NCBI GenBank assembly: GCA_041649675.1
Contig: JBAZMQ010000008.1
Coordinates: 344-64,343, forward strand
Reading direction: 5' to 3'
Length of the DNA stretch: 64,000 bases
From: Patescibacteria group bacterium
GTDB lineage: Bacteria > Patescibacteriota > Patescibacteriia > Buchananbacterales > UBA6539
Of this stretch, positions 1-64,000 are shown in pieces; within the stretch, counting starts at the first letter, position 1, and each line of letters starts with the position of its first letter. Made by a program: the position numbers and the translations under genes. The notes beneath the pieces were generated by a model. The model saw nothing but the letters and a program-made list of their open reading frames with translations. It had not been told where the DNA came from and did no database searches.

Positions 1-531
1 GACGGCAATGACGGAAGCTAATGAAGATAACTTAATGACTGTAATGTACTGTCCAAAGAGATTGGGCAAGACATTCAGAATAGTTTGTGGCAGAACTATT
101 TGCCACATTGTCTGCCAGGCTGAGGCGCCGTCAAGTGCTGCTGCTTCATATTGGTCTTTAGCGACTGATTCAATCCCAGCTCTAAAATTTTCCGAGGCAA
201 AAGCCGCCAACGATAGAGCGAGACTAATCACTGCTACTTCCCATGGCTTAAGTAGTAAATCGCTTATCGCATGGACGAAGAATGGTGACATGACATAGTA
301 GATCCATATCATGAGGACTAGGACCGGGATGGCCAGGAATAGTTCAACGTAGATTTGAGCAACCCAGCGAATCGGGCGGCAACTTGAACGTCTGGCTAAA
401 GCCAGGCCAAAACCCAAGATAGTTCCTAGTACGATTGCCGCTACCGAAAGCCAAAGAGTACGAAATGTTCCAAAAAGGAAAGCTAATTTAAACTCCCACA
501 GAATTTCCCAAAACTGGTAAAATGAAAACAT
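1..531 (-). CDS. Polar amino-acid ABC transporter permease, 3' partial (runs off window start). Start ATG is at 529-531 on the minus strand.
   Basis: Minus-strand translation from 531 (MFSFYQFWEILWEFKLAFL...) gives a multi-TM protein with the EAA-loop-like 'AAALDGASAWQTMWQIVLPQ' of HisM/GlnP-type permeases. The frame is open to position 1. It is absent from the ORF track only because no stop lies in the window. Confidence 0.7.
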   Translation of the reverse strand, partial: MFSFYQFWEILWEFKLAFLFGTFRTLWLSVAAIVLGTILGFGLALARRSSCRPIRWVAQIYVELFLAIPVLVLMIWIYYVMSPFFVHAISDLLLKPWEVAVISLALSLAAFASENFRAGIESVAKDQYEAAALDGASAWQTMWQIVLPQTILNVLPNLFGQYITVIKLSSLASVIAV

Positions 532-647
532 TGAAAACCTCCTTAATTTTTTCTATTTTGTTGTTTAATCCATGATTTAGGGTAAACATTCATTTATATC
601 ATATTTTATTCTGATTGTCAACAGTTATTTTAAAAATATACAGATGT

Positions 648-826
648 CCTGCTCAAAATGGAGAGGTGCCAGAGTGGTTGAACCCCGCACTAAAACCCGC
701 GATTAATATTTAACAATATTAAATTTTGATTCGCACGAAATCGCCTTTGGCTTGCATTATTTAAAATTCAAAGATTTTTACTAGGTTTAGTACGGGGCAG
801 GTGTGACGGGCATGTCCCGCTTCAAA
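648..826 (+). repeat. tRNA-Ser-like degenerate unit A1. A tRNA 5' half (GGAGAGGTGCCAGAGTGGTTGAA, 660-682) is followed by a ~100-nt structured insert closed by the long-range stem CCCCGCAC (683-690) / GTACGGGG (791-798).
   Basis: Direct sequence comparison with unit A2 (927-1103) shows ~80% identity over ~175 bp, with compensatory changes in the closing stem. The acceptor 5' strand GGAGAGG is complementary to CCTCTCC at 1249-1255. Confidence 0.6.
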
Positions 827-835
827 TGGAGAGGT

Positions 836-878
836 GGCCCCGCCTACGGTCGCCCGAGGCGACCTTCGGCGGGCAGGC
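836..878. repeat. GC-rich nested-hairpin mini-element (CCCGCC-TACGGTCGCC-CGA-GGCGACC-TTC-GGCGGG) inserted just after a third tRNA-like start (GGAGAGGTGGCC, 826-837).
   Basis: A perfect nested inverted repeat in an AT-rich context. Homologous copies lie at 61368-61402 (after 5S) and partially at 61139-61180. Confidence 0.6.
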
Positions 879-926
879 GAGTGCCTAAAAAAAAGTTGTG
901 GCAGGAAATTATAGACAAAGGGCTAT

Positions 927-1103
927 CGTGCTCAAAATGGAGAGGTGCCAGAGTGGTTGAACCCCGCACCAAAACCCACGACTAATTTTTTACGATATTC
1001 AAGCTTGATTCGCGCGAAGTCGCCTCCGGCTTATATTATTAAAATTTAAGATTATTTATAGGTTTGGTGCGGGGCAGGTGCGACGGTTCATCCCGCATAA
1101 AAC
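927..1103 (+). repeat. tRNA-Ser-like degenerate unit A2. It carries the same tRNA 5' half (939-961) and a structured insert closed by CCCCGCAC (962-969) / GGTGCGGGG (1066-1074).
   Basis: It is a tandem copy of A1. Its 3' end, GACGGT (1082-1087), together with CTCGAACACCGT (1203-1214), would reconstitute the Ser(CGA) anticodon stem-loop. Confidence 0.6.
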
Positions 1104-1188
1104 GGAAGGGTGACAGAGTGGTCGAATGTGACGGTCTCGAACACCGTTATCCCGCAAGGGATCGTGGGTTCGAATCCCACCCCTTCCG
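1104..1188 (+). tRNA. tRNA-Ser (anticodon CGA), class II with long variable arm
   Basis: The cloverleaf reads: acceptor GGAAGGG/CCCTTCC; anticodon stem ACGGT/ACCGT with loop CTCGAAC; variable arm TTATCCCGCAAGGGAT; T-arm CGTGGGTTCGAATCCCAC; discriminator G. It is flanked by a perfect 13-bp inverted repeat, TCCCGCATAAAAC (1091-1103) and GTTTTATGCGGGA (1189-1201). Confidence 0.85.
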
Positions 1189-1201
1189 TTTTATGCGGGA
1201 T

Positions 1202-1256
1202 CTCGAACACCGTTAGACCTTAACCGGTCTCGTGGGTTCAAATCCCACCCTCTCCG
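1202..1256 (+). pseudogene. 3' fragment of a second tRNA-Ser-like gene (variable arm, T-arm and acceptor 3' strand CCTCTCC-G) with a duplicated trailer
   Basis: AGACCTTAACCGGTCT plus CGTGGGTTCAAATCCCAC plus CCTCTCCG. The acceptor pairs with the GGAGAGG of units A1/A2. The trailer GTTTTGGGCAGGATCTAAAACACCGTT (1256-1282) repeats the trailer after the intact tRNA (1189-1215). Confidence 0.55.
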
Positions 1257-1344
1257 TTTTGGGCAGGATCTAAAACACCGTTTGGGCGCAAGTTTTCCAG
1301 AGTTCAAATTTTGTACAATGAGTACTGCCAAAATAATTTAGCTT

Positions 1345-1935
1345 ATGAAAAATATTATACCCAAAGACACAAGATATACTCCGCTTACTCAACAGAAATC
1401 CTGTTGCGTACCTACAAGTATTAGTATGATTATGTACAGACAGGGTCTGCCCTTAATTCCTCAAGAATTACTTGGTCATTATTTAGGTTTGTTAGTAGAC
1501 AAAAAAGATAAAAAATTATTTTGGAATGTTCGGACCGGTAAGAGGCCGCCAGCCGGTTATGGCACGCAAATGAAAAATAAGCAATTTGAGATAAACTCCG
1601 TTTTTAAAAGATTAAGAATTCCTTTGACAGTTGCAACCTATTATATTAGAAATTTTAAAAAGAAAGAGCTAATTTTTTTAATTTCCAATAGTATAAAGCG
1701 TAACGAAGATTTAATTGCCATGCTTGCAAGTGATGTTTTAAATAATACAAAAAATAATAACGGTCATGCTTGCGTTATTGATAGAATTTACCCGGTCAAG
1801 AATTTAATAAGATTAATCGACCCTTCGGCTGTTCAACCCAAATGGCGAGAGATCAAAATTGACAAGTTTATAAAGGCAGTTATGTTTCACCCGACCGGGG
1901 AAGGTCGGATTTTGAAGTTGACAAGAATAAAATAG
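1345..1935 (+). CDS. C39-like (papain-fold) cysteine peptidase domain protein
   Basis: Q-x3-CC-x3-SISMIMYRQG resembles the C39 Q...DCGxAxLxMVLxYxG nucleophile motif, and a downstream NGHACVIDRI resembles the C39 GHFVV His motif. No signal peptide. Confidence 0.45.
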   Translation: MKNIIPKDTRYTPLTQQKSCCVPTSISMIMYRQGLPLIPQELLGHYLGLLVDKKDKKLFWNVRTGKRPPAGYGTQMKNKQFEINSVFKRLRIPLTVATYYIRNFKKKELIFLISNSIKRNEDLIAMLASDVLNNTKNNNGHACVIDRIYPVKNLIRLIDPSAVQPKWREIKIDKFIKAVMFHPTGEGRILKLTRIK

Positions 1936-1996
1936 TTAAATAAATTCATAATTATCCAGTCTTCATTCCGCCCTTTCCGCTAAAATAATTTAACTT

Positions 1997-2623
1997 ATGA
2001 AAAACAAAACCCAAATATTCCTAATTCACGGCGGAAATACCTTTAAAAATAATAAGGATTATTTGCGTTATTTAAAAACGAGAAAAATTAAGTTAGAGAA
2101 AAAAATAAGGTGGTCTGATGATTATTTGGATAAATGTTTAGGGAAAAATTTTGAAATCATCAGGCCGCGCATGCCGTTGCAAGATTATGCCAAGTACAAT
2201 GATTGGAAAATATATTTTGAAAGGCATATCCCTTATTTAAGAAACGGTGTAATTTTAATCGGTGGTTCATTGGGCGGGATATTTTTGGCCAAGTATTTGT
2301 CCGAGCATAAATTTCCTAAAAAAATATTAGCAACCTATTTAATTTGTCCGCCTTTTGACGATACTTTGCCTAACGAAAGTTTGGCTGGTGGTTTTAAACT
2401 CAAGTCTAACTTAAATTTGCTAGAGAAAAATTCAAAGAATCTCTATTTGTTATTTTCCAAAGATGATGATGTCGTCCCGGTTTCCCACGCAAAAAAATAT
2501 GGCCAGAAACTAAAAAACGCCAAGATTATTATTTACAAAAGCAAGAATGGACATTTTAAGGTGCCTAAATTTCCAGAAATTGTCAGGTTGATTAAGAAAG
2601 ATGTTAAAGAAAGCAAAATTTAG
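1997..2623 (+). CDS. Alpha/beta-hydrolase fold serine hydrolase (YdeN/RBBP9-like)
   Basis: IHGG oxyanion region, nucleophile elbow GGSLGG, and a C-terminal ...NGHF catalytic His context. Confidence 0.55.
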   Translation: MKNKTQIFLIHGGNTFKNNKDYLRYLKTRKIKLEKKIRWSDDYLDKCLGKNFEIIRPRMPLQDYAKYNDWKIYFERHIPYLRNGVILIGGSLGGIFLAKYLSEHKFPKKILATYLICPPFDDTLPNESLAGGFKLKSNLNLLEKNSKNLYLLFSKDDDVVPVSHAKKYGQKLKNAKIIIYKSKNGHFKVPKFPEIVRLIKKDVKESKI

Positions 2624-2636
2624 TATTTAATAAATT

Positions 2637-3002
2637 ATGGATTACGCAGGCACTATAATTAAAGAAAGTTTAGCCGATGACAGTATTTTGCAAGATTTGA
2701 CCATTATCGAAACTAAAATTGAATCAGTGACTGAGCGTCACCAGACACCTTGGGTCAAGCAATGGACCAAAATCAAGTTTTCTTTTCCAGAAACTTGGGC
2801 CGAGTTTTATGCCCAAAAAATTAGTGAAGCCTTAGATGCCGAGCATGCCTGGTATGCTGATTTCAAAAATGATCAGTTTCACTATGTAATTTTTTATGGC
2901 CGTTTTTTTATGGTTGAGCGCAGCCAGCCCCAAGACTACCAGGAGGTTAAAGAATACGGAAAAGAGTTAGGAATTCCTGATTATCAACTTGATTTTGCCT
3001 AA
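2637..3002 (+). CDS. Hypothetical protein (121 aa)
   Basis: Intact ORF co-oriented with and tightly packed against its neighbours. No recognisable motif. Confidence 0.4.
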   Translation: MDYAGTIIKESLADDSILQDLTIIETKIESVTERHQTPWVKQWTKIKFSFPETWAEFYAQKISEALDAEHAWYADFKNDQFHYVIFYGRFFMVERSQPQDYQEVKEYGKELGIPDYQLDFA

Positions 3003-3051
3003 AAAAATTAGAAACTTTATTGAGTTAAATATTTTGAATATTTAAATTATT

Positions 3052-3516
3052 GTGAACAACATTAAAAAAATACTAGAGTATATTGTTCCAAAAACAATAG
3101 AATTAAACCGTCTTTATATAGCCAAGGATTTTGGGGAAATAAATTATTCTGCAATTTTTTGCCAAAGTGACAAAGAGTCCGAAGAATTAAAGGCTGAAGC
3201 ATCGGGTTTGGGGCAGATAATTCAAGATACCCCCACTGGGCCGCTTTTTAAACTTAATGAAGCCATTAAAACGCCAGCAGGCAATCTTTGGCTGCTTAAA
3301 ATCCGTCAACCTGACTCCACTAGAACTCAGCGGGGTCATGCGGACTTTACGCTTAAGGATTATAATTCATTTAAGGAAAAGTATTTGAAAGATGAAAGTC
3401 ATTTTAAATTGATTGACCGGGGTAGTTTTGAAATGATTGAATTAAGGGATTTCAAATTTGATGTCTTATCTTATTTTTCCAGCATTCCACTTGTCTCGCA
3501 GTTAAAAATCAAATAA
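3052..3516 (+). CDS. Hypothetical protein (154 aa)
   Basis: Intact ORF. Its stop overlaps the next gene's start (ATAATG), suggesting translational coupling. Confidence 0.4.
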   Translation: MNNIKKILEYIVPKTIELNRLYIAKDFGEINYSAIFCQSDKESEELKAEASGLGQIIQDTPTGPLFKLNEAIKTPAGNLWLLKIRQPDSTRTQRGHADFTLKDYNSFKEKYLKDESHFKLIDRGSFEMIELRDFKFDVLSYFSSIPLVSQLKIK

Positions 3517-3517
3517 T

Positions 3518-4261
3518 ATGAAAAAATTTTTATTAATTTTATTTAGCGTCGTGGTGGTTGTGATTGTTGCCGCAGTTAGCTTGCAAATTTTTATCAGCAA
3601 TCAACGTAATCAACAGGCTTTAGTAATTGATAAAAACATTGCCAGTTTTGTCGATTGTGCCAAAGCCGGCTATCCGATTATGGAAACTTATCCCGAGCAA
3701 TGTAGAACCAAGGACGGTAGAACTTTTGTAAAACCAATTCCTAATCCGGAAATTATTGCCGGCGTTGAATCGCTCCAATATAGTGATTCTGAGTTTGGTT
3801 TTTCTTTTTGGTATCCAGCTGGCGCTGAAGTCAGAAAGGAAAATTTGGAAGGCTATTTAAGTTTAGCCAAAGCTGGTTTAGCGGGAATATTTTTACCCCA
3901 GGAATTATTTGTTGGTACGAACTTGGGAGAAGCGGCGGTAATTGTTGGAATTAGTACCAGTCCGGATGCAGTCAGTAAATGTGAACAAATTAACACCACC
4001 AATGATGAAAAAGATTTGGGTCCAGCCATGATTGGGTTTGCCTCCGGTCATAAATTTTCTGCCGTCGGTGTCGGGGCAGGTAATATTTATGAATCAACAA
4101 TTTATCGTTTGGTAAAAAATCAAAATTGTTACGAGATTGTTGAATTATTGCATTCGGGCAATATTTATAATTACGATCCGGGTACGGTTGAAGAATTTGA
4201 TAAAAATAAATTTTTAGGAATTTTGGAAAAAATGGTGCAAAGTTTTGTCTTTAGTAACTAA
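3518..4261 (+). CDS. Hypothetical secreted or membrane-anchored protein
   Basis: N-terminal hydrophobic signal anchor MKKFLLILFSVVVVVIVAAVSL. No catalytic motif recognised. Confidence 0.45.
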   Translation: MKKFLLILFSVVVVVIVAAVSLQIFISNQRNQQALVIDKNIASFVDCAKAGYPIMETYPEQCRTKDGRTFVKPIPNPEIIAGVESLQYSDSEFGFSFWYPAGAEVRKENLEGYLSLAKAGLAGIFLPQELFVGTNLGEAAVIVGISTSPDAVSKCEQINTTNDEKDLGPAMIGFASGHKFSAVGVGAGNIYESTIYRLVKNQNCYEIVELLHSGNIYNYDPGTVEEFDKNKFLGILEKMVQSFVFSN

Positions 4262-4270
4262 AGCTGATAT

Positions 4271-4687
4271 ATGGATTATCGCAAGTATTATAAAAAAAGA
4301 TTTTGGGGACATTTATTTTCTATGCCGTTTATTTGGTTGCCCTTGCCGTTTATTATTTTGCTAGATTTGGTCGTTGAGCTATACCAGCAAGTTTGTTTTG
4401 GCCTTTATGGTTTGCCAAAAGTAAAACGCAAAGAATATATTCTAATTATGGACCGAAATAAATTACAGTATTTATATCCTTTGGAAAAATTAGGCTGTAT
4501 GTATTGCGGCTATGCCAATGGCGTTTTTGCTTATTTTAAAGAAATTGCCAACCGAACGGAAAAATATTGGTGCGGGGTAATGCATGTCAACAAGCCAGGA
4601 TTCAAAGTCCAAGAGCACCAAGGAGTACAAAATTTTTCTCAATTTGGTGATGAACAGGAATTTAAGGCAAAATACCCTGATATTTAA
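4271..4687 (+). CDS. Hypothetical small membrane protein with a conserved Cys cluster (CMYCGYANG...YWCG)
   Basis: One N-terminal TM helix and four spaced Cys residues. Family not recognised. Confidence 0.4.
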   Translation: MDYRKYYKKRFWGHLFSMPFIWLPLPFIILLDLVVELYQQVCFGLYGLPKVKRKEYILIMDRNKLQYLYPLEKLGCMYCGYANGVFAYFKEIANRTEKYWCGVMHVNKPGFKVQEHQGVQNFSQFGDEQEFKAKYPDI

Positions 4688-4776
4688 AGTATATTGACAT
4701 TGTTTGTATAATATGCTAACCTTTAGCCGAAGACTGAGAGAGGATTGAAAATAAGAAGGTTACGGGATTTGTAGGG

Positions 4777-4826
4777 TTAGGGTGATAGTTTTGAACCGTT
4801 GAAAAAAGATTTAAAACTATCACCCA
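4777..4826 (+). terminator. 13-bp perfect inverted repeat hairpin (GGGTGATAGTTTT...AAAACTATCACCC), possible terminator of the upstream + operon or part of the typA leader
   Basis: Perfect 13-bp arms with a 24-nt loop, followed by AAAACCCCCTTTTCC. Confidence 0.35.
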
Positions 4827-5043
4827 AAACCCCCTTTTCCAAACTAATCGCCGCAGATCTATTTGCGGCAACCTTCCAAGCGCAGCGATCAATATGCTGC
4901 AACTTCCAATCCAATTTTTCCCAAAACGGAAAAACCTCTCAGTCTTTCCCTATATCTAAAAGGCTTAGGCCTTATTTTTTTAACTTAACAAAAAGATTAA
5001 GCTTGATTAAATCCTGGTTTTATGTTAGGATTTATTTTTATTT

Positions 5044-6834
5044 ATGGAAATTAGAAACATCGCCATTATTGCACACGTTGACCACGGCAAGACTTCCTTG
5101 ACCGATTTTTTATTGCGCCAAACCGGCGTGGCTAAAGAAGGGGTGAGTATGGATTCCAATGACTTGGAACGGGAGCGGGGAATTACGATTTATTCCAAAA
5201 ACGCTTCAATATTTTATAAAGACACAAAAATTAATATTGTTGATACTCCGGGTCATGCGGATTTTGGTTCAGAAGTGGAGCGGGTGTTGCGTTCAATTGA
5301 TTCAGTCATTCTGGTCGTAGATGCCCAGGAAGGCCCAATGCCCCAAACCAAATTTGTTTTGCGAAAATCTTTGGAATTGGGTTTAAAACCAATTGTCGTA
5401 ATTAATAAAATTGATAAACCAGCGGCGCGGCCGGAATGGGTGCATGAAAAAGTTTTTGAATTGTTTTTGGATTTGGGGGCCAATGATGAGCAATTAAATT
5501 TTCCAACGGTTTATGCCATTGCTAAGCAAGGTTTGGCCAAATTAAAATTAAAGGATGAAACTAAAGACTTAACCCCGCTGTTGGAAGTAATTTTAAAACA
5601 CGTCGCACCAGCTTCGGCTAAAAAATTGGTTAATTTGCCGTTGAAAGTTCAGCCGTTTAATTTAGGCTATGATAATTTTATGGGCCGGCTGGCCATTGCC
5701 CGAATTTATCAAGGCACGGCCAAAACCGCCAGCAATGTTTTTGTTAAAAAAACTTCAGGCGAAACCATGACTGGAAAAATTTCTAAAATTTTTACTTTCC
5801 GCGGCCTGCAGCGCGAAGAAGTCCAGGAGGCGAGCGCTGGTGATATCATCATGATTGCTGGATTGCCCGAAATTTATATTGGCGATACCATTTGTGACAA
5901 GGCGGAAACCGAATCATTGCCAGCCATTAATATTGATGAACCGACTATTTCTTTAAACTTTTTAGTTAATAACTCGCCCTTTGCCGGCCGTGAAGGCAAG
6001 CTGGTTACCAGCCGGCAGATTAAAGAAAGATTACAGCGAGAGTTGGAAGTTAATGTGGGTTTGAAAATTGATTTTTCGGTCAATGAGTTTTTTAAAGTTT
6101 ACGGCCGCGGTGAATTGCACATTGTAATTTTGTTGGAAAATATGCGGCGAGAAGGTTATGAATTGCAGGTTTCACAACCGCAAGTAATTTTTAAAGAAAA
6201 AGACGGTAAAAAATTAGAACCGTTTGAAGAAGTGATTGTTGATGTGCCAAGTAATTTAGCCGGAACGGTGATTGATAAATTATCCAAGCGCAAAGGTTTG
6301 ATGATTAATATGCATCCCGAGCAAGCCCACACGAGAATTGTTTTTGAAATTCCCACTCGTGGTTTGCTTGGTTATCGGGGTGAATTTGTGATTGATACGC
6401 GAGGCGAAGGGATTTTATGTAGCGAATTTATCGGCTTTAAACCATACGTTGGCGAAATTGAGCATAAAACCGTTGGTTCGTTGGTTTCAATGGCAACGGG
6501 CAAGGCTCTTGGTTTTTCTTTATATAATTTGCAGGATCGCGGTTCACTTTACATCAGTCCAGCCACAGAAGTTTATGAGGGGATGGTAATTGGTAATGCG
6601 TCTAAAGGTATGGATATGGCGGTTAATCCGATTAAAGGTAAACAATTGACCAACATGCGCTCAAAAGCTTCAGATGAAGCAATTATTCTAACGCCGCCTT
6701 TGGAATTAACTTTGGAGCGCGGTTTGGAAATTATGAATGATGACGAATATTTGGAAGTAACGCCAAAAAGTATTCGGTTGCGCAAACAATTTTTAACAGA
6801 AAATGAGCGGGTAAGAGCAAACCGGAAGAAATAA
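5044..6834 (+). CDS. typA: Translational GTPase TypA/BipA
   Basis: AHVDHGKTSL (G1), DTPGHADF (G3), NKIDK (G4). 596 aa with EF-G-like domain organisation and the TypA-specific C-terminal region. Confidence 0.93.
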   Translation: MEIRNIAIIAHVDHGKTSLTDFLLRQTGVAKEGVSMDSNDLERERGITIYSKNASIFYKDTKINIVDTPGHADFGSEVERVLRSIDSVILVVDAQEGPMPQTKFVLRKSLELGLKPIVVINKIDKPAARPEWVHEKVFELFLDLGANDEQLNFPTVYAIAKQGLAKLKLKDETKDLTPLLEVILKHVAPASAKKLVNLPLKVQPFNLGYDNFMGRLAIARIYQGTAKTASNVFVKKTSGETMTGKISKIFTFRGLQREEVQEASAGDIIMIAGLPEIYIGDTICDKAETESLPAINIDEPTISLNFLVNNSPFAGREGKLVTSRQIKERLQRELEVNVGLKIDFSVNEFFKVYGRGELHIVILLENMRREGYELQVSQPQVIFKEKDGKKLEPFEEVIVDVPSNLAGTVIDKLSKRKGLMINMHPEQAHTRIVFEIPTRGLLGYRGEFVIDTRGEGILCSEFIGFKPYVGEIEHKTVGSLVSMATGKALGFSLYNLQDRGSLYISPATEVYEGMVIGNASKGMDMAVNPIKGKQLTNMRSKASDEAIILTPPLELTLERGLEIMNDDEYLEVTPKSIRLRKQFLTENERVRANRKK

Positions 6835-6857
6835 TAAATTTTTAGTTATAATTACCA

Positions 6858-6890
6858 GTAGAGATGCACAATCATATGTCTCTATTTTTT
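6858..6890 (+). terminator. Intrinsic terminator after typA
   Basis: Hairpin TAGAGATGCA...ATATGTCTCTA followed by TTTTTTATTT. Confidence 0.55.
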
Positions 6891-6940
6891 ATTTCAGCAA
6901 TTTTGGTATAATTAGATTATTAATTAATAATCCACAAGGT

Positions 6941-7633
6941 ATGCAATTAGTCTATAAAATTATTCGGCGCACAGCCTGGCTTTTAATTTTATCAGCCGTA
7001 GTTTTAATGATTTCCGGTTCGGCTATGGTTAAACCGATGTTGTTTCCCGGGATTAATTACCAGTTAGTTTTTTGGCTTCATAGCATTGTTAGTATTTTTG
7101 TTTTTGGTCCCTTGTTTTATTTGCATTCTTCGGCTGGAATTTTTTTAATGCTGGCCCGATACCCGAAACTAAACAAAAAGTATATAAAAATTCCCGCCGT
7201 TATTATTTGGGCTTTGGTTATATTTTCATTCATTCTTATTTATTTTATTCCTAATCCATTACCAAAACAGACAAGTAATGATTTAACCGGCCAAACAGTG
7301 TCCACTACTACCAAATTAGATTTAGCTGAGGTAGCCAAACATAATTCAGCCAGCGACTGCTGGATGATTATTGATAATAAAGTTTACAATTTGACCAATT
7401 TTATTGGCAGTCACTCGGGTGGAGCAGCGACAATCATAAAATATTGCGGCAAAGATGGTTCAATTGGTTATGCAACCAAGGATCGCAATCAACCACATTC
7501 AACTTACGCTAATAGTTTATTGAATTCTTATTATCTGGGTGATGTTGGCCAAACAACCTCTAACCAGCAAAGCCAAAATATTGGCAACCAATCACCGCCG
7601 GGTGGTTTTGGAGAGAATGAAGACGAAAATTAA
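6941..7633 (+). CDS. Membrane protein with a C-terminal cytochrome b5-like heme-binding domain
   Basis: Four or five N-terminal TM helices. The C-terminal CWMIIDNKVYNLTNFIGSHSGGAATI matches the Cyt-b5 pattern (VYDVTxF...HPGG) with HSGG in place of HPGG. Confidence 0.5.
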   Translation: MQLVYKIIRRTAWLLILSAVVLMISGSAMVKPMLFPGINYQLVFWLHSIVSIFVFGPLFYLHSSAGIFLMLARYPKLNKKYIKIPAVIIWALVIFSFILIYFIPNPLPKQTSNDLTGQTVSTTTKLDLAEVAKHNSASDCWMIIDNKVYNLTNFIGSHSGGAATIIKYCGKDGSIGYATKDRNQPHSTYANSLLNSYYLGDVGQTTSNQQSQNIGNQSPPGGFGENEDEN

Positions 7634-7732
7634 TTTGATGTAATTTTCAAATTGCACCTTCTTTAAACTATTAAAATCCTAGTCAGAAATATCTTTAGCC
7701 GTTTATTTTTAGGTGACATCCTAAGTAATTTT

Positions 7733-8134
7733 TTGTATAATAAAAATATAAGTTATAACAAATTTTTTATGGGCAGTTTTATTGAAATCAATGACACTTT
7801 ACAAATCACAACCGATCAAGGCTTTCCCAAAGTTTTGAATCTTACTCGTCATTTGAAAAAACCCTTTGTTGCAGCTAATTTTAAAGGCAAAGTTTTTTCT
7901 TTTGACAAGCCGGATTTGCGTTTGTATCACTCCGCCCCGACGCGGGTTTTTTTAGTGCAAAATATCAAAGGCAAATGGCTTTATTGGGGGCACTGCTTGA
8001 TTATTGAACAAACCATAAATGCCAAAACTAGAAGAACAACTGGTAAATTTATAATTATTAAAATTTATCCGCCCGCGGTGCAGCGCTTAATGAATAAAAA
8101 CGAATCTCATCCGGGCCAGGGTTATCAATTTTAA
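7733..8134 (+). CDS. Hypothetical protein (133 aa)
   Basis: Intact ORF. A bidirectional hairpin (8146-8180) separates it from the convergent downstream gene. Confidence 0.35.
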   Translation: MYNKNISYNKFFMGSFIEINDTLQITTDQGFPKVLNLTRHLKKPFVAANFKGKVFSFDKPDLRLYHSAPTRVFLVQNIKGKWLYWGHCLIIEQTINAKTRRTTGKFIIIKIYPPAVQRLMNKNESHPGQGYQF

Positions 8135-8197
8135 AAAAAGAAACGGTGCAGTTTGAAACTGACCGTTTGAGCTTTTTACGCAAGGTGCGCGAGGAGA

Positions 8198-8680
8198 TCA
8201 TTCGTTAGGGTAGTAGAAGATGTAAGTGTAAGGTATTTCCATCTTACCTACATCTTTGCTATTTAATAATCTCATTACTGAGAAGCGGTCTATTCGGCCA
8301 CTGCCGTTGTAAGCTTTAGCGTGAGGGAAAGACAGGACTTTGTCCTTGTCGGTGAATTCGCCTGGTTCAAGTAGAAATACGGCATGCGACAGTTTTACCT
8401 GGCCATTTAAATCTTTCATGTTGGCATAAATGCCAACAAGACAAAAATTAATAGTTTTATCCGGTAAATCCATCGGCGCAAGGAATTTCGAAGCCATACC
8501 GCTTAGTTCAAGCTTTTTTATCTCGGCCGGGGTCACCTCACCTTGTTTCATTTTTTCCGTCAGCGCTTTATAGGGCTTATCAGCTTGTTGGAATAAGACC
8601 CTCAGTCCAACTGTCAAACCAAGCGCCAAGACTGCTACGACGATAAACAGTGCAATCAAAGTAAAACCCTTCTTTTTCAT
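8198..8680 (-). CDS. Prepilin-like N-terminal domain protein (type IV pilin/pseudopilin-like)
   Basis: MKKKGFTLIALFIVVAVLAL resembles the class-III signal / N-methylation motif G|FTLIE, but with Ala at +5 instead of Glu. Confidence 0.4.
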   Translation of the reverse strand: MKKKGFTLIALFIVVAVLALGLTVGLRVLFQQADKPYKALTEKMKQGEVTPAEIKKLELSGMASKFLAPMDLPDKTINFCLVGIYANMKDLNGQVKLSHAVFLLEPGEFTDKDKVLSFPHAKAYNGSGRIDRFSVMRLLNSKDVGKMEIPYTYIFYYPNE

Positions 8681-8845
8681 TGTCTACTCTCCTTATGGTT
8701 AGAACAAAATTTTTGGTTTGCAGGTTGAAATTATCATATTATTATTAGCTTGTCAATCAATTTTTAAGTACTTAAACCTTTTCTTAAAGCAATTTTTTTG
8801 CTATAGTTATTTTAGTTTTTAAATAATTATTTTTGACGGAAAAAT

Positions 8846-9406
8846 ATGACTAAAAAAACTCACGAAAATTTGCTTAAAGCCATTGCCGGCGAATCAATAG
8901 CGCGCAATAAGTACACTTATTTTGCTGAAATTGCCATGAAAGAAGGTCTAGTTTGGATTGCCAAGGTTTTTGAAGAAACCGCGGATAATGAACGGGCTCA
9001 TGCTCAAGAGGAATTAGAAAAATTAAAAAAGCCGGTTGCCATGACCAACACTTATGACATCCATCCCTTGGGAAAAACTTTGGAAAATCTACGCAATGCC
9101 CAAGCTGGTGAAGAATACGAATTTGGCACGATGTACCCGGATTTTGAGAAAATGGCGCTGCAAGAAGACGAAAAAGATATCGCCACTTTGTTTAAAGAAA
9201 TCAGCGAAGTGGAAGAAAAGCATGCCGAGCGTTATAAAATTTTAGGCGATCGCTTGGAGCAAGGTAAATTATTTGAAAGCGACGAGGAAATTGAATGGAA
9301 GTGCCTAAATTGCGGGTATATTCACAAAGGCAAAAGTGCGCCGAAAAAATGTCCGCTTTGCCAAAAGCCGCAGGGCTATTATATGGGGCTGAAGGTAGTC
9401 AGATAA
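8846..9406 (+). CDS. rbr: Rubrerythrin
   Basis: N-terminal ferritin-like diiron domain (E...EGESIARNKY...E..H) plus a C-terminal rubredoxin-like CxxC...CxxC (CLNCGYIH...CPLCQ). Confidence 0.9.
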   Translation: MTKKTHENLLKAIAGESIARNKYTYFAEIAMKEGLVWIAKVFEETADNERAHAQEELEKLKKPVAMTNTYDIHPLGKTLENLRNAQAGEEYEFGTMYPDFEKMALQEDEKDIATLFKEISEVEEKHAERYKILGDRLEQGKLFESDEEIEWKCLNCGYIHKGKSAPKKCPLCQKPQGYYMGLKVVR

Positions 9407-9426
9407 AAAATTAAGAAAATAAAAAA

Positions 9427-9454
9427 ATAAGAAATTAATTTTTTAATTTCTTAT
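9427..9454. terminator. Bidirectional intrinsic terminator between rbr (+) and metallopeptidase-1 (-)
   Basis: Perfect palindrome ATAAGAAATTAA-TTTT-TTAATTTCTTAT flanked by A- and T-runs. Confidence 0.6.
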
Positions 9455-11637
9455 TTTTTTATCTCAAAGACAATCGGATGAGGCAAATCACGGTAGCCGC
9501 CGGAGTTATACAAGATAAAATCAGGCAGGCTGATTTTGCAGCCATCGGCTGTCATTTCCGAAATCACACCTTTCTTTGGCACATTCCAAGAGGTGTTATT
9601 TTGTGGGACAGTGGCGCTTTCACCGGAAATTTCATTATGAATCGTGAAGCCCGGGGTTTCAAATTTGCCCTCTTTAGTCACAGCTTCAAACGTGCCGTCT
9701 TTCAGGACTGATTCCGCACTTAAATCAAATTCTAAATAATGATCATAAGCAAAATTCATGGCGCTTGAAGTGATAAACAAAGCCGTCTGGCTGGGCCAAT
9801 CTTCCCGATAAGTGACTTTAACTCTCCATTTACCCAAGTAAGCATATTTGGCCTTGGCCGGGACCGAATCTTTAACTAATTCACCTTCAGCCTGATATCT
9901 GACAATACCAGTATAGTTTGGGCTAACAGCAAAGATGGGTTTAGAAACCATAGTCTCCCCTTGATTAATTTCATAGCACGACTCTTGAGTCTTAACTTTA
10001 ATGTCGCTTACGTCTATTTTATTTTTCATTTCGGCATTGCTGAAAATCAAAATAATTCTGTCAAAATCTTCATCCGCCTTGTCAAAGCAAAAACTGCGGC
10101 TTTCTTTGTCGGTCCAATCTTCGGTGTAGGGTTGGCCATTATTTTTTGGATAGATTATGGCCTTGATTGCCGCGTTGCCACTTTTGCCGGTAAAATTTTT
10201 CAGATCTTTAAAGACTGCTTTACGTACACCTTGCGCGTCGCTAAAGAAAGTTTCAATCACCTGGGCCGTCAGCGGTTTTAATTCTTTGGTGGGAATACTA
10301 GTTTCGCCGGGTGCCAAGAAAATCATATCGTTATTGTCTTTTTGATTGGTATCACCGGTGAACTTTTTACTCTGGTCGGCTTTTTTATAATTTTCGATTG
10401 GGTTTTGATTAAAATTCCACAAGGTAAATTCTTTCCAGTTTTTCTTAAAGCCGCCGTTAATGGTTTTTTCGGCACTGGCCAGCGGAGTAGAACCGCCGGT
10501 ACAACCTTCAAAAATTTTAGTGACAATCATCCGATCATAAGTATTGGATAGATAAAAAGGAAAAACATAAGCGCCATATTCAAAATTTTTGCCATTTTCA
10601 AACAAGCTCGTGGCCGGTCTTGGAATAAAACTTTCAACATATCCTTGTTCAGTATTATCTTTGGGGTAGATCATATCTTCCGACCAGGTAGCTGTGCCTT
10701 CAATCCACCACCAGTTGGCGACGTAAAGCCGGCATTCAAAAGCCCGTTGAAAGGCGTGGAATAATTCATGAACGGTTGTAGTCTTTAAATATCTGTCATT
10801 TAAATTTTCTCGAAGGATGATATAACTGCTTTTGCCATTGCCGTTATCCGGCACGTTAACGCCCTGGGAAGGTGAACCACCTTTCGAATCAGCTAAATGA
10901 ACATGGGCACCAGTTGCTATAAAAATATCGGTTTTATTATCGCCACCCAAAGTTCCGTCCGAAGGGGGAGTTTTCCCAAGTAAGCCGACAAACTGGGCAT
11001 AGGCGCCGTCGGCATTTAAGTTTGCCACAATTTTTTGGGCGACATTATAATAGAGCTTAGTGACTTTTTCCTCGCTGTTAACCATTTCCTTTTTTTCCAG
11101 ATACCAGACTTTAATTTTGCCATCGGCAGTTATTAAAGTGTCATCGGATTTGTAAGACAGGGGACGATCAAAAGCTTTGGCTTGATCAATTAGTTGAAGC
11201 CAGCTGGTTTGTGGCGCTTGGATTTCACCATTCATAATTTTACTCATCGCGCTTTCCGGATTATCCGGCCGCAAAAAATACGGCGCCAAAGTCTTTTTAG
11301 TTTCAGCTGTTAGTTTGCTCCAGTTTTCGGCAATTTCGCCAAAAGTGCCGCCATCTTCAAACGGCCCATTGGCGCTGGCATATTCTTTTGGCAAAGTTGG
11401 GTCATTGAATAAAAATTTAACCTTATTGATCAAAGCCGTGTCTAAATTAATTTTGCCTTCAGCTAAGTCTTTTTGGATTGAATCAAGGCCGGTTGGCTCG
11501 TTACTGTAGCGCGGGTCAGTAAATTTGTCAGCTTCGGCCACTTTGGCTTTCTCGCCTTTGGGTAAGAAAAAATAAAGACCGACTCCAGCGGCAAGAATGA
11601 TGGTCGCTGCAATGATTAAAATTAGTTTCTTTTTCAT
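9451..11637 (-). CDS. Secreted gluzincin-type metallopeptidase (HExxH...E; peptidase-MA-like), paralog 1
   Basis: Signal peptide MKKKLILIIAATIILAAGVGLYFF. Zinc motif TVHELFHAFQ with a downstream WWWIEGTATWSED glutamate. Shares NxxWxxFSxxTKxxLxPFLL and EATATW motifs with the 13290-15512 gene. Confidence 0.65.
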   Translation of the reverse strand: MKKKLILIIAATIILAAGVGLYFFLPKGEKAKVAEADKFTDPRYSNEPTGLDSIQKDLAEGKINLDTALINKVKFLFNDPTLPKEYASANGPFEDGGTFGEIAENWSKLTAETKKTLAPYFLRPDNPESAMSKIMNGEIQAPQTSWLQLIDQAKAFDRPLSYKSDDTLITADGKIKVWYLEKKEMVNSEEKVTKLYYNVAQKIVANLNADGAYAQFVGLLGKTPPSDGTLGGDNKTDIFIATGAHVHLADSKGGSPSQGVNVPDNGNGKSSYIILRENLNDRYLKTTTVHELFHAFQRAFECRLYVANWWWIEGTATWSEDMIYPKDNTEQGYVESFIPRPATSLFENGKNFEYGAYVFPFYLSNTYDRMIVTKIFEGCTGGSTPLASAEKTINGGFKKNWKEFTLWNFNQNPIENYKKADQSKKFTGDTNQKDNNDMIFLAPGETSIPTKELKPLTAQVIETFFSDAQGVRKAVFKDLKNFTGKSGNAAIKAIIYPKNNGQPYTEDWTDKESRSFCFDKADEDFDRIILIFSNAEMKNKIDVSDIKVKTQESCYEINQGETMVSKPIFAVSPNYTGIVRYQAEGELVKDSVPAKAKYAYLGKWRVKVTYREDWPSQTALFITSSAMNFAYDHYLEFDLSAESVLKDGTFEAVTKEGKFETPGFTIHNEISGESATVPQNNTSWNVPKKGVISEMTADGCKISLPDFILYNSGGYRDLPHPIVFEIKK

Positions 11638-11647
11638 AAAATTTTTT

Positions 11648-11722
11648 TGTCATGCCGGCCTTGAGCCGGCATCCAGGGTTAATATCGTGCGACTCTGGAT
11701 TCCCGCGTTCGCGGGAATGACA
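11648..11722. repeat. TGTCAT...ATGACA palindromic element (copy 1), in the 5' leader of metallopeptidase-1
   Basis: Terminal inverted repeats TTGTCATGCCGG / CGGGAATGACAA with internal hairpins GCCGGCCTTGAGCCGGC and TCCCGCGTTCGCGGGAA. Homologous to 15526-15601. Confidence 0.6.
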
Positions 11723-11900
11723 ATAAAGAGTTAAGGTTTAATGACGGCTTTATTATAGCAAAAAACCGCCTTCTCGTCCCGTCCTTATGAAAGGCGGGGG
11801 TAGGCGATTATTATCTCAACTTAATAAATTTAGTTTAGTATGTTATAATGTAGTTAAGGTTGGGCCCGGGTAGAATTTCTACCCGGGCCTTGTCTAATTG

Positions 11901-12251
11901 TTAATTGTAACAATTAGATACCGGACAGCTCCAGTCTGTATCATCGGGATGATCAGGATGGATAGCATTATCCAACTGCTGACTACCCCCGAACATGTGG
12001 TAGATCTCACATTCCTTGTTGTAAGCAACTTCCGCTGATGGGAAGTATGATGCTTTGAACATAGGGTAAGATTCTACCCAATCATGAAGTCTGTCATTTA
12101 AATCCGTATCAGACCTACCAACATACTCGACAATGAATGTGCGGTTAGTATTTAACCTGCCAAGAACATAAGTGCCTGGACGGGTCAGTTTAACAGCAAA
12201 ATCAATTGACTCATGTGATAGCGTGAACGGACCTTCAAGTCCGGTATTCAT
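11901..12251 (-). CDS. Small GIY-YIG nuclease-domain protein (YhbQ/UPF0213-like)
   Basis: PGTYVLGRLNTNRTFIVEYVGRSDTDLNDRLHDW matches GIY-x10-YIG-x3-L-x2-RL-x2-H. Confidence 0.6.
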   Translation of the reverse strand: MNTGLEGPFTLSHESIDFAVKLTRPGTYVLGRLNTNRTFIVEYVGRSDTDLNDRLHDWVESYPMFKASYFPSAEVAYNKECEIYHMFGGSQQLDNAIHPDHPDDTDWSCPVSNCYN

Positions 12252-12364
12252 AATCGTGATAGAAACCTTTCGGTTTTTTTAATTATTAAACCAATTTTAG
12301 GTAAAACCGACTTTATTTACCATTATTGGTAGGGTATAATAGTACCTTTCCCTTTTGATTATTT

Positions 12365-12886
12365 TTAACTTATCAGCCTATCAAGAATAGATTTAATCTT
12401 TTCAATCTCGTCTTTAGAGGTATCCTCTGGAATATCTATAGTAAACCGTATTCCGGGTCTTAAGTTTAAATCAATTCTATGTCGGTTCGTTAAAACTTCT
12501 GTTTCAGTTACTTGATTATCTTTGTTGTTTTTTAGCTGTGGTTTAAGGGTTTGATTTTGAGATCTAATGCGACGGGAAGGATTCCAATTAGCCATTTTTG
12601 CAGGATCTTGCCCGTATTCTTCAAAGTCATCAATAACTTTCATAACCCGACCTTTGTAGGTAGCCAGTGAGGCAGCACTCAGTTTACTGCTGTTTTTTGA
12701 AAAGACATTATGATATATCTGCTCAAGATTATTTTTAAATTTTTCTACCGATTCACGTTCATCATCATTTATTTCAGCCTCGAATAACTTTAAAGCTGCC
12801 TTTAACCCACTCGCTGTGTTTTCGGCATATTTCCGACTTTTTGTCGCGCTCTCTATAAATTTGTACAGACTTTCAAATTTTTCCAT
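12365..12886 (-). CDS. Hypothetical protein (173 aa), co-oriented upstream partner of the GIY-YIG gene
   Basis: Intact ORF with good local codon usage. No recognisable motif. Confidence 0.4.
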   Translation of the reverse strand: MEKFESLYKFIESATKSRKYAENTASGLKAALKLFEAEINDDERESVEKFKNNLEQIYHNVFSKNSSKLSAASLATYKGRVMKVIDDFEEYGQDPAKMANWNPSRRIRSQNQTLKPQLKNNKDNQVTETEVLTNRHRIDLNLRPGIRFTIDIPEDTSKDEIEKIKSILDRLIS

Positions 12887-13149
12887 TTTTTTATAGTTAA
12901 TTGTTAGGTATTCTCATCTTAGCGCATCTGATTTTAATTGTCAAATGCAAATGACCAGTAAAGTGTATGTTATATGATATTTTTTGCTAAAGATAGCAAA
13001 TATATATATATTTAATGATATTTTCTAGTCATCAATCTCCACTAAATATATAAGTTAGATTGTAAATTGAATATTAAAGGCTTAAGATAGCTCTTTTCTA
13101 TTGTTATTTATTTCATCTTAATTGTCATTAACGAGAATTGAATTTTGCT

Positions 13150-13205
13150 TGTATTTTTTGAAAAACCGAAGGTTCGATTCGTCGGTTAGACGGTCAAATC
13201 TTACC
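13150..13205 (-). terminator. Intrinsic terminator of metallopeptidase-2 (minus strand)
   Basis: On the minus strand a GCCGAAGGT...ACCTTCGGT hairpin is followed by TTTTTC. Confidence 0.5.
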
Positions 13206-13289
13206 TTCGGCAAGGGCTGGCTCGGCGAGGACGCCTCACCCCTATTATATTTATTTTCTTAATTTTTTAATTTCTTATTTTCTTAAACT

Positions 13290-15512
13290 CTAATCCATCT
13301 TCCTATATTCCCAATCAATCGTGCCTTTGATATTATCTCCCGGCTGGTAGGTGGTATGGCCTTTAATCACTTTGTCATTGGGCTTGATGGTAATTTCAAT
13401 TGGGTTGGGGGCATAAGAGTAGCTGGCGGAATACTCGGTATTACTGCTTTCCTGATAACCGCCCCAGGCGTTTTGTAATGGCAGAATGAAGGAACAGTTT
13501 TTTTCCAAATACTGCCAGTAGCTGGTGGTTTTGAATTGTCTTTGAGCCGTGGCTGAATCGGGATCAGGCTTGATGTCAAAACCGATTTCATAAGGGCCGC
13601 CGATTTTGCCGGTTAAATCTTCGGCGTGAGTGGTGCCGTAGATTCGGCTGTGTTGTTGCTCTTCATTTTTGAGATCATAGATATAATTACCATTGCCGCT
13701 GGTGGTACTGCGTGAATTGTCAAAAATTACACCGCAGCCGCCCCGGCCACCCTGATAGGTTTTGTTATATTTTTCATTGAAGGTAAAATTATGTTTTTTT
13801 ACTAACAACTCATCATTTTCCGGATCATATTCGAGTTCTTCATGAATCGAATAAGAACCGCCAGTTTTCACATTGCCGCTGGCTTTGCCATAATCCATAT
13901 ATGCTCCCTGCCAACTGACGCGAACCGTGCCAATCCAGCCTGGGCCGCATTTTTTTTCCGCTTTGGTTTTTAAGTTGCCATTGGCGAGATTAATGATATC
14001 TGAATTGGTGGTAATCAAAACGGCAGCGGTGATGTTTTCCTCGTCCAAATTGCGACAGAAAGTCCGTTCCGGCAAATTTGACCAGTCTTCGTAATACCAA
14101 TTGTCACCAATCTTAATTAGGGCTTGCAAACCCTTGGGTCCATTTTCGTTGGGCTCAAATGCCTTAACGTCAAAAGTCAGTTTTTTAATATTATCATTGG
14201 TCAGATAGTAGAAATAATATTTCGCCCCACCTCTTTCTAAACTGACGGCTTCGGTTTTTTCACCAAATGAATGCAGCGGAATCATTTTCATTGAAGCGCC
14301 TCCGGGAGTAATGGCGGGAAATTGGGGCGTATCGTTGTGGTAAATAAATGGTATTTGATTCCAGTTCCAGAAAGAAAATTCTTTGAATTCATCATTAAAG
14401 TCCGGCCGGGATTTCAAAGCTTGGCGGGCGGCATTGGTTTGTTTGGCTCTAGCCAAGGCTAAAGCGATGTCTTGGCCACCGCCACCGGCTTTTTCGGTCA
14501 AATAATAAAACCAAAGATAAGAAGCATATTCGTGGCTGGCTTTAGTGCTTAATAAATCCCAGTTAGTGTAGTTAAAAAAATCAGAATCATATTCGTGTTC
14601 AGTGTTATAGTTATGATAAACAAAATCTTCAGCCCAAGTGGCGGTGGCTTCCATCAGCCATTTCATATCCAATTCATATTTGAAACCATAAAAATATTGG
14701 TAGCAATGAAAAACTTCATGAGCCGTGGTGGCCTGAGTTATTTTTTGATCCAAACCAGTTTTGATTCTAACCACGCAGATTTTATTGGAGACCGGATTTA
14801 AAGAAGCTTGGCCGTAGCCGGAAAGACCGCGGCTGTTTAAATAAATATTGATTTTTTTGTCAGTCAAATCAATGCCAAGTAAGTCAGAAAATTTTGGCAC
14901 CGAATCAACCGCGGCAGTTTGAGCCCAAACATTATTTTGATAATCCTGTTGTTCGCGCGATTTATCATAGTAAACGCTGACTTGGGGCAAAGGTTTTGAT
15001 TCAACCCAGACTGTCGCTGGCGCCGCCCCGGCCGGCTTGATTAAAAGTAGCTTATCCCAAAGATTTTTTTCCTCATCAGCGGTCAAAGCCGGACTGTAAT
15101 AACTTTTGGGATCATCCGGCGGCAGTAAAAAGGGGAGTAAAGCATCTTTTGTCTGTTGAGAAAAAGAATTCCACTTTTCATTAATTAAGCCGAAAAGATA
15201 GGCGTCATCAGTGGAAACTGGCGCGCCTTGGAATTCTGCCGGTAATTTAGTCTGGTCAGCCAAGCCAATCACTTGATAAACTATACTTTGTTCCTCGGTG
15301 ATTTTGTCCGCCGTTTGCGCGGCTTGAATTTTATCCGCACTAGTTTCTTGATAAGGAACTTCTGGCCTGTATGATTCAACGATTTTTTTTACTTGGGGAT
15401 CAGTAATTTTTGAAGGGTCAATTGTTTCTTGAGCCGTCTGATTGTTTTTATTAAAACAGCCGGTGGTAAATAGGGTCAGGAGGATTAGTAGTAAAAATAG
15501 AGGTTTTTTCAT
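13290..15512 (-). CDS. Secreted gluzincin-type metallopeptidase lipoprotein (HExxH...E), paralog 2
   Basis: Lipobox LFTTGC. TTAHEVFHCYQ with downstream MEATATWAED. Paralogous to 9451-11637. Confidence 0.65.
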   Translation of the reverse strand: MKKPLFLLLILLTLFTTGCFNKNNQTAQETIDPSKITDPQVKKIVESYRPEVPYQETSADKIQAAQTADKITEEQSIVYQVIGLADQTKLPAEFQGAPVSTDDAYLFGLINEKWNSFSQQTKDALLPFLLPPDDPKSYYSPALTADEEKNLWDKLLLIKPAGAAPATVWVESKPLPQVSVYYDKSREQQDYQNNVWAQTAAVDSVPKFSDLLGIDLTDKKINIYLNSRGLSGYGQASLNPVSNKICVVRIKTGLDQKITQATTAHEVFHCYQYFYGFKYELDMKWLMEATATWAEDFVYHNYNTEHEYDSDFFNYTNWDLLSTKASHEYASYLWFYYLTEKAGGGGQDIALALARAKQTNAARQALKSRPDFNDEFKEFSFWNWNQIPFIYHNDTPQFPAITPGGASMKMIPLHSFGEKTEAVSLERGGAKYYFYYLTNDNIKKLTFDVKAFEPNENGPKGLQALIKIGDNWYYEDWSNLPERTFCRNLDEENITAAVLITTNSDIINLANGNLKTKAEKKCGPGWIGTVRVSWQGAYMDYGKASGNVKTGGSYSIHEELEYDPENDELLVKKHNFTFNEKYNKTYQGGRGGCGVIFDNSRSTTSGNGNYIYDLKNEEQQHSRIYGTTHAEDLTGKIGGPYEIGFDIKPDPDSATAQRQFKTTSYWQYLEKNCSFILPLQNAWGGYQESSNTEYSASYSYAPNPIEITIKPNDKVIKGHTTYQPGDNIKGTIDWEYRKMD

Positions 15513-15525
15513 AAAGTTTTTATTT

Positions 15526-15601
15526 TGTCATGTCGGATTCAATCCGGCATCCAGAGTTAATTTGTATTACTTCTTGATCCCGCATCAAGTGCGGGATGAC
15601 A
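15526..15601. repeat. TGTCAT...ATGACA palindromic element (copy 2), in the 5' leader of metallopeptidase-2
   Basis: TTGTCATGTCGGATTCAATCCGGCA...GATCCCGCATCAAGTGCGGGATGACAA, followed by AGGTTTAATGACGGGTTTATTATAGCAAAA, which is also conserved at 11727-11762. Confidence 0.6.
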
Positions 15602-15652
15602 AGAAAAGGTAAGGTTTAATGACGGGTTTATTATAGCAAAACCTATTACCAA

Positions 15653-15742
15653 TGTCATTGCGAGCGACCAGGGGAAGCGAAACAATCCACTAGGACCTTA
15701 GAGATTGCTTCATCCCGATAATAAGTCGGGACTCGCAATGAT
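15653..15742. repeat. TGTCATTGCGAG...CTCGCAATGAT palindromic element (copy 3)
   Basis: About 90 bp, bounded by 11/12-matching terminal inverted repeats. Confidence 0.55.
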
Positions 15743-15801
15743 ATAAACAAATAAAAAACACCCTGCAACTTTGGTGTAAGTGCAGGGATGAAGTGCAAAG
15801 A

Positions 15802-16749
15802 TCAGACTACGTGGGAAATTTCTCCGGGTTGGGGTGCCTGGTGGGCTGAGACAGGAACAGCCTCTGGAGAAACTGCTGGGCAGCCATCAAGGGTGGTAAC
15901 GTCGTCGGTCGGGTTAGGCGTGATGTCAAGTGCTATCTTGCCGCCAGCGTTGCAAATGCCGCAGGCCAAAAATCCGCCGTCAATGTTGATACAGGTACCA
16001 TTAATAAAGGATGCGCCCGGGGAGCAAAGAAATGCCACTACGCTGGCGATTTCTTCGGGTAGCCCATAGCGACCCATTGGTGTATTTGACTTGATGCGCA
16101 AACCGCGGTCGCCTAAGGCCAAAATTTCGCGGTTTTGTTCGCCTGGGAAAAAACCCGGTTCCACGGCATTGGTTCGGATGTCACCTTCAATTAACTGTGG
16201 GTCAACTGCCATTTGCCGGGTTAGGGCCAGCAAGCCGGATTTGGCACAGGCATAAGGGGTTACACCGCTTAAGGCAACCTGACTGGCAACCGAGCAGATG
16301 TTTACGATGACGCCGCCAGTGCCTTGCTTGAGCATTTGGCCCGCGACGGCTTGCGACATCCGGATCGCACCGTAAAGGTTAAGATCCATCAAGGTTTGGA
16401 AATCTTCCATGGTCGTTTCAAGAAACGACTTTTTTCCTCGGTTGCCGCCAGCGCAGTTGATCAGACCATCTACCTGGCCAAATTCCCCGATGGCAGTTCG
16501 GATTGCATACTCCACGTCAACGTTTTCACAGACATCAACTTTAATGACGATAGATTGGTTTTTGTCATAAGTTTGATCAAGCTCTTCGGCTTTGGCTATA
16601 GCCTTGTCAGTGCTGGCTGAACAGCAGACTACTTTGGCACCCAAATCCAAAAGTGTTTTGGTAATTGCCATTCCGATGACTCCGGTTCCGCCGGTGATGA
16701 TTATCACTTTTCCGGACAAATCAAATTTGTTCATGTACAAAACTCCCAT
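15802..16749 (-). CDS. SDR-family NAD(P)-dependent oxidoreductase with a ~60-aa C-terminal extension
   Basis: Rossmann TGGTGVIGMAI (TGxxxGxG), NCAG, catalytic YACAKSGLLALTR (YxxxK). Locally elevated GC. Confidence 0.75.
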   Translation of the reverse strand: MGVLYMNKFDLSGKVIIITGGTGVIGMAITKTLLDLGAKVVCCSASTDKAIAKAEELDQTYDKNQSIVIKVDVCENVDVEYAIRTAIGEFGQVDGLINCAGGNRGKKSFLETTMEDFQTLMDLNLYGAIRMSQAVAGQMLKQGTGGVIVNICSVASQVALSGVTPYACAKSGLLALTRQMAVDPQLIEGDIRTNAVEPGFFPGEQNREILALGDRGLRIKSNTPMGRYGLPEEIASVVAFLCSPGASFINGTCINIDGGFLACGICNAGGKIALDITPNPTDDVTTLDGCPAVSPEAVPVSAHQAPQPGEISHVV

Positions 16750-16916
16750 AAGTTGTGAGGATTTTCTCCTCCTTTTTTTGTCTCACAAATCGAGTAAATG
16801 TTAACTTAATAATTAAATTATGTCAACTTAGTAACGGTTAGTTTTCGCTGGGTAATTAATAGCGGCTTTTTGGTTTTTTTGTTATAATTTAAATAAGTTT
16901 GATTTAATTTTTTGAT

Positions 16917-19622
16917 ATGGCAAAAGTTCTTTGGCACGTTTTGGCTCAGCCAAAAGTTTTGAGTTCACTCAAAGCTGACAAAAATGGTTTGAGTCAAGCC
17001 GAGGCAGAAAAAAGAATAAAAAAGTTTGGCCTGAATAAATTGCCAGAAGAGAAACCAGAAACCGGTTTGGTAATTTTTTTAAACCAGCTTAAAAGCCCTT
17101 TGGTTTATGTTTTGCTTGGGGCCGCTGCCATTTCTTTTATTCTTCAAGATTTTGTTGATATGGCCGTAATTTTAATTACGGTTTTTATTAATATTGTTTT
17201 AGGTTTTTATCAAGAGAACCGAGCTTACAAAGCAATTTATTTTCTTAAAAAGTTAATTGATTTTAAAGCTAAAATTTTACGGGATAAACAGACGATTGAG
17301 ACTAATGCCATTAATTTAGTCCCGGGCGATATTATCATTTTAAAAGCCGGTGATAAAATTCCGGCTGACTGCCGGCTTTTAAGTCTGGATAATTTTTTGG
17401 TTAACGAAGCAACTTTGACCGGTGAATCAATTCCGGTGGAAAAAAGTTTGGAGTTATCAGGAAAAGGAGCAGTTTTAGCCGAGCGAAAGAATATGGTTTA
17501 TAGCGGTACAATCGTGGCGCGCGGTAAGGCTACGGCCGTAGTTTGTGAAACCGGCATTAATACCGAACTGGGCCAGATTACCAAATTAGTGGCCAAGACC
17601 AAAAAAGAAAAAACGCCGCTGCAATTACAGTTGGAAGTTTTTAGCCGTTATTTGATTTATGCAGTTTTGGCTATTTGTACTATTTTGATTGTAATTGGAA
17701 AATTGCAGGGCCGGGCAATTTTTGGCTTTGGTCAAGCCGCCAGAGAGGGAATGTTAAATACCGCTGCAGCCATTGCGGTAGCCGCTATTCCGGAAGGGCT
17801 TTCAATTTCTGTGACCGTGATTTTGGCCATTGGCATGCAAGCAATTTTGAAAAGGAAATCTCTCGTTCGTCATTTGGTCGCGGCCGAAACCTTGGGCAGC
17901 GTTTCAATAATTTGTACCGATAAAACCGGAACTTTGACTGAAGGGAAGATGCAAGTGGCAAAGATTATTACTGCCGAGACAGAAACTAACTCCCGGGGTT
18001 TAAAGCCGTATGTTCATTCTGACTTATTGGCTGATAAAGATTTGATTTTTAAAATGTCGCTTCTTTGCAGTGATGCGGTTTTGGAAAATCCTGAAGCGGA
18101 GCTAGAAGAACAAAAGATTATTGGCGATCCAACTGAAACTGCTTTACTCTTGGCGGCCTTGCAAAATGGTATTCCTTACCAGCAAATTCATAAACAACAG
18201 CCGCGGTTAGCCGAGCTTCCCTTTGATTCAGAAAATAAATATATGGCGACTTTAAATCAGCTTGATTCGCAAAACCAAGTGCTTTACGTTAAAGGTGCAG
18301 GGGAAAAAATATTTGGTATGATTTCGCAGCTTAGGATAAATGGAAAGAAGGAATCAGTTAACGAGGCTAAATTAAAATTATTAAAAGTTAAATATGAGAG
18401 GTTAACAAATCAAGGTTTAAGAGTGTTAGCTTTTGCTTATAAAAAAATTCCTAACCAAAAAGATTTAAAAATTAAAACAGAGCTGAATAATTTAATTTTT
18501 GTCGGATTTGTCGCCTTACAAGATCCATTACGGCCCGAAACCAAAGACACGATTAAATTGGCGCAAAAAGCTGGGATTAGAACGATTATGGTAACGGGTG
18601 ATCATAAATTGACAGCCAAGGCCATTTATAGGGAATTAGGCTTTGAGATTTCCGAAAAGAATATTTTGGAAGGTCATCAACTAGAGCAAATGAGTGACGA
18701 GGAATTAGAAAAAATTGTGGAAAATATTGATATTTACGCCAGGGTTGAGCCGCATCATAAATTAAGAATTGTTGACGCTTGGCAAAAGAAAGGCGAAGTA
18801 GTGGCCATGACTGGTGACGGGGTCAACGACGCCGCGGCGATTAAATCAGCCGATATCGGCATTGCTTTGGGTTCGGGTACTGACGTGGCCAAAGAAACAT
18901 CAGATTTGATTTTGCTGGATAATAATTTTAAAACTATAATTACAGCAATTGAACGCGGCCGGATAATTTTTGATAATATTAAAAAAAGCATTTTATACCT
19001 TTTATCCGATTCGTTTTCGGAAATTATTTTAATCTCCGGGGCTTTGATTTTAGGTTTGCCCTTGCCGATTTTACCGGCCCAAATCATTTGGGTTAATATG
19101 ATTGATGATGGTTTTCCCAGCCTGGCTTTAACGCTGGAAAAAGGGGATGAAAATGTGATGAGTTACAAACCAAGAAGAAAGAAGGAAAAAATTCTAGATT
19201 CAGAAATGAAAATTTTGATTTTTGGCATCAGCGCTATGACCAATTTAATTTTGTTAGCCTTGTTTTATTATCTTTTTAAAACTGAGGTTTTTGATCTAGC
19301 CCATATCCGTACTTTAATTTTTTCAATGTTAGGTCTTGAGTCATTGCTTTATGTTTTTTCCTGCCGCAATCTTCGGCGTTCAATTTTTAAATCAAATCCT
19401 TTTTCCAATTTGTATTTAGTGGCAGCAGTTTTAGCCGGCCTGGGTCTGCAATTAATGGCAATCTATCATCCTTTTCTCCAAAAAATATTTGAAACTGTAA
19501 ATTTAGGTTTGATTGATTGGGTAATAATTATTATTTTAAATTTGATCCAGTTAGCCGGTATTGAATTGGTCAAATATTATTTTATTTCTAAAAAATACAA
19601 ATTTAGTCAGGTTACTACTTAA
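16917..19622 (+). CDS. P-type (type IIA, Ca2+/Mg2+-like) cation-transporting ATPase
   Basis: Phosphorylation site ICTDKTGTLT, TGES, hinge MTGDGVNDAAAIK, ten predicted TM helices, 901 aa. Confidence 0.9.
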   Translation: MAKVLWHVLAQPKVLSSLKADKNGLSQAEAEKRIKKFGLNKLPEEKPETGLVIFLNQLKSPLVYVLLGAAAISFILQDFVDMAVILITVFINIVLGFYQENRAYKAIYFLKKLIDFKAKILRDKQTIETNAINLVPGDIIILKAGDKIPADCRLLSLDNFLVNEATLTGESIPVEKSLELSGKGAVLAERKNMVYSGTIVARGKATAVVCETGINTELGQITKLVAKTKKEKTPLQLQLEVFSRYLIYAVLAICTILIVIGKLQGRAIFGFGQAAREGMLNTAAAIAVAAIPEGLSISVTVILAIGMQAILKRKSLVRHLVAAETLGSVSIICTDKTGTLTEGKMQVAKIITAETETNSRGLKPYVHSDLLADKDLIFKMSLLCSDAVLENPEAELEEQKIIGDPTETALLLAALQNGIPYQQIHKQQPRLAELPFDSENKYMATLNQLDSQNQVLYVKGAGEKIFGMISQLRINGKKESVNEAKLKLLKVKYERLTNQGLRVLAFAYKKIPNQKDLKIKTELNNLIFVGFVALQDPLRPETKDTIKLAQKAGIRTIMVTGDHKLTAKAIYRELGFEISEKNILEGHQLEQMSDEELEKIVENIDIYARVEPHHKLRIVDAWQKKGEVVAMTGDGVNDAAAIKSADIGIALGSGTDVAKETSDLILLDNNFKTIITAIERGRIIFDNIKKSILYLLSDSFSEIILISGALILGLPLPILPAQIIWVNMIDDGFPSLALTLEKGDENVMSYKPRRKKEKILDSEMKILIFGISAMTNLILLALFYYLFKTEVFDLAHIRTLIFSMLGLESLLYVFSCRNLRRSIFKSNPFSNLYLVAAVLAGLGLQLMAIYHPFLQKIFETVNLGLIDWVIIIILNLIQLAGIELVKYYFISKKYKFSQVTT

Positions 19623-19633
19623 TTTTAATTAAT

Positions 19634-20185
19634 ATGGCTAAAGTAAAAATTTTAATTGAGGGTTTTACCAGCGGTGATAATGGCGACGGGGAAACTTGTT
19701 CAACAATTTCTTTAGTGGTTGATAAAGATATTATTATGGTAGTTGACCCCGGGGTTTTAGAAAGTCAACAACTTTTGGTTGAGGCTTTGGCTAAAGAAGG
19801 ATTAAAAATCAGTGATGTCAATTATGTTTTTATTACCCATTCGCATTTGGATCATTACCGCAATATTGGGCTGTTTGCCGAAGCTAAAACTGTTGAATAT
19901 TTCGGTGTTTGGCAAGGTGGAAAATGTGATGACTTACCCAAACAATTAAGTGATGATATTGAAATAATCAGCACGCCGGGTCATAACTATGACGGTTTAA
20001 GCTTGCTGGTAAAAACTGACTTAGGCATAATTGCGATTGTCGGCGATGTTTTTTGGCAAAAGAATTCTCCTGAAGTTGATCCTTATGCCAGTGATCAAAA
20101 TAAGTTGGCTGAGAGCCGAAAAAAAGTTTTAGCTTTAGCTGATTATATTATTCCCGGCCATGGGCCGATGTATAAAACAAAATAA
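19634..20185 (+). CDS. MBL-fold metallo-hydrolase
   Basis: ITHSHLDHYRN (HxHxDH) and a downstream PGHN His ligand. Confidence 0.7.
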   Translation: MAKVKILIEGFTSGDNGDGETCSTISLVVDKDIIMVVDPGVLESQQLLVEALAKEGLKISDVNYVFITHSHLDHYRNIGLFAEAKTVEYFGVWQGGKCDDLPKQLSDDIEIISTPGHNYDGLSLLVKTDLGIIAIVGDVFWQKNSPEVDPYASDQNKLAESRKKVLALADYIIPGHGPMYKTK

Positions 20186-20291
20186 AGAATTATTAATTAT
20201 TTTGTCATTCAATTACTAATAATTCAAAGTATGATGAGATTTTTTTCGCTTAGCTAACCTTTGAGGTCAAAATGACTATTAAAAAATAGAA

Positions 20292-20318
20292 TGCAGTTTA
20301 GTAGCAGCTGCACTTTTT
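20292..20318 (+). terminator. Intrinsic terminator after the MBL gene
   Basis: TGCAG...CTGCA hairpin followed by CTTTTT. Confidence 0.4.
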
Positions 20319-20331
20319 AAATTAAGGATAG

Positions 20332-20360
20332 TTGACAAGGTATTATTTTTTTGTTATATT
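20332..20360 (+). promoter_or_regulatory. Sigma70-like promoter for the 20505 gene
   Basis: TTGACA (20332-20337), 17-nt spacer, TATATT (20355-20360). Confidence 0.45.
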
Positions 20361-20504
20361 AGTCATCAATTAAACTGTTCTTTGACTTATTATTCAACGT
20401 GAGTTTCCACTAGATTACTTGGGAAAATCTGGTGTGCGAATATACAAAGTGTATCATGTGTAAAAGGCAGAAAAATACCAAACGAAGAAGAGAGGAGAAC
20501 GGAC

Positions 20505-21725
20505 ATGAATTTGATTATGAATTTTTGGGCATTGGTGACATTTTTGCTCCGGCCAAACGCGGAGACTGCCCAAGTCCGCAAGCTGTGGAAGAATTGGGTG
20601 ACGGGGTTGGCCAAATCGGATCTTGCTGCCATTCCTGTCGTTCGTACGCTGGGAGACGTGCTGGACCTGTTGCGGCCGCGGGACGAGAAAATGCCAGTCG
20701 TTAGCGATAGTTTTAAGCAGTATGCTTTGTATGTGCTGCTGGCGCCATCAGCGCGATGGTATAACCCTTTTTCCTGGGGCTGGATTTTGAAGCCAGTTTA
20801 CTGGCCGTATCGGTTGGATCCAACCCAGCGGCCCAACGACGTGCTGGCAGTTTTGGGTAATTTGTCACCAGAGCTGACGCAGTATGCGGCTGAAATGGTA
20901 CTGGCGTTTACCAAATCAATCCGTCAGCGGCCATATTGCCCCAAGCTCAAGCGGTTCTACAACCAGTGTTTACTGGTCTTGCTTGAGAGGCTGCCATTTG
21001 AACAAGATCTGATCGAGCAGGTTTATTACGCCTATGAGTTTTTTGGCCGTTCATTTTGTGGTCGGCGGTTGAACTATACCAATCTGAAACCGCTTTACGA
21101 TCTGTTGACCAATGTCAATATTGATCAAAGGATAAAAGCCCTGGCTCACCAAGACATTTGCCGGGCAGCTTTGTCGCAGGAGGAAGGCTATTTGCCCCAA
21201 CGCGACAAAGATCCTAGCATAGTTGCCTGCTATGCCCAGGTTTTTCATAGGATATTGGAGTGGCCAACTACGCCTTACGACAACCAGCTTTTGATTGAGC
21301 AGATCCTTTTCTTCTTAAACAACCCGGATGAAAAATTTGGTTTGTTTGATCTTGAGGACCTGCCCCGGATTTTGTTGGTGGTCAATGGCGAAAACAAGCG
21401 GGCAATAATATACCGCTTGGCCAGCTTTTTGGTCTTGGACAATGGTGAGTTGCTCATTTCCAGCGACGAAGTCGCCCAGGCAATTGAAGCCTTGGCTAAA
21501 GAACTTGCCTTTGATTCCTATTTGGCTGGTGAACTGGAGCAAGCCCTTCAGATTTGGGAGAGTCTCGGCCTGATCGAGAGTCTCTGCTATGATCAGGAAA
21601 GCACTTTGCGCCAGGAAATGACAGCGGTAATTATTGAGCCTGAAGAAGTCGTGGTGCCTTCAGCCATTGACACTACAACTACAGTGGTTGAAACCGCTCA
21701 AGCTGGCGGCGAGCCTACGGCTTAG
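20505..21725 (+). CDS. Hypothetical protein (406 aa), GC-rich relative to its neighbours
   Basis: Long intact ORF with no recognisable motif. Its GC content is clearly higher than the flanking genes, which also causes several spurious overlapping ORFs. Confidence 0.45.
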   Translation: MNLIMNFWALVTFLLRPNAETAQVRKLWKNWVTGLAKSDLAAIPVVRTLGDVLDLLRPRDEKMPVVSDSFKQYALYVLLAPSARWYNPFSWGWILKPVYWPYRLDPTQRPNDVLAVLGNLSPELTQYAAEMVLAFTKSIRQRPYCPKLKRFYNQCLLVLLERLPFEQDLIEQVYYAYEFFGRSFCGRRLNYTNLKPLYDLLTNVNIDQRIKALAHQDICRAALSQEEGYLPQRDKDPSIVACYAQVFHRILEWPTTPYDNQLLIEQILFFLNNPDEKFGLFDLEDLPRILLVVNGENKRAIIYRLASFLVLDNGELLISSDEVAQAIEALAKELAFDSYLAGELEQALQIWESLGLIESLCYDQESTLRQEMTAVIIEPEEVVVPSAIDTTTTVVETAQAGGEPTA

Positions 21726-21839
21726 CCGTGACAAGTCACGTTGTTATCTCAAGCCTCCAAAGTAATTTACTAAGGGGGCTTCTTTTTTATAAAAAAAATC
21801 CGGCGTTTATAAACGCCGGAACCAATATTTTGGAGAAAT

Positions 21840-24086
21840 TTATTTAATGGTAATCTTTTGCAACCATTGCTGCTTGCCATCCAGTAAAACTTGTTTTTCT
21901 TTATCTAATAATTTTAGTTGTAGATTCAAGGTATAGTCGCCAGCTTTGAGAGTTTTGGCATTTAAGATAAATCGGAATTCAGCGGTTTGGCCCGGCTTGA
22001 TTTTGCTGGCATTGATTGGCACGGCAGCAACATCTTTTTTAAGCCAGTCACTTTTGTAATAAAATGGGCTGGCTGAACCGTCAGCGTTGTAGATTAATAA
22101 AGCGGTTTTTTTTGATGTCCAAGTGTCTTTACCGGTATTCTTTATTTTAACTGTGACCGAAACCAAATTTTTTTTATTTTTTATGACAGTTGGTAGATTA
22201 TGCTTTGTGATTTGGCTGGTGGTACCTGATTTAACAAAAATAAAGCGGCCAGCGTCAGTAATTTTAGTTTGAGTTGAACCGTTTTTATAATACAAGGTAA
22301 AGATTTGGTTGATTAAATCGCCAGCTTTAGTGGGTGCTGTTAAAGTAACATCAAAGGTGGCAAGTTGCTGCGGCTCAACGCTTGGTTCGTTAAAATTAAT
22401 ATTTTGATTGGCCCCAAAGGAACTGGCAGCCTGATCACGATCAGAAACTTTTAACCAGACATCGCCTGATTGCCAGGCCAAAGTGCCGTCATTTTTGAAT
22501 GTAAGGGTAATTTTTTTTGTTTCGCCGGTTAACAAAACCAATTCTTCAGGATTGATTGAGATTAATGAGGCACTGTAGTCTTTGACCGTTGAGGTTGAAT
22601 CATTAGCCAAAGTTTGGTCTTTAATAGTGTCGTCAATATAATCAATGGTACTGCCGGCGTCATGAATTTCTAGCAAAGCAGTTGAAACTTTTAAAGCATT
22701 ATCTTTTTTATCAGCTCCAAAAACCCGGTCAAAAATTCCTAAATCCATAATTCGGCTGCGGCTGCCACTGGTAATAATATAATATTTGCTATCAGCAACA
22801 ACAAAAGTGCCGTCTTTTAATTTGAGCGGTTTGTCAGTCAGGAAAGCATCTAGATCGGCTTGGGCCGTTACTTGGGCTGGCTGGCTATCAAAACGATTTT
22901 GCCAAACTAATGGATCAACCAAATGTTTTAAACCATCTTGGACCCACCAAATAGTTCCGGCTGGATCTTGGAATAATTTTCCGGCCGGATAAATTGAGCT
23001 TTTGGAAATGGTTGTGCCAACGCTATAATTATCTAATTCTTCATTAGTAATTGTTGGAATTTCACTTTCGGTTAAACTGATTCTAAAATCGGATAACAAA
23101 GCCAAAGCGTCATTATCAATTACCGGCCGTTTTTGGTTTTGGCTTAGTAAAAATATTTGGCCAGAAGTTAATGACTTAACCAACGAGTTATCAGTTTTGG
23201 TAATAGTGGCACCGTTGGGATAAGCAGCTAAATCTTTTTGGCTAACAACAATGGCATCGCTTAGTTTATAGCTGCTTAAAAATAATTCTTTAGAAGCAAA
23301 CTTCATTTTTTTATTGTTTTGGATCAGCCAATAATTATTAGTATCAGTGATCACTTGGCCATCAACAAATTTTTGGTTGGTAAAATATTGAGTCCAAATT
23401 TGCCAAAACAAGCGATTGCCGCCGTAAGGAGCGGTAACACCAATTTCCGGGGAGTAGCCGACATAAGGTGTATAAATATATAGATTAGCAGTGGCTTTAT
23501 TTTCAGGAATTACAACAAAACCATCATTAGTTTTACTGGGCAAACCGACATTGAAGCTGAATTGGCCGATTTTTTGCCAATAAATATCTTGAGTTTCAGC
23601 TGTTGCCTCAAGTTGATTATAAAACCCGCGATATTTTTCTTTACAAGTACCGCCATAACAGCCATAACCAGTGGCCCAATCCAAGGCTTTTTCCGTCGCT
23701 TGGGTTTTATGAACCAAACTTTGTTCTTTCTCTAAAGTGGTGAGTAAAAATTTAGGATCAATATCATGTTTTTGACTAATTTGCCAAATCATTTCAGCCG
23801 CGGTCAAAGGTTTATCGTCAATAATTTGGCTATAGCGCGACAAGACACTATTTTCCCGTTCAAGAAATTTTTGAATCGCTGTTTTAGAAAGAGTATCACA
23901 GTTACGCAGCTCTTCATCGGTAATAATATTATGAGGATTAAAAATTCTAGCAAAAGTAACATTTGGAGTTAAGACTAAAAGAGCTAAGATAAAAATTCTT
24001 AGCCTAAAAAAGTAGTTTTTGCCCGCCTGACAGCGCAGTAGGGTAGTTTTTATTTTTGTTTTTTTGAGATTTTTAAGAGGAGCCAT
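21840..24086 (-). CDS. Large secreted protein with C-terminal CARDB/Ig-like beta-sandwich repeats
   Basis: N-terminal signal/TM segment. The C-terminal region contains repeated 'VTVKIKNTGKDTW'-type segments typical of CARDB domains. The N-terminal portion may be a glycoside-hydrolase-like domain. Confidence 0.5.
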   Translation of the reverse strand: MAPLKNLKKTKIKTTLLRCQAGKNYFFRLRIFILALLVLTPNVTFARIFNPHNIITDEELRNCDTLSKTAIQKFLERENSVLSRYSQIIDDKPLTAAEMIWQISQKHDIDPKFLLTTLEKEQSLVHKTQATEKALDWATGYGCYGGTCKEKYRGFYNQLEATAETQDIYWQKIGQFSFNVGLPSKTNDGFVVIPENKATANLYIYTPYVGYSPEIGVTAPYGGNRLFWQIWTQYFTNQKFVDGQVITDTNNYWLIQNNKKMKFASKELFLSSYKLSDAIVVSQKDLAAYPNGATITKTDNSLVKSLTSGQIFLLSQNQKRPVIDNDALALLSDFRISLTESEIPTITNEELDNYSVGTTISKSSIYPAGKLFQDPAGTIWWVQDGLKHLVDPLVWQNRFDSQPAQVTAQADLDAFLTDKPLKLKDGTFVVADSKYYIITSGSRSRIMDLGIFDRVFGADKKDNALKVSTALLEIHDAGSTIDYIDDTIKDQTLANDSTSTVKDYSASLISINPEELVLLTGETKKITLTFKNDGTLAWQSGDVWLKVSDRDQAASSFGANQNINFNEPSVEPQQLATFDVTLTAPTKAGDLINQIFTLYYKNGSTQTKITDAGRFIFVKSGTTSQITKHNLPTVIKNKKNLVSVTVKIKNTGKDTWTSKKTALLIYNADGSASPFYYKSDWLKKDVAAVPINASKIKPGQTAEFRFILNAKTLKAGDYTLNLQLKLLDKEKQVLLDGKQQWLQKITIK

Positions 24087-24218
24087 AGTATTACTTCTTG
24101 TCTTTAAGATATCATATTTTTATTAGCTTGTAAATGATTTGATATTGGGTTTGTTTTGTGGTATATTAAAATCAGTTTTAATAATATTAACAATCAATTT
24201 TAGAAAGGGGGTGAAACA

Positions 24219-24578
24219 ATGAGAAAAATTGCAATTTTAACTACTCTAGTGGCAATTTTTGCTATCAGCGTTTTACCGGCGCTAGCTTTAGACGTCGGTT
24301 TGAACTATGGTACTTACACTGGTTTAGGGACTAAAGATATCCGTGAAGGAATCATGGCCGTAATTAGAATATTGCTAGGCTTTTTAGGCATTATCGCCAT
24401 CGTGATTATGCTTTACGGCGGTTTTGTTTGGTTAATTTCTGCTGGTAACGAAGAAAAAGTTGGTCAGGCCAAAAAAATTATTACCGCTGGGGTGATTGGT
24501 TTGGTTATCATCTTTGTCTCTTACGCTTTGGCCACCTTCGTCGTTAGCCAACTTATGACAGCCACTGGGGCTATTTAG
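24219..24578 (+). CDS. Small secreted 2-TM protein, VirB2/TrbC-pilin-like (tandem paralog 1)
   Basis: Sec signal (…LPALA|LD), then two hydrophobic helices separated by SAGNEEKVGQAKK, 119 aa. RBS GAAAGGGGGTGAAACAATG. Confidence 0.4.
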   Translation: MRKIAILTTLVAIFAISVLPALALDVGLNYGTYTGLGTKDIREGIMAVIRILLGFLGIIAIVIMLYGGFVWLISAGNEEKVGQAKKIITAGVIGLVIIFVSYALATFVVSQLMTATGAI

Positions 24579-24663
24579 TTATAATTTAATAAGTTTAGAC
24601 TTGAATTGATTTTTGGTAAGATATCTAAGCCTTTACTTATATTATTTGAAAGGGGGTGAAACA

Positions 24664-25023
24664 ATGAAAAAATTTATTGTTTTAACAGCGTTAGTTTCAG
24701 TTTTCCTTTTTTCCGCTATGCCAGTTTTGGCCTTAGAAACCGGTTTGAACTATGGTACTTACACTGGTTTAGGGACTAAAGATATCCGTGAAGGAATCAT
24801 GGCCGTAATTAGCGTATTACTAGGCTTTTTAGGCATTATCGCCATCGTGATTATGCTTTACGGCGGTTTTGTTTGGTTAACTTCTGCTGGTAATGAAGAA
24901 AAAGTTGGTCAGGCCAAAAAAATTATTACCGCTGGGGTGATTGGTTTGGTTATCATCTTTGTCGCTTACGCTTTGGCCACCTTCGTCATTAGCCAACTTA
25001 TGACAGCCACTGGAGCTGTTTAA
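24664..25023 (+). CDS. Small secreted 2-TM protein, VirB2/TrbC-pilin-like (tandem paralog 2)
   Basis: Near-identical mature region to 24219-24578 (about 90% nt identity from LNYGTYTGLGTKD onward), with an identical RBS and a different signal peptide. The start is taken at the internal MKKF rather than the ORF-track 24613. Confidence 0.4.
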   Translation: MKKFIVLTALVSVFLFSAMPVLALETGLNYGTYTGLGTKDIREGIMAVISVLLGFLGIIAIVIMLYGGFVWLTSAGNEEKVGQAKKIITAGVIGLVIIFVAYALATFVISQLMTATGAV

Positions 25024-25052
25024 TATATTGTAAAGGTATTAGCTAAAAAAGT

Positions 25053-25727
25053 ATGACCAATTTTACAGACCTTGGTTCAATTTTTTCCACCTCGATTACC
25101 GAGATTTGGTTTAAGTTTGTAAATCTGATCCCAAATTTAGTGGCCGCAGTCTTAATCTTTATTATTGGTTTGTTTGTGGCTAATGCCTTTGGCCGCTTAG
25201 TTGCTAAAATAATCAAAAAGATTTATGTTGACCGGGCAGTAGAAACTACCGGGCTGAAAAAAGTTTTAGAAAGTATTGGTTTTAAAGTGGAAGTGAGTAA
25301 AGCTTTGGGCCTGTTAGTTGCCTGGTTTTTGTATGCCGTGGTTTTGATCGCGGCGGCTGATATTTTAGGGTTAAGCGAAATTTCCGCGTTTTTAAGCGCG
25401 GTTGTTTTGTACCTACCTAATATCTTTATTGCCATAATCATTTTAATTGTTGGCATTGTTGTCAGTAATTTTGTTTATACTCTAGTTAAAGAAACATCGT
25501 TGGCCGCCAAGTTAACCTCAGCTGATTTTTTGGCCAATGTGGCTAAATGGTCGCTTTTGGTTTTTACTTTTATGGCGGCTTTAATCCAGTTAAAAGTTGC
25601 TTCGGATTTGATTAAGATTCTTTTCACCGGATTAGTTCTCATGATTTCTTTAGCCGGCGGTATTGCTTTTGGTTTAGGCAGTAAAGATCGCGCCAAGGAA
25701 TTTATCGATAAACTCGTTGGAAAATAA
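25053..25727 (+). CDS. Membrane protein with two 'conserved TM helix' (MscS-associated) repeats
   Basis: IPNLVAAVLIFIIGLFVANAFGRLVAK and LPNIFIAIIILIVGIVVSNF repeat the PF05552-like motif. Confidence 0.45.
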   Translation: MTNFTDLGSIFSTSITEIWFKFVNLIPNLVAAVLIFIIGLFVANAFGRLVAKIIKKIYVDRAVETTGLKKVLESIGFKVEVSKALGLLVAWFLYAVVLIAAADILGLSEISAFLSAVVLYLPNIFIAIIILIVGIVVSNFVYTLVKETSLAAKLTSADFLANVAKWSLLVFTFMAALIQLKVASDLIKILFTGLVLMISLAGGIAFGLGSKDRAKEFIDKLVGK

Positions 25728-25750
25728 AATAAAAATTCAAATAGTAAAAG

Positions 25751-25785
25751 AGCCCCGACGCCAAGTCGGGACTCTTTTGTTTTAG
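25751..25785 (+). terminator. Intrinsic terminator
   Basis: GAGCCCCGAC-GCCAA-GTCGGGACTC followed by TTTTGTTTT. Confidence 0.6.
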
Positions 25786-25889
25786 CTAAGGCCTTTAAAT
25801 TTGGTTGCCATTGACAATAGTTGGCTATCAGGATAATTTGTTAAGGTCTGCTTTAATGTAAAGTATTTGGCAACCAACCAGGAGGAGTT

Positions 25890-26270
25890 TTGCCAATGAT
25901 GACTATTGCCGTTTCTTTGAAAAGTAAAGAGTTTGGGTTCAAAATTCCAAGCGAAATAGGTAAAATGCTGTACGAGGGTGCGGCCGAGGCACTTAACCAG
26001 CTAGGCGAATTGGCTGATTCAGTGCAGGAGATAGCGTTTGAGCCGATTGCTTTTGGTGGGCTAAATCCCGATATTAGGGTAACAATTATAGTGCAAAATG
26101 GTGGCAGTCCAGTTGGAGAAATTAAAGTAACTTTTCAGTTTAAGCCACAGAGTTTTGAGGTTTTGGCCCTAGAAATAGCCGAGAAAGTTCAGGCCGGTGT
26201 CAGAGAATATTGCCGAATCAATACCGCTCAAATCAAAGCCTTGACAGCCAAGCTCCCGGCTGAAAAATAA
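25890..26270 (+). CDS. Hypothetical protein (126 aa), GC-rich
   Basis: Intact ORF with an RBS-like AGGAGG upstream, followed by the terminator at 26272-26311. Confidence 0.4.
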   Translation: MPMMTIAVSLKSKEFGFKIPSEIGKMLYEGAAEALNQLGELADSVQEIAFEPIAFGGLNPDIRVTIIVQNGGSPVGEIKVTFQFKPQSFEVLALEIAEKVQAGVREYCRINTAQIKALTAKLPAEK

Positions 26271-26271
26271 A

Positions 26272-26311
26272 ACGTGTTCATCACTACTGGCGATTGAACA
26301 CGTCTTTTTTT
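26272..26311. terminator. Bidirectional intrinsic terminator
   Basis: ACGTGTTCA...TGAACACGT hairpin followed by CTTTTTTT, with an A-run on the other side. Confidence 0.6.
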
Positions 26312-26319
26312 ATAATTTT

Positions 26320-27621
26320 TTAGAGTAAGGCAATAATTAGCCAAAACAGAACGGCTAAATCATTTTTGAAATAGGGCACGTCAATAAAACCGTGAACTAA
26401 AATGGTTATCATGGCAGCCATTAGGCCCAACTTAAGCCAGCGATTTTCTTTATTAACTTCGCTTAACCCTTTTTTGAAGAATTGAATTATTAGAATAATA
26501 AAAGAACTTAAACCTAACAAACCAAGTTCCAGCCAGAAGTTGAAAAAGATATTGTGTGCATAAAGTAATGGCTCCATCTTTAGTGGATTGCGCAATTGAT
26601 TTTGGATCTGGGCAAAACCTAAAATACCGCTGCCAAAAATAAAATTTTTGGGACTGCTTAATAAATACTTTTCGCTCATCTGCCATAAAATTATACGGTT
26701 TTGGCTGGATTGGCTGGTAAGATTTAATAATTTATCGGCCGCAATTGGCAAAACCAGCAGGGAAATTATAATTATTAATAGCATTAGTAGCAGTTGTAAT
26801 TTGTTGATTTTTAGCTGGAATTTTAATTGAGGTAAAAAAGCAAAAGAGATTAAAAAGATGATAGCTGCTATTAAGCCCAACCAAGTTCCTTGTGAGACAG
26901 TAAAGATGATTGCAATGATTGCTGGAATCAAAATTAGCAATTTGCCAATTGCGCCCAGCCAATTTTTAAATTCCGCAATCAGCCAGCCAAGATAAATAGT
27001 AATAATCGGACCCAGATACAAACCAACGGCGTTTGGTGAGCTAAAAATTGCAGTGACGCGGCGGCGGCTGGGAGCAATCCAAATCGGTTGGGCAATGCCA
27101 AAGGCGGTAAATTTTTGGTAAATGGCTAAAAATGAAATTAATAAAGAAGAAATTCCCAAAGCCCAAAGAATTATTTTTTTATCTTGGTCTGATTTAACAA
27201 CATTAATTAAAACCAAGAAAAACAAAATCGGTTCAATGAAATAAGCTTTCCAGAGCCCAGCGGCGGTGATTTTATTTGGGGCAATAAAAATGCTAATTGT
27301 TGCTGCGATAATAAATAGTAAAATTGGTAAGAGATATAGCTTGTAGCTTGTAGCTTGTAGCTTGTAGGGTTTGGCTTGGATAAACCAACCAAAAAAGGTT
27401 ACTAAAAGGCAAAGTTCTAAATAGGTGATTGGGACAAACCAAATTTGGCTGCGGCAAAGATAAGTGGGCAGTAAAATAATAGTGAGAGCGCAAGCGTAAA
27501 TTGATTTTTTAAAGCTGAGATAGCCTAAAACAACTAAAACAATCAGCATTAAAAAGTTTAACTGATACCAAGATTGGTTTAGAAGGTCTTGAATTTGCCA
27601 ATTGTAATCAAACCAAAACAT
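26320..27621 (-). CDS. O-antigen ligase/polymerase-like (Wzy_C/WaaL family) polytopic membrane protein. It contains an (AGCTTGT)x4 heptanucleotide repeat at 27338-27365.
   Basis: About 12 TM helices with a large periplasmic loop, the typical architecture of this family. It lies in a cluster with a flippase and a GT39 gene. Confidence 0.5.
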   Translation of the reverse strand: MFWFDYNWQIQDLLNQSWYQLNFLMLIVLVVLGYLSFKKSIYACALTIILLPTYLCRSQIWFVPITYLELCLLVTFFGWFIQAKPYKLQATSYKLYLLPILLFIIAATISIFIAPNKITAAGLWKAYFIEPILFFLVLINVVKSDQDKKIILWALGISSLLISFLAIYQKFTAFGIAQPIWIAPSRRRVTAIFSSPNAVGLYLGPIITIYLGWLIAEFKNWLGAIGKLLILIPAIIAIIFTVSQGTWLGLIAAIIFLISFAFLPQLKFQLKINKLQLLLMLLIIIISLLVLPIAADKLLNLTSQSSQNRIILWQMSEKYLLSSPKNFIFGSGILGFAQIQNQLRNPLKMEPLLYAHNIFFNFWLELGLLGLSSFIILIIQFFKKGLSEVNKENRWLKLGLMAAMITILVHGFIDVPYFKNDLAVLFWLIIALL

Positions 27622-27626
27622 AATTA

Positions 27627-28619
27627 TTATTTTGAATTTAAGATTTTAACACAAAATCCGTTGGTTGCTTGTTTTCTAAAATCATTAATTTGCCGCCGGT
27701 AGTTGGGGTCAATTTTTGATAATCTGATCAGCTTACCATTTTGGAGCAATGGCGGGTCAACGATTCTAAATTTGGTTTTTAAAATTAAGTCAGCTTTTTT
27801 AGGCTCAACAATTTTAATTTTTAATTTTTTTAAAGTTTTAAGCTGCTGATTAATTTCTGAATCCTTGGCTAGCTTAAGTTTTTTCATCACCACATCATCG
27901 GTGGTAAACAGATCTTTTTTGTTAATGATTTTTTTGGCCAAACTCAATTTAATGGTATCAGCCAAAATCCAATAAAGGCTGGATTGTAAAGGATTACACC
28001 AAACAACTTTGTTTAGTTTTAAATATAAGTAGGAAAATTTTTTGGCCGAAGCGACATTGGCAAAAACAAAATGGTTTTGGTAAACGATTAATTTTTTTAT
28101 TAAATCTTGAGTTTTATTTTTTAGTAGGTATTTAGCTATCGGATCCTGTAAAGTATAATCAATCCGATCGGCACATAAATCCGGTAGTTCTTTTTCCAAC
28201 AAGGTAAATTTTGAAAAATCCAAAATTTTTTTTGGTTTGAGCCCATGGTGTTTTAATATTTTATTTATGCCCTGCAATTCAAAAGCTTTTTTGAGCCGGC
28301 TATCCTGATAATCTTGGTATAATTCGCGGCCGTAAACCCGGTCAATGACATGGGAAAAAGCAGTGTGAGAAATATCGTGCAATAATCCGGCTGTTTGTTC
28401 TTCAAGACTGGCGCCATATTTTCTAAGTAAAAGTAAAACGCCGATTGAATGTTGATAACGATTGAAATTTCCCGGTTTTTGATGATAGAAATGCCAAGCC
28501 CCGAGCTGGGCAATTTTTTTTAATCGCTGTAAAGCCGGTGATTTAATTAAATCAATTAAAACCGGTTCACTGATGGTAAAACGGCCGTAAATTTTATGAT
28601 TAATTATTGTTGGTTTCAT
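27627..28619 (-). CDS. HD-domain phosphohydrolase
   Basis: QHSIGVLLLL...LLHDISHTAFSH (H...HD...H...H...D). Confidence 0.65.
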   Translation of the reverse strand: MKPTIINHKIYGRFTISEPVLIDLIKSPALQRLKKIAQLGAWHFYHQKPGNFNRYQHSIGVLLLLRKYGASLEEQTAGLLHDISHTAFSHVIDRVYGRELYQDYQDSRLKKAFELQGINKILKHHGLKPKKILDFSKFTLLEKELPDLCADRIDYTLQDPIAKYLLKNKTQDLIKKLIVYQNHFVFANVASAKKFSYLYLKLNKVVWCNPLQSSLYWILADTIKLSLAKKIINKKDLFTTDDVVMKKLKLAKDSEINQQLKTLKKLKIKIVEPKKADLILKTKFRIVDPPLLQNGKLIRLSKIDPNYRRQINDFRKQATNGFCVKILNSK

Positions 28620-30039
28620 CTTTTTTGACTTTAATAATTTCTAAAACCATTTCTCGGTCAAAACCCTTAAGCAAATATAGACAGAGAAAATAAACAACCG
28701 CGCCCAGACAAACTGACATCAGTAAGGGTAAATTAGGCAAGTAATAGAGGGGGATTGCCATTACTAAACTGGCCAAAATTACTTTACCCAGAATTTTTAA
28801 GTTAGGTAAAAATTTAAGTTGTTGGTAAAGAATCAAACCAGCCGTGGCCAAAATAAAAATTTCAGTAAACACCGTCATCCAGGCCGCCCCCCAGTAAGAA
28901 TAAAGCGGAATGAAGATTAAGTAACCAATTACTGAAATTACGGCATTGAGGGCATAAAATTTGATCATCTTTTTCTGTTGGTTTAAAGCCACCACGGCAT
29001 AACCAAATAAACCGGCAATAAAAATTGACCCAGTAGCTAAAAATAATATTTTGATAATTTGGCCCGAAATGGCAAAATCCGGCCCGGCCATTAAAACCAT
29101 TAGAGGTACACCCAAAAAGTAGCCGCCCACAATCATTGGTATGGTAAAGATAATTAAAAAATCAAAAGTTGATTGGATAATTTTTTTTAATCTTTCAAAA
29201 TTATTAATCGCTGAAGCCGTGGCCAAAAGTGGCAGAATTAAACCTAAAAACAGATAAACAACATTAATTAATACCTCTAACACTTTGTAAGGTGCGCCGT
29301 AAAGGCCGACCTCCGATTGGGTGCGAACTAATGACATGATAAAAATATCGCCCTTAAAATAAATTAAATTTAAAGCAATGGTTAAAGCCACCGGCCAAGT
29401 TTTGGTAATAATTTTTTGCCAAACTAACCAATCAAAGCTGGGTTTTAATTTTAATTGTTTGGAAGCAAAATAAAACATGATAATAAAAACGAAAAAGCTG
29501 TCTAAGGAAGCTGCCACTAAAATTCCCCAAAGCCCAAGATCAAAGTAGATTGTAATAATGGTGAGGATTAAATAAATTATTTTAGCGGTTACTTCAGCAA
29601 TAACCGCTTTGACCATGATTAAGTTTTTTTGAAACAAGCTGGTTAAGGTTGCCGTTAATGAAGCCGAGACAAAACCAACAATAGCAATAACCATGCCAAT
29701 TTTGACAATTGTTGGGTAGGGCAAAAATATTGCCACTAGAGGAGCAAGGCTTAAAAAAGTAATTGAAGCAATCAGCCGGATGGTTAGGGCATTGCTCAAA
29801 ATCTGGCTTTCATTTTCTTTTGGGTTAGAAATCAACTGAGTGGTTGTCATCTGCAGCCCCAAATCAATTAAAATTCCAAAAATAGCCAAGAAAGCATAAA
29901 TGGTTGAATAATAACCAACGCCTTGTTGACCTAAGTAGCGAGTCATTAAACCAAAACCAACCAAAGCTAAAGCTATCACCAGGGCTTTGCCGATGACTTG
30001 AATCATTGTATTATGGGCAATTTTTTGAACTTCACTCAT
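28600..30039 (-). CDS. Polysaccharide/oligosaccharide flippase (MOP superfamily, Wzx-like)
   Basis: 479 aa with about 14 TM helices and the Polysacc_synt-like N-terminal organisation. Confidence 0.55.
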   Translation of the reverse strand: MSEVQKIAHNTMIQVIGKALVIALALVGFGLMTRYLGQQGVGYYSTIYAFLAIFGILIDLGLQMTTTQLISNPKENESQILSNALTIRLIASITFLSLAPLVAIFLPYPTIVKIGMVIAIVGFVSASLTATLTSLFQKNLIMVKAVIAEVTAKIIYLILTIITIYFDLGLWGILVAASLDSFFVFIIMFYFASKQLKLKPSFDWLVWQKIITKTWPVALTIALNLIYFKGDIFIMSLVRTQSEVGLYGAPYKVLEVLINVVYLFLGLILPLLATASAINNFERLKKIIQSTFDFLIIFTIPMIVGGYFLGVPLMVLMAGPDFAISGQIIKILFLATGSIFIAGLFGYAVVALNQQKKMIKFYALNAVISVIGYLIFIPLYSYWGAAWMTVFTEIFILATAGLILYQQLKFLPNLKILGKVILASLVMAIPLYYLPNLPLLMSVCLGAVVYFLCLYLLKGFDREMVLEIIKVKKDETNNN

Positions 30040-30189
30040 AAAATTATTACCATTTTATCATAACATTTTTGAAAGTAAATTGACAAAATTTTTTAGGTGT
30101 GCTATACTGTATTTAGAGAGTGCCAAAAGCTCTCTTTTATAAACCCTTTTTAAGAAAGGGCAAGCCAAAACAAAAATAAAAACAACAAT

Positions 30190-30477
30190 ATGCAGCGCAT
30201 TCAATCAATTCATGAGGTTTTATCCTTTTTTGGTGTAACCTCTCAAAACCAGGTACTGAATAATCGGCTTAGCCAATATCAATTGGTGGTAAGCTTGGTC
30301 AGTGCTTTTTTTATTGTTTTGTTTGCCACTTGGCTTTTGAGTGTTACCTCCAGTTTTTTAGCTGGTAACCAGGGTTTGACTTTAGATCAACAAGAGAAAT
30401 CAGCTTTCCAACCCAGTCAAGCAGTCAGTAAGCAAATTAATCAGATTAACGGTGGCTATTTGGGGATTTATCATTAA
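30190..30477 (+). CDS. Hypothetical small membrane protein (95 aa)
   Basis: One TM helix. Intact ORF. Confidence 0.35.
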   Translation: MQRIQSIHEVLSFFGVTSQNQVLNNRLSQYQLVVSLVSAFFIVLFATWLLSVTSSFLAGNQGLTLDQQEKSAFQPSQAVSKQINQINGGYLGIYH

Positions 30478-30576
30478 TAATAATTAAAGCCAGTTTTGCT
30501 GCCAGTTGGCAGCCTGTAACCATTGGCTTTTACATATTTGTTCATTTGTTTTTACAATTCAAAAAAACAAAAACAA

Positions 30577-30608
30577 AAATATATGGCTTAAGGCCATATA
30601 TTTTTTAT
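30577..30608. terminator. Bidirectional intrinsic terminator (perfect palindrome)
   Basis: AAAATATATGGC-TTAA-GGCCATATATTTTTT. Confidence 0.65.
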
Positions 30609-30623
30609 TGAAATTTAGTTTGA

Positions 30624-31181
30624 TTATTTTTTTAAGTTATCAGTAAAGATGTGGGCTTTTTTATAATCATTAACAACATTGCCTAGTTTTTTGGCAACCG
30701 AATGGGGTTCTGGTATTTGTTTAAAAACAAACCGTTCTTTTTCACCGGCAGTTTGGGCATAGACTTGGCCGTAATTTAAAATGGTTGGGAAAAAACCTTT
30801 TGCTTCCGAAGTGATATCTTGGATTTTATCCAATCTTTGTTCCGAAACCGTTCGGGCAAACAAGCCACCTTGTTCCATGTCAATAATTCTTTGGTTGGTG
30901 ATTACCCAAACGTCCAAGTAATAACTGACATAACTGGCAAAAGCAAAAAGCCAAATAAAAAGATAATAGAGGCTGGTGAATAAAACTAGAATTGGTTCAT
31001 AAGTTACCCCGGTAAAGATTTTTTTTAAAGTATCATTCAAAAGCCAATAAAATAGTAAAGGTAAAATTGCCACTACTGTCCAGCTGGCAAATCTTGTCAG
31101 AAGAACAAAATGATGCCGCCGCAAAAGCAGGATAATATTTTCACCTTCCAGGCGATGGGGGATAAAAAATTTTATTATCAT
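30624..31181 (-). CDS. Membrane protein with a bacterial PH (bPH_2/YdbT-like) domain
   Basis: Two N-terminal TM helices followed by ITNQRIIDMEQGGLFARTVSEQRLDKIQDI. Confidence 0.4.
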   Translation of the reverse strand: MIIKFFIPHRLEGENIILLLRRHHFVLLTRFASWTVVAILPLLFYWLLNDTLKKIFTGVTYEPILVLFTSLYYLFIWLFAFASYVSYYLDVWVITNQRIIDMEQGGLFARTVSEQRLDKIQDITSEAKGFFPTILNYGQVYAQTAGEKERFVFKQIPEPHSVAKKLGNVVNDYKKAHIFTDNLKK

Positions 31182-31184
31182 AAA

Positions 31185-31421
31185 TTATTGAAATTGAGGA
31201 GAAATATAAAAAGTTTGCTGCCAATCAATTTGGCCAATATAACCCCAAGAGATACTTAGAATTAAAGCCGTAACGACAATGTAAAAAATAATTACGGTAA
31301 TATTACCAAGGCTCAAGAAACCAAACCGGACTAAATGATAAACATTAAAAAAGGTAAAAATTAAAAAAACCGCGATAAAAATCAGGTAGATGTAGTAGAA
31401 AAATGAGATGGCAACAGTCAT
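31185..31421 (-). CDS. Small membrane protein (78 aa)
   Basis: Two TM helices, immediately upstream of ruvB. Confidence 0.35.
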   Translation of the reverse strand: MTVAISFFYYIYLIFIAVFLIFTFFNVYHLVRFGFLSLGNITVIIFYIVVTALILSISWGYIGQIDWQQTFYISPQFQ

Positions 31422-31428
31422 GACTTTA

Positions 31429-32457
31429 TTATATCAATTTTTTTTGAATTTTAACATCATTCAAATTAAGGTGCTTGTAGGCATGTTCGGTTGCCAGGCG
31501 GCCCTTAGGGGTTCGTTTGAGTAAGCCGATTTGGAGCAAAAACGGTTCATAAACATCTTCAATCGTTGCCATTTCTTCACCAGTGGCCGCCGCAATGGTA
31601 TTTAGGCCAACTGGTCCGCCACCAAATTTAGTGATAATTACTTCTAAAATTTTTCGGTCAATTTCATCCAAACCGAATTTATCAATATCTAGCATGGTTA
31701 AAGCTTGTTCGGTAATGGCTTCATTAACTTTGCCTTCCGCTTTGACTTGAGCAAAATCCCTGACCCGTTTTAACAAGCGGTTGGCCACGCGCGGAGTTTT
31801 TCTGGCTCGGCTAGAAATTTTGGCCGCGGCTGACAAATCCATTTCAATATTTAAAATTTTAGCGGCCCGATTAATGATTTGTTGGATTTCATCATCTTCA
31901 TAAAAATTCAAATGATAGATATTGCCAAACCGATCGCGCAAGGGCGAAGAAAGCAAGCTGATTTTGGTAGTGGCGCCAACGATGGTAAAATGCGGTAAAT
32001 CAAGTCGTAAAGTCCGAGCCGACGGTCCTTTGCCAATGACGATATCCAAAGCATAATCTTCCATGGCTGGATAAAGAATTTCTTCAATTACTTTATTTAG
32101 GCGATGAATTTCATCAATAAATAAAATATCGCCATCTTCCAAATTGGTCAGAATGGCTGCCAAATCGCCGCTTCTTTCCAGGGCTGGTCCAGAAGTGACT
32201 CGGATATTAACCTTCATTTCATTGGCAATAATATGGGCCAAAGTGGTTTTACCCAAACCCGGCGGGCCATAGAGCAAAACGTGTTCAATTGGTTCTTTTC
32301 GGCCCTTGGCTGCTTGCATGAAAATTTTTAAATTATCTTTGATCTTTTTTTGGCCGATGAATTCCGTTAAATCTTTTGGCCGCAAAGTCAAATCAAAGGT
32401 CGCTTCATTTTTTAGCTCCTTTGGGTCAATTACTCGATTTTTTTCAGCCGTTGGCAT
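31429..32457 (-). CDS. ruvB: Holliday junction branch-migration helicase RuvB
   Basis: Walker [21 protein letters not shown], sensor regions and winged-helix C-terminus; 342 aa. Confidence 0.93.
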
Positions 32458-32497
32458 ATCACTAACATCTTACCTTTTTGGGTTTAAAAAAACAACT

Positions 32498-34006
32498 TTA
32501 TTTGTAATAAACAATTATCTGCGGTCCGCAAAAGGAATCTGGTTTGTAGCTAGTTTCAATTTGCCAGCCATTATTAGTCAACCATTGATGCACTGGTGCG
32601 GAAAAATAATGGTCATCAGAATTAACTTCAAAGATAATAATAACCCGATCAAAACCCTCAATTAGGGCCTGGAGCTCTCCAACGTTATTAGTATTAATTA
32701 AATTCTGCCAGTTTTTTTCTGAGATTCTTTGGTCTAAAGTTTTATTGTCGTTTATTGGATAGAAACCGACAAAATTATTTTTTCCAGTGTAGTAGCGTTG
32801 AAACGGCAATTCATAAATATAACTGGAAATTATTATTTTGTCTTTTGGTTTTTCATTTTGAGCCAACCATTGGTTGCCCAGATCCCAGCGACAAAACTGT
32901 AAAAATAAATTTTGACTTAAGGTAAAAAGGCTGATTAAAAACCAAGCAGTAATCAGAAACCAAAATAATTTTTTTTGCTTTAGCCAAAGTAAGTAAAAAA
33001 AGTAGGCAACGATTAGATAAAGAGCCAGATAGGAAATACTAAAAATTCGGATGTAATTGATTTGAGTTATTGCCGAAACTATTAAGCCAGGTAGCAGCCA
33101 GGCAAATAAAAACCAGTTGGGGTTAATTTGCTTTGGTGTTTGGCGGTTTTTTTTGGACTCAGGCCAAAGCAAAATCATAAATGGCGCGGCCAAAATTATT
33201 ACGGCGCTATAAAACCTCAGCCAGTAGCTTTTTAAAAGTAAAAAGAAATAATCATAAATTCCAACGGCAAAATTTCGGTTGCGGGTGGAGCTGAAATACC
33301 AGCCTTGATTGATAATGGTTGGCAATTTTGGTAAAAACAGGGCAACGAGCCAAGCTAGCCAAAGGGTAACGCCGGGGATTTGAGCTAAAAAGAATTTTTT
33401 AGCCTTTGGCTTGTCAATTTGTTTTTGCCAAACTAGAATTAAAAACCAAAGCCCTTGAGTGGCCAAAGCAAAAAGGCTGCCTAAATGGGTTAAAAGCATT
33501 ACTGAATTAGTAAGAATATAAAGCAGCCAAAGGCCTTTTTTCTTTTCAACAAATATTTGCCAAAATAAAAGCAAAGAGAGAGCACCGCCAAATTCTAACA
33601 TTGGGTACATCCGCGCCTGGCAGGCAGAAAATATTTGAAAATAGGACAGGGCAAAAATAATTGTCGCCAAGGTAGCACTGAAGCGATTGAGAATTTTTTT
33701 GGTTAAGTAGTAAATTACAATCATCGTACCAAGGCTGAAAAACAGGGAAGGCAGCTTGGTTACAATTTCGTTGTCACCAAAAAATTTAATCCAAAAATGA
33801 AGCAACAGGTAATAAGCCGGCGGATGAACTTCGTTTTGTAACAAAGAAAACATTTGACCCAAATTCAAACTGGCAAAATGGACGCTAAAAATATCGTCAA
33901 AGGTGTAGGTACCAAAATTAAAAAGCGCAATCAACCTAATGATTGCGGCAATTACAATAATTCCTGACAAGGTGAATAATTCAAAAGAAACTTTAAACTT
34001 GGGCAT
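32498..34006 (-). CDS. GT39/ArnT-like (PMT_2) membrane glycosyltransferase
   Basis: Polytopic protein whose N-terminal FDDIFSVHFA and HPPAYYLLLHFW resemble the ArnT/PMT family. Confidence 0.6.
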   Translation of the reverse strand: MPKFKVSFELFTLSGIIVIAAIIRLIALFNFGTYTFDDIFSVHFASLNLGQMFSLLQNEVHPPAYYLLLHFWIKFFGDNEIVTKLPSLFFSLGTMIVIYYLTKKILNRFSATLATIIFALSYFQIFSACQARMYPMLEFGGALSLLLFWQIFVEKKKGLWLLYILTNSVMLLTHLGSLFALATQGLWFLILVWQKQIDKPKAKKFFLAQIPGVTLWLAWLVALFLPKLPTIINQGWYFSSTRNRNFAVGIYDYFFLLLKSYWLRFYSAVIILAAPFMILLWPESKKNRQTPKQINPNWFLFAWLLPGLIVSAITQINYIRIFSISYLALYLIVAYFFYLLWLKQKKLFWFLITAWFLISLFTLSQNLFLQFCRWDLGNQWLAQNEKPKDKIIISSYIYELPFQRYYTGKNNFVGFYPINDNKTLDQRISEKNWQNLINTNNVGELQALIEGFDRVIIIFEVNSDDHYFSAPVHQWLTNNGWQIETSYKPDSFCGPQIIVYYK

Positions 34007-34113
34007 ATCAAAATTTTACCCTTTTGAGCCCAAAAAAACAAATAAAAAAAAGACTCGCACATTCCTTTTGGTCTGTGCGAGGGTTTCAAATTCCTCCCGT
34101 GCCTTGGGCACGA

Positions 34114-35856
34114 TTAGTTTAGGGGAAAGAGCGTGGCAAACTGGGTTGCCAGATGTGAAGGGATTTCATCTCGGTTTCGGGGATCTGCTTCCGGGCGTGC
34201 TCGGTGCAGAAGCGCAAGAGAGATTTCATGGCAGTCTGTCGGGGTAAGGCTTATTAAGGTCTTATCACCATCGGTTGATAGCGTGATTCCTTCTTTAAGA
34301 GCTGCAATCAAGGCCCTGACAACCTCAATGTTGAACTGGGTGCCGGCACACCTGATCATTTCCAGGATTGCTTTCCAGACTAGCATGCCTTCTTTTTCCA
34401 ATGCTCGGTAACTGCGCCGTGAAGTCATAGCATCAAAAGCATCTACGGCACCTAAGATCATTTCAGAAATTGTTAGCTCTTTAATGCCTCGGGGGTAGCC
34501 TTTACCGTCAGGCCGCTCATGGTGGCACCAGATAAACCTGGCTACGCCGGTACTAAACATTCTTCCTTGTTCAATGATTCTGACCCCTAGGTCTGGGTGT
34601 TGTTTCATTGTGGTCCACTCTTGTTCAGTAAGTTTGTCGGGTTTTTCCAATACTTCATCGGGAATTCCGATTTTACCCACATCATGGACCAAACCGCCTT
34701 TGGCTAATAGTGTCAGCTCTTCATCGCCGAGACCTAGTTTTTTACCAACAGCGACAGCAAGTTCGCTTACTCGGCGGCTATGGCCAGAAGTGTAGCGACT
34801 CCGTTCTTCAAGAGCGGCTGCCAGGATAAATATCATTTGTTCTTGGGCTTCGATTTGTTCATTGATGTCACGCAGATGCAAGATTTGCATTGCCAAACAT
34901 CGAGCGAACACTTGAGCATTTGTTGTTTCCTCTTGGGTAATTTGGCAGCCGGATTTTTCAAAGATGATCATAGCACCAATTAGGTTCTGATTTTGGTCAG
35001 CGAGCGGGAATACCGCGAATGGCCGGTTCTCTGGCTGGCCTTGAGGATCAATCGCTTTGGTTTCGCCCGGTTGATTATAGACGGCGGTCCTTTTAGTCTG
35101 GCTCACTAAAAGTAGGGCTGACGAACTATCGGGTATTTCTATCTTGATTTTATGCCTTGAGGTCACCGTTTTTGTATTGGTTACTTCAATTAGATGTTCC
35201 CCATTAACTATGAATAGGGAAATCTCATCAAGCATTAAAGCCCGTACGATAATAACCAAAGGGAAAATTATTTCTTCTGGTTCCTGGCAGGCAAGTAAAG
35301 CGACGATTGCTTCGTAGATTGCTTCCATATTGCGCCGGCGCGTAATCACTGGGTACAGTTCGCCAGCGACTGCCACAAGCATGCCTAATTCAGTATCGGT
35401 AAAAGCAACTTCTCGGCTGATCCGATTGACACTCAGAACACCAATGACTTTACTGCCATCGGTTAGCGGTACGCAGATTGCTGAGCCGATATCGTCTCTG
35501 CTTATCATGCCTTGCAGGTCAGGCTCGGTGATAGTTTTCTGGTTAAGGAGCAGCGGCTTATTTTCGGCTGCCACTTTACCAGCAATTCCTTCTCCTGGTC
35601 TGATGCCTCTTGAATTGACTTCACTGACAGTTTGATCTGACAAACCTTTGCTGGCGGAAAATCGCAAGAGACCATCATGGTTTGTTAACATAATTGATCC
35701 GGTATTTCCGCTAACTGATTCAATTACCAACCCTAAAGCTTCGGTTAAAGGTCCAGCAAGATCATCAGCAGTGGCAGTCAGCCCTGTTATGGTTAGCAGC
35801 AAGCGCATTTGGGCTTCATTCAGGGTTGTCATTCTTGTTCCTTCTTCCGCTTTCAT
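34114..35856 (-). CDS. GAF-domain-containing HD-GYP phosphodiesterase (c-di-GMP or cGAMP)
   Basis: HDVGKIGIPDEVL...HHERPDGKGYPRG. N-terminal GAF-like regions. GC-rich. Confidence 0.8.
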   Translation of the reverse strand: MKAEEGTRMTTLNEAQMRLLLTITGLTATADDLAGPLTEALGLVIESVSGNTGSIMLTNHDGLLRFSASKGLSDQTVSEVNSRGIRPGEGIAGKVAAENKPLLLNQKTITEPDLQGMISRDDIGSAICVPLTDGSKVIGVLSVNRISREVAFTDTELGMLVAVAGELYPVITRRRNMEAIYEAIVALLACQEPEEIIFPLVIIVRALMLDEISLFIVNGEHLIEVTNTKTVTSRHKIKIEIPDSSSALLLVSQTKRTAVYNQPGETKAIDPQGQPENRPFAVFPLADQNQNLIGAMIIFEKSGCQITQEETTNAQVFARCLAMQILHLRDINEQIEAQEQMIFILAAALEERSRYTSGHSRRVSELAVAVGKKLGLGDEELTLLAKGGLVHDVGKIGIPDEVLEKPDKLTEQEWTTMKQHPDLGVRIIEQGRMFSTGVARFIWCHHERPDGKGYPRGIKELTISEMILGAVDAFDAMTSRRSYRALEKEGMLVWKAILEMIRCAGTQFNIEVVRALIAALKEGITLSTDGDKTLISLTPTDCHEISLALLHRARPEADPRNRDEIPSHLATQFATLFPLN

Positions 35857-36038
35857 AAGTGAACGTCTCCCTAGTTTTAGTTGTAGTGTTCAATCATTTC
35901 ACCTCATAATACTTCTATACTTCCTAGTTAAAAAAATTAACATTTTTTTAGTTGGCTGTCAATAATAGTCTTATTTTTCTTAGATAAAATAGCATTTTTA
36001 TTTAAATAACAAAAAAATAACCGGCTAGGTTATTATTT

Positions 36039-36125
36039 TGGTGCCCAGAGAGGGGGTCGAACCCTCACGGCCTTGCGGCCACAGGATTTTAAGTCCTGCG
36101 TGTATACCAGTTTCACCACCTGGGC
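36039..36125 (-). tRNA. tRNA-Leu (anticodon TAA), CCA encoded
   Basis: The reverse complement reads GCCCAGGTGGTGAAACTGGTATACACGCAGGACTTAAAATCCTGTGGCCGCAAGGCCGTGAGGGTTCGACCCCCTCTCTGGGCACCA, a class II cloverleaf with anticodon loop CTTAAAA. Confidence 0.85.
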
Positions 36126-36323
36126 ATTAAAATTTTAAAAACCAAATCTCAAAGCTAAAAAATTAGGAAGTCGCCTGGCGGCGACTGATATTGTTTTTTA
36201 ACATTAATTATAATAAGATAAAAGCAGTTTTATGTCAATCCTGCACCGAAGCTCGCGAATTAAATGGTAATGGAATTTTTATTTCATGGCCACTTTAAAT
36301 TATTTGATTTACTTAAATAAACA

Positions 36324-36824
36324 ATGAAAAAAGAAACAAGAAACAAAAAAAATAATTTTTTGGCAAAAAGTGATGAGGTTTATTTAGTGGCTCAAAATGT
36401 TAGAAGTTTATTTAACGTCGGTTCATTTTTTAGAATTGCCGATGTCTTTGGGGTGAAAAAAATTTTTCTTTGCGGTTATACCGGTTTTCCGCCCCGGCAG
36501 CAGATTAGCAAAACCGCTTTGGGTGCTGACCAATGGGTGGCCTGGGAAAAACAATATCAGACACACTTGGTAATTAAAAAATTAAAAAAACAGGGAATTA
36601 AAATTGTAGTTTTAGAAACCGGCCAAAAAAGTAAGTTATTGCCTGAGTTTAAACCCAAATTTCCACTAGCCTTGGTGGTGGGTAATGAAATTAAGGGAGT
36701 CAGTAAAAGTATTTTGGCCCTGGCTGATGAAGTCGTCAAAATTCCGATGCAGGGTAAGAAAGAATCATTAAACGTGGCGGTGGCAGCAGCGGTGGCTTTA
36801 TATCAATTACAAAATCAGCACTAG
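36324..36824 (+). CDS. TrmH/SpoU-family RNA 2'-O-methyltransferase
   Basis: SpoU motifs ...LVVGNEIKGVS... and ...VKIPMQGKKESLNVAVAAAVALYQL. Confidence 0.7.
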   Translation: MKKETRNKKNNFLAKSDEVYLVAQNVRSLFNVGSFFRIADVFGVKKIFLCGYTGFPPRQQISKTALGADQWVAWEKQYQTHLVIKKLKKQGIKIVVLETGQKSKLLPEFKPKFPLALVVGNEIKGVSKSILALADEVVKIPMQGKKESLNVAVAAAVALYQLQNQH

Positions 36825-36825
36825 C

Positions 36826-37533
36826 CTATTCTTTCATCAAATTTAATATTTCTTTTTCCAAAGGTATATCAAGATTGATATTTTTTGTATCAATTATTTT
36901 TTTAATTTTAGCCGGTCTGGCGGATAAGATTATTACTTTATCTGAAAAAGAAATTGCGTCTCTAATATCATGGGTGACATATATTATTGGTATTTTAAGG
37001 ATTTTTTGCAAATTTTTTACTTCGGCAAAAAGGATTAGTTTGGTCTGGTAATCGATTGAAGCAAAAGACTCATCCATCAGTAAAATATCTGGCTTAACTA
37101 TTAAGGCTCTGGCAATAGCAACTCTTTCTTGCATACCCTCAGAGAGTTGCCAATGGTAGTAGTTTTCAAAATTATTCAGTTTAAATAAGTCAATATATCT
37201 CTCTATTTCCGCTTCAATTTTATTTTCGGAAGCTTCTAAGCCAAAACTGATATTTTGTCGAACAGTCAGCCAGGGAAACAAGCGGTTATCCTGCCAAATC
37301 ATAATTGCTTTTAATTTTTTATTATAAACTTTAGGCTGAAAAATAATTTGGCCAGCATCTTTTTCTTCTAGTCCGCTAATAATCTTTAAAAGTGTACTCT
37401 TGCCGCAGCCGGACGGGCCGACAATTGATAAAAATTCCGATTGGTCTACAACAAAATTAATATCATTTAAAACCGGTAAGATTTTATTTGTATTTGAAAA
37501 AAATGTTTTTGCAATGTTATTTATTATCAGCAT
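36826..37533 (-). CDS. ABC transporter ATP-binding protein (NitT/TauT family, SsuB/TauB-like)
   Basis: Walker A GPSGCGKST, signature LSEGMQERVAIARAL, Walker B ILLMDE. Confidence 0.8.
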   Translation of the reverse strand: MLIINNIAKTFFSNTNKILPVLNDINFVVDQSEFLSIVGPSGCGKSTLLKIISGLEEKDAGQIIFQPKVYNKKLKAIMIWQDNRLFPWLTVRQNISFGLEASENKIEAEIERYIDLFKLNNFENYYHWQLSEGMQERVAIARALIVKPDILLMDESFASIDYQTKLILFAEVKNLQKILKIPIIYVTHDIRDAISFSDKVIILSARPAKIKKIIDTKNINLDIPLEKEILNLMKE

Positions 37534-38302
37534 GTTCTTTATTTTTAATCCAAGGCAACCAAGGCAGTATATATTTTTTTTCTACCAGGTCAAAGATTTT
37601 TAAAATGATTACGCCGGTAAGCCCTAGGGTAATTTGGCCTAAGATGATTAAATCCGGCTTTAATAATTCCGCTCCCTTTTCAATAAGTTGGCCCAAACCA
37701 CCGCTACCCATAATCATTTCCGCTGGCGGGGTGACAAGAAAAGTTAAAATAATTGAATTTTTTAAACCATTGGTAATATAGGGCAAAGCGGCCGGGATTG
37801 TTACTTTATTCATGATTTTTCTTTTATTTTCGGTAAAATTTCTAGCCACTTCAAGATACCGGTAATCAATTTTTTTAATGCCCGAGATGGTACTTAATAA
37901 AGTCGGAAAGAAGGCGGCAATAATAGCGCATAAAATTATTGGTTTTTCATTCAAACCAAACCAAAGAATAAAAAGGGGCAAAAATGTTACCACCGGTATT
38001 GTGCCTATAATTAAGACTAGGGGTTTGACGGATAACTCGATTTTTTGTTGGTAGCTGATTAAACATCCAAAAATAATAGCAAGTATTGTGCCGGTAAAAT
38101 AACCTAAAGTAATATGTTTTAAAGTTAAAAGTAGACTAATCAGCAGATAGTGATAATTTTTAACCAAAGCGAAAAGCACTTTTACAGGTGAAGGTAAAAA
38201 AATGGAATTAATAAAGCCAAAGTTTACCACTGCTTGCCAAATTATTAACAGTAGCAGGAAGCTGATTGCCGGATAAATTAAATTTATTAGCTTTTTTTTC
38301 AC
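37517..38302 (-). CDS. ABC transporter permease (NitT/TauT family, SsuC-like)
   Basis: Six TM helices with an EAA-like loop. Its stop overlaps the downstream ATPase start. Confidence 0.7.
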   Translation of the reverse strand: MKKKLINLIYPAISFLLLLIIWQAVVNFGFINSIFLPSPVKVLFALVKNYHYLLISLLLTLKHITLGYFTGTILAIIFGCLISYQQKIELSVKPLVLIIGTIPVVTFLPLFILWFGLNEKPIILCAIIAAFFPTLLSTISGIKKIDYRYLEVARNFTENKRKIMNKVTIPAALPYITNGLKNSIILTFLVTPPAEMIMGSGGLGQLIEKGAELLKPDLIILGQITLGLTGVIILKIFDLVEKKYILPWLPWIKNKEHADNK

Positions 38303-38303
38303 T

Positions 38304-39320
38304 TTAATTGATTGGTGGTAAAAAATTAAAGTCAGTTTTTTTGGTTAAATCAATTTTTTGGTCTAAAAGACCATTGGCAAAATACCAGTCTTGGGCGGCT
38401 GTCATTTCAACAATATCGGGCTTAAGATCGTTGTTAATTTCAATCCACATACTTTTATCTACAATTTCTTGTTCAGTATTAGTATAATCCGCCACAATTT
38501 TAATCACTTCCTGGCGCTGGGGTTGCTGGCCAGTCTTACCTTGATTATAGTATTGGGCCGCTTTTTTATAAGCAATAAAGAATTTTTTAATCGCTTCGGT
38601 TTTAGTATTTAAGACGTCAGTGGTTGAGAGCAAAATCATATTTTGTTGGCCGGCTGGAAAAATCTTTTTAATTTCATTAGCGGCTAAAGCATTAGCAATT
38701 CCCTTATTAATGGCAATCGTCGCGAAAGGTTCATTAATAATGCCGGCATCTAAATTTTTTGCCTCTAAAGCCGCAACGGCTGGCTGTTGGTCTAAGCTTT
38801 TAGCTGAGATATCTTTAATGGTTAAGCTGGCGCTTTCCAGAATTTTGACTAAGGCGTATTGGGAAGCGCTGCCTTCACGCGGGGTAGCAATGCTTTTTTC
38901 TTTTAAATCACTAATGGTTTTGATCTGATCAGCTAGATCTTTTCTAACCAGCAGTACTGGTGTTACCCGGGCCGCATCAGCAATAATTTGCAGTTTAGGG
39001 CTTTTAGCCAAAGCATTGAAGGTTCCGGCCGAGCGGGAGGCAATAATGATATCTAATTCTCCTTTCTCTAAAGCCGGCAAAGTGATTTTTGAACTTTCAA
39101 TTCGTTCAATTTGGACATCCAAACCTTCTTGCTGAAAAAATCCTTTACTTTGAGCCACTTCTAAAACCGCACTGAGCATAGTAGTGTGGCCGCCGACTTT
39201 TAATTTTAATAGCGGCTGAACAGTTTTTTCTACTGGCTTAATTAAAGAAATGACAGCGATAGCCGCAACAGCGGCTATAATTAGAATCCCACTGCCTAGG
39301 ATTTTGATTTTTTTGGTCAT
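38304..39320 (-). CDS. ABC transporter substrate-binding protein (NMT1/THI5-like, SsuA/TauA-like)
   Basis: Signal anchor, then a periplasmic-binding fold of this family. First gene of the SBP-permease-ATPase operon. Confidence 0.6.
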   Translation of the reverse strand: MTKKIKILGSGILIIAAVAAIAVISLIKPVEKTVQPLLKLKVGGHTTMLSAVLEVAQSKGFFQQEGLDVQIERIESSKITLPALEKGELDIIIASRSAGTFNALAKSPKLQIIADAARVTPVLLVRKDLADQIKTISDLKEKSIATPREGSASQYALVKILESASLTIKDISAKSLDQQPAVAALEAKNLDAGIINEPFATIAINKGIANALAANEIKKIFPAGQQNMILLSTTDVLNTKTEAIKKFFIAYKKAAQYYNQGKTGQQPQRQEVIKIVADYTNTEQEIVDKSMWIEINNDLKPDIVEMTAAQDWYFANGLLDQKIDLTKKTDFNFLPPIN

Positions 39321-39499
39321 ATTTTTAAGATTAGTTTAAGCTTTAAAATAATTTAGTATGTCATTTCTAACTTGATAGGTCAATAACTCCGGCTATTTTT
39401 TTATTATATTTTGACAAAATTGCTAAAATGAGCTAATATTATGCTATAAAAAAGTTGTCGGTTTAACCGACAGAACTGACGCAAATTTGAAAATATAGT

Positions 39500-39595
39500 A
39501 TTTAAATTCTAAACAAATTACAAATTCTAATTTCCAATTTTTTAAATTCTTTGGAATTTATGACTTGAAACATTAGAATTTGTTTAGGATTTATA
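39500..39595. promoter_or_regulatory. AT-rich imperfect palindrome (CTAAACAAATTACAAATTCTAAT ... ATTAGAATTTGTTTAG) upstream of the TrmB-like regulator
   Basis: Inverted copies of TAGAATTTGTTTAG about 60 bp apart. The motif CAAATTACAAATTC recurs at 61667-61680. Confidence 0.4.
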
Positions 39596-40335
39596 ATTTA
39601 GAAATTAATAAATTTATGGATTTAGAAAAAATTCTGAAAAATTATGGGCTAAACGAAAAACAAGCCAAAATTTATTTGGCCTGTTTAGAATTGGGTTCGG
39701 CGCCGGTGCAGAAAATTAGCCAAAAAGCCGGTTTACCGCGCTCAACTTGTTATGAAATTTTGGAATTTTTAAAACAACAAAGTTTAATCTCGGTATTTTC
39801 TAAAAAGAAAACAAAATACTTCAGTGCTGCTGACCCAAAAGTTGTAATTGGTCTGGCTAAAGAAAAAGTCAGTTTGTTGGAGCAAGCTTTACCGGAACTG
39901 GAGGCGGTTTATGGCCAAGCAAAAATCAGGCCAACCGTTAGATTCTATCAAGGCGAATTAGGAATGCGATTGATTTTAGAAGAAGTTTTAAAAGAAGCCA
40001 AAGAGATATCAGTTTTTAGTTCCGCTGATGATTTATTTGCGACTTTGAGTTTTTATCCGGAATTTGTTAAGCGGCGATTAAAACAAAAAATTCCCGCTAA
40101 GGTAATTTTGCGCGAATCAGCCTTGGCCAAAGAACGCCAGCGGTTGGGACAGCCAGAATTGCGAGAAGTAAAAATAATTCCCGCTAATAATGATTATCAT
40201 GGCTTAATTTATATCTGGAGCAAAAAAGTTGCCATGTTTTCTTTCAAAAAAGATTTAGTTGCTATAGTCATTGAAAGTGAAGAATTGGCTAATGTTCAAA
40301 AAGCGATGTTTGATAATCTTTGGAATTTGTTGTGA
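39580..40335 (+). CDS. TrmB-family transcriptional regulator (the start is probably the internal Met at 39616)
   Basis: N-terminal wHTH KQAKIYLACLELGSAPVQKISQKAGLPRSTCYEILEFL followed by a TrmB C-terminal-like domain. Confidence 0.6.
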   Translation: MFRIYNLEINKFMDLEKILKNYGLNEKQAKIYLACLELGSAPVQKISQKAGLPRSTCYEILEFLKQQSLISVFSKKKTKYFSAADPKVVIGLAKEKVSLLEQALPELEAVYGQAKIRPTVRFYQGELGMRLILEEVLKEAKEISVFSSADDLFATLSFYPEFVKRRLKQKIPAKVILRESALAKERQRLGQPELREVKIIPANNDYHGLIYIWSKKVAMFSFKKDLVAIVIESEELANVQKAMFDNLWNLL

Positions 40336-40417
40336 TGCTAGTCTTGCAATTTTATTTGTTTTTGTTATAATAACCTTTGTAACTTTTGCGGGCTTGCCCC
40401 GCCGAAGTGAAACGTAG

Positions 40418-40515
40418 GCGGGTGTAGTTTCCGCCAAAGGCGGATCCGCCTCTGGCGAACAGTGGTAGAATGTCTCCTTGCCAAGGAGAAGATCGCCGGT
40501 TGGACCCGCACCAAA
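40418..40515 (+). pseudogene. Degenerate tRNA-Gly copy with a GC-rich double-hairpin insertion in the D-loop and a truncated T-arm
   Basis: GCGGGTGTAGTT[TCCGCCAAAGGCGGATCCGCCTCTGGCGAA]CAGTGGTAGAATGTCTCCTTGCCAAGGAGAAGATCGCCGGTTGGACCCGCACCA versus the intact gene 35 bp downstream. Confidence 0.6.
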
Positions 40516-40550
40516 GGAATACCTTTTTAAAATAGGCTTAACTATTTAGA

Positions 40551-40624
40551 GCGGGTGTAGTTCAGTGGTAGAATGTCTCCTTGCCAAGGAGAAGATCGCC
40601 GGTTCGAATCCGGTCACCCGCTCT
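40551..40624 (+). tRNA. tRNA-Gly (anticodon GCC)
   Basis: GCGGGTGTAGTTCAGTGGTAGAATGTCTCCTTGCCAAGGAGAAGATCGCCGGTTCGAATCCGGTCACCCGCTCT with a canonical cloverleaf and discriminator U. Confidence 0.88.
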
Positions 40625-40807
40625 GAGTAGTTAAGTTTTTTATTTTGGTGCGGGGTAAAAATCCGGCCTGTCCCGGCCAAAATAACCTAAAAATCAGATT
40701 TTTGTATTAACAAACAAGTCGCCAAATGTGGCGATTTTTTGGTTAAAAAAACCTGCCTTTGTGCGGTGCACTTGGGCAGGTAAGTTTATTTATTGTTCCT
40801 CCTGGGA

Positions 40808-42109
40808 TTATTTGTTTACCTCCATCATTGGCATTCGTTGGTTGAGTAACTCCAATGCTTGTTCGTAGGTTGCCGGCTGGTTGATTCCGCCCACTTTGAC
40901 GGTGCAGGAAAATCGGATTTGATCGCCGAAAGGAACACTGACTACGCCGTGTTCGTTTAGCATGTATTGCATGAACTGCTCGGCGTCGCCGAAAGTCTGT
41001 CCGCCGCCAGCCTGGGGCGCCCGGCAGAAAACAAAGAAGCCACCATCGGGCATTGAGACATCCAGGCCTTTTTGTTGAAGCACTGCGACCAGCCCTTGCA
41101 TCCGCTTTTCGTAATCGGTGTGAATTTTTGGTACGATCAATTTGAAATTGTTCAGGGCCTGTGCTGCTGCCCATTGCAGTGCCAGAGTTTGGCCCGAAGA
41201 TGAGTCTTCGTATTCCTTGCGGTAGGCCTTAATGATGGTTGGGTTGCCAACTACCCAGCCAACACGCCCGCCGGTCCAGTCCAGGGTTTTGGAAACGGAG
41301 TGTAAAACAACTCCAATATCCAGAAAGCCCGGAACGGATAAGACCGTAAACGGTTTTTGTTCGCCGTCAACCCAGCGTAAGTGGCAGTAGGCTTCGTCGA
41401 CAATCAATGCGACTTTGCGGCGCCGGCAGAAGGCAACAAGCTCTTCCCAAAAGCCGGGCACGGTGTCGTAGGCGCGGCCAGTCGGGTTATGCGGGCTGAT
41501 CAGGTAAATCGCGTGAAGATTTCTGACACTTTTCAGGAGTGAAATATCCGGAACAAAGTTGTTTTCCTTGTTGACCGGCAAAACCACAATTTTGGCGCCC
41601 AGCTTGGCTGCTTGGGTGCCAAAAACCGGATAACCCGGTGCGGTCACGGCCACGGAAATCCGGGGATTGGGCCAGCGTTGGTTGCCCGGAGCACAGAACA
41701 CTTTGGCCAGTGCGTCAAGGCTGGGTTTGATACCCCAAGCGTCCTGAACATTTATTTCCGGGTCCAAAACAAAAGCTTGAGCTTCAACGGTCAGATAGCT
41801 AAGACCAAAGACTTCATTGAGATGGTTGACTACGGCCTGCCGAAGTTCGGCTAGCCCTAGATCAGGATAGCCGTCAAAGTGGGGATAGCGAATTGCCGTT
41901 ACTACGGCTTCACGGATGATGCGATCAGGACCGTTGTAGGGTTCGCCGATGCCGAAGTTCAGCACCGTTACGCCGTGGTGAGTGGCAATATAAGCGGCAA
42001 TGAGGCGCTTGATTCGGCCGAACAAATACTCGGCCGTGTCATCGCCAAAGGTTTTGCCACCAATGCCTGGACCAAAAGCTCTTCGAATATCTACTCTTTG
42101 TTTACTCAT
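40808..42109 (-). CDS. PLP-dependent class I/II aminotransferase, likely LL-diaminopimelate aminotransferase (DapL-like)
   Basis: SVSKTLDWTGGRVGW (PLP-lysine region), 433 aa. Linked to lysA. GC-rich. Confidence 0.6.
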   Translation of the reverse strand: MSKQRVDIRRAFGPGIGGKTFGDDTAEYLFGRIKRLIAAYIATHHGVTVLNFGIGEPYNGPDRIIREAVVTAIRYPHFDGYPDLGLAELRQAVVNHLNEVFGLSYLTVEAQAFVLDPEINVQDAWGIKPSLDALAKVFCAPGNQRWPNPRISVAVTAPGYPVFGTQAAKLGAKIVVLPVNKENNFVPDISLLKSVRNLHAIYLISPHNPTGRAYDTVPGFWEELVAFCRRRKVALIVDEAYCHLRWVDGEQKPFTVLSVPGFLDIGVVLHSVSKTLDWTGGRVGWVVGNPTIIKAYRKEYEDSSSGQTLALQWAAAQALNNFKLIVPKIHTDYEKRMQGLVAVLQQKGLDVSMPDGGFFVFCRAPQAGGGQTFGDAEQFMQYMLNEHGVVSVPFGDQIRFSCTVKVGGINQPATYEQALELLNQRMPMMEVNK

Positions 42110-42153
42110 GTTCCGTTAGCCTTTCTGTAGTTACTAGCAAACCCGCAGTGGGT

Positions 42154-43443
42154 TTACTGGTTGAGTCCGATTTCGTTTTGCATCAGTTGTTCCAATGTTT
42201 GCCGCCGGCGAATCAGCAACAAGGTGCCATCATCGCGGACAAGCACACTGGCGGCAGCCGGAAACGAATTGTAACCGGCGCAATTCATTCCTTCACAGTA
42301 GGCGCCGGTGTCTTCAACAATCAAGAAGTCACCGATTTCCGCTTCAAGCAGTTCGCGGACAGCAATAGTGTTGGGGTCACCCGGAGCGGGAGTCAAAACA
42401 TCGCCGCTTTCGCAGCAGTGTCCGGAAATAACGCAGCCGATTTTTTGCCGGCTGTCATCATCTTCCTTAGGTAAAATTTCCATCAAGTGTTGGGCGCCGT
42501 ACAAAGTTGGACGGGCGACTTCGGTCATTCCCGTGTTGACTTTGACAAAGACTTGACCGTTGGGATCAGGCTTGGTGGAAACCACATCAACGACTTGAGC
42601 AATCAGGCAACCGGCTCTAGCAACCACGTAGGTGCCTGGTTCAATTTCAAGCTGCAGTTTACGTCCAGTGGCAGTGGCAAATGTCTGAAATAATTCGCTG
42701 ATTGCCTGACCGCAGATTGGTAAATCAATTGACGGTTCATCGGGCATACGGCCGATTTTTTGACCGCCGCCAAGACTAACTTCCTTCACGTCCGGAAGTT
42801 TTTTGGCAATGTTCAGAGCCATGCCAGCGACTTTGACCCAAATTTCGGGATCGCTGCCAGACCCAATATGGGTGTGGAGCCGCCTGATTTTTAGGCCATA
42901 TTGCCGGGCAATGGCTTTGGCCTCTTCAAGCTGCTCGTGCCAAATGCCAAAACTGGAGCTGGGGCCGCCGACGTTGGTTTTGCCACAGTGGCCTGAACCT
43001 AAGCCCGGGTTGACTCGGATGCTGATTTTACGGCCGGCCGCTAGGTTGCCAACCGGAACTCTCTTTATCATTTGACCATATTGCCGAAGCTGGTCCAAAG
43101 AACAGGCATTGAAGCGGACACCTTCAAGCGCTAGGACGAAAAGGTCAGCGGGTAGTTCTTGGCAGGTTAGCTGGATTCTGTTTGGCTTAATACCAGCCGC
43201 TAGGGCGCGGTGGACTTCAAAGCCAGAACTGGCATCAAAATGCAAATCAAGCTGGTTGACCAATTGCAGAACGGCTCGGTTTGGACAAGCTTTCATGGCA
43301 TAGCGGACCACTAGTCCGAAGGCCGCAGGGAAGTCCAACAGGGCCTTTGCTGCCTGATTTAACATCTCTTCCGAGTAGACATAGGTGGGCGTGCCAAATT
43401 GCTGGGCAATTGCACGCACTTGGTCAGCAGTTAGAAATTTCAC
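42154..43443 (-). CDS. lysA: Diaminopimelate decarboxylase
   Basis: Fold-III PLP decarboxylase with N-terminal VRYAMKACPN (PLP Lys), HTHIGSGSD, and a C-terminal CESGD catalytic Cys motif. GC-rich. Confidence 0.85.
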   Translation of the reverse strand: MKFLTADQVRAIAQQFGTPTYVYSEEMLNQAAKALLDFPAAFGLVVRYAMKACPNRAVLQLVNQLDLHFDASSGFEVHRALAAGIKPNRIQLTCQELPADLFVLALEGVRFNACSLDQLRQYGQMIKRVPVGNLAAGRKISIRVNPGLGSGHCGKTNVGGPSSSFGIWHEQLEEAKAIARQYGLKIRRLHTHIGSGSDPEIWVKVAGMALNIAKKLPDVKEVSLGGGQKIGRMPDEPSIDLPICGQAISELFQTFATATGRKLQLEIEPGTYVVARAGCLIAQVVDVVSTKPDPNGQVFVKVNTGMTEVARPTLYGAQHLMEILPKEDDDSRQKIGCVISGHCCESGDVLTPAPGDPNTIAVRELLEAEIGDFLIVEDTGAYCEGMNCAGYNSFPAAASVLVRDDGTLLLIRRRQTLEQLMQNEIGLNQ

Positions 43444-43506
43444 GGTTTGTCTCCTTCTGTGGTAGAATTTTTTTAAACCTCAAAATGGTAAAGGGCATAT
43501 TGAAAG

Positions 43507-43563
43507 AGGAGGCAGCTGCCTCCTTCGTGTCATTATCTTAATAGGTTTAATTTAGTTTGTCAA
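43507..43563 (-). promoter_or_regulatory. lysA promoter on the minus strand (TTGACA 43558-43563, 17-nt spacer, TAAGAT 43535-43540) with an 18-bp perfect palindrome AGGAGGCAGCTGCCTCCT (43507-43524) in the leader
   Basis: Read directly from the reverse complement. No L-box-like element is apparent in the ~125-nt leader. Confidence 0.4.
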
Positions 43564-43569
43564 TTAGAA

Positions 43570-43800
43570 TTAGATTCTATTTGAGTCTTGATTGGTCAAT
43601 TCTTGTTGCCATTCCGGCGGCATAATTGGTTTTTGATATTCGTGCCAAACCCAAAGCCAGCAGATAACGGCGATTACCAGTAAAATAGAGATTTTTAGCC
43701 AATCAGATTTGGAAACGATGTCATTGAATTTTATAGTCATAAATTTAGTATAGCCTTCGGATTTTATTTTGCCAAGCGGTAATAAAATTAATTTGCTCAA
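43570..43800 (-). CDS. Small membrane protein (76 aa)
   Basis: Single TM helix (ILLVIAVICWLWVW). Intact ORF. Confidence 0.3.
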   Translation of the reverse strand: MSKLILLPLGKIKSEGYTKFMTIKFNDIVSKSDWLKISILLVIAVICWLWVWHEYQKPIMPPEWQQELTNQDSNRI

Positions 43801-43846
43801 ACCCTTTTCTTACACTATAATGGAATAAAGATTAATTAATAAAAAA

Positions 43847-45286
43847 ATGGATAAAATCATTCGTAAAAATGCCAATTTGTTTGATGCTTTGAAAATGGAA
43901 GTTGATCCAGAGATTAAGCGTCAAAGTCATACCCGTTACACAATTTTGAAACCGGGCAAGAAGGCGAGACGGATTTTAATTTCCTCGGCTGCCTTTATTG
44001 TTACGGTTGATAGTAAAAACCAGCTCCAAGTTTGGAAAAATTATTCAGTTTATATCGTTGATGGTAAAATTAAAGAGATATTACCACCCGGTAAAAAATC
44101 AATTCCACTCAATAAAATTGATTTAATTTATGACGGCGCTAAGCGTGGTGGTATTGTGGTGACGCCTGGATTTATTAATGTCCATACTCATCCGCCAATG
44201 TATCTTTTGCGTTCTTCAATGACTTTAGACAAAGGTAATATTGTTGATCAGGTAGTGAAGATGGCGCAGCTGGAAAAAAAGATGACGGCTCAAGATTTTG
44301 TTTTGGGAGCGATTGGTGATTTTACCGAAGAACAAAAAAATGGGATTACTACGACTTTAAGCCATTATGCAGTTTTTGATTCCGTTGAACAGGCTGCCAA
44401 GCTAACTAAGCAATATGTAATTAACGCTCTGTCAGTTGTTTCCAATTCTCATCCCAAGAATTCACCGGAGATGGCAGAAAAGATTTTAGAGAATAGGAAG
44501 AAATATTTTTCACATCCGGCTATTGCCATTCATTATATTCATAAAGCCGACGAAGAGCAGTTGGCCAAAATCAAAACTCTGGTAAAAAAGTACAATGTAA
44601 TCCTAACCATGCATGCGGCCGAAACTGAAGAATGGGTGCAGGAATGCGTGAAAAAATTTGGCAAACGAACGGTTGAGGTTTTAGTTGACAGAGGGTTAGC
44701 TGGACCAAATTTGATTTTATCGCATGGCGTTCATTTTTCCGATGAAGAAATAAAATTAGTTAAAAAATATAAAATCGGGGTGGTTCATTTGCCGACTTCC
44801 AATAAACTTCATTTAAGCGGTGAATTCAAATATCCGTTATTTGTTAAATATAAAGCTGATCAGCAAATTGCTTTGGGCACTGACAGTGTAATTTCAAAAA
44901 ACAGTTTGGATTTATTGTCTGAAGCGTTGCAAGCTAGGATTATGCACCAAAGTGCCCACCGGGTGCTGTATGAGGATTTATTCAAAATGATGACTTGTCA
45001 GGCAGCCGATGTTTTGCGGTTAAACAAAGTTGGTAAAATTTTGCCTGGCTACAAAGCCGATTTGGCTTTTTGGAAACTACGAGATCGGGGATTCGTACCG
45101 TATAACGGAAAAAAACCGATAAGTTTAGTTGGCAATATGATTACTCATGGCGGCCGTAATATCCGGGATTTAATGATCAATGGTGAATTTATTATTTCCA
45201 ATCGCGTTCATAATTTAATTGATGAAAGTCAATTAATGGATGAATTACAAAAAGCTCACACTAAATTAAGAAATAAGATTGAATAA
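43847..45286 (+). CDS. Amidohydrolase-family metallo-hydrolase (nucleobase/nucleoside deaminase-like, MtaD/guanine-deaminase-type)
   Basis: GFINVHTHPPM (HxH), downstream metal-ligand His residues and HAAE. 479 aa. Lies near guaB/guaA. Confidence 0.6.
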   Translation: MDKIIRKNANLFDALKMEVDPEIKRQSHTRYTILKPGKKARRILISSAAFIVTVDSKNQLQVWKNYSVYIVDGKIKEILPPGKKSIPLNKIDLIYDGAKRGGIVVTPGFINVHTHPPMYLLRSSMTLDKGNIVDQVVKMAQLEKKMTAQDFVLGAIGDFTEEQKNGITTTLSHYAVFDSVEQAAKLTKQYVINALSVVSNSHPKNSPEMAEKILENRKKYFSHPAIAIHYIHKADEEQLAKIKTLVKKYNVILTMHAAETEEWVQECVKKFGKRTVEVLVDRGLAGPNLILSHGVHFSDEEIKLVKKYKIGVVHLPTSNKLHLSGEFKYPLFVKYKADQQIALGTDSVISKNSLDLLSEALQARIMHQSAHRVLYEDLFKMMTCQAADVLRLNKVGKILPGYKADLAFWKLRDRGFVPYNGKKPISLVGNMITHGGRNIRDLMINGEFIISNRVHNLIDESQLMDELQKAHTKLRNKIE

Positions 45287-45289
45287 TTT

Positions 45290-45766
45290 ATGTTTAACAA
45301 AAAAACTTTAGCCTTATTGTCACTGGTGAGTTTGGTTTTTATTTTGGCCGGCTGTGGCAGTAAACCTAAAACCAATCCGAATTTTGTTGATGCTTACCAG
45401 GCGGCTCAAGAGATTAATAAAGATAGTAATAATGCGCAGGCCGTTGATTCAGAACGAAATGTTAATAATATTATTACCATGATGAATTTCAATGGCAATG
45501 AATCCGATATGGCTCAGTTAAAAGTTGCGGTTAAGCAAGGAATTGAAGATGGAAAAAATCAGGGTGAATTGAATAAAACAATTATTACCGCTTCAGCCAA
45601 GGACGGCAACAATTTAGGCACTGGCTATATGTTGGGTTATACTTTTGGTTGTAAGGCCGTGACTGGTGATGAGGAAAAATGTAGTTCTAATATGGGCCAG
45701 CAGTATCAAAAGATTTTGCTTGAAGAAATGCAAAAACAAATTCCTCCTCCAGCTCCGGTTCAATAA
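45290..45766 (+). CDS. Hypothetical lipoprotein
   Basis: Lipobox LAGC at residues 18-21. Confidence 0.45.
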   Translation: MFNKKTLALLSLVSLVFILAGCGSKPKTNPNFVDAYQAAQEINKDSNNAQAVDSERNVNNIITMMNFNGNESDMAQLKVAVKQGIEDGKNQGELNKTIITASAKDGNNLGTGYMLGYTFGCKAVTGDEEKCSSNMGQQYQKILLEEMQKQIPPPAPVQ

Positions 45767-45829
45767 TATTGTTTAGAGGATAATAAAAATCGTAAAGGCT
45801 GTAATATGCCTCTACGATTTTTTGAATGG

Positions 45830-46555
45830 TTAAATAAATCTGGTGATGAGGAAAATAAAAACCGTGCCTAAAATAGTTAGGCCGATGGTTTTATATGAGC
45901 TGTGCTCGCTATGAGCTTCGGGCAAAATGTCGCTAGCGCCGATATAAAGCAGAAAGCCAGCAAAAAAACCCAGATACAAAACTAAAAATTGCGGTGGAAC
46001 TTGGAACAGTAAAGTAAAAGCCGCACCGGCAATTGGGGCTAAGGCATCAATTAGCAAAAATCCCATTGCTTTTTTTTGGCTGTTTTCATTTTTTAGCATT
46101 AAAGCGACTGTGTTCATACCGTCAGTAAAGTCGTGAGAAATTACGGCAATTGCTACCAATATGCCAATCATTGAATTTATTTGAAAACCTAAACCAATGC
46201 CGATACCGTCCATGAAACTATGGCCAGCCAAGGCCAAGGCAGATAAAATACCAACTTGCGGATGTTTATGGCTAGCATAATCACCTTCGTGGCAGTGGTG
46301 GATTAGGATAGTTTTTTCTAGAACATGAAAAAGTAAAAAGCCGCAGACTAAAGCAATCATGACATTGATTGGTGGCAGATTATATATCTTTATTTGTTCA
46401 ATAATCTCAGGCAAAATATCAAAACTGACAACGCCTAAAATAACGCCGGCGGTAAAACCCATTACCAGGTGAAGTTTGTTTTTTAATTTAATGGCAAACA
46501 AGCCACCCAAGAAGGTGGAAAAAAAGGTTATTAAAGAAATTAGGACGGCTGGCAT
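45830..46555 (-). CDS. ZIP-family divalent metal transporter (ZupT-like)
   Basis: HHCHEGDYASHKHP His-rich loop, HSFMDGIGIG and HDFTDGMN signature helices. Confidence 0.7.
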   Translation of the reverse strand: MPAVLISLITFFSTFLGGLFAIKLKNKLHLVMGFTAGVILGVVSFDILPEIIEQIKIYNLPPINVMIALVCGFLLFHVLEKTILIHHCHEGDYASHKHPQVGILSALALAGHSFMDGIGIGLGFQINSMIGILVAIAVISHDFTDGMNTVALMLKNENSQKKAMGFLLIDALAPIAGAAFTLLFQVPPQFLVLYLGFFAGFLLYIGASDILPEAHSEHSSYKTIGLTILGTVFIFLITRFI

Positions 46556-46578
46556 TTAATTTTATATTTTATAGAAAA

Positions 46579-47658
46579 TTATAGAAAATCGCTTTTGTAA
46601 TTTGGGGCTTCTTTTATTTCTTTTAAGCTGTGCGGATGACTTTCGCGTAAACCGGCCGGTGAAATTCTGACAAACTCGGCTTTCTTGGCCAGTTCATAAA
46701 TATCTTTGGAACCGCAATAGCCTAAACCTTGGCGGATACCGCCAATCATTTGAGAAATTACGTGATTAGCTGATCCTTTGTAGGGGACATGGCCAACCAC
46801 ACCTTCAGCAATTAATTCATTATCATTTTTTCCACTTTGTAAATAACGATCTTTACTGCCTTGTTGCATGGCGTCAATTGAACCCATGCCGCGGTAAGTT
46901 TTGAATTTTTTGCCTTTGATTTCCACAATTTCTCCCGGGGCTTCGTCCGTGCCGGCAAACAAACCGCCAAGCATGACCGCAACGGCACCGGCGGCCAAGG
47001 CTTTAACAATATCACCAGAATATTTTATGCCGCCATCAGCAATAATTGGAGTTTTGGTTTTTTTAGCGGCTTTAACAGCTTCCATTACGGCGGTTAGTTG
47101 AGGCACGCCAATGCCGGCAATAATTCGGGTCGTACAAATTGATCCGGGTCCAACTCCGACTTTAACAACATCAGCGCCAGCGGCGATTAAATCAGCAGTG
47201 GCTTTAGCGGTTGCCACATTACCGCCGATAATTAAAATATTTTTTGGCAGAATTTTTTTTAAGGCTTTAATGGTTTCAGCCACTTTATAGTAATGGCCAT
47301 GGGCCACATCAATTACAATGGCATCAGCCCCAGCGGCAACCAAAGCTTTGGCTCGAGCAATGGCTTGATCACCGACCGAAACGGAAGCGCCACACAAAAG
47401 ATTTTGATCTTTTACTTTTTTGACTTCTAAGGCTTGTTGCTCGGTGGGCATATTTTTATGGATAATACCTAAGCCGCCGGCCTTGGCTAAAACTATAGCT
47501 AAGGCACTTTCGGTTACCGTATCCATGGCCGCAGACAACAAAGGGATTTCCAATTTTAATTTTTTTCCCAAGGTAACAGCGGTGCTGACTTGACTGGGTG
47601 AAGTATTAGATTTTTGGGGGACGAGTAAAACGTCGTCAAAAGTTAAGGCTTCTTTCAT
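46579..47658 (-). CDS. guaB: IMP dehydrogenase/GMP reductase family protein (IMPDH lacking the CBS subdomain, or GuaC-like)
   Basis: TIM-barrel IMPDH motifs including the catalytic loop [11 protein letters not shown] and GGI...GG. 359 aa. Divergent from guaA. Confidence 0.75.
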
Positions 47659-47781
47659 ATTTTAGAATTAAGAATTACGAATCATGAATTAAGGGTGATA
47701 ATTTTTTAATTCATTATTCTTACTTCATAGTTCTTATTATACTTTATTCTAACCCAAATTTAAGATATAATCAATTTAGAT

Positions 47782-49587
47782 ATGAAAAATCCCCAAATTG
47801 CCGTAATTGATTTTGGCTCACAATACACTCATTTAATTACCCGGCGCATTCGGCAGCTGGGTGTTTTAGCAAAGATTTATTCGCCATTGGTTGAAGTTAA
47901 AAATCTTAAAGGAATCAAAGGTTTAATTTTATCCGGCGGGCCAAACAGTGTTTACGATCAAACCGCAGTCAAATATAATCCCAAGTTATTTGAGTTGAAC
48001 GTACCAATCTTAGGCCTGTGCTACGGCCATCAATTAATTGCTCAACATTTGGGCGGCAAAGTCCAGCCCGGCAAAACTAAAGAATACGGTTTTGCCACTT
48101 TGGAAAAAATTGCCTCAGCAAAACTGTTAAAGGGTGTTTCTAAAACCAGCCGGATTTGGATGAGTCATGGCGACAGCGTGGTTCAATTGCCCAAAGGTTT
48201 TGTTAATTGTGCCAAAACTTCGGATTGTAATGTCGCGGCGATGGCTTGCGAAGCAAAAAAGATTTATGGCCTGCAATTTCATCCCGAAGTTGCCCATACC
48301 AAGCCGGGCCAGTTAGTTTTTAATAATTTCCTTTTTGATATTTGTCATTGCAAAAAAGATTGGTCGTTAGAAAAATATTTTTTACAAATTACCAAAGACG
48401 TTAAAAAAATTGTGGGTAAAAGAAAAGTTTTTTTACTGGTGTCTGGCGGTGTTGATTCTTCAGTTTGTTTTGCTTTGTTAGAAAAGATTTTGGGCAAAAA
48501 AAGAGTTTTTGGTTTGCATATTGATTCAGGCTCAATGCGGCTAGGCGAATCAGCCCAAGTCAAAGCTGATTTGGCCAAAGCCGGTTTTGATAATTTGGTG
48601 GTTTATGATGCGGTCAAAACTTTTTTAAATGCCGAAATTGGCGTTATTGAACCCGAAAAGAAACGTGAGATTATTGGCAGAACTTTTTTACAGGTCAAAG
48701 ACGAAGTGATGGCCAAAAATAAATTAAACCCCAAAGATTGGGTGTTGGGCCAAGGAACAATTTATCCCGATACGATTGAAACCGGCGGGACCAAGCATTC
48801 GGATAAAATTAAAACTCATCATAACCGGGTTAAAGAAGTTTTAGAATTAATGCGTTTGGGTGCTTTGGTTGAGCCGTTAGCAGAATTATATAAAGATGAA
48901 GTTCGGGCCATTGGAAAAAAATTGGGTTTGGCCGATTCGTTAATAAATCGTCATCCTTTTCCTGGGCCAGGCTTGTTTATTCGGACTTTATGCAGTAATG
49001 GACGTAAACGAGAAATCAGAAATCAGAAATCAGAAATCAGGGTGGCAGAGATTGTGGGTTCTAAGTTTAAAACTGCGATTTTGCCTTTAAAAAGCGTTGG
49101 GGTTCAAGGGGATAATCGGACTTATCGTCATCCGGCCTTGATTTCCGGGCAGGCCAAATGGTCAACGTTGCATGATTTGTCGGTTAGAATTACCAATGAA
49201 GTCCCAGAAGTTAACCGAGTGGTATATTTAGTCGCGCCACAAAAGATTAATTTTAGTAATTTAAAAATTAAACCGGCTTATTTAACCAAAGACCGTTTGG
49301 ATTTATTACGTCAAGTTGATTTTTTGGTCAACCAAGAAGTAAAAAAGGCAAAATTGTATGATAAAATTTGGCAATTTCCAATTGTCCTGGCGCCTTTAAG
49401 TTTGAATGGGGGAGAGACCATAATTTTAAGGCCGGTTGAATCCGAAGAAGCAATGACGGTAAATTTTTATCCAATGCAAAAAACAATTTTAGATAATATT
49501 GCCAAAAAGATCTTGACGGTCAAGGGCATTGATTTAGTTTTATACGATGTAACCAACAAGCCACCAGCCACGATTGAGTGGGAGTAA
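47782..49587 (+). CDS. guaA: GMP synthase (glutamine-hydrolysing), with an internal partial duplication of the C-terminal domain and a (GAAATCA)x4 tract
   Basis: GATase LCYGHQL..H..E, ATP-PPase SGGVDSSV, and C-terminal LYDKIWQFPIVLAPL. The extra segment ...AILPLKSVGVQGDNRTYRHPAL... duplicates the canonical KSVGV-GD-RTY motif. 601 aa. Confidence 0.85.
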   Translation: MKNPQIAVIDFGSQYTHLITRRIRQLGVLAKIYSPLVEVKNLKGIKGLILSGGPNSVYDQTAVKYNPKLFELNVPILGLCYGHQLIAQHLGGKVQPGKTKEYGFATLEKIASAKLLKGVSKTSRIWMSHGDSVVQLPKGFVNCAKTSDCNVAAMACEAKKIYGLQFHPEVAHTKPGQLVFNNFLFDICHCKKDWSLEKYFLQITKDVKKIVGKRKVFLLVSGGVDSSVCFALLEKILGKKRVFGLHIDSGSMRLGESAQVKADLAKAGFDNLVVYDAVKTFLNAEIGVIEPEKKREIIGRTFLQVKDEVMAKNKLNPKDWVLGQGTIYPDTIETGGTKHSDKIKTHHNRVKEVLELMRLGALVEPLAELYKDEVRAIGKKLGLADSLINRHPFPGPGLFIRTLCSNGRKREIRNQKSEIRVAEIVGSKFKTAILPLKSVGVQGDNRTYRHPALISGQAKWSTLHDLSVRITNEVPEVNRVVYLVAPQKINFSNLKIKPAYLTKDRLDLLRQVDFLVNQEVKKAKLYDKIWQFPIVLAPLSLNGGETIILRPVESEEAMTVNFYPMQKTILDNIAKKILTVKGIDLVLYDVTNKPPATIEWE

Positions 49588-49594
49588 CGCGTAG

Positions 49595-49695
49595 TGTCAT
49601 TTCGAGGTCTTAGTTGAAGTCGAGAGGCCGAGAATTTCATACTATAATGAGATTTCTCCCTTGACCATCCTAAATGTGACTCGGTCGAAATGACA
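49595..49695. repeat. TGTCATTTCGAG...TCGAAATGACA palindromic element (copy 4)
   Basis: About 100 bp, bounded by terminal inverted repeats of the same family as 15653-15742 and 55169-55273. Confidence 0.55.
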
Positions 49696-49699
49696 ATAA

Positions 49700-49738
49700 A
49701 AAAAGAGCCGCGCCTGTATTACCAGGTGCGGCTTTTGA
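49700..49738. terminator. Bidirectional intrinsic terminator between guaA (+) and the LTD-protein gene (-)
   Basis: AAAAAAA-GAGCCGCGCCTG-TATTA-CCAGGTGCGGCT-TTTGA. Confidence 0.55.
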
Positions 49739-49754
49739 TAGTGGCTTTTTTAGA

Positions 49755-51677
49755 TTAACGATCAGATTTCAATTTTAGTAAGCCAGCGATGACTAAAATG
49801 GCTACTGCCAATCCGGCGGCAATAAAATATTTTGTTTTGGTATTAATTGTCGCCGGAGTCGAAGTATTATTTTGATAAATATTTTTTTGGTCTAATTTAG
49901 GGTCTAATTCCGCGCCCAAAATGGTTGGTGTTTTTTCCTCCTCATCTGCCTGGCTATCTAAGCTGTTAATTTCGCCCGGAGTCGGGGTTTGGGTTTGTTG
50001 CCAAGTAAAATCTTGATCCAAAACATAACTGACGCCGGCTTGGCTGGTTTGGTAAGAAACAGCATCAATAACTTGGCCAGACGGAGCTATTAGTCGGACA
50101 CTGTCGTCGCTATTGTTTAAAGCAATTTTGGTCTGGTCTTTTAAGAAAGCCAAATATTGGCCGGGCTGAATAATTGTACCCGGTGGTATGGTGTAGGGTT
50201 TGCTGCCTTTTTCACTATCATCAAGCTGAAAATTACCTAAGTCAACGGCAAAATCTTCTTGGTTAAAAAGTTCAATAAATTCTTGTTGATTATTTTCTTT
50301 TGTGGGGTTGGGCAAAAATTCAGAAATAAAAATTGTTGGCAGTTTTTCTTGGGTGCTGGCAATAAAATAGGAATTATTGACTGCCGGATTTATTATTTCG
50401 GGCGTGGTTGTTGGTTTTTCTTCGGTCTTATCTTCTTTATTTTCCGGATCAGTAATTTTAATTTTGAAAGTTTCGGTGCTGCTAGCTTCATTGTTAACAA
50501 AAACATTTAAAGCTATTTCATAATTTCCGGGCAGTAAATAGGTTTGGGTTGATGTGACGTTGTTGGCACTTTGGCCATTACCAAAATTCCAAAGAAATTT
50601 TAATGGTCGTTTTTGGGGATCAAAAGAATCAGAACCGTCAAAAATAATTAGTTGACCAATTTGGCCGGTTTTGGGTGCATAAATTGTGGCTTGGGGCATA
50701 ATCTCAACCTTAAAGATATTTTCTTGACCGGGCGTAATATTTTCCCAGCTCCATTGATTATCACTGTTTTTTTGGTAGCTTAGGCCATCTGGCGCCTGGG
50801 TTTTAAAGCTGGCCTGGTCAATAATTTTTCCGTTTTTATCGTAAAGCGTAATTTTTTCTTGAAAGTTATTTAAGACCAAATTAGTTTGGGTTCGGTCAAA
50901 AATAATATGGCAGCCCGGAGTAATTATTAAAGAGGGGATAATAAATTTTTGTTTGGCTAAATTGGTGATTTTCCAATCAGTCAGATCCAAATTATTTTGG
51001 CTAATGTTTTTCAATTCAACAAATTCGTTTTGGCTGTTGCCGTCGCTGGGGGCAGGAAAAATTTCAGTAATAATAATTTCACCTTTTTTGGCATCGATTT
51101 GGGCACTGGGCGGTGTTGGGGTATTGTTTTGGGCTGGTAGCAAATTGTTTTCGTCAACAGGCGGCGGGATTGTGCTAGCCGTGCTGTTTTGGGCTTTTGG
51201 CGTACCGCCCACTTCAGCACTGGTTTGCCATTGATTATTGGTTCTTTCCAGGGTTTGTTTAGTGTTATTATCGCCAGCCGGCCAGGCAGCGCTGCCATTA
51301 ATTTCATCAATTAAATTATTATTTTGATCGTAAAGTTTTAACCATTCGCCGGAGTTACTTAATGAACCAGTGTAAGTTTGGTCCGCTGTAATATCGGGTA
51401 AAGTATCGTCAGCGGTTCGTTCTAATAAAAAATAACTACCCGCCGGAATTGTTCCGCTTAAATTAATTTTGGGACTGCCATCAGCAGCTTCCAGGCGCCA
51501 ACCATTTAAGTCAATGTTTTGTTCAGTTGGATTGTATAATTCTAACCATTCGCTGTTGGCTGAAACGGTTGTGCCCATCCAAGCGATTTCGTTGATTAAG
51601 ATTGATGGTTGGTTGGCATAAAGATTTAGAGGGAGAAGGATTAGAGTTAAGACGATAAAAAGAAGTTTAGTCTTCAT
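49755..51677 (-). CDS. Cell-surface protein with three lamin-tail domains (LTD), a PKD domain and a C-terminal TM anchor
   Basis: Signal peptide, then the repeated LTD pattern INEIAWMG...EWLELYNPT...LNGWRL (three times). PKD segment FDGSDSFDP...WNFGNG...YLLPGNYEIALNV. C-terminal FIAAGLAVAILVIAGLL. Confidence 0.7.
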   Translation of the reverse strand: MKTKLLFIVLTLILLPLNLYANQPSILINEIAWMGTTVSANSEWLELYNPTEQNIDLNGWRLEAADGSPKINLSGTIPAGSYFLLERTADDTLPDITADQTYTGSLSNSGEWLKLYDQNNNLIDEINGSAAWPAGDNNTKQTLERTNNQWQTSAEVGGTPKAQNSTASTIPPPVDENNLLPAQNNTPTPPSAQIDAKKGEIIITEIFPAPSDGNSQNEFVELKNISQNNLDLTDWKITNLAKQKFIIPSLIITPGCHIIFDRTQTNLVLNNFQEKITLYDKNGKIIDQASFKTQAPDGLSYQKNSDNQWSWENITPGQENIFKVEIMPQATIYAPKTGQIGQLIIFDGSDSFDPQKRPLKFLWNFGNGQSANNVTSTQTYLLPGNYEIALNVFVNNEASSTETFKIKITDPENKEDKTEEKPTTTPEIINPAVNNSYFIASTQEKLPTIFISEFLPNPTKENNQQEFIELFNQEDFAVDLGNFQLDDSEKGSKPYTIPPGTIIQPGQYLAFLKDQTKIALNNSDDSVRLIAPSGQVIDAVSYQTSQAGVSYVLDQDFTWQQTQTPTPGEINSLDSQADEEEKTPTILGAELDPKLDQKNIYQNNTSTPATINTKTKYFIAAGLAVAILVIAGLLKLKSDR

Positions 51678-51690
51678 AGAGTTATTGTTA

Positions 51691-51723
51691 ATATTTAGTC
51701 ACAAAAACACAAAAGCACAAAGG
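51691..51723. repeat. Left arm of a ~30-bp inverted repeat flanking the four-helix-bundle gene
   Basis: ATATTTAGTCACAAAAACACAAAAGCACAAAGG matches the reverse complement of 52092-52122 (ATATTTCACAAAAACACGAAGGCACAAAAGC). Confidence 0.6.
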
Positions 51724-51725
51724 GA

Positions 51726-52088
51726 TTATTTTTTTAGAGATTTTTCTAAATCGGAGATTTCTGTCCATAACATTGCACCGATTTCTTCGGCCAGTTTTAT
51801 TCCGATTGAATGGTCATTTTCAGTAATAAAATTTTGTTGTTGGGAAAAATGTAATAGGTATTTTGATTCTTTTAAGGAGCCGTAGGAAATTTCCAAAAAA
51901 TTTAATTGAACTAAAGGTTTTTTTCGAGCATAACCTTCAAGATAGTTCAAAATTATTGAAAGGGTTGATCGTCTCCATTGGGAAACGCTGCCATATAATT
52001 CTCCTTTAGGAAATTTTTTTGTCACCCGATAGACAAATTTGACGTATTCATCAGCTTTCATTTTTAATTTATTTTGGAATTTGCTCAT
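51726..52088 (-). CDS. Four-helix-bundle protein of the '23S rRNA intervening-sequence protein' family
   Basis: YRVTKKFPKGELYGSVSQWRRSTLSIILNYLEGYARK...EISYGSLKESKYLL closely follows the family consensus (…[30 protein letters not shown]…A.GSL.EL.T.L). 120 aa. Confidence 0.75.
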   Translation of the reverse strand: MSKFQNKLKMKADEYVKFVYRVTKKFPKGELYGSVSQWRRSTLSIILNYLEGYARKKPLVQLNFLEISYGSLKESKYLLHFSQQQNFITENDHSIGIKLAEEIGAMLWTEISDLEKSLKK

Positions 52089-52091
52089 ATT

Positions 52092-52122
52092 GCTTTTGTG
52101 CCTTCGTGTTTTTGTGAAATAT
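52092..52122. repeat. Right arm of the inverted repeat flanking the four-helix-bundle gene (in its 5' leader)
   Basis: See 51691-51723. Confidence 0.6.
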
Positions 52123-52175
52123 AAAAAGCGTAGAACCAGAAAATTGGTCTGCGCTATGTTGGTTTGTGAATACGG

Positions 52176-52260
52176 AAAAATCCCGATCGAGTCGGGATTT
52201 TCGCGCTATGTTGAGCCTAAGCTCAATTATCATTTTAAGCGCAATCCAAAATCTTGTCAA
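52176..52260 (-). promoter_or_regulatory. Putative promoter of the four-helix-bundle gene (minus strand: TTGACA 52255-52260, 17-nt spacer, TAAAAT 52232-52237) followed by a terminator-like hairpin in the leader (52176-52204)
   Basis: Read from the reverse complement. AAAAATCCCGA-CTCGA-TCGGGATTTTT hairpin with a T-run. Confidence 0.4.
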
Positions 52261-52321
52261 GACTAATTGACAATTAGGCCAAAATTAGTAATTATTATAA
52301 GGTAAAAGTAATAAAAATGGG

Positions 52322-52398
52322 TGAGTGGTGAAATTGGCCCGCCTTCGCCAAAGCTACGGCGGGTAAATATACACGCATCTATTTTAAAATTAAAAATC
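52322..52398 (+). pseudogene. Degenerate 5' portion of tRNA-Leu with a GC-rich hairpin (CCCGCCTTCGCCAAAGCTACGGCGGG, 52338-52363) inserted in the D-loop
   Basis: GAGTGGTGAAATTGG[...]TAAATATACACGCAT parallels the D-arm GTGGTGGAATTGGTATACACGCAT of the intact gene. Confidence 0.5.
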
Positions 52399-52399
52399 A

Positions 52400-52486
52400 G
52401 CAGGCGTGGTGGAATTGGTATACACGCATGCCTTAGGAGCATGTTCCCGAAAGGGATTGAGAGTTCGAGTCTCTCCGCCTGCACCA
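52400..52486 (+). tRNA. tRNA-Leu (anticodon TAG), CCA encoded
   Basis: GCAGGCG-TG-GTGGAATTGGTATACACGC-A-CATGC-CTTAGGA-GCATG-TTCCCGAAAGGGAT-TGAGAGTTCGAGTCTCTC-CGCCTGC-A-CCA. Confidence 0.85.
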
Positions 52487-52529
52487 AAAATTGTAAGCGG
52501 TTCGCTTGCCCCGCACTAAAGATATATTG

Positions 52530-52660
52530 AGGCGCATGCTTGCCCGCCGAAGCGAAGCGGAGGCGGGCCTTAGGAGCACGTGCCGCAAGGCTTGAGAGTT
52601 TCCGCCAAAGGCGGACCCGCCTCTGGCGGGCGAGTCTCTCCGCCTGCACCAAAAATTACA
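52530..52660 (+). pseudogene. Degenerate tRNA-Leu(TAG)-like copy lacking the acceptor/D-arm 5' part, with GC-rich hairpin insertions in the anticodon stem (52542-52568) and T-loop (52599-52631), ending in CGCCTGCACCA
   Basis: CATGC[TTGCCCGCCGAAGCGAAGCGGAGGCGGGC]CTTAGGAGCACGTG...TTGAGAGT[TTCCGCCAAAGGCGGACCCGCCTCTGGCGGGCG]AGTCTCTCCGCCTGCACCA. Confidence 0.55.
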
Positions 52661-52760
52661 AAAGGTTTGCCACCAAACCAAAAAAATTATAATCGCCTAA
52701 TGGGTGATTTTTTGGTATAATTAAAGTATTGATATTAAATTTCAAAAATTAGCTAAATTT

Positions 52761-55160
52761 ATGTTTGAAGAACAAAAACCACCACAAAATTCGCTTAATA
52801 ATCAAACCAGTCCAATCTCGTCCGAACCTCAGTTGCCACCGCCGCCAGAGTCAATGGCTCAAGTGCCAAAACCTAAACCAGCCAAGCTCAAAACCACTGG
52901 GCCGGTCAGTTCTGCCGGTTGGGCGGCTTTAGTTTTGCTAATTTTAGTCAGTGGCGGCGGTTTAGGCTATTATGTTTATAATAAATTTTTTGCCGGTGCT
53001 ACTTTTAATATCAATCAACCGGTAACAAATCAGAATCAAGGGATAGTTGATAATTCCAATGGCACCAAAAATCAAATTAGTAATTTAATTGGTGCACCAA
53101 TTGTTTTAGCCCAAGACTTTGCGTCTTATAATGAACCGGCCGTGACGGTTAAGCCGGCCATCGTTAAATATCAAACCGCTTCAGATTTGAGTAATATTTC
53201 CAATCTTTCCGATTTCACTCTTTCGCCTCAGGTCAAAGATTTATTAGGCAAAAATAATTTTGTGGTTACGCCGACCTCTTACCAGGAGTTTTTTAGCATC
53301 TACGAATCTAATCGTTATAGCTTTGTGCCGAGTTTTATCACGACCGATTCAATTTTACATAATTATCATTTGGCCTTTGACTTTTTATTACGTCAAATTG
53401 AAGCCAATAAATTGAAAGCCAGTTTAACTGAACTAACTTATAAAATGGTTAAAGCTAGCCAGGCTCAGTATCAAGATTTGCAGGGGACAGAATGGGAAAT
53501 TGCCGCTAAACGTAATGTGGCTTTTTTCACCGTTGCTAACAAATTAGTTTATCCTGACGCTACGCCGGCTGATTATGTTGCCACTGAGGTTAATCAGGAG
53601 CTGGATTTGATTACCAAAGCTGCCGATATTTTGCCATCAGTAGTAATGAATATTGGCGTGACTGATCCTGGGGAAATGTATAATGAAGATTATTCGCAAT
53701 ATATTCCTCGTGGTCATTATACCCGAACTGAAGACTTAAAAGCTTATTTTAAATCAATGATGTATTTGGGCCGCTTTACTTTTCGACAAAAAAGCGACAG
53801 CGAAACTAAGTCGGCCATTTTAATTACTCAGGCTTTGCAAAATTCAACGGACTTAAAAAATTTATGGCAAAGAATTTATGAGCCAACGGTCTTTTTTGTT
53901 GGCAAGGCTGATGATTTAAGTTTTACTGATTATAGCAAAGTTTTGACCTCAGTTTATGGTAATAGCTTCTTGGCTAAAGATTTGGTTGACAATAGTAAAT
54001 TGGAAAGCGCTAAAAATGGTTTAGCCAATTTGGCGGCGCCCAAAATAAATTCCATGCCAATTGCGGATGTCCGGTTTGCACCGGATCGGACTAAAGAAAT
54101 CAAAGGCTTGCGATTTATGGGCCAGCGCTATACTTTAGATTCGGATATTTTCCAGCGCTTAGTTTATCGTGAGGTTGGTGATAAAGCTCATTCTTGTGAT
54201 TCAGATCCGGCCTCTTGGGTTTTGGCCGATTCGCGCCGTTTACCTTCGGGTTTGGATGTAGCCGCGGCTTTTGGTTCAATTGCGGCTTATCAATTACAAA
54301 AAGATAAAGGTGAGACTGATTATGCCTGTTATCAGAATAATTTAGATAAAATGACTCAATATGTTTCTGGTTTAGATAATTCTACTTGGGTCCAAAATTT
54401 GTACTGGGGCTGGCTTTACTCCTTAAGACCTTTATTGGCAGAGAAGGGGGATGGTTATCCGGCCTTTATGCAAAATCAGGCTTGGCAGAAAAAAGATTTA
54501 AATACCTTTTTGGGTAATTGGACCGAGCTAAGACATGATACAATTTTGTATGTTAAACAAGTTTATGCCGAATTGGGCGGTGGTCCGCCAGACGAAAAAG
54601 ACGACCGTGGTTATGTTGAACCAAATCCTTATGTTTATTCTCGTTTAGCCGCTTTAATTAAAATGACTAAAGAAGGTTTACAGTTGCGCACTTTGCTTTC
54701 GGAAAGTGATATTGATTTATTGGATCGCTTAGAAACTTTGTCTTTACGACTCAAAGATATTTCCGAAAAGGAATTGGCCAATCAGGCTTTAACGGCTGAT
54801 GATTACGATTTCATTCGGACCTATGGCGGCAGTCTGGAACATCTGTGGCTTGATGCCTACAAAGATTTGGGAATTGAAAGCAGGAGCCAGCTGGATCAGG
54901 AGCCAGCCGCTTTAGTGGCCGATGTGGCCACTGATCCCAATGGTCAGGTTTTGGAAGAAGGCACTGGTCGGATTTTTGAAATTTATGCTGTTGTTCCAAT
55001 TGACGGCAAATTAAGAATTGCCAAGGGTGGTGTTTATTCTCATTATGAGTTTGCCTGGCCGATTAATGACCGGTTATCCGATGAAAAATGGCGCCAGATG
55101 ATTAATGAAGAAAAGCAGCCAGCCTTGCCGGATTGGACTGCTGAGTTTATTGTGAAGTAA
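52761..55160 (+). CDS. Large hypothetical membrane-anchored protein (799 aa; possibly DUF3160-like)
   Basis: Pro-rich N-terminus, single TM (WAALVLLILVSGGGLGYYVY), long extracytoplasmic domain. Confidence 0.45.
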   Translation: MFEEQKPPQNSLNNQTSPISSEPQLPPPPESMAQVPKPKPAKLKTTGPVSSAGWAALVLLILVSGGGLGYYVYNKFFAGATFNINQPVTNQNQGIVDNSNGTKNQISNLIGAPIVLAQDFASYNEPAVTVKPAIVKYQTASDLSNISNLSDFTLSPQVKDLLGKNNFVVTPTSYQEFFSIYESNRYSFVPSFITTDSILHNYHLAFDFLLRQIEANKLKASLTELTYKMVKASQAQYQDLQGTEWEIAAKRNVAFFTVANKLVYPDATPADYVATEVNQELDLITKAADILPSVVMNIGVTDPGEMYNEDYSQYIPRGHYTRTEDLKAYFKSMMYLGRFTFRQKSDSETKSAILITQALQNSTDLKNLWQRIYEPTVFFVGKADDLSFTDYSKVLTSVYGNSFLAKDLVDNSKLESAKNGLANLAAPKINSMPIADVRFAPDRTKEIKGLRFMGQRYTLDSDIFQRLVYREVGDKAHSCDSDPASWVLADSRRLPSGLDVAAAFGSIAAYQLQKDKGETDYACYQNNLDKMTQYVSGLDNSTWVQNLYWGWLYSLRPLLAEKGDGYPAFMQNQAWQKKDLNTFLGNWTELRHDTILYVKQVYAELGGGPPDEKDDRGYVEPNPYVYSRLAALIKMTKEGLQLRTLLSESDIDLLDRLETLSLRLKDISEKELANQALTADDYDFIRTYGGSLEHLWLDAYKDLGIESRSQLDQEPAALVADVATDPNGQVLEEGTGRIFEIYAVVPIDGKLRIAKGGVYSHYEFAWPINDRLSDEKWRQMINEEKQPALPDWTAEFIVK

Positions 55161-55168
55161 TTTTTCCT

Positions 55169-55273
55169 TGTCATTCTGACCCCGCTGCATAAAATAAATA
55201 GGGGCGGGGGAAGAATCTCAGAGATTCTTCGTCGTCCCATGAACAAGGGTTGGCAGGACTCCTCAGAATGACA
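55169..55273. repeat. TGTCATTCTGAC...TCAGAATGACAG palindromic element (copy 5), in the CapA leader
   Basis: About 105 bp with terminal inverted repeats and an internal CCCCGC...GCGGGG hairpin. Confidence 0.55.
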
Positions 55274-55287
55274 GAGGGTAAGGAATT

Positions 55288-57012
55288 TTGGTTAAAAATA
55301 ATAAAATGAAAAAACATCTTTTTATTATTGGCTTATTAACACTTACTGCCGTAATTATCGGTGGTATTTTAATTATTGAGAATTTTTATCCGACGCAAAG
55401 TCTGTCACCAAATCAAATTAGGCCGGAAAAAATTATCAACATTGAATCACAAACATTAAAGCCAGTTCCCAAATGGCAAAAGCCAGAATCGGAAGTTACT
55501 TTAATTGCGGTTGGCGATATCATGCTTTCCAGAAGTGTTGAACAATTAATGGTTAAACAAAATGATTTTACTTTGCCATTTTCATCGTTAGCAAGTTTAA
55601 CTAAAAATGCCGATATAACTTTTGGTAATTTGGAAACAGCAATTTTACCTGGCCGGCAAATTAATACCGGTGAATTTATGTTTCGGACTAGCCCCAAAAG
55701 TGTTACTGGTTTGAACTTGGGCGGTTTTGATGTTGTGTCGCTGGCCAATAATCACACGCCAAATTTTGGTCTGGACGGCCTAAAAAGTACTTTCAGTAAT
55801 TTAGATAAAGCCGGAATAAAATTTGTTGGTGCTGGAATTGATAGTCAAGCTGCCAGTCAGCCAGTGATTACGGAAAAGCAGGGAATTAAGTTTGGGTTTT
55901 TAGCCTATGTTTACCAGCAACCAGCCAATTATCAGGCCGCTGCTAATCATCCCGGGGTAAACTTTATGGATTTAGCCAAGTTGAAAACTGATGTCAAAAT
56001 TTTAAAACCGCAAGTTGATTTTGTGATTGTTTCCATGCATGCCGGTACGGAATATGTCCCCGAACCCAACCAGGAACAAATTGATTTTGCTCACGCTGCC
56101 ATTGAGGCCGGCGCCAGCTTGGTAATTGGTTCTCATCCGCACGTGGTCCAAACCGTGCAAAAGTATAAAGATGGTTATATTTTTTATAGCTTAGGTAATT
56201 TTATTTTTGATCAACTTTGGTCCGATGACACTCAACAAGGTTTAATGGCAAAGGTTAGTTTCAGTCCAAAACAAATTGATGACATTGAATTTATTCCGGT
56301 TCAAATTAATAAAAATTTTGCACCGCAACTGGCCAGTGCTACGACCACCCAAAAGATTATTAATCGCCTAAAAACGCCATTAAAAATTCAAACAAAATTT
56401 TATTGGACCGGCTCGGAATACGCTCAGCGGCCAAGCTACCAAATTAATAATGAGCAATCCAGCTTACCGCCAACGACTTACCAAGAAAAATATTTGACTG
56501 ATGGCAAATTGTTACAAGCGGTAATTATTAAGAACAAGGCTTACGTGATGTTGGACGGCAAAGCAATTTGGGAAAGCAATTCTGGTTACAAAGTAGAAAA
56601 TGTTTTGATTGGTGATTTTAATAATGACGGGATTGATGAAATTGGTTTTTCGCTTTATAAGCAGGGGAGTTTTGGTCCCAATTTACCGTTTTGGTTAAAA
56701 GAAAATGATAAAAACATTTCCAACCATTTGTTTTTGTATCAGCTTAAAGGTGAGGCATCCTTGCCTCGCCTGCAAATGGTTTGGGGCTCATCAGCCTTGG
56801 ATCAGCCAATTATCAAAATGGCCTTGGTTGATTTAGACCAAGACGGCAAAAATGAATTGGCGGTATTGGAAAAAGATGATAACTCTACCGCCGACTTAGG
56901 TATTTGGCGATTTAATGAATTCAATTTTGTTAATCTTTATAAAAGTGAGGCGGGAAATTATTTTGACCTAAAAACCGATTTGAATTATATTTATCTTAAG
57001 GCGATAAATTAA
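55288..57012 (+). CDS. CapA-family (PGA_cap) metallophosphoesterase-like protein with a C-terminal FG-GAP/VCBS-like repeat region
   Basis: N-terminal TM. LIAVGDIML, GNLET, LANNHT, SMHAGTEY, GSHPHV match the CapA/YwtB pattern. C-terminal IGDFNNDGIDEIG and VDLDQDGKNELAVL. Confidence 0.65.
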   Translation: MVKNNKMKKHLFIIGLLTLTAVIIGGILIIENFYPTQSLSPNQIRPEKIINIESQTLKPVPKWQKPESEVTLIAVGDIMLSRSVEQLMVKQNDFTLPFSSLASLTKNADITFGNLETAILPGRQINTGEFMFRTSPKSVTGLNLGGFDVVSLANNHTPNFGLDGLKSTFSNLDKAGIKFVGAGIDSQAASQPVITEKQGIKFGFLAYVYQQPANYQAAANHPGVNFMDLAKLKTDVKILKPQVDFVIVSMHAGTEYVPEPNQEQIDFAHAAIEAGASLVIGSHPHVVQTVQKYKDGYIFYSLGNFIFDQLWSDDTQQGLMAKVSFSPKQIDDIEFIPVQINKNFAPQLASATTTQKIINRLKTPLKIQTKFYWTGSEYAQRPSYQINNEQSSLPPTTYQEKYLTDGKLLQAVIIKNKAYVMLDGKAIWESNSGYKVENVLIGDFNNDGIDEIGFSLYKQGSFGPNLPFWLKENDKNISNHLFLYQLKGEASLPRLQMVWGSSALDQPIIKMALVDLDQDGKNELAVLEKDDNSTADLGIWRFNEFNFVNLYKSEAGNYFDLKTDLNYIYLKAIN

Positions 57013-57024
57013 TAAAATAAAAAT

Positions 57025-57306
57025 ATGCCAGAAAAAAAATCAACCCAAGAACAAAAATCACTTCGGTTAGCGGTTATTGAACAAGTGGTAGCATTAGCGA
57101 CTAGCGGGTTTGGTCTAGTGGCGGCCTTGGCTTGGAACGAAGCGATTAAAGCTTTCTTTGCTGAATTTTTTCCCCAACCCGGCGGAAACATAATTGCCTT
57201 GTTTAGTTATGCACTGTTTATCACCATTATTGTGGTTTTAGTCAGTATCCAGCTTGGGCGAATCCAGAATTTAGCCAAAAAACAGCTTAATAAAGACAAA
57301 AATTAA
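57025..57306 (+). CDS. Small membrane protein (93 aa)
   Basis: Two TM helices, followed by the hairpin plus T-run at 57484-57511. Confidence 0.35.
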   Translation: MPEKKSTQEQKSLRLAVIEQVVALATSGFGLVAALAWNEAIKAFFAEFFPQPGGNIIALFSYALFITIIVVLVSIQLGRIQNLAKKQLNKDKN

Positions 57307-57731
57307 TTTATAAAAAGGCTACTCTTGACAAGACGTTTTAAATGATATAAAATTGTATTACTCAATAATACTATTTGAGGACCAAAAACAGTCAAAATTA
57401 ATTGAATAAAGCGTATATATGATATTAAGTAAACTAACTCTTAAATTCCCAAGCGCATGATTGGCTGATATTTAGGTTGTATGCACGCCGCTTGGGACCA
57501 GGCGGCTTTTTTAGTCCCACTCAGCTTTAGCTCTCAGGGTTTAGTCCAAAATAATTTTTGCACCTAACTTTGGTAGTTAAAAGAAAGAACGTTGACAATA
57601 AAATCAAATTCAACAAATTCAATTAAAGTAAGTAAGTATCAAGCATCTTAATTAAATTTAGTACACACTAAATTAGCACAGATATGCCATAGAGAATTAA
57701 CATGAGCGGATGCTCGTGTCCCAATTCTTGT

Positions 57732-61037
<3,306 letters not shown>

Positions 61038-61216
61038 AATTGGGAGCGTTGAATTTTGATTTATTCTTTTTAAATTACCAGAAGCCAAGTATCCGAAATA
61101 CTCTGTTTTTGCCTTCGGATGCTTCCTTTTGGTGGTTTTATCCGCCTACGCTCTCACTGCGTTTGAGCTTCGGCGGATAAGGGCGAAAAATTGTTCATTA
61201 AAGTGGGTTTTAGAGT

Positions 61217-61325
<109 letters not shown>

Positions 61326-61367
61326 TTTGGAACCCACTTTTTTGTTTGGTCATCATAAGTAGGCTTG

Positions 61368-61402
61368 CCCGCCGTAGGTCGCCTAAGGCGACCGAAGGCG
61401 GG
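61368..61402. repeat. GC-rich nested-hairpin mini-element (CCCGCC-GTAGGTCGCC-TAA-GGCGACC-GAA-GGCGGG)
   Basis: Homologous to 838-873. Lies between the 5S gene and the terminator. Confidence 0.55.
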
Positions 61403-61422
61403 TCACCGCCAATTTAACATTA

Positions 61423-61450
61423 AGTCCCGCATTACTGCGGGACTTTTTGA
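61423..61450 (+). terminator. Intrinsic terminator of the 23S-5S transcription unit
   Basis: AGTCCCGC-ATTACT-GCGGGACT followed by TTTTTGATTT. Confidence 0.7.
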
Positions 61451-61664
61451 TTTAAAAAATTAGATGGTTGGGTTTACTTATTTTTTAATTATAACATCAC
61501 AAGTAGGCCTGCACGCTTCTTTTTTGTTTGAGATATTTTACGTTCAGGCCATTTTTTGGCTAAATTTATTACTTTTTTTAGTGCATAAGTCTCTTGACAA
61601 TTTCTCTTGACTCCATTTTTCGTATGATATAGTATGATAATATAGATAGTTAAGTACCAAATAT

Positions 61665-61790
61665 CAAATTACAAATTCCAAACAAATCACAAATTTAAAA
61701 TCTCAAAAGCAGGGCGTTTGTAATTTGTAATTTAAATATTGAAATTTATTTGGGATTTGAGATTTTGAATTTCTAATTTACTAACATTAT
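61665..61790. promoter_or_regulatory. Long AT-rich imperfect palindrome containing CAAATTACAAATTCCAA (possible operator) upstream of the RHH-nucleotidyltransferase gene
   Basis: AAATTACAAATTCCAAACAAATCACAAATTTAAAATCTCAAA... is mirrored by ...TTTGGGATTTGAGATTTTGAATTTC. It shares the motif seen at 39517-39530. Confidence 0.35.
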
Positions 61791-62622
61791 GGATCGTTCT
61801 CGTTTAACCATTACACTCAAAAAAGAAATACTCAATCAGCTTGATGAATATATTGATGGTTCAAGGATTAGAAATCGTTCTCATGCCATTGAATATGTTT
61901 TAAGCAAATATTTTGCGCCAAAAATAAAAAAGGCAATTATTTTAGCTGGCGGCCAAGGTTTAAAGATGCGGCCGTTTACTTATGAAATGCCAAAGGCAAT
62001 GATTCCGGTTAACAATCGACCGGTTTTAGATTACATTATTGAAAGTTTAAGGCGCTATGATGTTAGAGAATTAATTATTTCCATTGGTCATCAGGGAAAC
62101 AAAATTAAACAGTATTTTGGTGACGGTTCAAAATGGGGAGTAAAGATTACTTATTTGGAACAGGGCAAATTGGAAATCGGAACGGCCGCTCCTTTGTTGC
62201 AAGCGAAAAAATTAATTGGCGACCAACCCTTTTTGGTTTATTATGGTGATGTTTTAGCCACCATTGATTTAAATGATATGGTTGATTTCCATCTTTCCAA
62301 CGGGGCTTTGGCTACCATGGCTCTAACTTCGGTTAATCGGTCTGCTGATTGGGGAGTGGTTCGGGTTCAGGGCAGCCATGTTTATTCATTTTTAGAAAAG
62401 CCAGATCAAAGAAAAAATTTATCAAATGTTATTAATGCCGGAATTTATCTTTTTGAACCGGCGATTTTTAATTATTTGACCGAAAGTACCAAGCGTTTGG
62501 AAAAAGATGTTTTCCCCAAACTGGTTGAACAGCGAAAACTGTTTGGGTATTTGTTTGCCGGCCAATGGTATGACGTCGGTAATCCGGAAATTTATCAGCA
62601 AGCAGTCAAGGAATGGAAATAA
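61789..62622 (+). CDS. Sugar-phosphate nucleotidyltransferase with an N-terminal ribbon-helix-helix-like extension
   Basis: Residues 46-277: AIILAGGQGLKMRPFTYEMPKAMIPV (NTP_transferase G-loop), …YYGD…, …NAGIYLFE…. Residues 1-45: RLTITLKKEILNQLDEYIDGSRIRNRSHAIEYVL (beta-strand plus helix pattern of RHH/CopG). Confidence 0.7.
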   Translation: MDRSRLTITLKKEILNQLDEYIDGSRIRNRSHAIEYVLSKYFAPKIKKAIILAGGQGLKMRPFTYEMPKAMIPVNNRPVLDYIIESLRRYDVRELIISIGHQGNKIKQYFGDGSKWGVKITYLEQGKLEIGTAAPLLQAKKLIGDQPFLVYYGDVLATIDLNDMVDFHLSNGALATMALTSVNRSADWGVVRVQGSHVYSFLEKPDQRKNLSNVINAGIYLFEPAIFNYLTESTKRLEKDVFPKLVEQRKLFGYLFAGQWYDVGNPEIYQQAVKEWK

Positions 62623-62717
62623 GTTAGTCTTTGAACTAAATTAGATTTTTAAGAAATTAGAAGTCTAATTTGGTTTAAAGGCAGAAACTACAGAAACAAC
62701 CGACGGAGGATTGTACC

Positions 62718-63437
62718 TTGAAAGTTTTAGGTTTAGTTAACGGAAACCCAATAGGCGGCATTGTCTTTGATATCGACAATACCGTTTATCCCCGGTCACC
62801 GGCATACTTTGACGAGGGATCTCGTCTTGAGCTTGAAGGTGCGGCAGAGTGTCTTGGGTTATCGTTTGAGGCATTAGAACCCAAGTTCAAGGCCAAGCGC
62901 CAAGAGATCGAGCAGCAACAAGGCCGTAAGGCAGCAGTTACCGAAACGCTCTACGCGCTGGGGCTTACGCCTGAGCAGTGGAGTGAACTGCGTTTGATTG
63001 CCTGGCAGCCGGAAAAATGGATTTTGCCCGATGAAGAAATTTCCCGATTTTTTGCCAAGCTTTCTCAGCAGTATCAGGTGGCCTTTGGCACCAATTCGCC
63101 CATTGAGATTGGTAAACGCGTCCTGAGCATCATTGGCATTTTGGCAGCAGTGCCCCAGGTTAAGATTTACGGTCCTGAAGTTCTTGGGGCATCTAAGCCT
63201 GAGGCCGCTTTCTATACCGGGATTGCCCAGCGCCTTGGTTTACCGCCAGGGCAGTGTTTGTCAATTGGTGATCGGGATTTTTCGGATGGCCCGCCAGCAG
63301 TGCAAGCGGGTTATGCCGGTGCAATTATTGTCCCCGGAAGTCGCGATGAGCTGCTAAATATCGGTCCAGAACTGTTGGCCGGTAATTGGCAAACGATTCG
63401 CCAACAAGAACAAGGCATGGAGGTGGCTTATGGATGA
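62718..63437 (+). CDS. HAD-superfamily hydrolase (TTG start as per the ORF track). GC-rich.
   Basis: Motif I IVFDIDNTVY (DxDxT) and motif IV SIGDRDFSDG. Confidence 0.55.
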   Translation: MKVLGLVNGNPIGGIVFDIDNTVYPRSPAYFDEGSRLELEGAAECLGLSFEALEPKFKAKRQEIEQQQGRKAAVTETLYALGLTPEQWSELRLIAWQPEKWILPDEEISRFFAKLSQQYQVAFGTNSPIEIGKRVLSIIGILAAVPQVKIYGPEVLGASKPEAAFYTGIAQRLGLPPGQCLSIGDRDFSDGPPAVQAGYAGAIIVPGSRDELLNIGPELLAGNWQTIRQQEQGMEVAYG

Positions 63438-64000
63438 CGAAAAGAGTTTCTCGACAGTAATCCAACGATTACTCCAGCCCGGTAAGTACCCGATATTGGG
63501 GGTAACAGGTCAGGCCGGTGCGGGTAAGACTACTCATGTCACCCCATTGGTTTTGGCCGAAGCCAAGCAGGCTGGTTTTAATGCTCAAACTTTGGGCCTG
63601 GATGCCTTTTTTATACTTTCGAGCCGGGAACGCAAAGCCTGGATCGAGGAAGGGAAAGGCATTAGCCCCGAAGAAGGCATTAGACGCGCTGATCAGATCA
63701 ATTGGTGGGACTTCGCCAAGGCCCAGGAAGCTTTGATCACCTTGCGTCAAGGCAAACCACTTCATCTGACCGGTGTCTATAATCGCGCTGATGGCGGCGA
63801 GCTGACTGGTGAGGTACACATCGAGCCTTCGGCTGAGGGTACACTGGTGGTGTTTGAGGGTGTGGCGATTTGCCATTTGGACGGCATCTCTGAATTGATG
63901 TTTGCTTATGCCCCGGCTCCGGTCAGATTGGCACGCTTGGCAGCGCGCGACCAGCACCGCAAAGGCGCAGACGTGAAGGAGCGTTTTGGCCTGACCCAGG
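63433..64000 (+). CDS. P-loop nucleoside/nucleotide kinase (uridine kinase/PRK-family-like), 3' partial (runs off window end)
   Basis: ATG at 63433 overlaps the upstream stop (ATGGATGA). Walker A GVTGQAGAGKTT. The frame is open to 64000. It is not in the ORF track because no stop lies in the window. The overlapping minus-strand ORF 63469-63957 is judged spurious. Confidence 0.55.

Follow-up and report, generated by a model that had tools for sequence, protein, structure and literature searches.

Several described families of short repeats come close to the element analyzed here. Rickettsia palindromic elements (RPEs), which measure ~100–150 bp and are limited to Rickettsia and its relatives, occur in RNA genes and between genes as well, and translation turns them into additional peptide stretches; we know of no nuclease gene linked to them. 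Comparable repeats exist in mitochondria, e.g., the double-hairpin elements (DHEs) of Allomyces. To our knowledge, how RPEs and mitochondrial hairpin elements move is still unknown, and neither cross-phylum identity nor a frame bias such as the one described below has been reported for the mitochondrial elements. RPEs were reportedly described by Ogata et al. in 2000. Yeast GC clusters are short GC-rich hairpin elements in AT-rich mitochondrial genomes (PMC4478555), and sponge RHEs are repetitive hairpin-forming mitochondrial elements (PMC2800124). Mitochondrial elements of this kind have one or two hairpins and lie in intergenic DNA, sometimes in rRNA or protein genes, and often near tRNA genes.

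Other systems resemble the element in their presumed mode of movement or in their attachment to tRNA genes. REPs and REPINs are multi-copy hairpins of 20–40 nt, thought to be moved as folded single strands by an enzyme acting in trans; REPs are extragenic and species- or genus-specific, bear GTAG on their 5' side, mostly come in inverted pairs, and flank a RAYT gene. PATEs and other IS200/IS605 miniatures insert 3' of a short specific sequence without target duplication and have subterminal hairpins. The tRNA cluster of phage T4 contains SegB, i.e., a free-standing GIY-YIG homing endonuclease gene, and the bulge–helix–bulge (BHB) tRNA introns of archaea (Thermoproteales) are spliced out of functional tRNAs.

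The element at issue (hereafter element B) is a double hairpin found twice in a 64-kb window, i.e., the whole stretch of bacterial DNA that we analyzed, once in a tRNA-Gly copy and once in a tRNA-Leu copy. Like RPEs, it lies in-frame in protein genes (63 of 71 copies in phase 0, from which translation is inferred), but, likened by description, it differs from them in its length of 30 bp, its two-hairpin layout, and its near-identity across several phyla. It is a GC-rich double hairpin in an AT-rich genome (GC 0.7 vs ~0.37 for the window), a feature that the mitochondrial elements share by description; the hosts here are bacterial, and the mobility of both was deduced from presence/absence comparison; the mitochondrial elements, however, are organellar, lineage-specific in sequence, and without a linked cassette of GIY-YIG gene and tRNA. 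B resembles REPs and REPINs in size and copy number, but 71 of 122 copies are in ORFs, its two hairpins are in tandem, and its flanks are TT/AA without GTAG; near-identity across phyla is likewise unusual compared with REP- or MITE-like repeats. PATEs share its mode of insertion, but exceed 100 bp, have differing end hairpins, and use a 4–5-nt target motif. The GIY-YIG genes found near B in other genomes lie beside tRNA genes and apparently spread with them, as Seg genes do, but Seg proteins exceed 200 aa and have DNA-binding domains, while the proteins here are ~80-aa catalytic domains accompanied by a duplicated tRNA with a double hairpin. Finally, BHB introns are also short related inserts at D-, anticodon-, and T-loops. 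B is bacterial, and a spliced tRNA intron was excluded on the basis of folds into two self-contained hairpins lacking any exon–intron helix with the tRNA flanks, an intact tRNA nearby wherever we looked, and the frame bias in ORFs.

The double hairpin and its two tRNA loci

Both window copies of B, TCCGCCAAAGGCGGATCCGCCTCTGGCGAA in tRNA-Gly and TCCGCCAAAGGCGGACCCGCCTCTGGCGGG in tRNA-Leu, are 30 nt long and follow one layout, i.e., two neighboring 6-bp hairpins with 3-nt loops (YCCGCC-AAA-GGCGGR then YCCGCC-TCT-GGCGGR), with zero stop codons across six frames. An earlier note on this DNA had described two adjacent perfect hairpins: the double hairpin is present and both stems of the Leu copy are perfect, but hairpin 2 of the Gly copy is TCCGCC-TCT-GGCGAA, with one C/A mismatch, and not CCGCC/GGCGG. 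That note had also placed the same element in the T-loop of a degenerate tRNA-Leu, which is correct except that the exact span is 52601–52630 and not 52599–52631. The 28-nt core gave 0 matches in 100 dinucleotide-preserving shuffles at ≤3 mismatches, compared to 2 independent copies observed. Among the 122 copies listed in a wider scan (see below), both closing pairs are kept in 117, distributed as T..A/T..A (75), T..A/C..G (26), and C..G/T..A (16), and stem-compensated variants occur as well (TGCGCC..GGCGCA, TCAGCC..GGCTGA, and TTCGCC..GGCGAA). Because these paired changes (T..A to C..G) covary, we read B as two hairpins. Rfam returned zero families matching B, or a second hairpin called A, in the window and in 16 A-bearing loci, so that B was discarded as a known RNA family.

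Table 1 Features of the two tRNA loci, in window coordinates
Feature	Position	Strand	Basis and comparison
Promoter-like site of tRNA-Gly unit (TTGCAA, 16-nt spacer, TG-TATAAT)	40344..40371	+	Consensus scan
GCGGG, first 5 nt of resident, interrupted tRNA-Gly	40388..40392	+	17 nt past -10 box, like intact tRNA-Gly in L126
Hairpin element A, 30 nt, CTTGCCCCGCCGAAGTGAAACGTAGGCGGG	40393..40422	+	Fold: CCCGCC/GGCGGG stem, GAA/GUA internal loop, 2-bp inner stem, GAA loop
Resident tRNA-Gly nt 6–12	40423..40429	+	40418–40429 match nt 1–12 of intact gene at 100%
Element B, slightly decayed	40430..40459	+	D-loop, gtagtt / cagtgg; empty in L233, L171, L126
Resident tRNA-Gly nt 13–54 (rest of D-arm, anticodon arm, 5' half of T-stem)	40460..40501	+	100% identity, 42 nt
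Inverted-repeat-bounded segment with intact tRNA-Gly	40505..40654	+	RNA fold -72 kcal/mol, z = -8.0
Intact tRNA-Gly(GCC)	40551..40623	+	ARAGORN, Rfam 72.9 bits
AATCCGG, probable leftover of resident T-arm 3' half	40660..40666	+	Right of inserted segment; inferred from sequence and L128
Terminator-like hairpin and T run closing tRNA-Gly unit	40716..40737	+	Consensus scan
Promoter-like site of tRNA-Leu unit	52267..52295	+	Consensus scan; similar promoter in L251, L252
5' fragment of probably older tRNA-Leu, gtgagtggtgaaattgg...tacacgcat	52322..52379	+	Homologous 5' fragment in L251, L252
Intact tRNA-Leu(TAG)	52400..52486	+	ARAGORN, Rfam
Interrupted 3' part of probably older tRNA-Leu(TAG), anticodon stem to ...CACCA	52531..52651	+	Sequence comparison
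Hairpin element A, copy 2, 29 nt, CTTGCCCGCCGAAGCGAAGCGGAGGCGGG	52539..52567	+	Junction of anticodon stem (5' strand) and anticodon loop, gcatg / ccttagg
Element B, intact, T..A / C..G variant	52601..52630	+	T-loop, gagagtt / cgagtc; T-loop unbroken in L251, L252
Terminator-like hairpin and T run closing tRNA-Leu unit	52691..52709	+	Consensus scan

The tRNA-Gly copy upstream of the intact gene was recognized by the earlier note, and the identity of 40418–40429 and 40460–40501 to the intact gene bears this out, with a measured gap of 37 nt and not 35 bp. Its history, however, is probably the reverse of a degenerate copy arising beside an intact gene: the interrupted copy occupies the position of the only tRNA-Gly in sister loci, 17 nt after the -10 box, and alignment places a matching promoter ahead of this single gene in L126, L123, and L233. 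GCGGG is the end of hairpin A as well, so that the start of the resident gene is equally readable at 40418. Past nt 54, the copy continues up to 40513 with GGACCCGCACCA instead of a T-arm, and its ending CCCGCACCA, which had been taken for a kept tRNA end, is the left terminal repeat of a larger segment. The outer repeat of that segment, CCCGCACCAAAG (40505–40516), pairs with TTTTGGTGCGGG (40643–40654), and an inner 17-bp leader/trailer helix prolongs the acceptor stem of the enclosed tRNA-Gly. An equal architecture with another sequence is found in L128 (z = -8.9), where both halves of the resident T-stem enclose the entire insert and the resident 3' end and terminator persist downstream, and a similar CCCGCAC...GTGCGGG segment encloses the tRNA-Leu of L252. 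As read from these sequences, the intact tRNA-Gly is in an inverted-repeat-bounded segment lodged within the T-loop of the old gene.

The proposal that a mini-element was inserted here as a hairpin block is confirmed by the tRNA-Gly locus of sister genomes, which is without B. Hairpin A is present and B absent in L233 and L171, both are absent in L126, and the same D-loop of L128 holds a different 20-nt palindrome, 2 nt off; the empty B site of L171 and L233 comes from a pattern scan of metagenome loci. At the second locus, the 21 nt after B repeat the 3' end of tRNA-Leu(TAG) 52400–52486 without a mismatch, and the interrupted copy keeps what reads as the ancestral variable arm, gtgccgcaaggc, matching the functional tRNA-Leu of the sister locus L251. 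Neither the interrupted Gly copy nor the Leu copy received a tRNA call by ARAGORN or Rfam, and excising the insert from the window copies restored no tRNA in a gene-finder search; in the Gly copy, the portions that stem from the tRNA are undecayed. Probably, the two interrupted copies are the older genes and were displaced when newer, intact ones arrived, with Gly the better supported of the two.

Spread, insertion sites, and linked genes of element B

The earlier note had held that confinement to these two loci would speak against its targeted-insertion idea, and B is clearly not so confined. We scanned a single representative genome for each species, with a ~8-kb stretch for each copy, and found at least 122 copies of B in Patescibacteria, Omnitrophota, Ignavibacteria, and other phyla; all copy statistics given here refer to the 122 copies among the matches listed. 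Its bacterial hosts are either free-living or episymbiotic. A single MAG (JBDRMC01) has at least 9 copies, spread over 8 contigs, and outside the CPR an Ignavibacteriales contig of 1.65 Mb has one copy within a T9SS sorting domain. An assembly or adapter artefact was excluded, as B is found in frame in conserved domains, on contigs as long as 1.65 Mb, and in data obtained in many studies and with many assemblers. IMG/VR, INPHARED, and PLSDB, searched as collections of viral, phage, and plasmid sequences, gave zero matches; thus, a phage or plasmid vector is unsupported, and no vector was found for the cross-phylum spread, which counts against the mobile-element reading. Among the papers searched, we found neither B, A, or the encoded peptide in a relevant context, nor a link of GIY-YIG, tRNA, and hairpin in Patescibacteria. 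B is apparently an undescribed 30-base double-hairpin element, almost unchanged among many bacterial phyla.

Copies of B are placed after TT, most commonly at TT^AA, with T in 75% at position -2 and A in 82% at position +2 of the 122 copies listed. The tRNA cases show no target duplication, and the two window copies are exact 30-nt insertions after TT with no duplicated target bases. B occurs in both orientations, and its contexts range from dozens of ORFs with unrelated products to intergenic DNA and three different tRNA loops. Flank stems of ≥5 bp are found for 5% of B sites vs 3.5% of random sites and 7.5% of TTAA sites, and loops of pre-existing hairpins were therefore rejected as a general target. 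A tRNA shape does not account for the pattern either: the flanks of B show no excess of palindromes over random sites, and since 71 of 122 copies are in ORFs and the shared feature is TT^(AA), tRNA shape is not the common target.

The 71 copies in ORFs of ≥450 nt show a frame bias, with 54 on the coding strand in the SAKGGSASGG frame and 9 more in phase on the opposite strand. They include copies inside Pfam domains of RpoC, LeuRS, S16, and RecG. This bias argues against removal and for B staying in the RNA, and judging from the frame B would be translated rather than spliced out. Selection for the peptide motif was rejected because synonymous positions are identical and B is found also in non-coding DNA and tRNAs. 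Outside ORFs, the strand with most of the local genes carries 21 copies and the other strand 10, a suggestive but not significant difference, which we do not take as a mark of single-strand insertion. RecG has two distinct B sites, each unoccupied in the other lineage. Three species have B at one and the same codon of RecG, and there B is 30/30 identical, while identity falls to 53–63% in the flanks and 33–47% at third codon positions, pointing to repeated hits at the site, constraint, or homogenisation; a purely neutral, vertically inherited insert would have diverged, which counts against a simple mobile-insert reading.

Approximately 13–14 of the 122 copies listed (~11%) lie in D-, anticodon-, or T-loops, in tRNA fragments, while tRNA genes make up ~0.3% of a genome by our own estimate. 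The association with tRNAs suggested by the earlier note is thus real but not tRNA-specific, given the 71 copies in long ORFs. Leaving aside two loci at contig ends (L081 and L085), an intact copy of the same tRNA was close to the B-carrying one wherever tRNAs were searched. The tRNA-interrupting B is usually beside the gene of an 80-aa GIY-YIG nuclease, the protein being a bare catalytic domain (PF01541, ~80 aa). In B-bearing loci, 11 of 18 GIY-YIG genes are ≤65 nt from a B, and 700 kb of loci selected by hairpin A contain only 2 GIY-YIG genes. A tRNA piece with double hairpin, a GIY-YIG gene, and an intact tRNA are arranged together, in either order, in L010, L025, L027, L036, L046, L055, L081, L082, and L085. 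In L025 the inserted unit is still followed by the 3' end of the resident tRNA. Each of the 4 GIY-YIG lineages that were retrieved independently of B showed a tRNA copy with double hairpin and then an intact tRNA and GIY-YIG gene, again in either order, and in 2 of the 4 (4/5 P0271 contigs, and P0286) an identical hairpin variant flanks both sides. Overall, the linkage is present in 11 other B-bearing stretches and these 4 lineages. It is absent from the 64-kb window, where neither a GIY-YIG gene nor another candidate transposase was found, and ~85% of B copies stand alone, lacking a GIY-YIG gene in the ~8-kb stretch that contains them; both observations count against the explanation proposed below.

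A candidate mechanism and its rivals

We consider it likely, with a probability of roughly 70%, that B is a 30-bp selfish, non-autonomous mobile element whose hairpins are moved by an enzyme provided in trans, for which the ~80-aa GIY-YIG nuclease, encoded elsewhere between an intact tRNA and a double-hairpin-interrupted copy, is the leading candidate. We infer that this enzyme would probably recognize the hairpins, most likely on folded single-stranded DNA, and that a copy of B would be pasted just 3' of TT, most often at TT^AA. As B is 30 nt long and stop-free in all frames, it would persist where ten extra, mostly Gly/Ser/Ala residues are tolerated, and its survival sites would be tolerant proteins, intergenic DNA, and already redundant tRNA sequences. 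The window copies would belong to the last type, lying in redundant old tRNA genes (tRNA-Gly 40388–40501 and tRNA-Leu 52531–52651). What the data establish are the inserted nature of B, its broad dispersal, the covarying stems, the preferred target, the frame bias, and the physical linkage to GIY-YIG genes and tRNAs; recognition of single-stranded DNA, action in trans, and the choice of enzyme are deduced.

A bolder proposal, possible but tentative, is that the double hairpin, the 80-aa GIY-YIG nuclease, and the tRNA-carrying segments form one undescribed minimal mobile system. The nuclease, as a bare catalytic domain, might recognize the folded double hairpin and not a long DNA sequence, and its gene, by carrying a spare tRNA, might lodge in the identical conserved tRNA gene with the host surviving. 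Such non-lethal lodging in universal tRNA genes would enable spread across phyla, and the same nuclease might paste solitary hairpins at TT^AA, yielding in-frame ten-residue inserts in proteins, essential ones included.

The same linkage could mean that B is instead an end or junction part of a composite homing cassette made of double hairpin, GIY-YIG gene, and tRNA, which would invade the same tRNA gene of other genomes by way of homology in the tRNA sequence, with the window copies as nuclease-less relics. The recurring order of tRNA piece, GIY-YIG gene, and intact tRNA in nine loci and all 4 lineages fetched independently would fit this, as would the matching hairpin variants on both sides in 2 of these 4, the resident tRNA 3' end kept downstream of the unit in L025, and the position of the window tRNA-Gly within an inverted-repeat-bounded segment of the old gene. 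Yet most copies of B (~85%) stand alone, either between genes or in ORFs, including rpoC, leuS, and rpsP, in which a 400-nt intermediate would be lethal, so that B must insert alone. Moreover, 7–42 nt of resident tRNA separate B from the cassette junction in the window, L046, L055, and L025, and B is therefore not the physical cassette end; we regard this reading as unlikely. Mobilization by a RAYT (Y1 HUH) or IS200/IS605-type TnpA, which would make B REP- or PATE-like and the GIY-YIG link incidental, draws on the hairpins, the lack of target duplication, and the insertion 3' of a short motif, all as in IS200/IS605, and on a RAYT-like ORF beside tRNA-Gly in L126/L127 (NF047646, 63.5 bits; PF01797, 26 bits). 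The NF047646 score is below the NCBIfam cut-off of 80 bits, however, and L126 has this gene at its Gly locus yet neither A nor B there. A tblastn search with that ORF, the single Y1 query used, found nothing in the 122 B-bearing 8-kb stretches or the window. Together with the mostly intragenic, cross-phylum occurrence of B without GTAG, as opposed to extragenic, species-specific REPs with 5' GTAG, this makes a RAYT or TnpA origin very improbable.

B and its sister hairpins could also be structural modules maintained by selection, with candidate roles as signals for pre-tRNA or rRNA processing or stability, or as sites for a host protein. All 8 of the 8 GC-rich CCGCC-stem hairpins in the window are within or right beside stable-RNA genes, and A is often found immediately 5' of a functional tRNA-Gly gene, whose nt 1–5 then make up the 3' strand of the hairpin. 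Stem covariation, the identity of B at one RecG site in three diverged species, and the undecayed tRNA-derived parts of the interrupted Gly copy also point toward such modules. This reading must contend, however, with copies of B in both orientations and unrelated contexts (ORFs, intergenic DNA, and three tRNA loops), with its absence from orthologous sites in sister genomes, with the lack of a fixed position relative to genes, and with Rfam families that give no match. The frame bias, in turn, would reflect selection on the encoded peptide and not an RNA role, and we find structural modules quite improbable.

If the mobile-element reading is confirmed, B (30 bp) would rank with the smallest known mobile elements of DNA, with very few others near-identical across bacterial phyla. 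The same ten residues added to RNA polymerase, leucyl-tRNA synthetase, and S16 would bear on alignment, phylogeny, and annotation in candidate phyla. The association of a GIY-YIG gene with displacing tRNA genes offers a testable handle on how tiny hairpin repeats move and bears on tRNA gene turnover in streamlined genomes, and B can serve as a marker with which to trace recent horizontal exchange between uncultured bacteria of groundwater and sediment.

Hairpin A and other mini-hairpins

The earlier note had overlooked hairpin A, which is present in both interrupted copies, and a third tRNA-Leu fragment with another hairpin. Between the Leu and Gly copies of A, the inner stem differs by a compensatory change (GU..AC vs GC..GC). 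At the Gly locus, A has orthologous copies in L123, L128, and L233 and is missing in L126, and the A family numbers at least 127 copies in metagenome loci. Dead tRNA genes inside tRNA transcription units may act as sinks for mini-hairpin families, including A, B, and others. Pieces of a tRNA-Ser were also considered as a split tRNA of the Nanoarchaeum type, and this idea was dropped because nt 22–31 are missing and an intact tRNA-Ser lies between the pieces. The third tRNA-Leu fragment (52322–52379) contains in its D-loop a 26-nt hairpin, CCCGCCTTCGCCAAAGCTACGGCGGG (52338–52363), and members of this D-loop hairpin family occur also in L068, L074, L091, and many metagenome loci.

Interrupted tRNA genes and empty sites in sister loci

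The tRNA-Gly copy upstream of the intact gene matches it at 100% identity over nt 1–12 and 13–54, and between these two stretches lies an insert of exactly 30 nt, TCCGCCAAAGGCGGATCCGCCTCTGGCGAA (element B), as the earlier note had described. Both of its hairpins were recovered, although the second one, reported as perfect, carries 1 mismatch, and the copy is separated from the intact gene by 37 nt rather than 35 bp. Beyond nt 54, the sequence changes to GGACCCGCACCA. The ending CCCGCACCA, read in the earlier note as that of the tRNA copy, is instead the left end of a segment carrying the intact tRNA-Gly, since CCCGCACCAAAG/TTTTGGTGCGGG and a 17-bp acceptor-stem extension close off this segment, and a sister locus (L128) displays a matching architecture. 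The predicted fold of the segment reaches −72 kcal/mol (z = −8.0); its L128 counterpart differs in sequence through mutually compensating changes (z = −8.9), and the 3′ end and terminator of the resident, i.e., older, tRNA-Gly are retained 150 nt downstream in L128. Gene conversion or a leader function are possible reasons why the 54 tRNA-derived nt of the dead Gly copy are identical to the live one.

The second copy of B, TCCGCCAAAGGCGGACCCGCCTCTGGCGGG, is inserted in a tRNA-Leu copy between gagagtt and cgagtc of the T-loop, also as proposed, and the 21 nt on its 3′ side are the 3′ end of the intact tRNA-Leu(TAG). An additional tRNA-Leu 5′ fragment bears yet another hairpin. The variable arm of the interrupted Leu copy is that of the functional tRNA-Leu in one sister locus (L251), and in another (L252) a segment of the same kind as that of tRNA-Gly (TCCCGCACAATTGGT-tRNA-ACCAATTGTGCGGGA) sits inside an older tRNA-Leu. 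Both interrupted copies, each associated with a second hairpin insert (A), are placed between promoter-like and terminator-like sites of tRNA units, so that A and B are probably transcribed within tRNA precursors.

The proposal that B is an inserted element, to be checked through empty sites in sister genomes, held for both tRNAs. Syntenic tRNA-Gly loci were found through orthologues of the flanking TrmB-like gene, and their arrangements could be seen in register in one alignment. L126/L127 (TrmB 75% protein identity) share the window's promoter, followed by one intact tRNA-Gly of the same sequence and neither A nor B; L123/L124 (76%) have the promoter, A, and a single intact tRNA-Gly of different sequence; L233/L171, from a second metagenome scan, have the promoter, A, and a tRNA-Gly of the window's sequence whose D-loop is uninterrupted; and L128/L129 (70%) have the interrupted copy, with a different 20-nt palindrome, CCTGCCTGCCGGCAGGCAGG, inserted in the D-loop 2 nt from the B site. 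The sole tRNA-Gly of sister genomes sits where the interrupted copy of the window starts, 17 nt past a TTGCAA-16-TATAAT promoter. For tRNA-Leu, the T-loops of L251 and L252 are uninterrupted.

The perfect palindrome CCTGCCTGCCGGCAGGCAGG acts as another mini-element: beyond the interrupted tRNA-Gly of L128 (L128 3775–3860), a relative is nested within hairpin A of the same locus, and it also occurs on an unrelated contig (L261, ~500–700), where a tRNA-Gln copy riddled with hairpins carries it in its variable region. The aminotransferase and diaminopimelate decarboxylase genes adjoining tRNA-Gly have a GC content of 0.47–0.48 vs ~0.37 for the remainder of the window, and L126 and L128 encode DAPDH_C where the window has the aminotransferase, which makes the tRNA-Gly locus a site of gene replacement as well. 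A four-helix-bundle gene (23S_rRNA_IVP/Avd-like family) adjoins the tRNA-Leu unit, and is also found upstream of tRNA-Leu in another fetched locus (L253).

Coordinates of features in the window
Feature	Position (nt)	Remark
tRNA-Ser region	630-1330	tandem duplication of 279 bp
Second tRNA-Ser, 5′ pieces	658-680; 826-836; 937-959
Second tRNA-Ser, 3′ pieces	1201-1250; ~1262-1330
CCGCC-stem hairpin	838-873	tRNA-Ser
tRNA-Ser(CGA)	1103-1189
Direct repeat, 300 nt	24200-24499; 24645-24944	87% identical, copies 445 nt apart
Hairpin A, Gly copy	40393-40422	30 nt
tRNA-Gly copy, nt 1-12	40418-40429
B, Gly copy	40430-40459	30 nt
tRNA-Gly copy, nt 13-54	40460-40501
Segment with intact tRNA-Gly	40505-40654
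Intact tRNA-Gly(GCC)	40551-40623
Aminotransferase, diaminopimelate decarboxylase	40808-43443
Four-helix-bundle gene	51726-52088	(-) strand
tRNA-Leu 5′ fragment	52322-52379
CCGCC-stem hairpin	52338-52363	tRNA-Leu
Intact tRNA-Leu(TAG)	52400-52486
Hairpin A, Leu copy	52539-52567	29 nt
B, Leu copy	52601-52630	30 nt
23S rRNA gene	57732-61034
68-nt AT-rich palindromic repeats	59199-59266; 59613-59680	88% identical
CCGCC-stem hairpin	61141-61177	23S-5S spacer
CCGCC-stem hairpin	61368-61402	downstream of 5S

Structure, spread, and insertion target of element B

No shuffle of the window sequence matched the B core. An exact scan for CCGCCAAAGGCGGNNCCGCCTCTGGCG, with one genome per species, returned at least 120 stretches, and 122 B copies were analyzed among the matches listed, where Patescibacteria contributed the majority of B-bearing stretches. 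Other host labels included Omnitrophota, Ignavibacteria, Margulisiibacteriota, Kiritimatiellia, Dehalococcoidia, Brocadiia, Bacteroidota, and “Gammaproteobacteria”, some of these MAG labels being possibly unreliable. B is nevertheless securely present outside CPR, as shown by a copy within a T9SS C-terminal sorting domain on an Ignavibacteriales contig of 1.65 Mb. No copy was detected in IMG/VR viral contigs, INPHARED phages, or PLSDB plasmids.

The boundaries of B are sharp at 30 nt, and three variants account for 117 of the 122 copies listed (T..A/T..A, 75; T..A/C..G, 26; C..G/T..A, 16). Position 1 co-varies with 15 and position 16 with 30, which fits two adjacent hairpins but not one long palindrome. 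Secondary copies in the same stretches, which lay outside the search selection, include 5 exact and ~20 diverged copies, the latter often stem-compensated. Flanks were biased across the 122 copies listed (T at −2, 75%; T at −1, 55%; A at +1, 60%; A at +2, 82%), and where the uninterrupted site is known (tRNA loops), exactly 30 nt were gained after TT with zero duplication. Since palindromic flanks were no commoner at B sites than at control sites, the target is a short sequence and not a hairpin loop as such.

Among the matches listed, 71 of the 122 copies lie within ORFs ≥450 nt, e.g., those for RNA polymerase beta′, the LeuRS editing domain, ribosomal protein S16 (two copies), RecG, and T9SS sorting domains. 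B holds no stop codon in any frame, and 54 of these 71 copies read TCC GCC AAA GGC GGA TCC GCC TCT GGC GGA (SAKGGSASGG) in frame on the coding strand, while 9 are in phase on the opposite strand (SARGGSAFGG). This frame bias implies retention of B in the mRNA and its translation into a flexible loop of ten residues. In RecG, B occupies two independent sites, and each lineage lacks it at the site of the other; at one and the same codon, three species carry B with 30/30 identity, within flanks that are 53–63% identical (third codon positions just 33–47%). These three copies (L028, L076, and L096) come after an ATG codon and are all of the CCCGCC..GGCGGG first-hairpin subfamily; L021, L032, and L052 show the ATG-CCCGCC junction again, at what appear to be the N-termini of other proteins.

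Linkage to GIY-YIG genes and candidate enzymes

About 13–14 of the 122 copies listed sit in tRNA sequences and interrupt the D-, anticodon-, or T-loop; at all of these where the surroundings were searched for tRNA genes, an intact copy of the same tRNA was nearby. Small GIY-YIG ORFs (PF01541; 80–95 aa) numbered 18 in 920 kb of B-bearing stretches, 11 of them ≤65 nt from B or a stem-variant of B; stretches selected for hairpin A (700 kb) held only 2. Two layouts recurred: a tRNA 5′ piece with B plus 7–10 nt, then GIY-YIG and the intact tRNA; or the intact tRNA, GIY-YIG, and the tRNA copy with B. At one locus (L025), the resident tRNA that was split still has its 3′ end, beyond the intact tRNA. 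As an independent test, we fetched nine contigs from four lineages as homologues of one GIY-YIG protein, ignoring B. In each of the four lineages, a tRNA-Asn or tRNA-Gln copy bears a double hairpin at ggttc^gaatcc and lies next to the GIY-YIG gene and an intact tRNA, and the same hairpin variant is repeated on the far side in 2 of 4 lineages (4/5 contigs of P0271, and P0286). Variants differed between lineages by compensated stems, e.g., TGCGCC/GGCGCA, TCAGCC/GGCTGA, and TTCGCC/GGCGAA.

The evidence best supports B as a selfish, non-autonomous double-hairpin element of 30 bp that inserts after TT and would be tolerated as an in-frame decapeptide or within already redundant DNA; the two window copies would then mark tRNA genes that had been replaced. 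Because it is the sole gene physically and repeatedly linked to B, the 80-aa GIY-YIG nuclease is the leading candidate for moving it, at what we judge slightly short of even odds. The main alternative is a RAYT-like (REP-associated tyrosine transposase) Y1 enzyme, which is encoded at the orthologous tRNA-Gly locus of one sister genome: a 172-aa ORF lies directly downstream of the single tRNA-Gly (L126 3903–4421; also in L127), at the position of the window's hairpin-laden region. B itself has neither the 5′ GTAG nor the extragenic confinement of REP/RAYT repeats, and it lacks the defining properties of tRNA introns. Under rival readings, B would exist solely as a component of a composite homing cassette, or would be a functional RNA or DNA module.

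Rickettsia palindromic elements come nearest to B in behavior (in-frame, translated), and mitochondrial double-hairpin and GC-cluster elements in shape. No paper with the B sequence in a relevant context or the B peptide was found in the searchable literature, within which its size, near-identity across phyla, and strong reading-frame signature appear new, as does its tie to a minimal GIY-YIG gene and predecessor-displacing tRNA genes.

Hairpin A and other features of the stable-RNA genes

Hairpin A (consensus CYTGCCNCGCCGAAGYGAARCRKAGGCGGG) is widespread, with at least 127 copies in a metagenome scan. In many genomes it immediately precedes functional tRNA-Gly genes, whose first five bases its 3′ strand supplies or duplicates, and it is also found in unrelated, often high-GC contexts. 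The core of A is embedded in a longer, highly conserved repeat (...tttttctgttttgctcGCCGAAGCGAAGCGGAGGCGGGcggaaacgctgggcggg...) at L138, L154, L222, L230, and ~20 other metagenome loci; this repeat occurs on both strands of several contigs, as would be expected for terminal inverted repeats of a larger transposable element.

With a low GC content (~0.37), the window encodes bacterial 23S rRNA, 5S, and four tRNA genes; public records assign its proteins to a “Patescibacteria group bacterium” MAG, and an identical contig occurs in ENA sample ERZ27247363. CCGCC-stem hairpins of at least four families occur in the window, each of them in or directly adjacent to a stable-RNA gene. Four further GC-rich hairpins, of families other than A and B, each combine an outer stem, a 3×3 internal loop, and an inner hairpin, and those at tRNA-Ser and downstream of 5S are near reverse complements.

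Around tRNA-Ser(CGA), which is flanked by a perfect 13-bp inverted repeat (ATCCCGCATAAAA/TTTTATGCGGGAT), lie pieces of a second tRNA-Ser (ggagagg...cctctcc). Its first and third 5′ pieces are followed by CCCCGCAC(C/T)AAA, and the middle one continues into the 35-nt hairpin at 838–873. The pattern matches Gly and Leu, i.e., a segment bringing a new tRNA splits an old tRNA gene. The 23S rRNA gene exceeds the Rfam model by ~380 nt, and two AT-rich palindromic repeats flank what is probably the extra segment.

What the first reader, a model, noticed from the sequence alone, without database searches (positions are those of the whole stretch)
51691..52260. IVS-protein-family (four-helix-bundle) gene in an inverted-repeat cassette outside the rRNA, beside the tRNA-Leu array
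The 120-aa ORF is a clear member of the family first described as encoded within 23S rRNA intervening sequences. Here it is not inside rRNA.

It is flanked by ~30-bp imperfect inverted repeats. The left arm (51691-51723) is just past its stop and the right arm (52092-52122) is just 5' of its start. The transcript would therefore enclose the ORF in a long-range stem, which is the same architecture as an ORF-bearing IVS.

A terminator-like hairpin (52176-52204) sits between a good sigma70-like promoter (52232-52260) and the start codon, suggesting attenuation-type control.

The cassette abuts the hairpin-riddled tRNA-Leu locus. It is also 5.6 kb from a 23S gene that itself carries ORF-less IVS-like insertions. 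It may be a relocated or mobile IVS module.
Basis: partly seen in the sequence, partly recalled or inferred. Interest (0 to 1): 0.75.

Follow-up and report, generated by a model that had tools for sequence, protein, structure and literature searches.

The report
Mobile IVS-type four-helix-bundle gene cassette

Summary
ORF 51726-52088(-) is a clear PF05635/TIGR02436 member, lies outside rRNA, and is enclosed by a real inverted repeat.

Each arm is a tandem array of octamers (CACAAAAR). The same design, a gene between inverted arrays of 7-8-nt units abutting start and stop, recurs in about 100 of 137 non-redundant homologous loci (nearly all labelled Patescibacteria/CPR). It also recurs in cyanobacterial plasmid copies, and the published Coxiella 23S IVS is built the same way.

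A syntenic relative has the empty site. There the promoter and both terminator-like hairpins are intact and sit 20 nt from the downstream gene's ATG.

In three other relatives the same spot holds different PF05635 cassettes. These are 22-33% identical in protein while the neighbouring gene is 53-80% identical. This indicates repeated insertion or replacement.

The window's 23S gene carries three ORF-less hairpins built from heptamer arrays, one in helix 45. The protein is under strong purifying selection.

The RNA stem and RNase III excision are inferred by analogy. A test for sense-strand G·U bias in the arms was negative. I found no description of such cassettes outside rRNA.

The parts
52089..52122 (-). 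5' arm of the cassette. In gene sense it reads ATATTT CACAAAAA CACGAAGG CACAAAAG CAAT and ends at the ATG.
   Evidence: Read from the sequence. IR call. Best autocorrelation lag 8. Absent from the empty site L177.
51726..52088 (-). Four-helix-bundle (23S_rRNA_IVP / S23p / Avd-like) gene, 120 aa.
   Evidence: PF05635 84 bits and TIGR02436 82.5 bits. AF2 model with pLDDT 97 and four helices. Foldseek matches to 2gsc, 2rld and 4dwl. dN/dS 0.06-0.07 against L083 and L084.
51691..51725 (-). 3' arm of the cassette. In gene sense it reads TC CCTTTGTG CTTTTGTG TTTTTGTG ACTA AATATT and starts right after the stop.
   Evidence: Absent from the empty site L177.
52123..52161 (-). Host leader, not cassette: proximal terminator-like hairpin preceded by AACATAGCGC and followed by a U-run. 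The cassette starts directly after its U-run.
   Evidence: Fold. Conserved in the empty site L177 and in L179.
52172..52213 (-).
   Evidence: The stretch TAGGCTCAACATAGCGCGAAAA is invariant in WIN, L177 and L179.
52210..52227 (-). Host leader: first small hairpin, GAGCUUAGGCUC.
52232..52260 (-). Sigma-70-like promoter of the LTD-gene leader (TTGACA-17-TAAAAT). It is divergent from the tRNA-Leu promoter at 52267-52295(+).
   Evidence: The -35 hexamer and the divergent promoter block are conserved in L177 and L179.
49755..51677 (-). Downstream host gene (LTD/PKD-domain protein, 640 aa). The cassette sits in its 5' leader. The ATG lies 48 nt after the cassette stop.
59203..59267 (+). ORF-less IVS-type hairpin in the 23S helix-45 loop. 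It is built from inverted arrays of the heptamer AACAATT and lies within an insert of about 120 nt.
   Evidence: z = -7.0. The gap against E. coli 23S falls between positions 1164 and 1184.
59613..59680 (+). Second, paralogous ORF-less heptamer hairpin in 23S (insert of about 90 nt in domain III).
   Evidence: z = -9.0.
57963..58026 (+). Third IVS-like hairpin near the 5' end of 23S. It has units GCGAATT/GCAAATT and a tip TCCCGATTTATCGGGA.

Best explanation
The feature is an inserted IVS-type gene cassette of about 430 bp (window 51691-52122). It consists of a PF05635 four-helix-bundle gene between two inverted arrays of three to four tandem octamers.

It was inserted into the 5' leader of the LTD-domain gene. 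The insertion point is directly after the U-run of a conserved terminator-like hairpin and about 20 nt upstream of that gene's ATG.

It belongs to a large dispersed family in Patescibacteria, also present in cyanobacteria. In this family arm + ORF + arm behaves as one insertion/deletion unit. ORF-less relatives of the same design form IVS hairpins in rRNA, including three in this genome's 23S.

How it most likely works (inferred, not shown):
- The cassette is co-transcribed with its host gene.
- The A/C-rich 5' arm and the U/G-rich 3' arm pair into a stem of about 23-27 bp that loops the ORF out of the host transcript.
- By analogy with rRNA IVSs this stem is an RNase III substrate, so host RNA is left functional.
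- Because the stem abuts the ATG, it would limit translation of the ORF once the 3' arm has been made.

The protein is probably a pentameric, Avd-like nucleic-acid-binding ring and is under strong selection. Its role in maintaining or moving the cassette is unknown.
For: Shown:
- Family membership and fold.
- The IR is real and has locus-specific partners. Cognate arms score a mean of 16.0, non-cognate arms 8.3, shuffled flanks 7.1. The cognate arm is the best partner in 20 of 76 loci.
- The arms are periodic. The best autocorrelation lag is 7 or 8 in 68 of 77 upstream flanks and 70 of 77 downstream flanks; controls are flat.
- In 137 non-redundant loci, 103 have an IR score of at least 12. 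The median arm is 27 nt, lies 7 nt from the ATG and starts 5 nt after the stop. Arms hold about 4.2 units with consensus CA-nnn-AA(A).
- Polarity is A/C-rich 5' and T/G-rich 3' in 106 loci against 5 with the opposite polarity.
- Empty site for this very locus: L177, whose LTD protein is 69% identical, has the same promoter and leader hairpins and only 20 nt between the U-run and the ATG.
- Hot spot: L179, L181 and L183 carry different PF05635 cassettes at the same point. Their proteins are 22-33% identical while the LTD proteins are 53-80% identical. For L179 against L181 the LTD proteins are 79.9% identical and the IVP proteins 26.4%.
- Second empty/occupied pair: Picosynechococcus PCC 7003 against PCC 7002, in the cmr2-cmr3 spacer. 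Arms plus ORF are the indel.
- Cassettes whose proteins are 75-85% identical share flanking genes in only about 3% of pairs.
- dN/dS is 0.05-0.11.
- The long-range stem appears in the minimum-energy fold, z = -5.
- ORF-less heptamer hairpins sit in this genome's 23S, including helix 45.

From the literature: the Coxiella IVS has a 28-bp terminal stem, tandem heptamers before the S23p ATG, and RNase III cleavage at the first repeat (PMC4990558).
Against: - Mismatches between the arms show no sense-strand G·U excess: 134 G·U against 139 A·C. The complementarity is therefore not demonstrably selected at the RNA level. It could be kept by a DNA-level process. In L092 a small hairpin insert is mirrored in both arms.
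- There are no RNA data, so RNase III cleavage is purely analogical.
- No transposase or recombinase is encoded, no clear target-site duplication was found, and the mechanism of movement is unknown.
- Two terminator-like hairpins lie between the promoter and the cassette, so transcription into it depends on read-through.
- About a quarter of homologous loci lack a convincing IR.
Confidence: 0.7

Rival explanations
1. The arms act mainly at the DNA level. They would be the ends or recombination sites of a mobile cassette, recognised by a trans-acting enzyme or by the Avd-like pentamer itself. With about 4 units per arm, one 7-8-nt unit could bind per subunit. On this view the RNA stem is incidental.
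For: - No G·U bias in arm mismatches.
- Unit type is shared by both arms but the order of unit variants differs.
- The hairpin insert in L092 is mirrored in both arms.
- Different cassettes occupy the same site.
- The whole arm-ORF-arm is the indel unit.
- Structural relatives 2gsc, 2rld and 4dwl each have five chains, and Avd in 8ub7 is part of an RNA-protein complex. PMC4990558 cites the Xanthomonas protein as a homopentamer.
Against: - Unit sequences differ widely between cassettes whose proteins are 60-85% identical, which argues against simple sequence-specific recognition by the protein.
- No recombinase is nearby.
- ORF-less copies sit in rRNA helices, where an RNA role is established for IVSs.
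- This view is not exclusive of the best explanation.
Confidence: 0.3
2. The ORF is a resident regulated gene with its own promoter and an attenuator hairpin, and the IR is a cis-regulatory device for its own expression.
For: A promoter-like site matching 11 of 12 positions and terminator-like hairpins lie upstream. The stem abuts the ATG.
Against: The promoter and both hairpins are present and conserved in L177, which lacks the cassette, and in L179 and L184. They belong to the LTD gene's leader. Most homologues sit within co-directional gene strings with spacers of 10-60 nt and no room for a promoter or attenuator of their own.
Confidence: 0.07
3. It is a remnant of a diversity-generating retroelement, that is, an Avd gene that has lost its reverse transcriptase and its template and variable repeats.
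For: Weak Avd matches: NF033474 at 27.9 bits, PF22296 at 30.8 bits, phrog_3206. Foldseek matches to 4dwl and 8ub7.
Against: All Avd-specific scores are below their cut-offs, whereas PF05635 and TIGR02436 are far above theirs. No RT domain is among the neighbours. The repeats are short tandem units in inverted orientation, not a TR/VR pair. In most of the homologous loci the ORF sits alone between unrelated genes, with spacers of only 10-60 nt.
Confidence: 0.03
4. The inverted repeat is a chance match in AT-rich low-complexity DNA.
For: The region is AT-rich and the arms are A/T-rich.
Against: The score exceeds all shuffles. The same architecture occurs at about 100 independent loci with locus-specific units.
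Confidence: 0.01

Closest known systems
ORF-bearing 23S rRNA intervening sequences (Coxiella burnetii IVS with S23p; Leptospira IVS)
   Same: Same protein family. The ORF is in sense orientation inside a loop closed by terminal inverted repeats: 28 bp in Coxiella, about 23-31 bp here. Tandem 7-nt (here 8-nt) direct repeats lie immediately upstream of the ATG. Distribution is sporadic and suggests horizontal spread (PMC4990558).
   Different: This element is not in rRNA. It sits in the 5' leader of a protein-coding gene, and its relatives mostly sit between co-directional protein genes. The protein here is under strong purifying selection (dN/dS 0.05-0.11), whereas the Coxiella ORF is reported as decaying and probably untranslated. 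RNase III excision is not shown here.
Short ORF-less IVSs of helix 25/45 (Salmonella and others) and the short CPR rRNA insertions at sites 23IS2/23IS4 (PMC11270868)
   Same: The window's own 23S has such insertions, one of them in helix 45. They are built from the same kind of inverted tandem-heptamer arrays as the cassette arms.
   Different: They carry no ORF and lie in rRNA. I did not find the tandem-repeat construction of the stems mentioned in the CPR survey paper; a search of its main text for the word 'repeat' gave no occurrence.
Avd of diversity-generating retroelements (bAvd, PDB 4DWL and 8UB7)
   Same: Same four-helix-bundle fold (TM about 0.8). The solved relatives have five chains per entry. 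Avd is part of an RNA-protein complex.
   Different: Sequence identity is 12-14%, and Avd-specific HMM scores are below their cut-offs. There is no RT and no TR/VR pair.
Cyanobacterial short tandemly repeated repetitive (STRR) heptamers
   Same: Cyanobacterial PF05635 genes on plasmids are flanked by tandem heptamer arrays, mostly inverted, for example (GGGAACA)4 ... (TGTTCCC)7. STRR heptamers are known to me from the older literature (own knowledge).
   Different: The units here are octamers and A-rich. I found no paper linking STRR to this gene family. The link is my inference.
MITEs/foldback elements, and group IIC introns that insert after terminators
   Same: A discrete small insertion with inverted ends. 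In this lineage it repeatedly lies just 3' of a terminator-like hairpin.
   Different: No transposase, RT or ribozyme is present. The ends are tandem-repeat arrays whose sequence differs from copy to copy. No clear target-site duplication was seen. No general hairpin preference appears across the family.

Membership tests
PF05635 / TIGR02436 (23S rRNA IVS protein; four helix bundle protein; 'S23p') | HMM score above the curated cut-off | tested here: met
   PF05635 scores 84.1 bits against a cut-off of 33.8. TIGR02436 scores 82.5 bits against a cut-off of 24.
PF05635 / TIGR02436 (23S rRNA IVS protein; four helix bundle protein; 'S23p') | Up-down four-helix bundle of about 110-125 aa, resembling 2GSC and 2RLD | tested here: met
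   AF2 model with pLDDT 97 and helices 3-23, 28-54, 58-84 and 90-119. Foldseek gives TM 0.86-0.87 to 2gsc and about 0.8 to 2rld. phmmer finds 2gsc at E = 7e-9.
PF05635 / TIGR02436 (23S rRNA IVS protein; four helix bundle protein; 'S23p') | Homopentameric ring | not testable with these tools
   Only monomer prediction was available. The pentamer is inferred from five chains in 2gsc and 2rld, and from PMC4990558 citing Lin et al. 2006.
rRNA intervening sequence (IVS) | Inserted in a helix of a 23S (or 16S) rRNA gene | tested here: not met
   The cassette is at 51691-52122 and the 23S gene at 57732-61034. None of 167 fetched loci (homologous loci and plasmid comparison loci) shows 16S or 23S similarity.
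rRNA intervening sequence (IVS) | Terminal inverted repeats that form a stem enclosing the insert | tested here: met
   The IR is 31 nt and 84% complementary. A 23-bp stem appears in the minimum-energy fold, z = -5.0.
rRNA intervening sequence (IVS) | S23p ORF in sense orientation in the loop, with tandem short repeats just upstream of the ATG (Coxiella type) | tested here: met
   Three octamers end 4 nt before the ATG. Compared with PMC4990558.
rRNA intervening sequence (IVS) | Excised from the precursor by RNase III without re-ligation | not testable with these tools
   No RNA data. This is inferred by analogy only.
Diversity-generating retroelement (Avd component) | Avd-specific HMM above cut-off, adjacent RT, and a TR/VR repeat pair | tested here: not met
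   NF033474 scores 27.9 bits against a cut-off of 80. PF22296 scores 30.8 bits against a cut-off of 40. The neighbours are DUF3160, LTD/PKD and GMP synthase.
Transposon-like element (MITE/IS) | Terminal inverted repeats, target-site duplication, and a transposase (in cis or in trans) | tested here: inconclusive
   Inverted ends are present. No transposase is encoded. A possible ATATT duplication at the junctions, judged against the empty site, is not distinguishable from chance in AT-rich DNA. No TSD was seen in the PCC 7003/7002 pair.
Insertion/deletion unit (mobile cassette in the operational sense) | Occupied and empty alleles of the same site in related genomes, and related cassettes in unrelated contexts | tested here: met
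   WIN is occupied and L177 and L184 are empty. L179, L181 and L183 are occupied by other cassettes. WIN and L083 have 84%-identical proteins with different flanks. PCC 7003 against PCC 7002 is a second pair.

The most novel reading that the evidence does not exclude
PF05635 genes with their inverted tandem 7-8-nt arrays may form a single, widespread and so far unrecognised class of mobile gene cassettes. On this reading they colonise rRNA hairpins (as classical IVSs, with or without the ORF) and intercistronic or leader spacers of ordinary operons in Patescibacteria and cyanobacteria. The Avd-like pentamer would bind the repeat arrays, roughly one unit per subunit, to promote excision, protection or movement of the element, possibly through an RNA intermediate. 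Many cyanobacterial STRR heptamer arrays and short ORF-less IVSs would then be footprints or non-autonomous derivatives of these cassettes.
Probability: 0.25. Interest if true: 0.85.

Novelty: new variant of a known kind. Interest (0 to 1): 0.62.

Why it matters
Three questions have stayed open for about three decades: what the IVS/S23p protein family does, where rRNA intervening sequences come from, and what cyanobacterial tandem heptamers are for.

This window, together with its empty site and the alternative occupants of the same site, shows that the gene and its repeat arms form one insertable unit. That unit also lives outside rRNA, is replaced at a hot spot, and encodes a protein under strong selection.

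This gives concrete, testable material. The junctions are defined, occupied and empty alleles are available, and a culturable pair exists in Picosynechococcus PCC 7003 and PCC 7002. With these one can ask whether RNase III excises such cassettes from mRNAs and whether the pentameric protein binds the repeats.

It also matters for annotation. The leader hairpins next to the cassette are host elements. Hundreds of thousands of "four helix bundle protein" genes may likewise be cassette cargo rather than members of the operons they sit in.

Tried and rejected
- Sense-strand G·U bias in arm mismatches, as a signature of RNA-level selection: none found (134 G·U against 139 A·C).
- Absence of a Shine-Dalgarno sequence as a special feature: rejected. 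SD-like 4-mers are rare both before the cassette ORFs (5 of 137) and before neighbouring genes (8%).
- General preference for insertion next to stable hairpins: not found. Mean MFE is -7.0 kcal/mol next to the arms and -7.7 in controls. Only a subset of 8 loci follows an AACATAGCGC hairpin.
- I first took the proximal leader hairpin to be part of the cassette, because L083 has a similar hairpin upstream. The empty site L177 shows that it is host sequence.
- Rfam: no family matches the arms or the leader, at gathering or at E-value thresholds.
- No phage or viral copies. No PADLOC match.
- tRNA association: only 3 of the first 60 loci have a tRNA within 3 kb; two further loci have one just downstream.
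- Exact look-up of the LTD protein found nothing. The homology search was needed instead.
- MAFFT misplaced the left junction in the PCC 7003/7002 alignment. I read the junction by eye.
- The Uma2 gene (L176) and the GIY-YIG gene (L182), which occupy the same spacers, have no repeat arms. The arms go with PF05635 genes and are not a general property of these spacers.
- Literature searches for a described link between this family and flanking tandem or inverted repeats outside rRNA found none. The library lacks most subscription-journal papers.
Full report
**1. Observation**

The ORF at 51726-52088(-) encodes 120 aa. It scores 84.1 bits on PF05635 (cut-off 33.8) and 82.5 bits on TIGR02436 (cut-off 24). 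Avd-specific models score below their cut-offs.

Rfam places the 23S gene at 57732-61034 and the 5S gene at 61217-61324. One tRNA-Leu(tag) lies at 52400-52486. The ORF is therefore outside rRNA.

The repeat finder reports arms at 51699-51729 and 52087-52117, 31 nt and 84% complementary. With my ungapped scoring the pair scores 18. For shuffled flanks across the loci tested the 99th percentile is 13.4 and the maximum 16.5.

Folding 51680-52130(-) as RNA gives a minimum-energy structure in which a 23-bp long-range stem encloses the whole ORF. The z-score is -5.0 and none of 100 shuffles folds as well.

Read directly, each arm is a tandem array. In gene sense the upstream side reads ATATTT CACAAAAA CACGAAGG CACAAAAG CAAT-ATG. 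The downstream side reads TAA-TC CCTTTGTG CTTTTGTG TTTTTGTG ACTA AATATT.

**2. The architecture is a family trait**

The protein has 1816 listed homologues, mostly from Patescibacteria/CPR assemblies, typically 65-80% identical. I fetched 80 loci from GTDB genomes and 80 from metagenomes.

Almost every ORF is abutted upstream by 3-5 tandem copies of a 7- or 8-nt unit and downstream by the reverse complement of the same unit. Examples of units are CATTAAAA, CAAGAAAA, CTTGAAA, CATGTAA and CACATAT. The unit differs from locus to locus.

The numbers are as follows.
- Cognate 5'/3' arms score a mean of 16.0. Non-cognate pairs score 8.3 and shuffled flanks 7.1.
- The cognate arm is the single best partner in 20 of 76 loci and among the top three in 38 of 76.
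- The best autocorrelation lag is 7 or 8 in 68 of 77 upstream and 70 of 77 downstream flanks. Control regions show a flat distribution.
- Among 137 non-redundant loci, 103 have an IR score of at least 12. The median arm is 27 nt, ends 7 nt before the ATG and begins 5 nt after the stop.
- Arms hold a median of about 4.2 units with consensus CA-nnn-AA(A).
- Polarity is A/C-rich upstream and T/G-rich downstream in 106 loci, against 5 with the opposite polarity.

No rRNA similarity was found in any of the 167 loci then held (the homologous loci and the plasmid comparison loci). tRNAs are rarely nearby.

In 56 of 73 loci with both flanks visible, the gene is co-directional with both neighbours. Spacers are 10-60 nt on each side, so the arms essentially fill the intergenic spacers.

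Cyanobacterial plasmid homologues, 30-46% identical, show the same design with heptamers. Examples are (GGGAACA)4/(TGTTCCC)7, (GAGTAGG)n/(TCCCTAC)5 and (GGGTGTA)4/(TACACCC)4. They sit inside operons such as cas6-cas4, cmr2-cmr3 and a tra gene string; one lies between two ribonucleotide reductase genes on the opposite strand.

The published Coxiella IVS is built the same way. It has a 28-bp terminal stem, and three or four tandem GACAGAT heptamers directly upstream of the S23p ATG. RNase III cuts at the first repeat (PMC4990558).

**3. The window's 23S carries ORF-less versions**

A scan for period-7/8 arrays found two inverted heptamer hairpins in the 23S gene, at 59203-59267 and 59613-59680. 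Both are built from AACAATT-type units.

The covariance-model alignment puts the first, an insert of about 120 nt, in the loop at model positions 1218/1219. The second, about 90 nt, lies near model position 1530. Against E. coli 23S the first gap falls between positions 1164 and 1184, which is helix 45, the classical IVS site.

Both hairpins fold with 5-bp helices separated by 2x2 internal loops, one per heptamer. Their z-scores are -7.0 and -9.0. The flanks of the two inserts are paralogous.

A third IVS-like hairpin lies at 57963-58026.

**4. Insertion unit, empty site and hot spot**

The protein 84% identical to this one (P0002) lies between pth and an 82-aa ORF upstream of dprA. That is an unrelated neighbourhood.

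Across all loci, cassette pairs with 75-85% protein identity share homologous flanks in only about 3% of cases (3 of 117 upstream, 5 of 108 downstream). Pairs above 95% always share flanks.

Homologues of the downstream LTD/PKD protein gave syntenic loci.
- L177/L178 (Candidatus Buchananbacteria, LTD protein 69% identical) has the same arrangement of DUF3160, tRNA-Leu(tag), LTD gene and guaA, but no cassette. It has the same TTGACA promoter and the same three leader hairpins, including both AACATAGCGC motifs. Only 20 nt separate the U-run of the last hairpin from the LTD ATG.
- The insert in the window is therefore arm + ORF + arm only.
- L184 is also empty.
- L179/L180, L181 and L183 each carry a PF05635 cassette at exactly this point. 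Their arms differ (units AATTTTGA, AATTGTTN and ATCTAAA). Their proteins are 22-33% identical to the window's protein and to each other, while the LTD proteins are 53-80% identical. For L179 against L181 the LTD proteins are 79.9% identical and the IVP proteins 26.4%.
- L182 carries a GIY-YIG gene there, without arms.

With dN/dS of 0.05-0.11 in the cassette gene, divergence in place cannot explain these numbers. The site has been hit or exchanged repeatedly.

An independent pair comes from Picosynechococcus. In PCC 7003 the arrangement is cmr2-[arm-ORF-arm]-cmr3. In PCC 7002 it is cmr2-12 nt-cmr3, with flanks 89.5% identical. Synechocystis PCC 6714 is also empty.

**5. Protein**

The AF2 model has pLDDT 97 and four helices. 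The best structural matches are 2gsc (Xanthomonas XCC0516), 2rld (Bacteroides BT_0352), bAvd 4dwl, and Avd within the DGR ribonucleoprotein 8ub7. By sequence, only 2gsc is found among solved structures.

These relatives are pentamers: their entries hold five chains, and PMC4990558 cites Lin et al. 2006 for the Xanthomonas protein.

There are no PADLOC hits and no viral copies.

**6. Mechanism: what is shown and what is inferred**

Shown:
- a discrete insertion unit;
- locus-specific complementary tandem arms;
- a thermodynamically favoured long-range stem;
- a selected protein;
- ORF-less relatives in rRNA helices;
- repeated occupation of one site.

Inferred:
- co-transcription with the host gene;
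- stem formation in vivo;
- RNase III cleavage, by analogy with rRNA IVSs;
- limited translation because the stem abuts the ATG.

Against an RNA-only view, arm mismatches show no sense-strand G·U excess (134 against 139). In L092 a small hairpin insert is mirrored in both arms. A DNA-level process, or DNA or protein recognition of the arrays, may therefore maintain the arms.

The window's arms are more conserved against L083 than synonymous sites are. The 3' arm matches at about 90% of aligned positions, while pS is 0.61. The adjacent leader hairpin is also similar in the two loci (82% over the 72 nt upstream of the ATG), although it is host sequence in the window.

How the cassette moves is unknown. 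No recombinase is encoded, no clear target-site duplication is seen, and there is no general hairpin target. However, 8 distinct loci, the window's among them, have an AACATAGCGC-hairpin-Tn element on the sense strand 35-123 nt upstream of the cassette ATG.

**7. Comparison and novelty**

The element works like, and is built like, an ORF-bearing IVS. It fails the defining criterion of lying in rRNA. I therefore file it as a new variant of a known kind, not as an IVS.

PF05635 genes outside rRNA are commonplace in annotation. CPR rRNA insertions encoding this family are published (PMC11270868). I found no description of inverted tandem-repeat arms at non-rRNA loci, of empty and occupied alleles, or of hot-spot replacement. 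The searchable library is incomplete, so prior description cannot be excluded.

Noticed in passing
window 52123-52227 (- strand); L177 3375-3480; L179 2880-3020; L184 leader: The leader of the LTD-domain gene is strongly conserved across genomes whose LTD proteins are only 52-69% identical. It has three hairpins, and the stretch TAGGCTCAACATAGCGCGAAAA is invariant in the window, L177 and L179. Two of the hairpins are terminator-like and each is preceded by AAYATRGCGC. It could be a cis-regulatory leader or attenuator of this gene, or a REP-like repeated hairpin. The 9-mer ACATAGCGC followed by a hairpin and a T-run also precedes cassettes in other contexts (L083, L085, L086, L097, L015, L112).
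   Followed up: partly
window 52307-52395 and 52530-52650: The intact tRNA-Leu(tag) at 52400-52486 is flanked by partial tRNA-Leu-like copies. One is a 5' fragment and one a 3' fragment. They are interrupted by small GC-rich hairpins (CCCGCC...GGCGGG, TCCGCCAAAGGCGGA) at the D-loop, anticodon-loop and T-loop positions. ARAGORN and Rfam do not call them. L177 seems to have similar remnants, judged by eye from its sequence.
   Followed up: partly
window 49006-49042: Four tandem copies of the heptamer GAAATCA lie inside the GMP-synthase-like ORF (+ strand). I found no inverted partner. It may be an orphan half of an array or a slippage product within coding sequence.
   Followed up: no
window 27334-27370: Four tandem copies of AGCTTGT, the unit type seen in the arms of L041 and L043. 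No inverted partner lies within 1.5 kb. The context was not examined.
   Followed up: no
window 57963-58026: A third IVS-like hairpin lies near the 5' end of the 23S gene. BLAST segments against E. coli 23S break between about 223 and 369, with roughly 210 extra nt. The hairpin tip, TCCCGATTTATCGGGA, resembles the LTD-leader hairpin TCCCGA...TCGGGA.
   Followed up: partly
L084, L085, L086, L091, L092 (5' arms): Small GC-rich hairpins (GTCCCGA..TCGGGAC, GGCCTGACGGCC, GGCGCTTTGCGCC) are inserted inside the A-rich repeat arrays of several close relatives. In L092 the insert is present in both arms as mirror images.
   Followed up: partly
L182 2067-2360; L176 452-1006: Other small, possibly selfish genes occupy the same spacers that PF05635 cassettes use, and they have no repeat arms. 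One is a GIY-YIG gene upstream of an LTD orthologue. The other is a Uma2-family endonuclease gene between cmr2 and cmr3 in Synechocystis PCC 7338.
   Followed up: partly
L031, L040, L043: In three distant genomes a PF05635 cassette lies directly after a gene whose product ends in ...YDPCI(T/A/S)C(S/A)(V/T)H. From memory this resembles the C-terminus of a NiFe-hydrogenase large subunit; the family was not tested. Each cassette has different arm units, and the L031 copy has an in-frame stop. This may be another hot spot.
   Followed up: partly
L008, L011, L093, L094, L172: In a few loci the arrays on both sides of the gene are in direct, not inverted, orientation. An example is (AAAGCTA)10 ... 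(AAAGCCA)10 in Pseudanabaena, between cas6 and cas4. These may be tandem or rearranged cassettes.
   Followed up: no
L004, L010/L095, L058, L070 (3' arms): Where the downstream gene encodes a prepilin-type protein (GFTLIEL motif), its start codon appears to lie inside the 3' arm. The unit TTTNNATG supplies an ATG.
   Followed up: no

Follow-up and report, generated by a model that had tools for sequence, protein, structure and literature searches.

A composite tRNA-Leu(TAG) locus with parts of an older gene copy and GC-rich palindromic insertions in a Patescibacteria genome

The working tRNA-Leu(TAG) gene is flanked upstream by the 5′ part, and downstream by the 3′ part, of an older copy of itself. 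Like the rRNA spacers, these dead halves carry GC-rich palindromic insertions of 29–35 nt, and the evidence supports the view that these hairpins are copies of small insertion elements. The best explanation, which we hold with modest confidence, is that one tRNA transcription unit recorded at least one gene replacement and was then colonised by small palindromic insertion elements. The window (the whole 64-kb stretch of DNA analysed) contains further loci of this kind (Table 1).

Architecture of the tRNA-Leu(TAG) locus

A single intact gene, tRNA-Leu(tag), was called by ARAGORN and Rfam at the Leu locus. The initial annotation had placed it between two decayed copies of itself. All elements were recovered to within a few bases, but the flanking stretches are complementary halves, not two whole copies. 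The upstream fragment, described there as a 5′ part with CCCGCC...GGCGGG in its D-loop, could be aligned with nt 7–30 of the tRNA (gap-tolerant alignment score 35.1). Shuffled sequences scored 13.8 ± 2.7, with a maximum of 26, and none of 2000 shuffles, or of 1269 further 100-nt windows taken from this sequence, reached the observed score. The downstream copy corresponds to nt 26–87 and terminates in CGCCTGCACCA. Its proposed insertions at the anticodon stem and in the T-loop are two clean gaps, of 29 nt (hairpin A) and 30 nt (hairpin B), and its score was 76.2, compared with 22 ± 4 (maximum 49) for shuffles.

The first ~19 nt of the working copy's trailer recur 3′ of the 3′ remnant. The Leu halves adjoin conserved promoter-like and terminator-like sites, and such sites bracket the whole composite locus at both Leu and Gly. 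The whole Leu locus is probably one transcript. A gene of the IVS protein family adjoins it.

An independent assembly of the locus, L001 (ENA ERZ27247363), was identical except for one SNP at 52341, in the stem of hairpin D, which rules out an assembly artefact.

Table 1 Positions of tRNA gene parts, inserts and hairpins in the window.
Feature	Position (nt)	Strand	Remarks
Ser locus, nested layers	660–1313	+	halves, inverted-repeat inserts and working tRNA-Ser(CGA)
Ser 5′ halves	660–682, 828–838, 939–961	+	half at 828–838 with hairpin C at 839–873
Ser inverted-repeat inserts, ~110 nt	683–793, 962–1074	+	ends CCCCGCAC(C/T)AAA
Working tRNA-Ser(CGA)	1104–1188	+	perfect inverted repeat ATCCCGCATAAAAC / GTTTTATGCGGGAT on its flanks
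Ser 3′ halves	1202–1256, 1270–1313	+	
Gly, promoter-proximal dead tRNA-Gly copy (nt 1–56)	40388–40501	+	hairpin A 40393–40422, twin hairpin B 40430–40459
Gly, ~155-nt unit	40502–40656	+	inverted repeat CCCGCACCAAA / TTTGGTGCGGG at its bounds; encloses working tRNA-Gly 40551–40623
Gly, short 3′ remnant	40657–40678	+	3′ of the ~155-nt unit
Leu, promoter-like site TTGACA-17-AATTAT	52267–52295	+	upstream of the entire composite locus; conserved in orthologous L013, L016, L018
Older tRNA-Leu copy, 5′ remnant part 1	52320–52337	+	acceptor 5′ strand and D-loop, GGTGAGTGGTGAAATTGG
Hairpin D, CCCGCC-TTCGCCAAAGCTAC-GGCGGG	52338–52363	+	with TAAA 3′ of it, a 30-nt insertion in the D-loop
Older tRNA-Leu copy, 5′ remnant part 2	52364–52379	+	TAAA and TATACACGCATC: D-stem 3′ strand, anticodon-stem 5′ strand
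Working tRNA-Leu(TAG), CCA encoded	52400–52486	+	ARAGORN; Rfam 57.7 bits
Trailer of the working Leu copy	52487–52531	+	small hairpin GCGGTTCGCTTGCCCCGC, motif CCCCGCACTAAA
Leu 3′ remnant part 1	52532–52539	+	GCGCATGC, anticodon-stem 5′ strand; ~5-nt overlap with the 5′ remnant's end
Hairpin A, TTGCCCGCC-GAAGCGAAGCGGAG-GCGGGC	52540–52568	+	29-nt insertion at the anticodon stem/loop boundary
Leu 3′ remnant part 2	52569–52600	+	anticodon loop with TAG, short variable arm (L013/L018 type), T-stem 5′ strand
Hairpin B, 30-nt twin hairpin TCCGCCAAAGGCGGA + CCCGCCTCTGGCGGG	52601–52630	+	in the T-loop, between GTT and CGA
Leu 3′ remnant part 3	52631–52651	+	T-loop 3′ part, acceptor 3′ strand, ACCA; same sequence as the working copy
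Terminator-like hairpin and T-run	52691–52709	+	closes the composite Leu locus
GC hairpin, TCCGCC...GGCGGA	61141–61177	+	23S-5S spacer
Hairpin C copy, CCCGCC-GTA-GGTCGCC-TAA-GGCGACC-GAA-GGCGGG	61368–61402	+	3′ of the 5S gene

The same arrangement at other tRNA genes and in relatives

The recurrence at the Gly and Ser loci that had been reported earlier was found again. The Gly upstream copy scored 104 against a shuffle maximum of 36, and the Ser locus consists of several nested layers. Of the four tRNA loci in the window, only tRNA-Leu(taa) (36039–36125) lacks the pattern, which several further tRNA loci, on related or other AT-rich contigs, also display. Polarity was the same in all 11 cases: every upstream piece is a 5′ part (4 cases) and every downstream piece a 3′ part (7 cases). 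Together, this bears out the earlier suggestion of a systematic process and not random decay.

At four loci the breakpoints of the left and right halves coincide within ~6 nt or less. When the Leu and Ser halves were joined and their inserts removed, with small manual trimming, ARAGORN called tRNA-Leu(tag) and tRNA-Ser(cga). The outer Ser halves pair perfectly (5′ GGAGAGG with 3′ CCTCTCC). The corresponding strands of the working gene are GGAAGGG/CCCTTCC, and its variable arm is unlike that of the outer copy, indicating that the outer copy was once a working, different allele. Tandem repeat units of 279 nt and 68 nt are present at the Ser locus, and the Gly copies share 98% identity across 45 nt.

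The working tRNA-Gly has its own 15-nt leader/trailer inverted repeat. Of the 21 occurrences of the CCCGCA/TGCGGG motif in the window, 10 fall within tRNA loci, which make up 3.4% of its length (p = 5e-10). As an inverted repeat, CCCGCA...TGCGGG flanks the working gene at Ser, at Gly and at the Leu locus of L018, and not at the window's own Leu locus. The cassette ends of the inverted-repeat-flanked units are ATCCCGCA...TGCGGGAT. We also considered whether the motif CCCGCACCA could be a tRNA 3′ end with CCA, as expected from an RNA or retro-copy origin, or for a permuted tRNA. The Gly upstream copy can be aligned with CCCGCACCA as such an end, given a 9-nt deletion, but this reading is doubtful: the discriminator base differs, and the motif also occurs 3′ of a tRNA-Ser D-loop.

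Orthologous Leu loci differed in their content of fragments. L016 and L020 had none, L013 had the 5′ fragment only, and L018 had both halves around an inverted-repeat-flanked gene. The tRNA-remnant pieces were also absent in L145. In L013, a ~110-nt inverted-repeat element starting with CCCGCCT follows GTGGC, a few bases earlier in the D-arm than hairpin D. The working tRNA-Leu(TAG) has the same sequence, over 85 nt, as the gene of a more distant relative, L020, whose neighbouring protein is 63% identical, and the D-loop and variable arm of the remnants are shared with the closer relative L013. The acceptor strand of the 5′ remnant does not pair with that of the 3′ remnant. The Leu alleles are mosaic, indicating that gene conversion has blurred their history. 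Similarity between copies extends into the leaders and trailers (Leu trailer ~88% over 40 nt; Ser leaders too).

A search with the DUF3160 neighbour found relatives that were all ≤54% identical. The gene adjoining tRNA-Ser has homologues, but among these its synteny with tRNA-Ser(cga) was not conserved, and the closest relative had a tRNA-Ser(tga) tightly packed between genes, without fragments.

GC-rich hairpins and the twin-hairpin family

The consensus CCGCC-N(3–24)-GGCGG occurs 10 times in the window, against 0.69 expected. The GC hairpins annotated outside tRNA-Leu proved real, at the Ser locus and around the 5S gene (Table 1). Hairpins A, B and C have two copies each in the window (80–90% identity), and both A and B are present in the Gly and in the Leu pseudo-copies. 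Hairpin A has an orthologous copy in L147/L148, and in L147 its 3′ end regenerates the 5′ end of a working tRNA-Gly. The hairpin A and C patterns had no copies in the 144 fetched loci besides the window's own duplicate in L001. All eight CCGCC-type hairpins of the window lie within tRNA/rRNA loci, which represent 27% of its non-coding DNA; this may reflect a local bias in favour of stable-RNA transcription units.

Hairpin B belongs to a family of 30-nt twin hairpins (TCCGCCnnAGGCGGA twice) with a strong consensus, found on at least 120 metagenomic contigs. It inserts precisely, without target duplication, and on other AT-rich contigs is mostly kept in frame in linkers of housekeeping proteins. 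In comparison with uninterrupted genes, six for Leu and three for Gly, it formed clean 30-nt gaps, and no target-site duplication was seen on checking for one. On AT-rich contigs, 40 of 75 copies were inside long ORFs, 33 of these 40 in the SAxGGSAxGG frame. Ten such host ORFs were checked (GyrB, FtsK, RecG, ArgRS, MutL, PGI, GatB, DnaE, an M50 protease and ComM), and all retain their full Pfam domain sets. Compared with solved structures, the insertions in glutamine synthetase and GatB are exactly 10 residues long.

These results, with A and B shared between Gly and Leu, agree with the proposal of a hairpin mini-element. A preference for tRNA-like DNA, proposed along with it, does not hold for the family: ~4 of ~77 copies lie in tRNA pieces, and a tRNA is ≤400 nt away on four twin-hairpin contigs only. 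The copies in tRNA fragments can be explained by retention where insertion is harmless. The consensus of the flanks is rich in T on the left, where T is found in 96% of copies, and in A on the right. Hairpin B follows GTT in the Leu and Gly tRNA pieces and in L126 (CAGTT^), and in L047 a twin hairpin lies inside the anticodon of a tRNA-Tyr copy. A bidirectional or intrinsic terminator was rejected, since T precedes and A follows the twin hairpin on both strands; a terminator scan selected other hairpins, at the ends of the Leu and Gly loci. Viral contigs gave no matches for hairpin B or for the junction between Ser 5′ half and inverted repeat, and one for a generalised twin hairpin. No description of a twin-hairpin element in CPR was found in the literature searched, which covered part of the journals.

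A cognate enzyme, also suggested earlier, was detected in a relative and not in the window. Pfam searches of selected ORFs in the 64 kb, including ten unannotated ones, found neither transposase nor integrase, and no integrase was listed near the orthologous loci. Directly 3′ of the orthologous tRNA-Gly in L145 (L145:3416-3934) there is an ORF similar to Y1_Tnp and REP-associated tyrosine transposases (RAYTs). It scored 26.4 with Pfam Y1_Tnp (gathering cut-off 23) and 63.5 (E = 1.9e-17) with NCBIfam REP_Tyr_transpos, below the curated cut-off of 80, and a palindrome with GTAG lies inside the gene. Using tblastn, the protein gave only self-hits against the window and all loci. The putative link between enzyme and hairpins comes from this one relative and a sub-cut-off NCBIfam score.

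Origin of the composite loci and comparison with known systems

The genomes of Patescibacteria (CPR) are tiny, hold their tRNA genes as single copies and have hardly any DNA to spare. For an essential single-copy tRNA gene, the survivable disruptions would be insertions or partial duplications that leave one complete copy, in which case only 5′ parts would stand upstream and only 3′ parts downstream. In gene replacement as we picture it, a newer gene copy with short flanks would have been placed inside the resident gene, separating the halves in one step. Its flanks would correspond to the inverted repeat ending in CCCGCA...TGCGGG at Ser, Gly and the Leu locus of L018. Two independent duplications would not be expected to share breakpoints, as seen at four loci. 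Against this picture, the window's Leu locus has no such inverted repeat around its working gene, the acceptor strands of the Leu remnants do not pair, and the similarity of leaders and trailers would suit duplication in situ equally well. The hairpin elements would be REP/REPIN-like, possibly moved by a RAYT-type Y1 (HUH) transposase like that of L145, and would persist in tRNA remnants because they do no damage there. Strong transcription of stable-RNA loci exposes single-stranded DNA, so that elements may land there more often, and the local clustering of hairpins may reflect real targeting and not retention alone.

A bolder form of this explanation, which we put forward as speculation and think improbable, would make the CCCGCA...TGCGGG units REPIN-like single-strand-DNA elements with a whole tRNA gene at the hairpin tip, pasted by a RAYT-type Y1 transposase into loops of the resident copy of the same tRNA. 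Such a dedicated "tRNA cassette" would, in Patescibacteria, substitute foreign alleles for essential tRNA genes that exist as single copies. Its fossils would be the nested dead halves, and the 30-nt twin hairpins would be the minimal members of the superfamily, spreading in protein genes as in-frame Gly/Ser/Ala linkers.

It is unlikely that the fragments are att scars, left by tyrosine-integrase elements that repeatedly entered the tRNA gene, replaced part of it, displaced the host part and were later deleted down to a few dozen bases. Two breakpoints would suit this origin, in the anticodon loop (Ser) and the T-loop (Gly), sublocations that Williams in 2002 reportedly described as favoured for integrase crossover, and L012, L009 and L092 have short 3′-end repeats of the usual type. 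According to PMC9897764 and the Islander database paper (PMC4383910), displaced tRNA fragments are a known signature of integration, and a working tRNA comes with serially accumulated partial copies of itself. The loci described here differ in lacking an integrase or island, both in the window and at orthologous loci, and in having 5′ fragments upstream as well as 3′ fragments downstream, and nested whole copies. The DNA between the repeats is 13–150 nt long at every locus, i.e., tens of bases and not kilobases. Integration normally produces a hybrid gene, but the halves at Ser, Gly and L018 enclose a whole gene that has a 5′ half of its own. In L067, the displaced 3′ strand and the current 5′ strand are not complementary. 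The cycles of integration and decay considered in the initial annotation are not supported in their usual form: there is no integrase and the "islands" measure only 45–150 nt.

Partial tandem duplications in situ, arising by slippage or unequal crossing-over independently on each side while selection kept one intact gene, with hairpins added later, are a similarly doubtful origin. The polarity rule would follow automatically, the similarity of leaders and trailers fits as well as it does with insertion, and the near-identical Gly copies and the Ser tandem units are of the expected kind. However, independent events do not predict the coinciding breakpoints. The outer Ser halves are a perfectly paired other allele, with compensated changes and a different variable arm in the working gene, and the working Leu gene is closer to that of a distant relative than to its own remnants. 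Units of different genes and genomes moreover share the conserved CCCGCA...TGCGGG ends.

We give even less credence to a hairpin element that actively targets tRNA-like DNA and, by inserting in live tRNA genes, drives cycles of duplication and decay. The confinement of the window's eight hairpins to stable-RNA loci, the position of B after GTT, the tRNA-Tyr anticodon copy of L047 and the regeneration of the tRNA-Gly 5′ end by hairpin A in L147 would fit such targeting. Against it, protein genes and other spacers hold the majority of the family, the flanks are simply T-rich and A-rich, and several loci (L018, L013) bear fragments without a twin hairpin.

A functional RNA is the least credible origin. 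The probable single transcript, the folding of composite RNAs far better than shuffles (z = -5.4 to -9.3), the 21–22-bp leader/trailer helices of the working Ser and Gly genes and insert positions resembling those of non-canonical archaeal tRNA introns might suggest a split or multi-intron archaeal-type tRNA, or, by analogy with rRNA processing stems, a processing scaffold with hairpins as RNase III sites, but low folding energy is expected of any nested repeat, the pieces are absent in L016, L020 and L145, and the SNP at 52341, a population variant, disrupts a base pair in a hairpin stem. A split or multi-intron tRNA was rejected because the acceptor strands of the Leu halves are not complementary, their anticodon stem contains a mismatch and they lack a second 5′ half, each locus has a canonical gene, and neither Rfam, run with a permissive E-value on the Leu and Ser loci, nor ARAGORN recognized a tRNA or another family in the pieces.

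If gene replacement followed by colonisation is true, CPR tRNA loci would be sites of repeated overwriting of gene copies, and the junk left there a refuge for miniature palindromic mobile DNA. The same element class is tolerated as a flexible 10-residue insert in gyrase, the replicative polymerase and enzymes of aminoacyl-tRNA synthesis. Annotation would be affected by pseudo-tRNAs and unexplained inserts in CPR proteins, and the remnants and hairpins could serve as natural markers for strains and for horizontal exchange of tRNA alleles. The twin hairpin and the RAYT-like protein would form a compact candidate substrate/enzyme pair for single-strand DNA transposition in an uncultivated phylum.

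The closest known systems are REP/REPIN elements with their RAYT (Y1/HUH) transposases (Bertels & Rainey 2011, PMC3116915; PMC3337134), including REPs tagged with GTAG/CGTC (PMC3733652). The shared features are G-C-rich palindromes of 20–40 nt in near-identical dispersed copies (here A, B and C), doublets and inverted-repeat units with a spacer (here the CCCGCA...TGCGGG units), and precise insertion without evident target duplication. A single RAYT-like gene with its own GTAG-tagged palindrome occurs in the relative L145, and GTAG stands next to the inner stem in the hairpin C copy at 61368–61402. REPs are by definition extragenic, whereas more than half of the twin hairpins on AT-rich contigs lie within ORFs; the copies of the window are all extragenic. 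The hairpins further differ in that the twin-hairpin consensus has no GTAG/CGTC tag, each hairpin type has two to three copies in 64 kb, the "spacer" of some units is a whole tRNA gene, and the window has no RAYT.

Miniature elements derived from IS200/IS605 (PATEs) canonically have distinct left and right subterminal hairpins and insert 3′ of a fixed target of 4–5 nt without duplicating it. The element described here has two hairpins, no duplication and a left-flank T in 96% of copies. The ends of canonical IS608 also differ from the twin hairpin, whose hairpins reach the very ends of the element.

Rickettsia palindromic elements (RPEs) were reportedly described by Ogata et al. in 2000 as in-frame palindromic elements, and the GC clusters of yeast mitochondria are GC-rich palindromes in an AT-rich genome. 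We compared the hairpins with RPEs and with the GC-rich palindromic clusters of AT-rich mitochondrial genomes (reviews PMC3184786, PMC10969869). All are selfish palindromic DNA that is GC-rich against the background of a reduced, AT-rich genome. Like RPEs, the twin hairpin is found not only in RNA genes and spacers but also within conserved protein genes, where it survives in frame without destroying its host, as seen for glutamine synthetase and GatB. It differs in being a perfect twin hairpin centred on GGATCC, with a strong bias to the SAxGGSAxGG frame and in Patescibacteria-type genomes. RPEs are usually given as ~100–150 nt long and the twin hairpin has 30 nt, making homology unlikely.

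Intervening sequences (IVSs) of 23S rRNA are likewise extra stem-loops in stable-RNA transcription units. IVSs lie in functional rRNA, whereas the CCGCC hairpins lie in dead tRNA pieces and spacers. The 23S gene of the window has two IVSs, AT-rich and ~130 nt long, with sequences unrelated to those of the CCGCC hairpins.

Layout of the tRNA loci

The window is AT-rich (35–48% GC), and close relatives of its source, a Patescibacteria-group MAG according to NCBI, carry the label Candidatus Buchananbacteria. ARAGORN and Rfam agreed on four tRNA genes, and a 23S-5S unit was also present.

Coordinates of the tRNA genes and of the features around them in the window
Feature	Position	Remark
tRNA-Ser(cga)	1104-1188	ARAGORN + Rfam
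tRNA-Leu(taa)	36039-36125	ARAGORN + Rfam
promoter-proximal tRNA-Gly copy	40388-40501	equals tRNA nt 1-56
hairpin A inside Gly copy	40393-40422	
twin hairpin B inside Gly copy	40430-40459	
tRNA-Gly(gcc)	40551-40623	ARAGORN + Rfam
promoter-like site	52267-52295	in front of Leu(tag) composite locus
5' piece GGTGAGTGGTGAAATTGG	52320-52337	
hairpin D, then TAAA	hairpin 52338-52363	
5' piece, second part TATACACGCATC	up to 52379	
AT-rich spacer, 20 nt	between 5' piece and intact tRNA-Leu(tag)	
tRNA-Leu(tag)	52400-52486	ARAGORN + Rfam
trailer, 45 nt	directly 3' of intact tRNA-Leu(tag)	
3' piece, first part GCGCATGC	52532-52539	
hairpin A	52540-52568	
3' piece, middle part CTTAGGAGCACGTGCCGCAAGGCTTGAGAGTT	52569-52600	
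twin hairpin B	52601-52630	
3' piece, last part CGAGTCTCTCCGCCTGCACCA	52631-52651	
terminator-like hairpin	52691-52709	3' end of Leu(tag) composite locus

The initial annotation placed tRNA-Leu(tag) between hairpin-bearing copies of itself, and alignment, hairpin counts and an independent assembly confirmed this. In gap-tolerant alignment the 5' piece scored 35.1 (shuffles 13.8 ± 2.7, maximum 26), a value matched by none of 2000 shuffles, nor by any of the 1269 other windows taken from this sequence. The 3' piece scored 76.2 (shuffles 22 ± 4, maximum 49) and aligned with clean gaps at two places (29 and 30 nt). A consensus search of the kind which that annotation proposed gave 10 occurrences of CCGCC-N(3-24)-GGCGG, against 0.69 expected. 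The independent assembly (L001, ENA ERZ27247363) had an identical Leu structure, except for a single SNP at 52341, which disrupts a stem pair of hairpin D.

The same architecture, likewise claimed earlier, was found at the Gly and Ser loci, as a gene copy with hairpins at the former and as 5' and 3' halves at the latter. The Gly copy is followed by a ~155-nt unit with the boundaries CCCGCACCAAA and TTTGGTGCGGG, within which the working gene has a 15-nt leader/trailer inverted repeat of its own, and then by a short remnant. Upstream of the working tRNA-Ser lie three 5' halves, and downstream two 3' halves; the gene itself sits between the arms of a perfect inverted repeat (ATCCCGCATAAAAC / GTTTTATGCGGGAT). 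No partial copies were found at the tRNA-Leu(taa) locus.

The octamer ATCCCGCA from the left inverted repeat of the Ser cassette (1090-1097) recurs at 1151-1158, where it makes up the variable arm (ATCCCGCAAGGGAT) of the working tRNA-Ser; this may be coincidence or may bear on the origin of the inverted repeat. At this locus, a weak terminator-like hairpin and then AT-rich promoter-like sequence lie within the ~110-nt inverted-repeat inserts. Hairpin C shares its inner stem, GTCGCC...GGCGAC, with terminator-like hairpins (40716-40737, ~36160-36185, 1017-1032, 61377-61393).

Relatives and the origin of the flanking pieces

The Leu locus is syntenic in relatives (GuaA, LTD/PKD protein, IVS-protein-family gene, tRNA-Leu, DUF3160, PGA_cap; DUF3160 protein 63–76% identical). 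In L016 and L020 it consists only of promoter, gene and terminator. L013 has a 5' fragment and no 3' fragment; a ~110-nt inverted-repeat insert beginning CCCGCCT interrupts it at about the D-arm position of hairpin D. In L018 the order is 5' fragment, ATCCCGCACAATTGGT, gene, ATTGTGCGGGA, 3' fragment. As they are present, partial or absent among these relatives, the fragments were added in particular lineages, between a promoter and a terminator that are conserved. At the orthologous Gly locus, L145 has the window-type tRNA-Gly without either hairpin. L147 and L148 have hairpin A at the orthologous place, 5' of a different allele, and its terminal GCGGG also serves as the tRNA 5' end.

When 92 AT-rich loci were examined along with the window, the partial copies followed one polarity: the four upstream of a gene were all 5' parts, and the seven downstream all 3' parts. 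From such comparisons we infer the mechanism behind the nested copies and hairpins, and favour the placement of a newer gene copy inside the resident gene. The newer copy would land within the resident tRNA gene, splitting it into 5' and 3' halves. In-situ duplication and gene conversion are also possible, the leaders and trailers being similar between copies.

Insertion of a newer copy is favoured by the breakpoints: at the Ser, L018-Leu, Gly and window-Leu loci the halves share a single junction, to within 0 to about 6 nt and exactly, at nt 23|24, in L018, as predicted by one splitting event and not by two independent duplications. Joined without inserts, the halves were called by ARAGORN as tRNA-Leu(tag) and tRNA-Ser(cga), which is supportive evidence only, since the constructs were slightly trimmed by hand. 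The outer halves at Ser have a variable arm of their own and pair without mismatch (GGAGAGG / CCTCTCC, versus GGAAGGG / CCCTTCC in the working gene); therefore, the outer copy was once functional and a different allele. The working tRNA-Leu(tag) is identical to the L020 gene (2267-2351), where the neighbouring protein is only 63% identical, and differs at many paired positions from that of the 76% relative (L013:3914-3998). The remnants have the D-loop and short variable arm in common with this closer relative, and the acceptor strand of the L018 3' fragment belongs to a different allele. The alleles are mosaic: relatives combine anticodon-stem, variable-arm and acceptor types in different ways.

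The Ser, Gly and L018 units end in CCCGCA/TGCGGG, as do the ~110-nt inserts. This motif was strongly enriched in the tRNA loci (p = 5e-10), which cover 3.4% of the window and contain 10 of its 21 copies. The metagenomic contig L052 has a comparable inverted-repeat unit of 80 nt in an ordinary spacer.

Two further loci had self-copies. In L009:189-358, a 3' fragment of tRNA-Ser(gct) lies downstream of that gene, its T-loop broken by a ~140-nt GC-rich hairpin-forming insert and its end falling at the next gene's start codon. In L067:2650-2850 (minus strand), tRNA-Arg(gcg) is followed by 73 nt with two GC-rich hairpins and an internal self-copy (nt 16-68). The copy is 100% identical, yet its acceptor 3' strand differs, which suggests gene conversion between working gene and remnant.

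The twin hairpin family

Compared with uninterrupted genes, twin hairpin B appears as exact 30-nt gaps. A metagenome scan found its generalised form in at least 120 contigs. The consensus from 75 copies among the matches listed (contigs with a GC of 0.52 or less) was tTtT-CCGCC-nnA-GGCGG-AT-CCGCC-Tnn-GGCGG-AaAa, that is, two TCCGCCnnAGGCGGA hairpins forming together a 30-nt palindrome centred on GGATCC. Example sites in AT-rich contigs are L119:4099, L084:12027, L025:1382 and L076:1748. As a terminator, B was rejected: its flanks, T-rich left and A-rich right, are the opposite of one.

Among the matches listed, 40 of the 75 copies were inside long ORFs, 33 of these 40 reading S-A-x-G-G-S-A-x-G-G and none the Arg-rich frame. 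Ten host ORFs encoded GyrB, FtsK, RecG, ArgRS, MutL, PGI, GatB, DnaE, an M50 protease and a ComM-type protein. Compared with solved structures, the insertions in glutamine synthetase and GatB were exactly 10 residues long. The glutamine synthetase junction is TTT^AAA in DNA, without the target-site duplication that had been proposed as a check. The FtsK ORF with the twin hairpin (L044:7364-9706) also has two similar Pro/Gly-rich segments, PPRLSGTPPPQGGDEE and PPRPSGTPPQRGGEAP, possibly in-frame members of a different family of GC-rich elements.

Only about four copies, counting the matches listed and the window, were in tRNA pieces: two in the window, one in L047, within the anticodon in a 5' copy of tRNA-Tyr, and one in L126, following CAGTT in a 5' copy of tRNA-Val. 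The B family is therefore not tRNA-specific; of the earlier interpretation, which is partly supported, a systematic process and a mini-element stood, and a preference for tRNA-like DNA had no support across the family. Retention where insertion is harmless explains the copies in tRNA pieces. All eight CCGCC-type hairpins in the window were within tRNA/rRNA loci, which represent 27% of its non-coding DNA, and some hairpin bias towards highly transcribed stable-RNA units is possible.

Candidate enzyme, known systems and further repeats

The Y1 transposase suggested as a cognate enzyme has a candidate counterpart in relatives. Immediately downstream of the orthologous tRNA-Gly lies a 172-residue ORF (L145:3416-3934, L146:2969-3487; TrmB-like protein 75% identical in the L145 relative). 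The L145 ORF scored 26.4 against Pfam Y1_Tnp, above the gathering threshold of 23, and 63.5 (E = 1.9e-17) against the NCBIfam "REP-associated tyrosine transposase", under the curated cut-off of 80. A perfect, GTAG-tagged palindrome lies in frame within it (arms of 13 bp, CGTAGAGGCGCCC/GGGCGCCTCTACG, 3697-3727). By its sequence, this RAYT-like protein is a candidate enzyme for the hairpins. Neither a homologue nor an integrase was found within the 64 kb of the window.

Rickettsia palindromic elements are an example of in-frame palindromic selfish DNA. The hairpins found here resemble them in this respect (reviews PMC3184786, PMC10969869), the partial copies resemble displaced tRNA fragments (PMC9897764), and other parts resemble REP/REPIN elements with RAYTs (PMC3116915, PMC3337134, PMC3733652). 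Three features differ from the known kinds: complete gene copies sit inside pairs of complementary halves, where spacers measure tens of bases and no integrase was found; the 30-nt twin hairpin resides largely inside protein genes; and the inverted-repeat units are able to enclose a tRNA gene. No earlier description of these tRNA loci or hairpin elements was found in the searchable library.

The 23S rRNA gene was 3303 nt long (model 2925 nt). Two AT-rich ~130-nt stem-loop insertions (59164-59293 and 59580-59712, mutually ~88% identical), noted along with a further stretch at 57963-58026, have the appearance of intervening sequences. Beside the Leu locus, and syntenic in relatives, is a gene (51726-52088) of the "23S rRNA intervening sequence protein" family. 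Conserved segments (11642-11763 / 15520-15641, 81–92% identity) lie upstream of two large paralogues on the minus strand (9451-11637 and 13290-15512). They include the hairpin GTCATGCCGGCC...GGCATCC and could act as a shared leader or regulatory element. Small membrane-protein genes are repeated in tandem (24200-24499 versus 24645-24944, 87% identical; ORFs 24219-24578 and 24613-25023).
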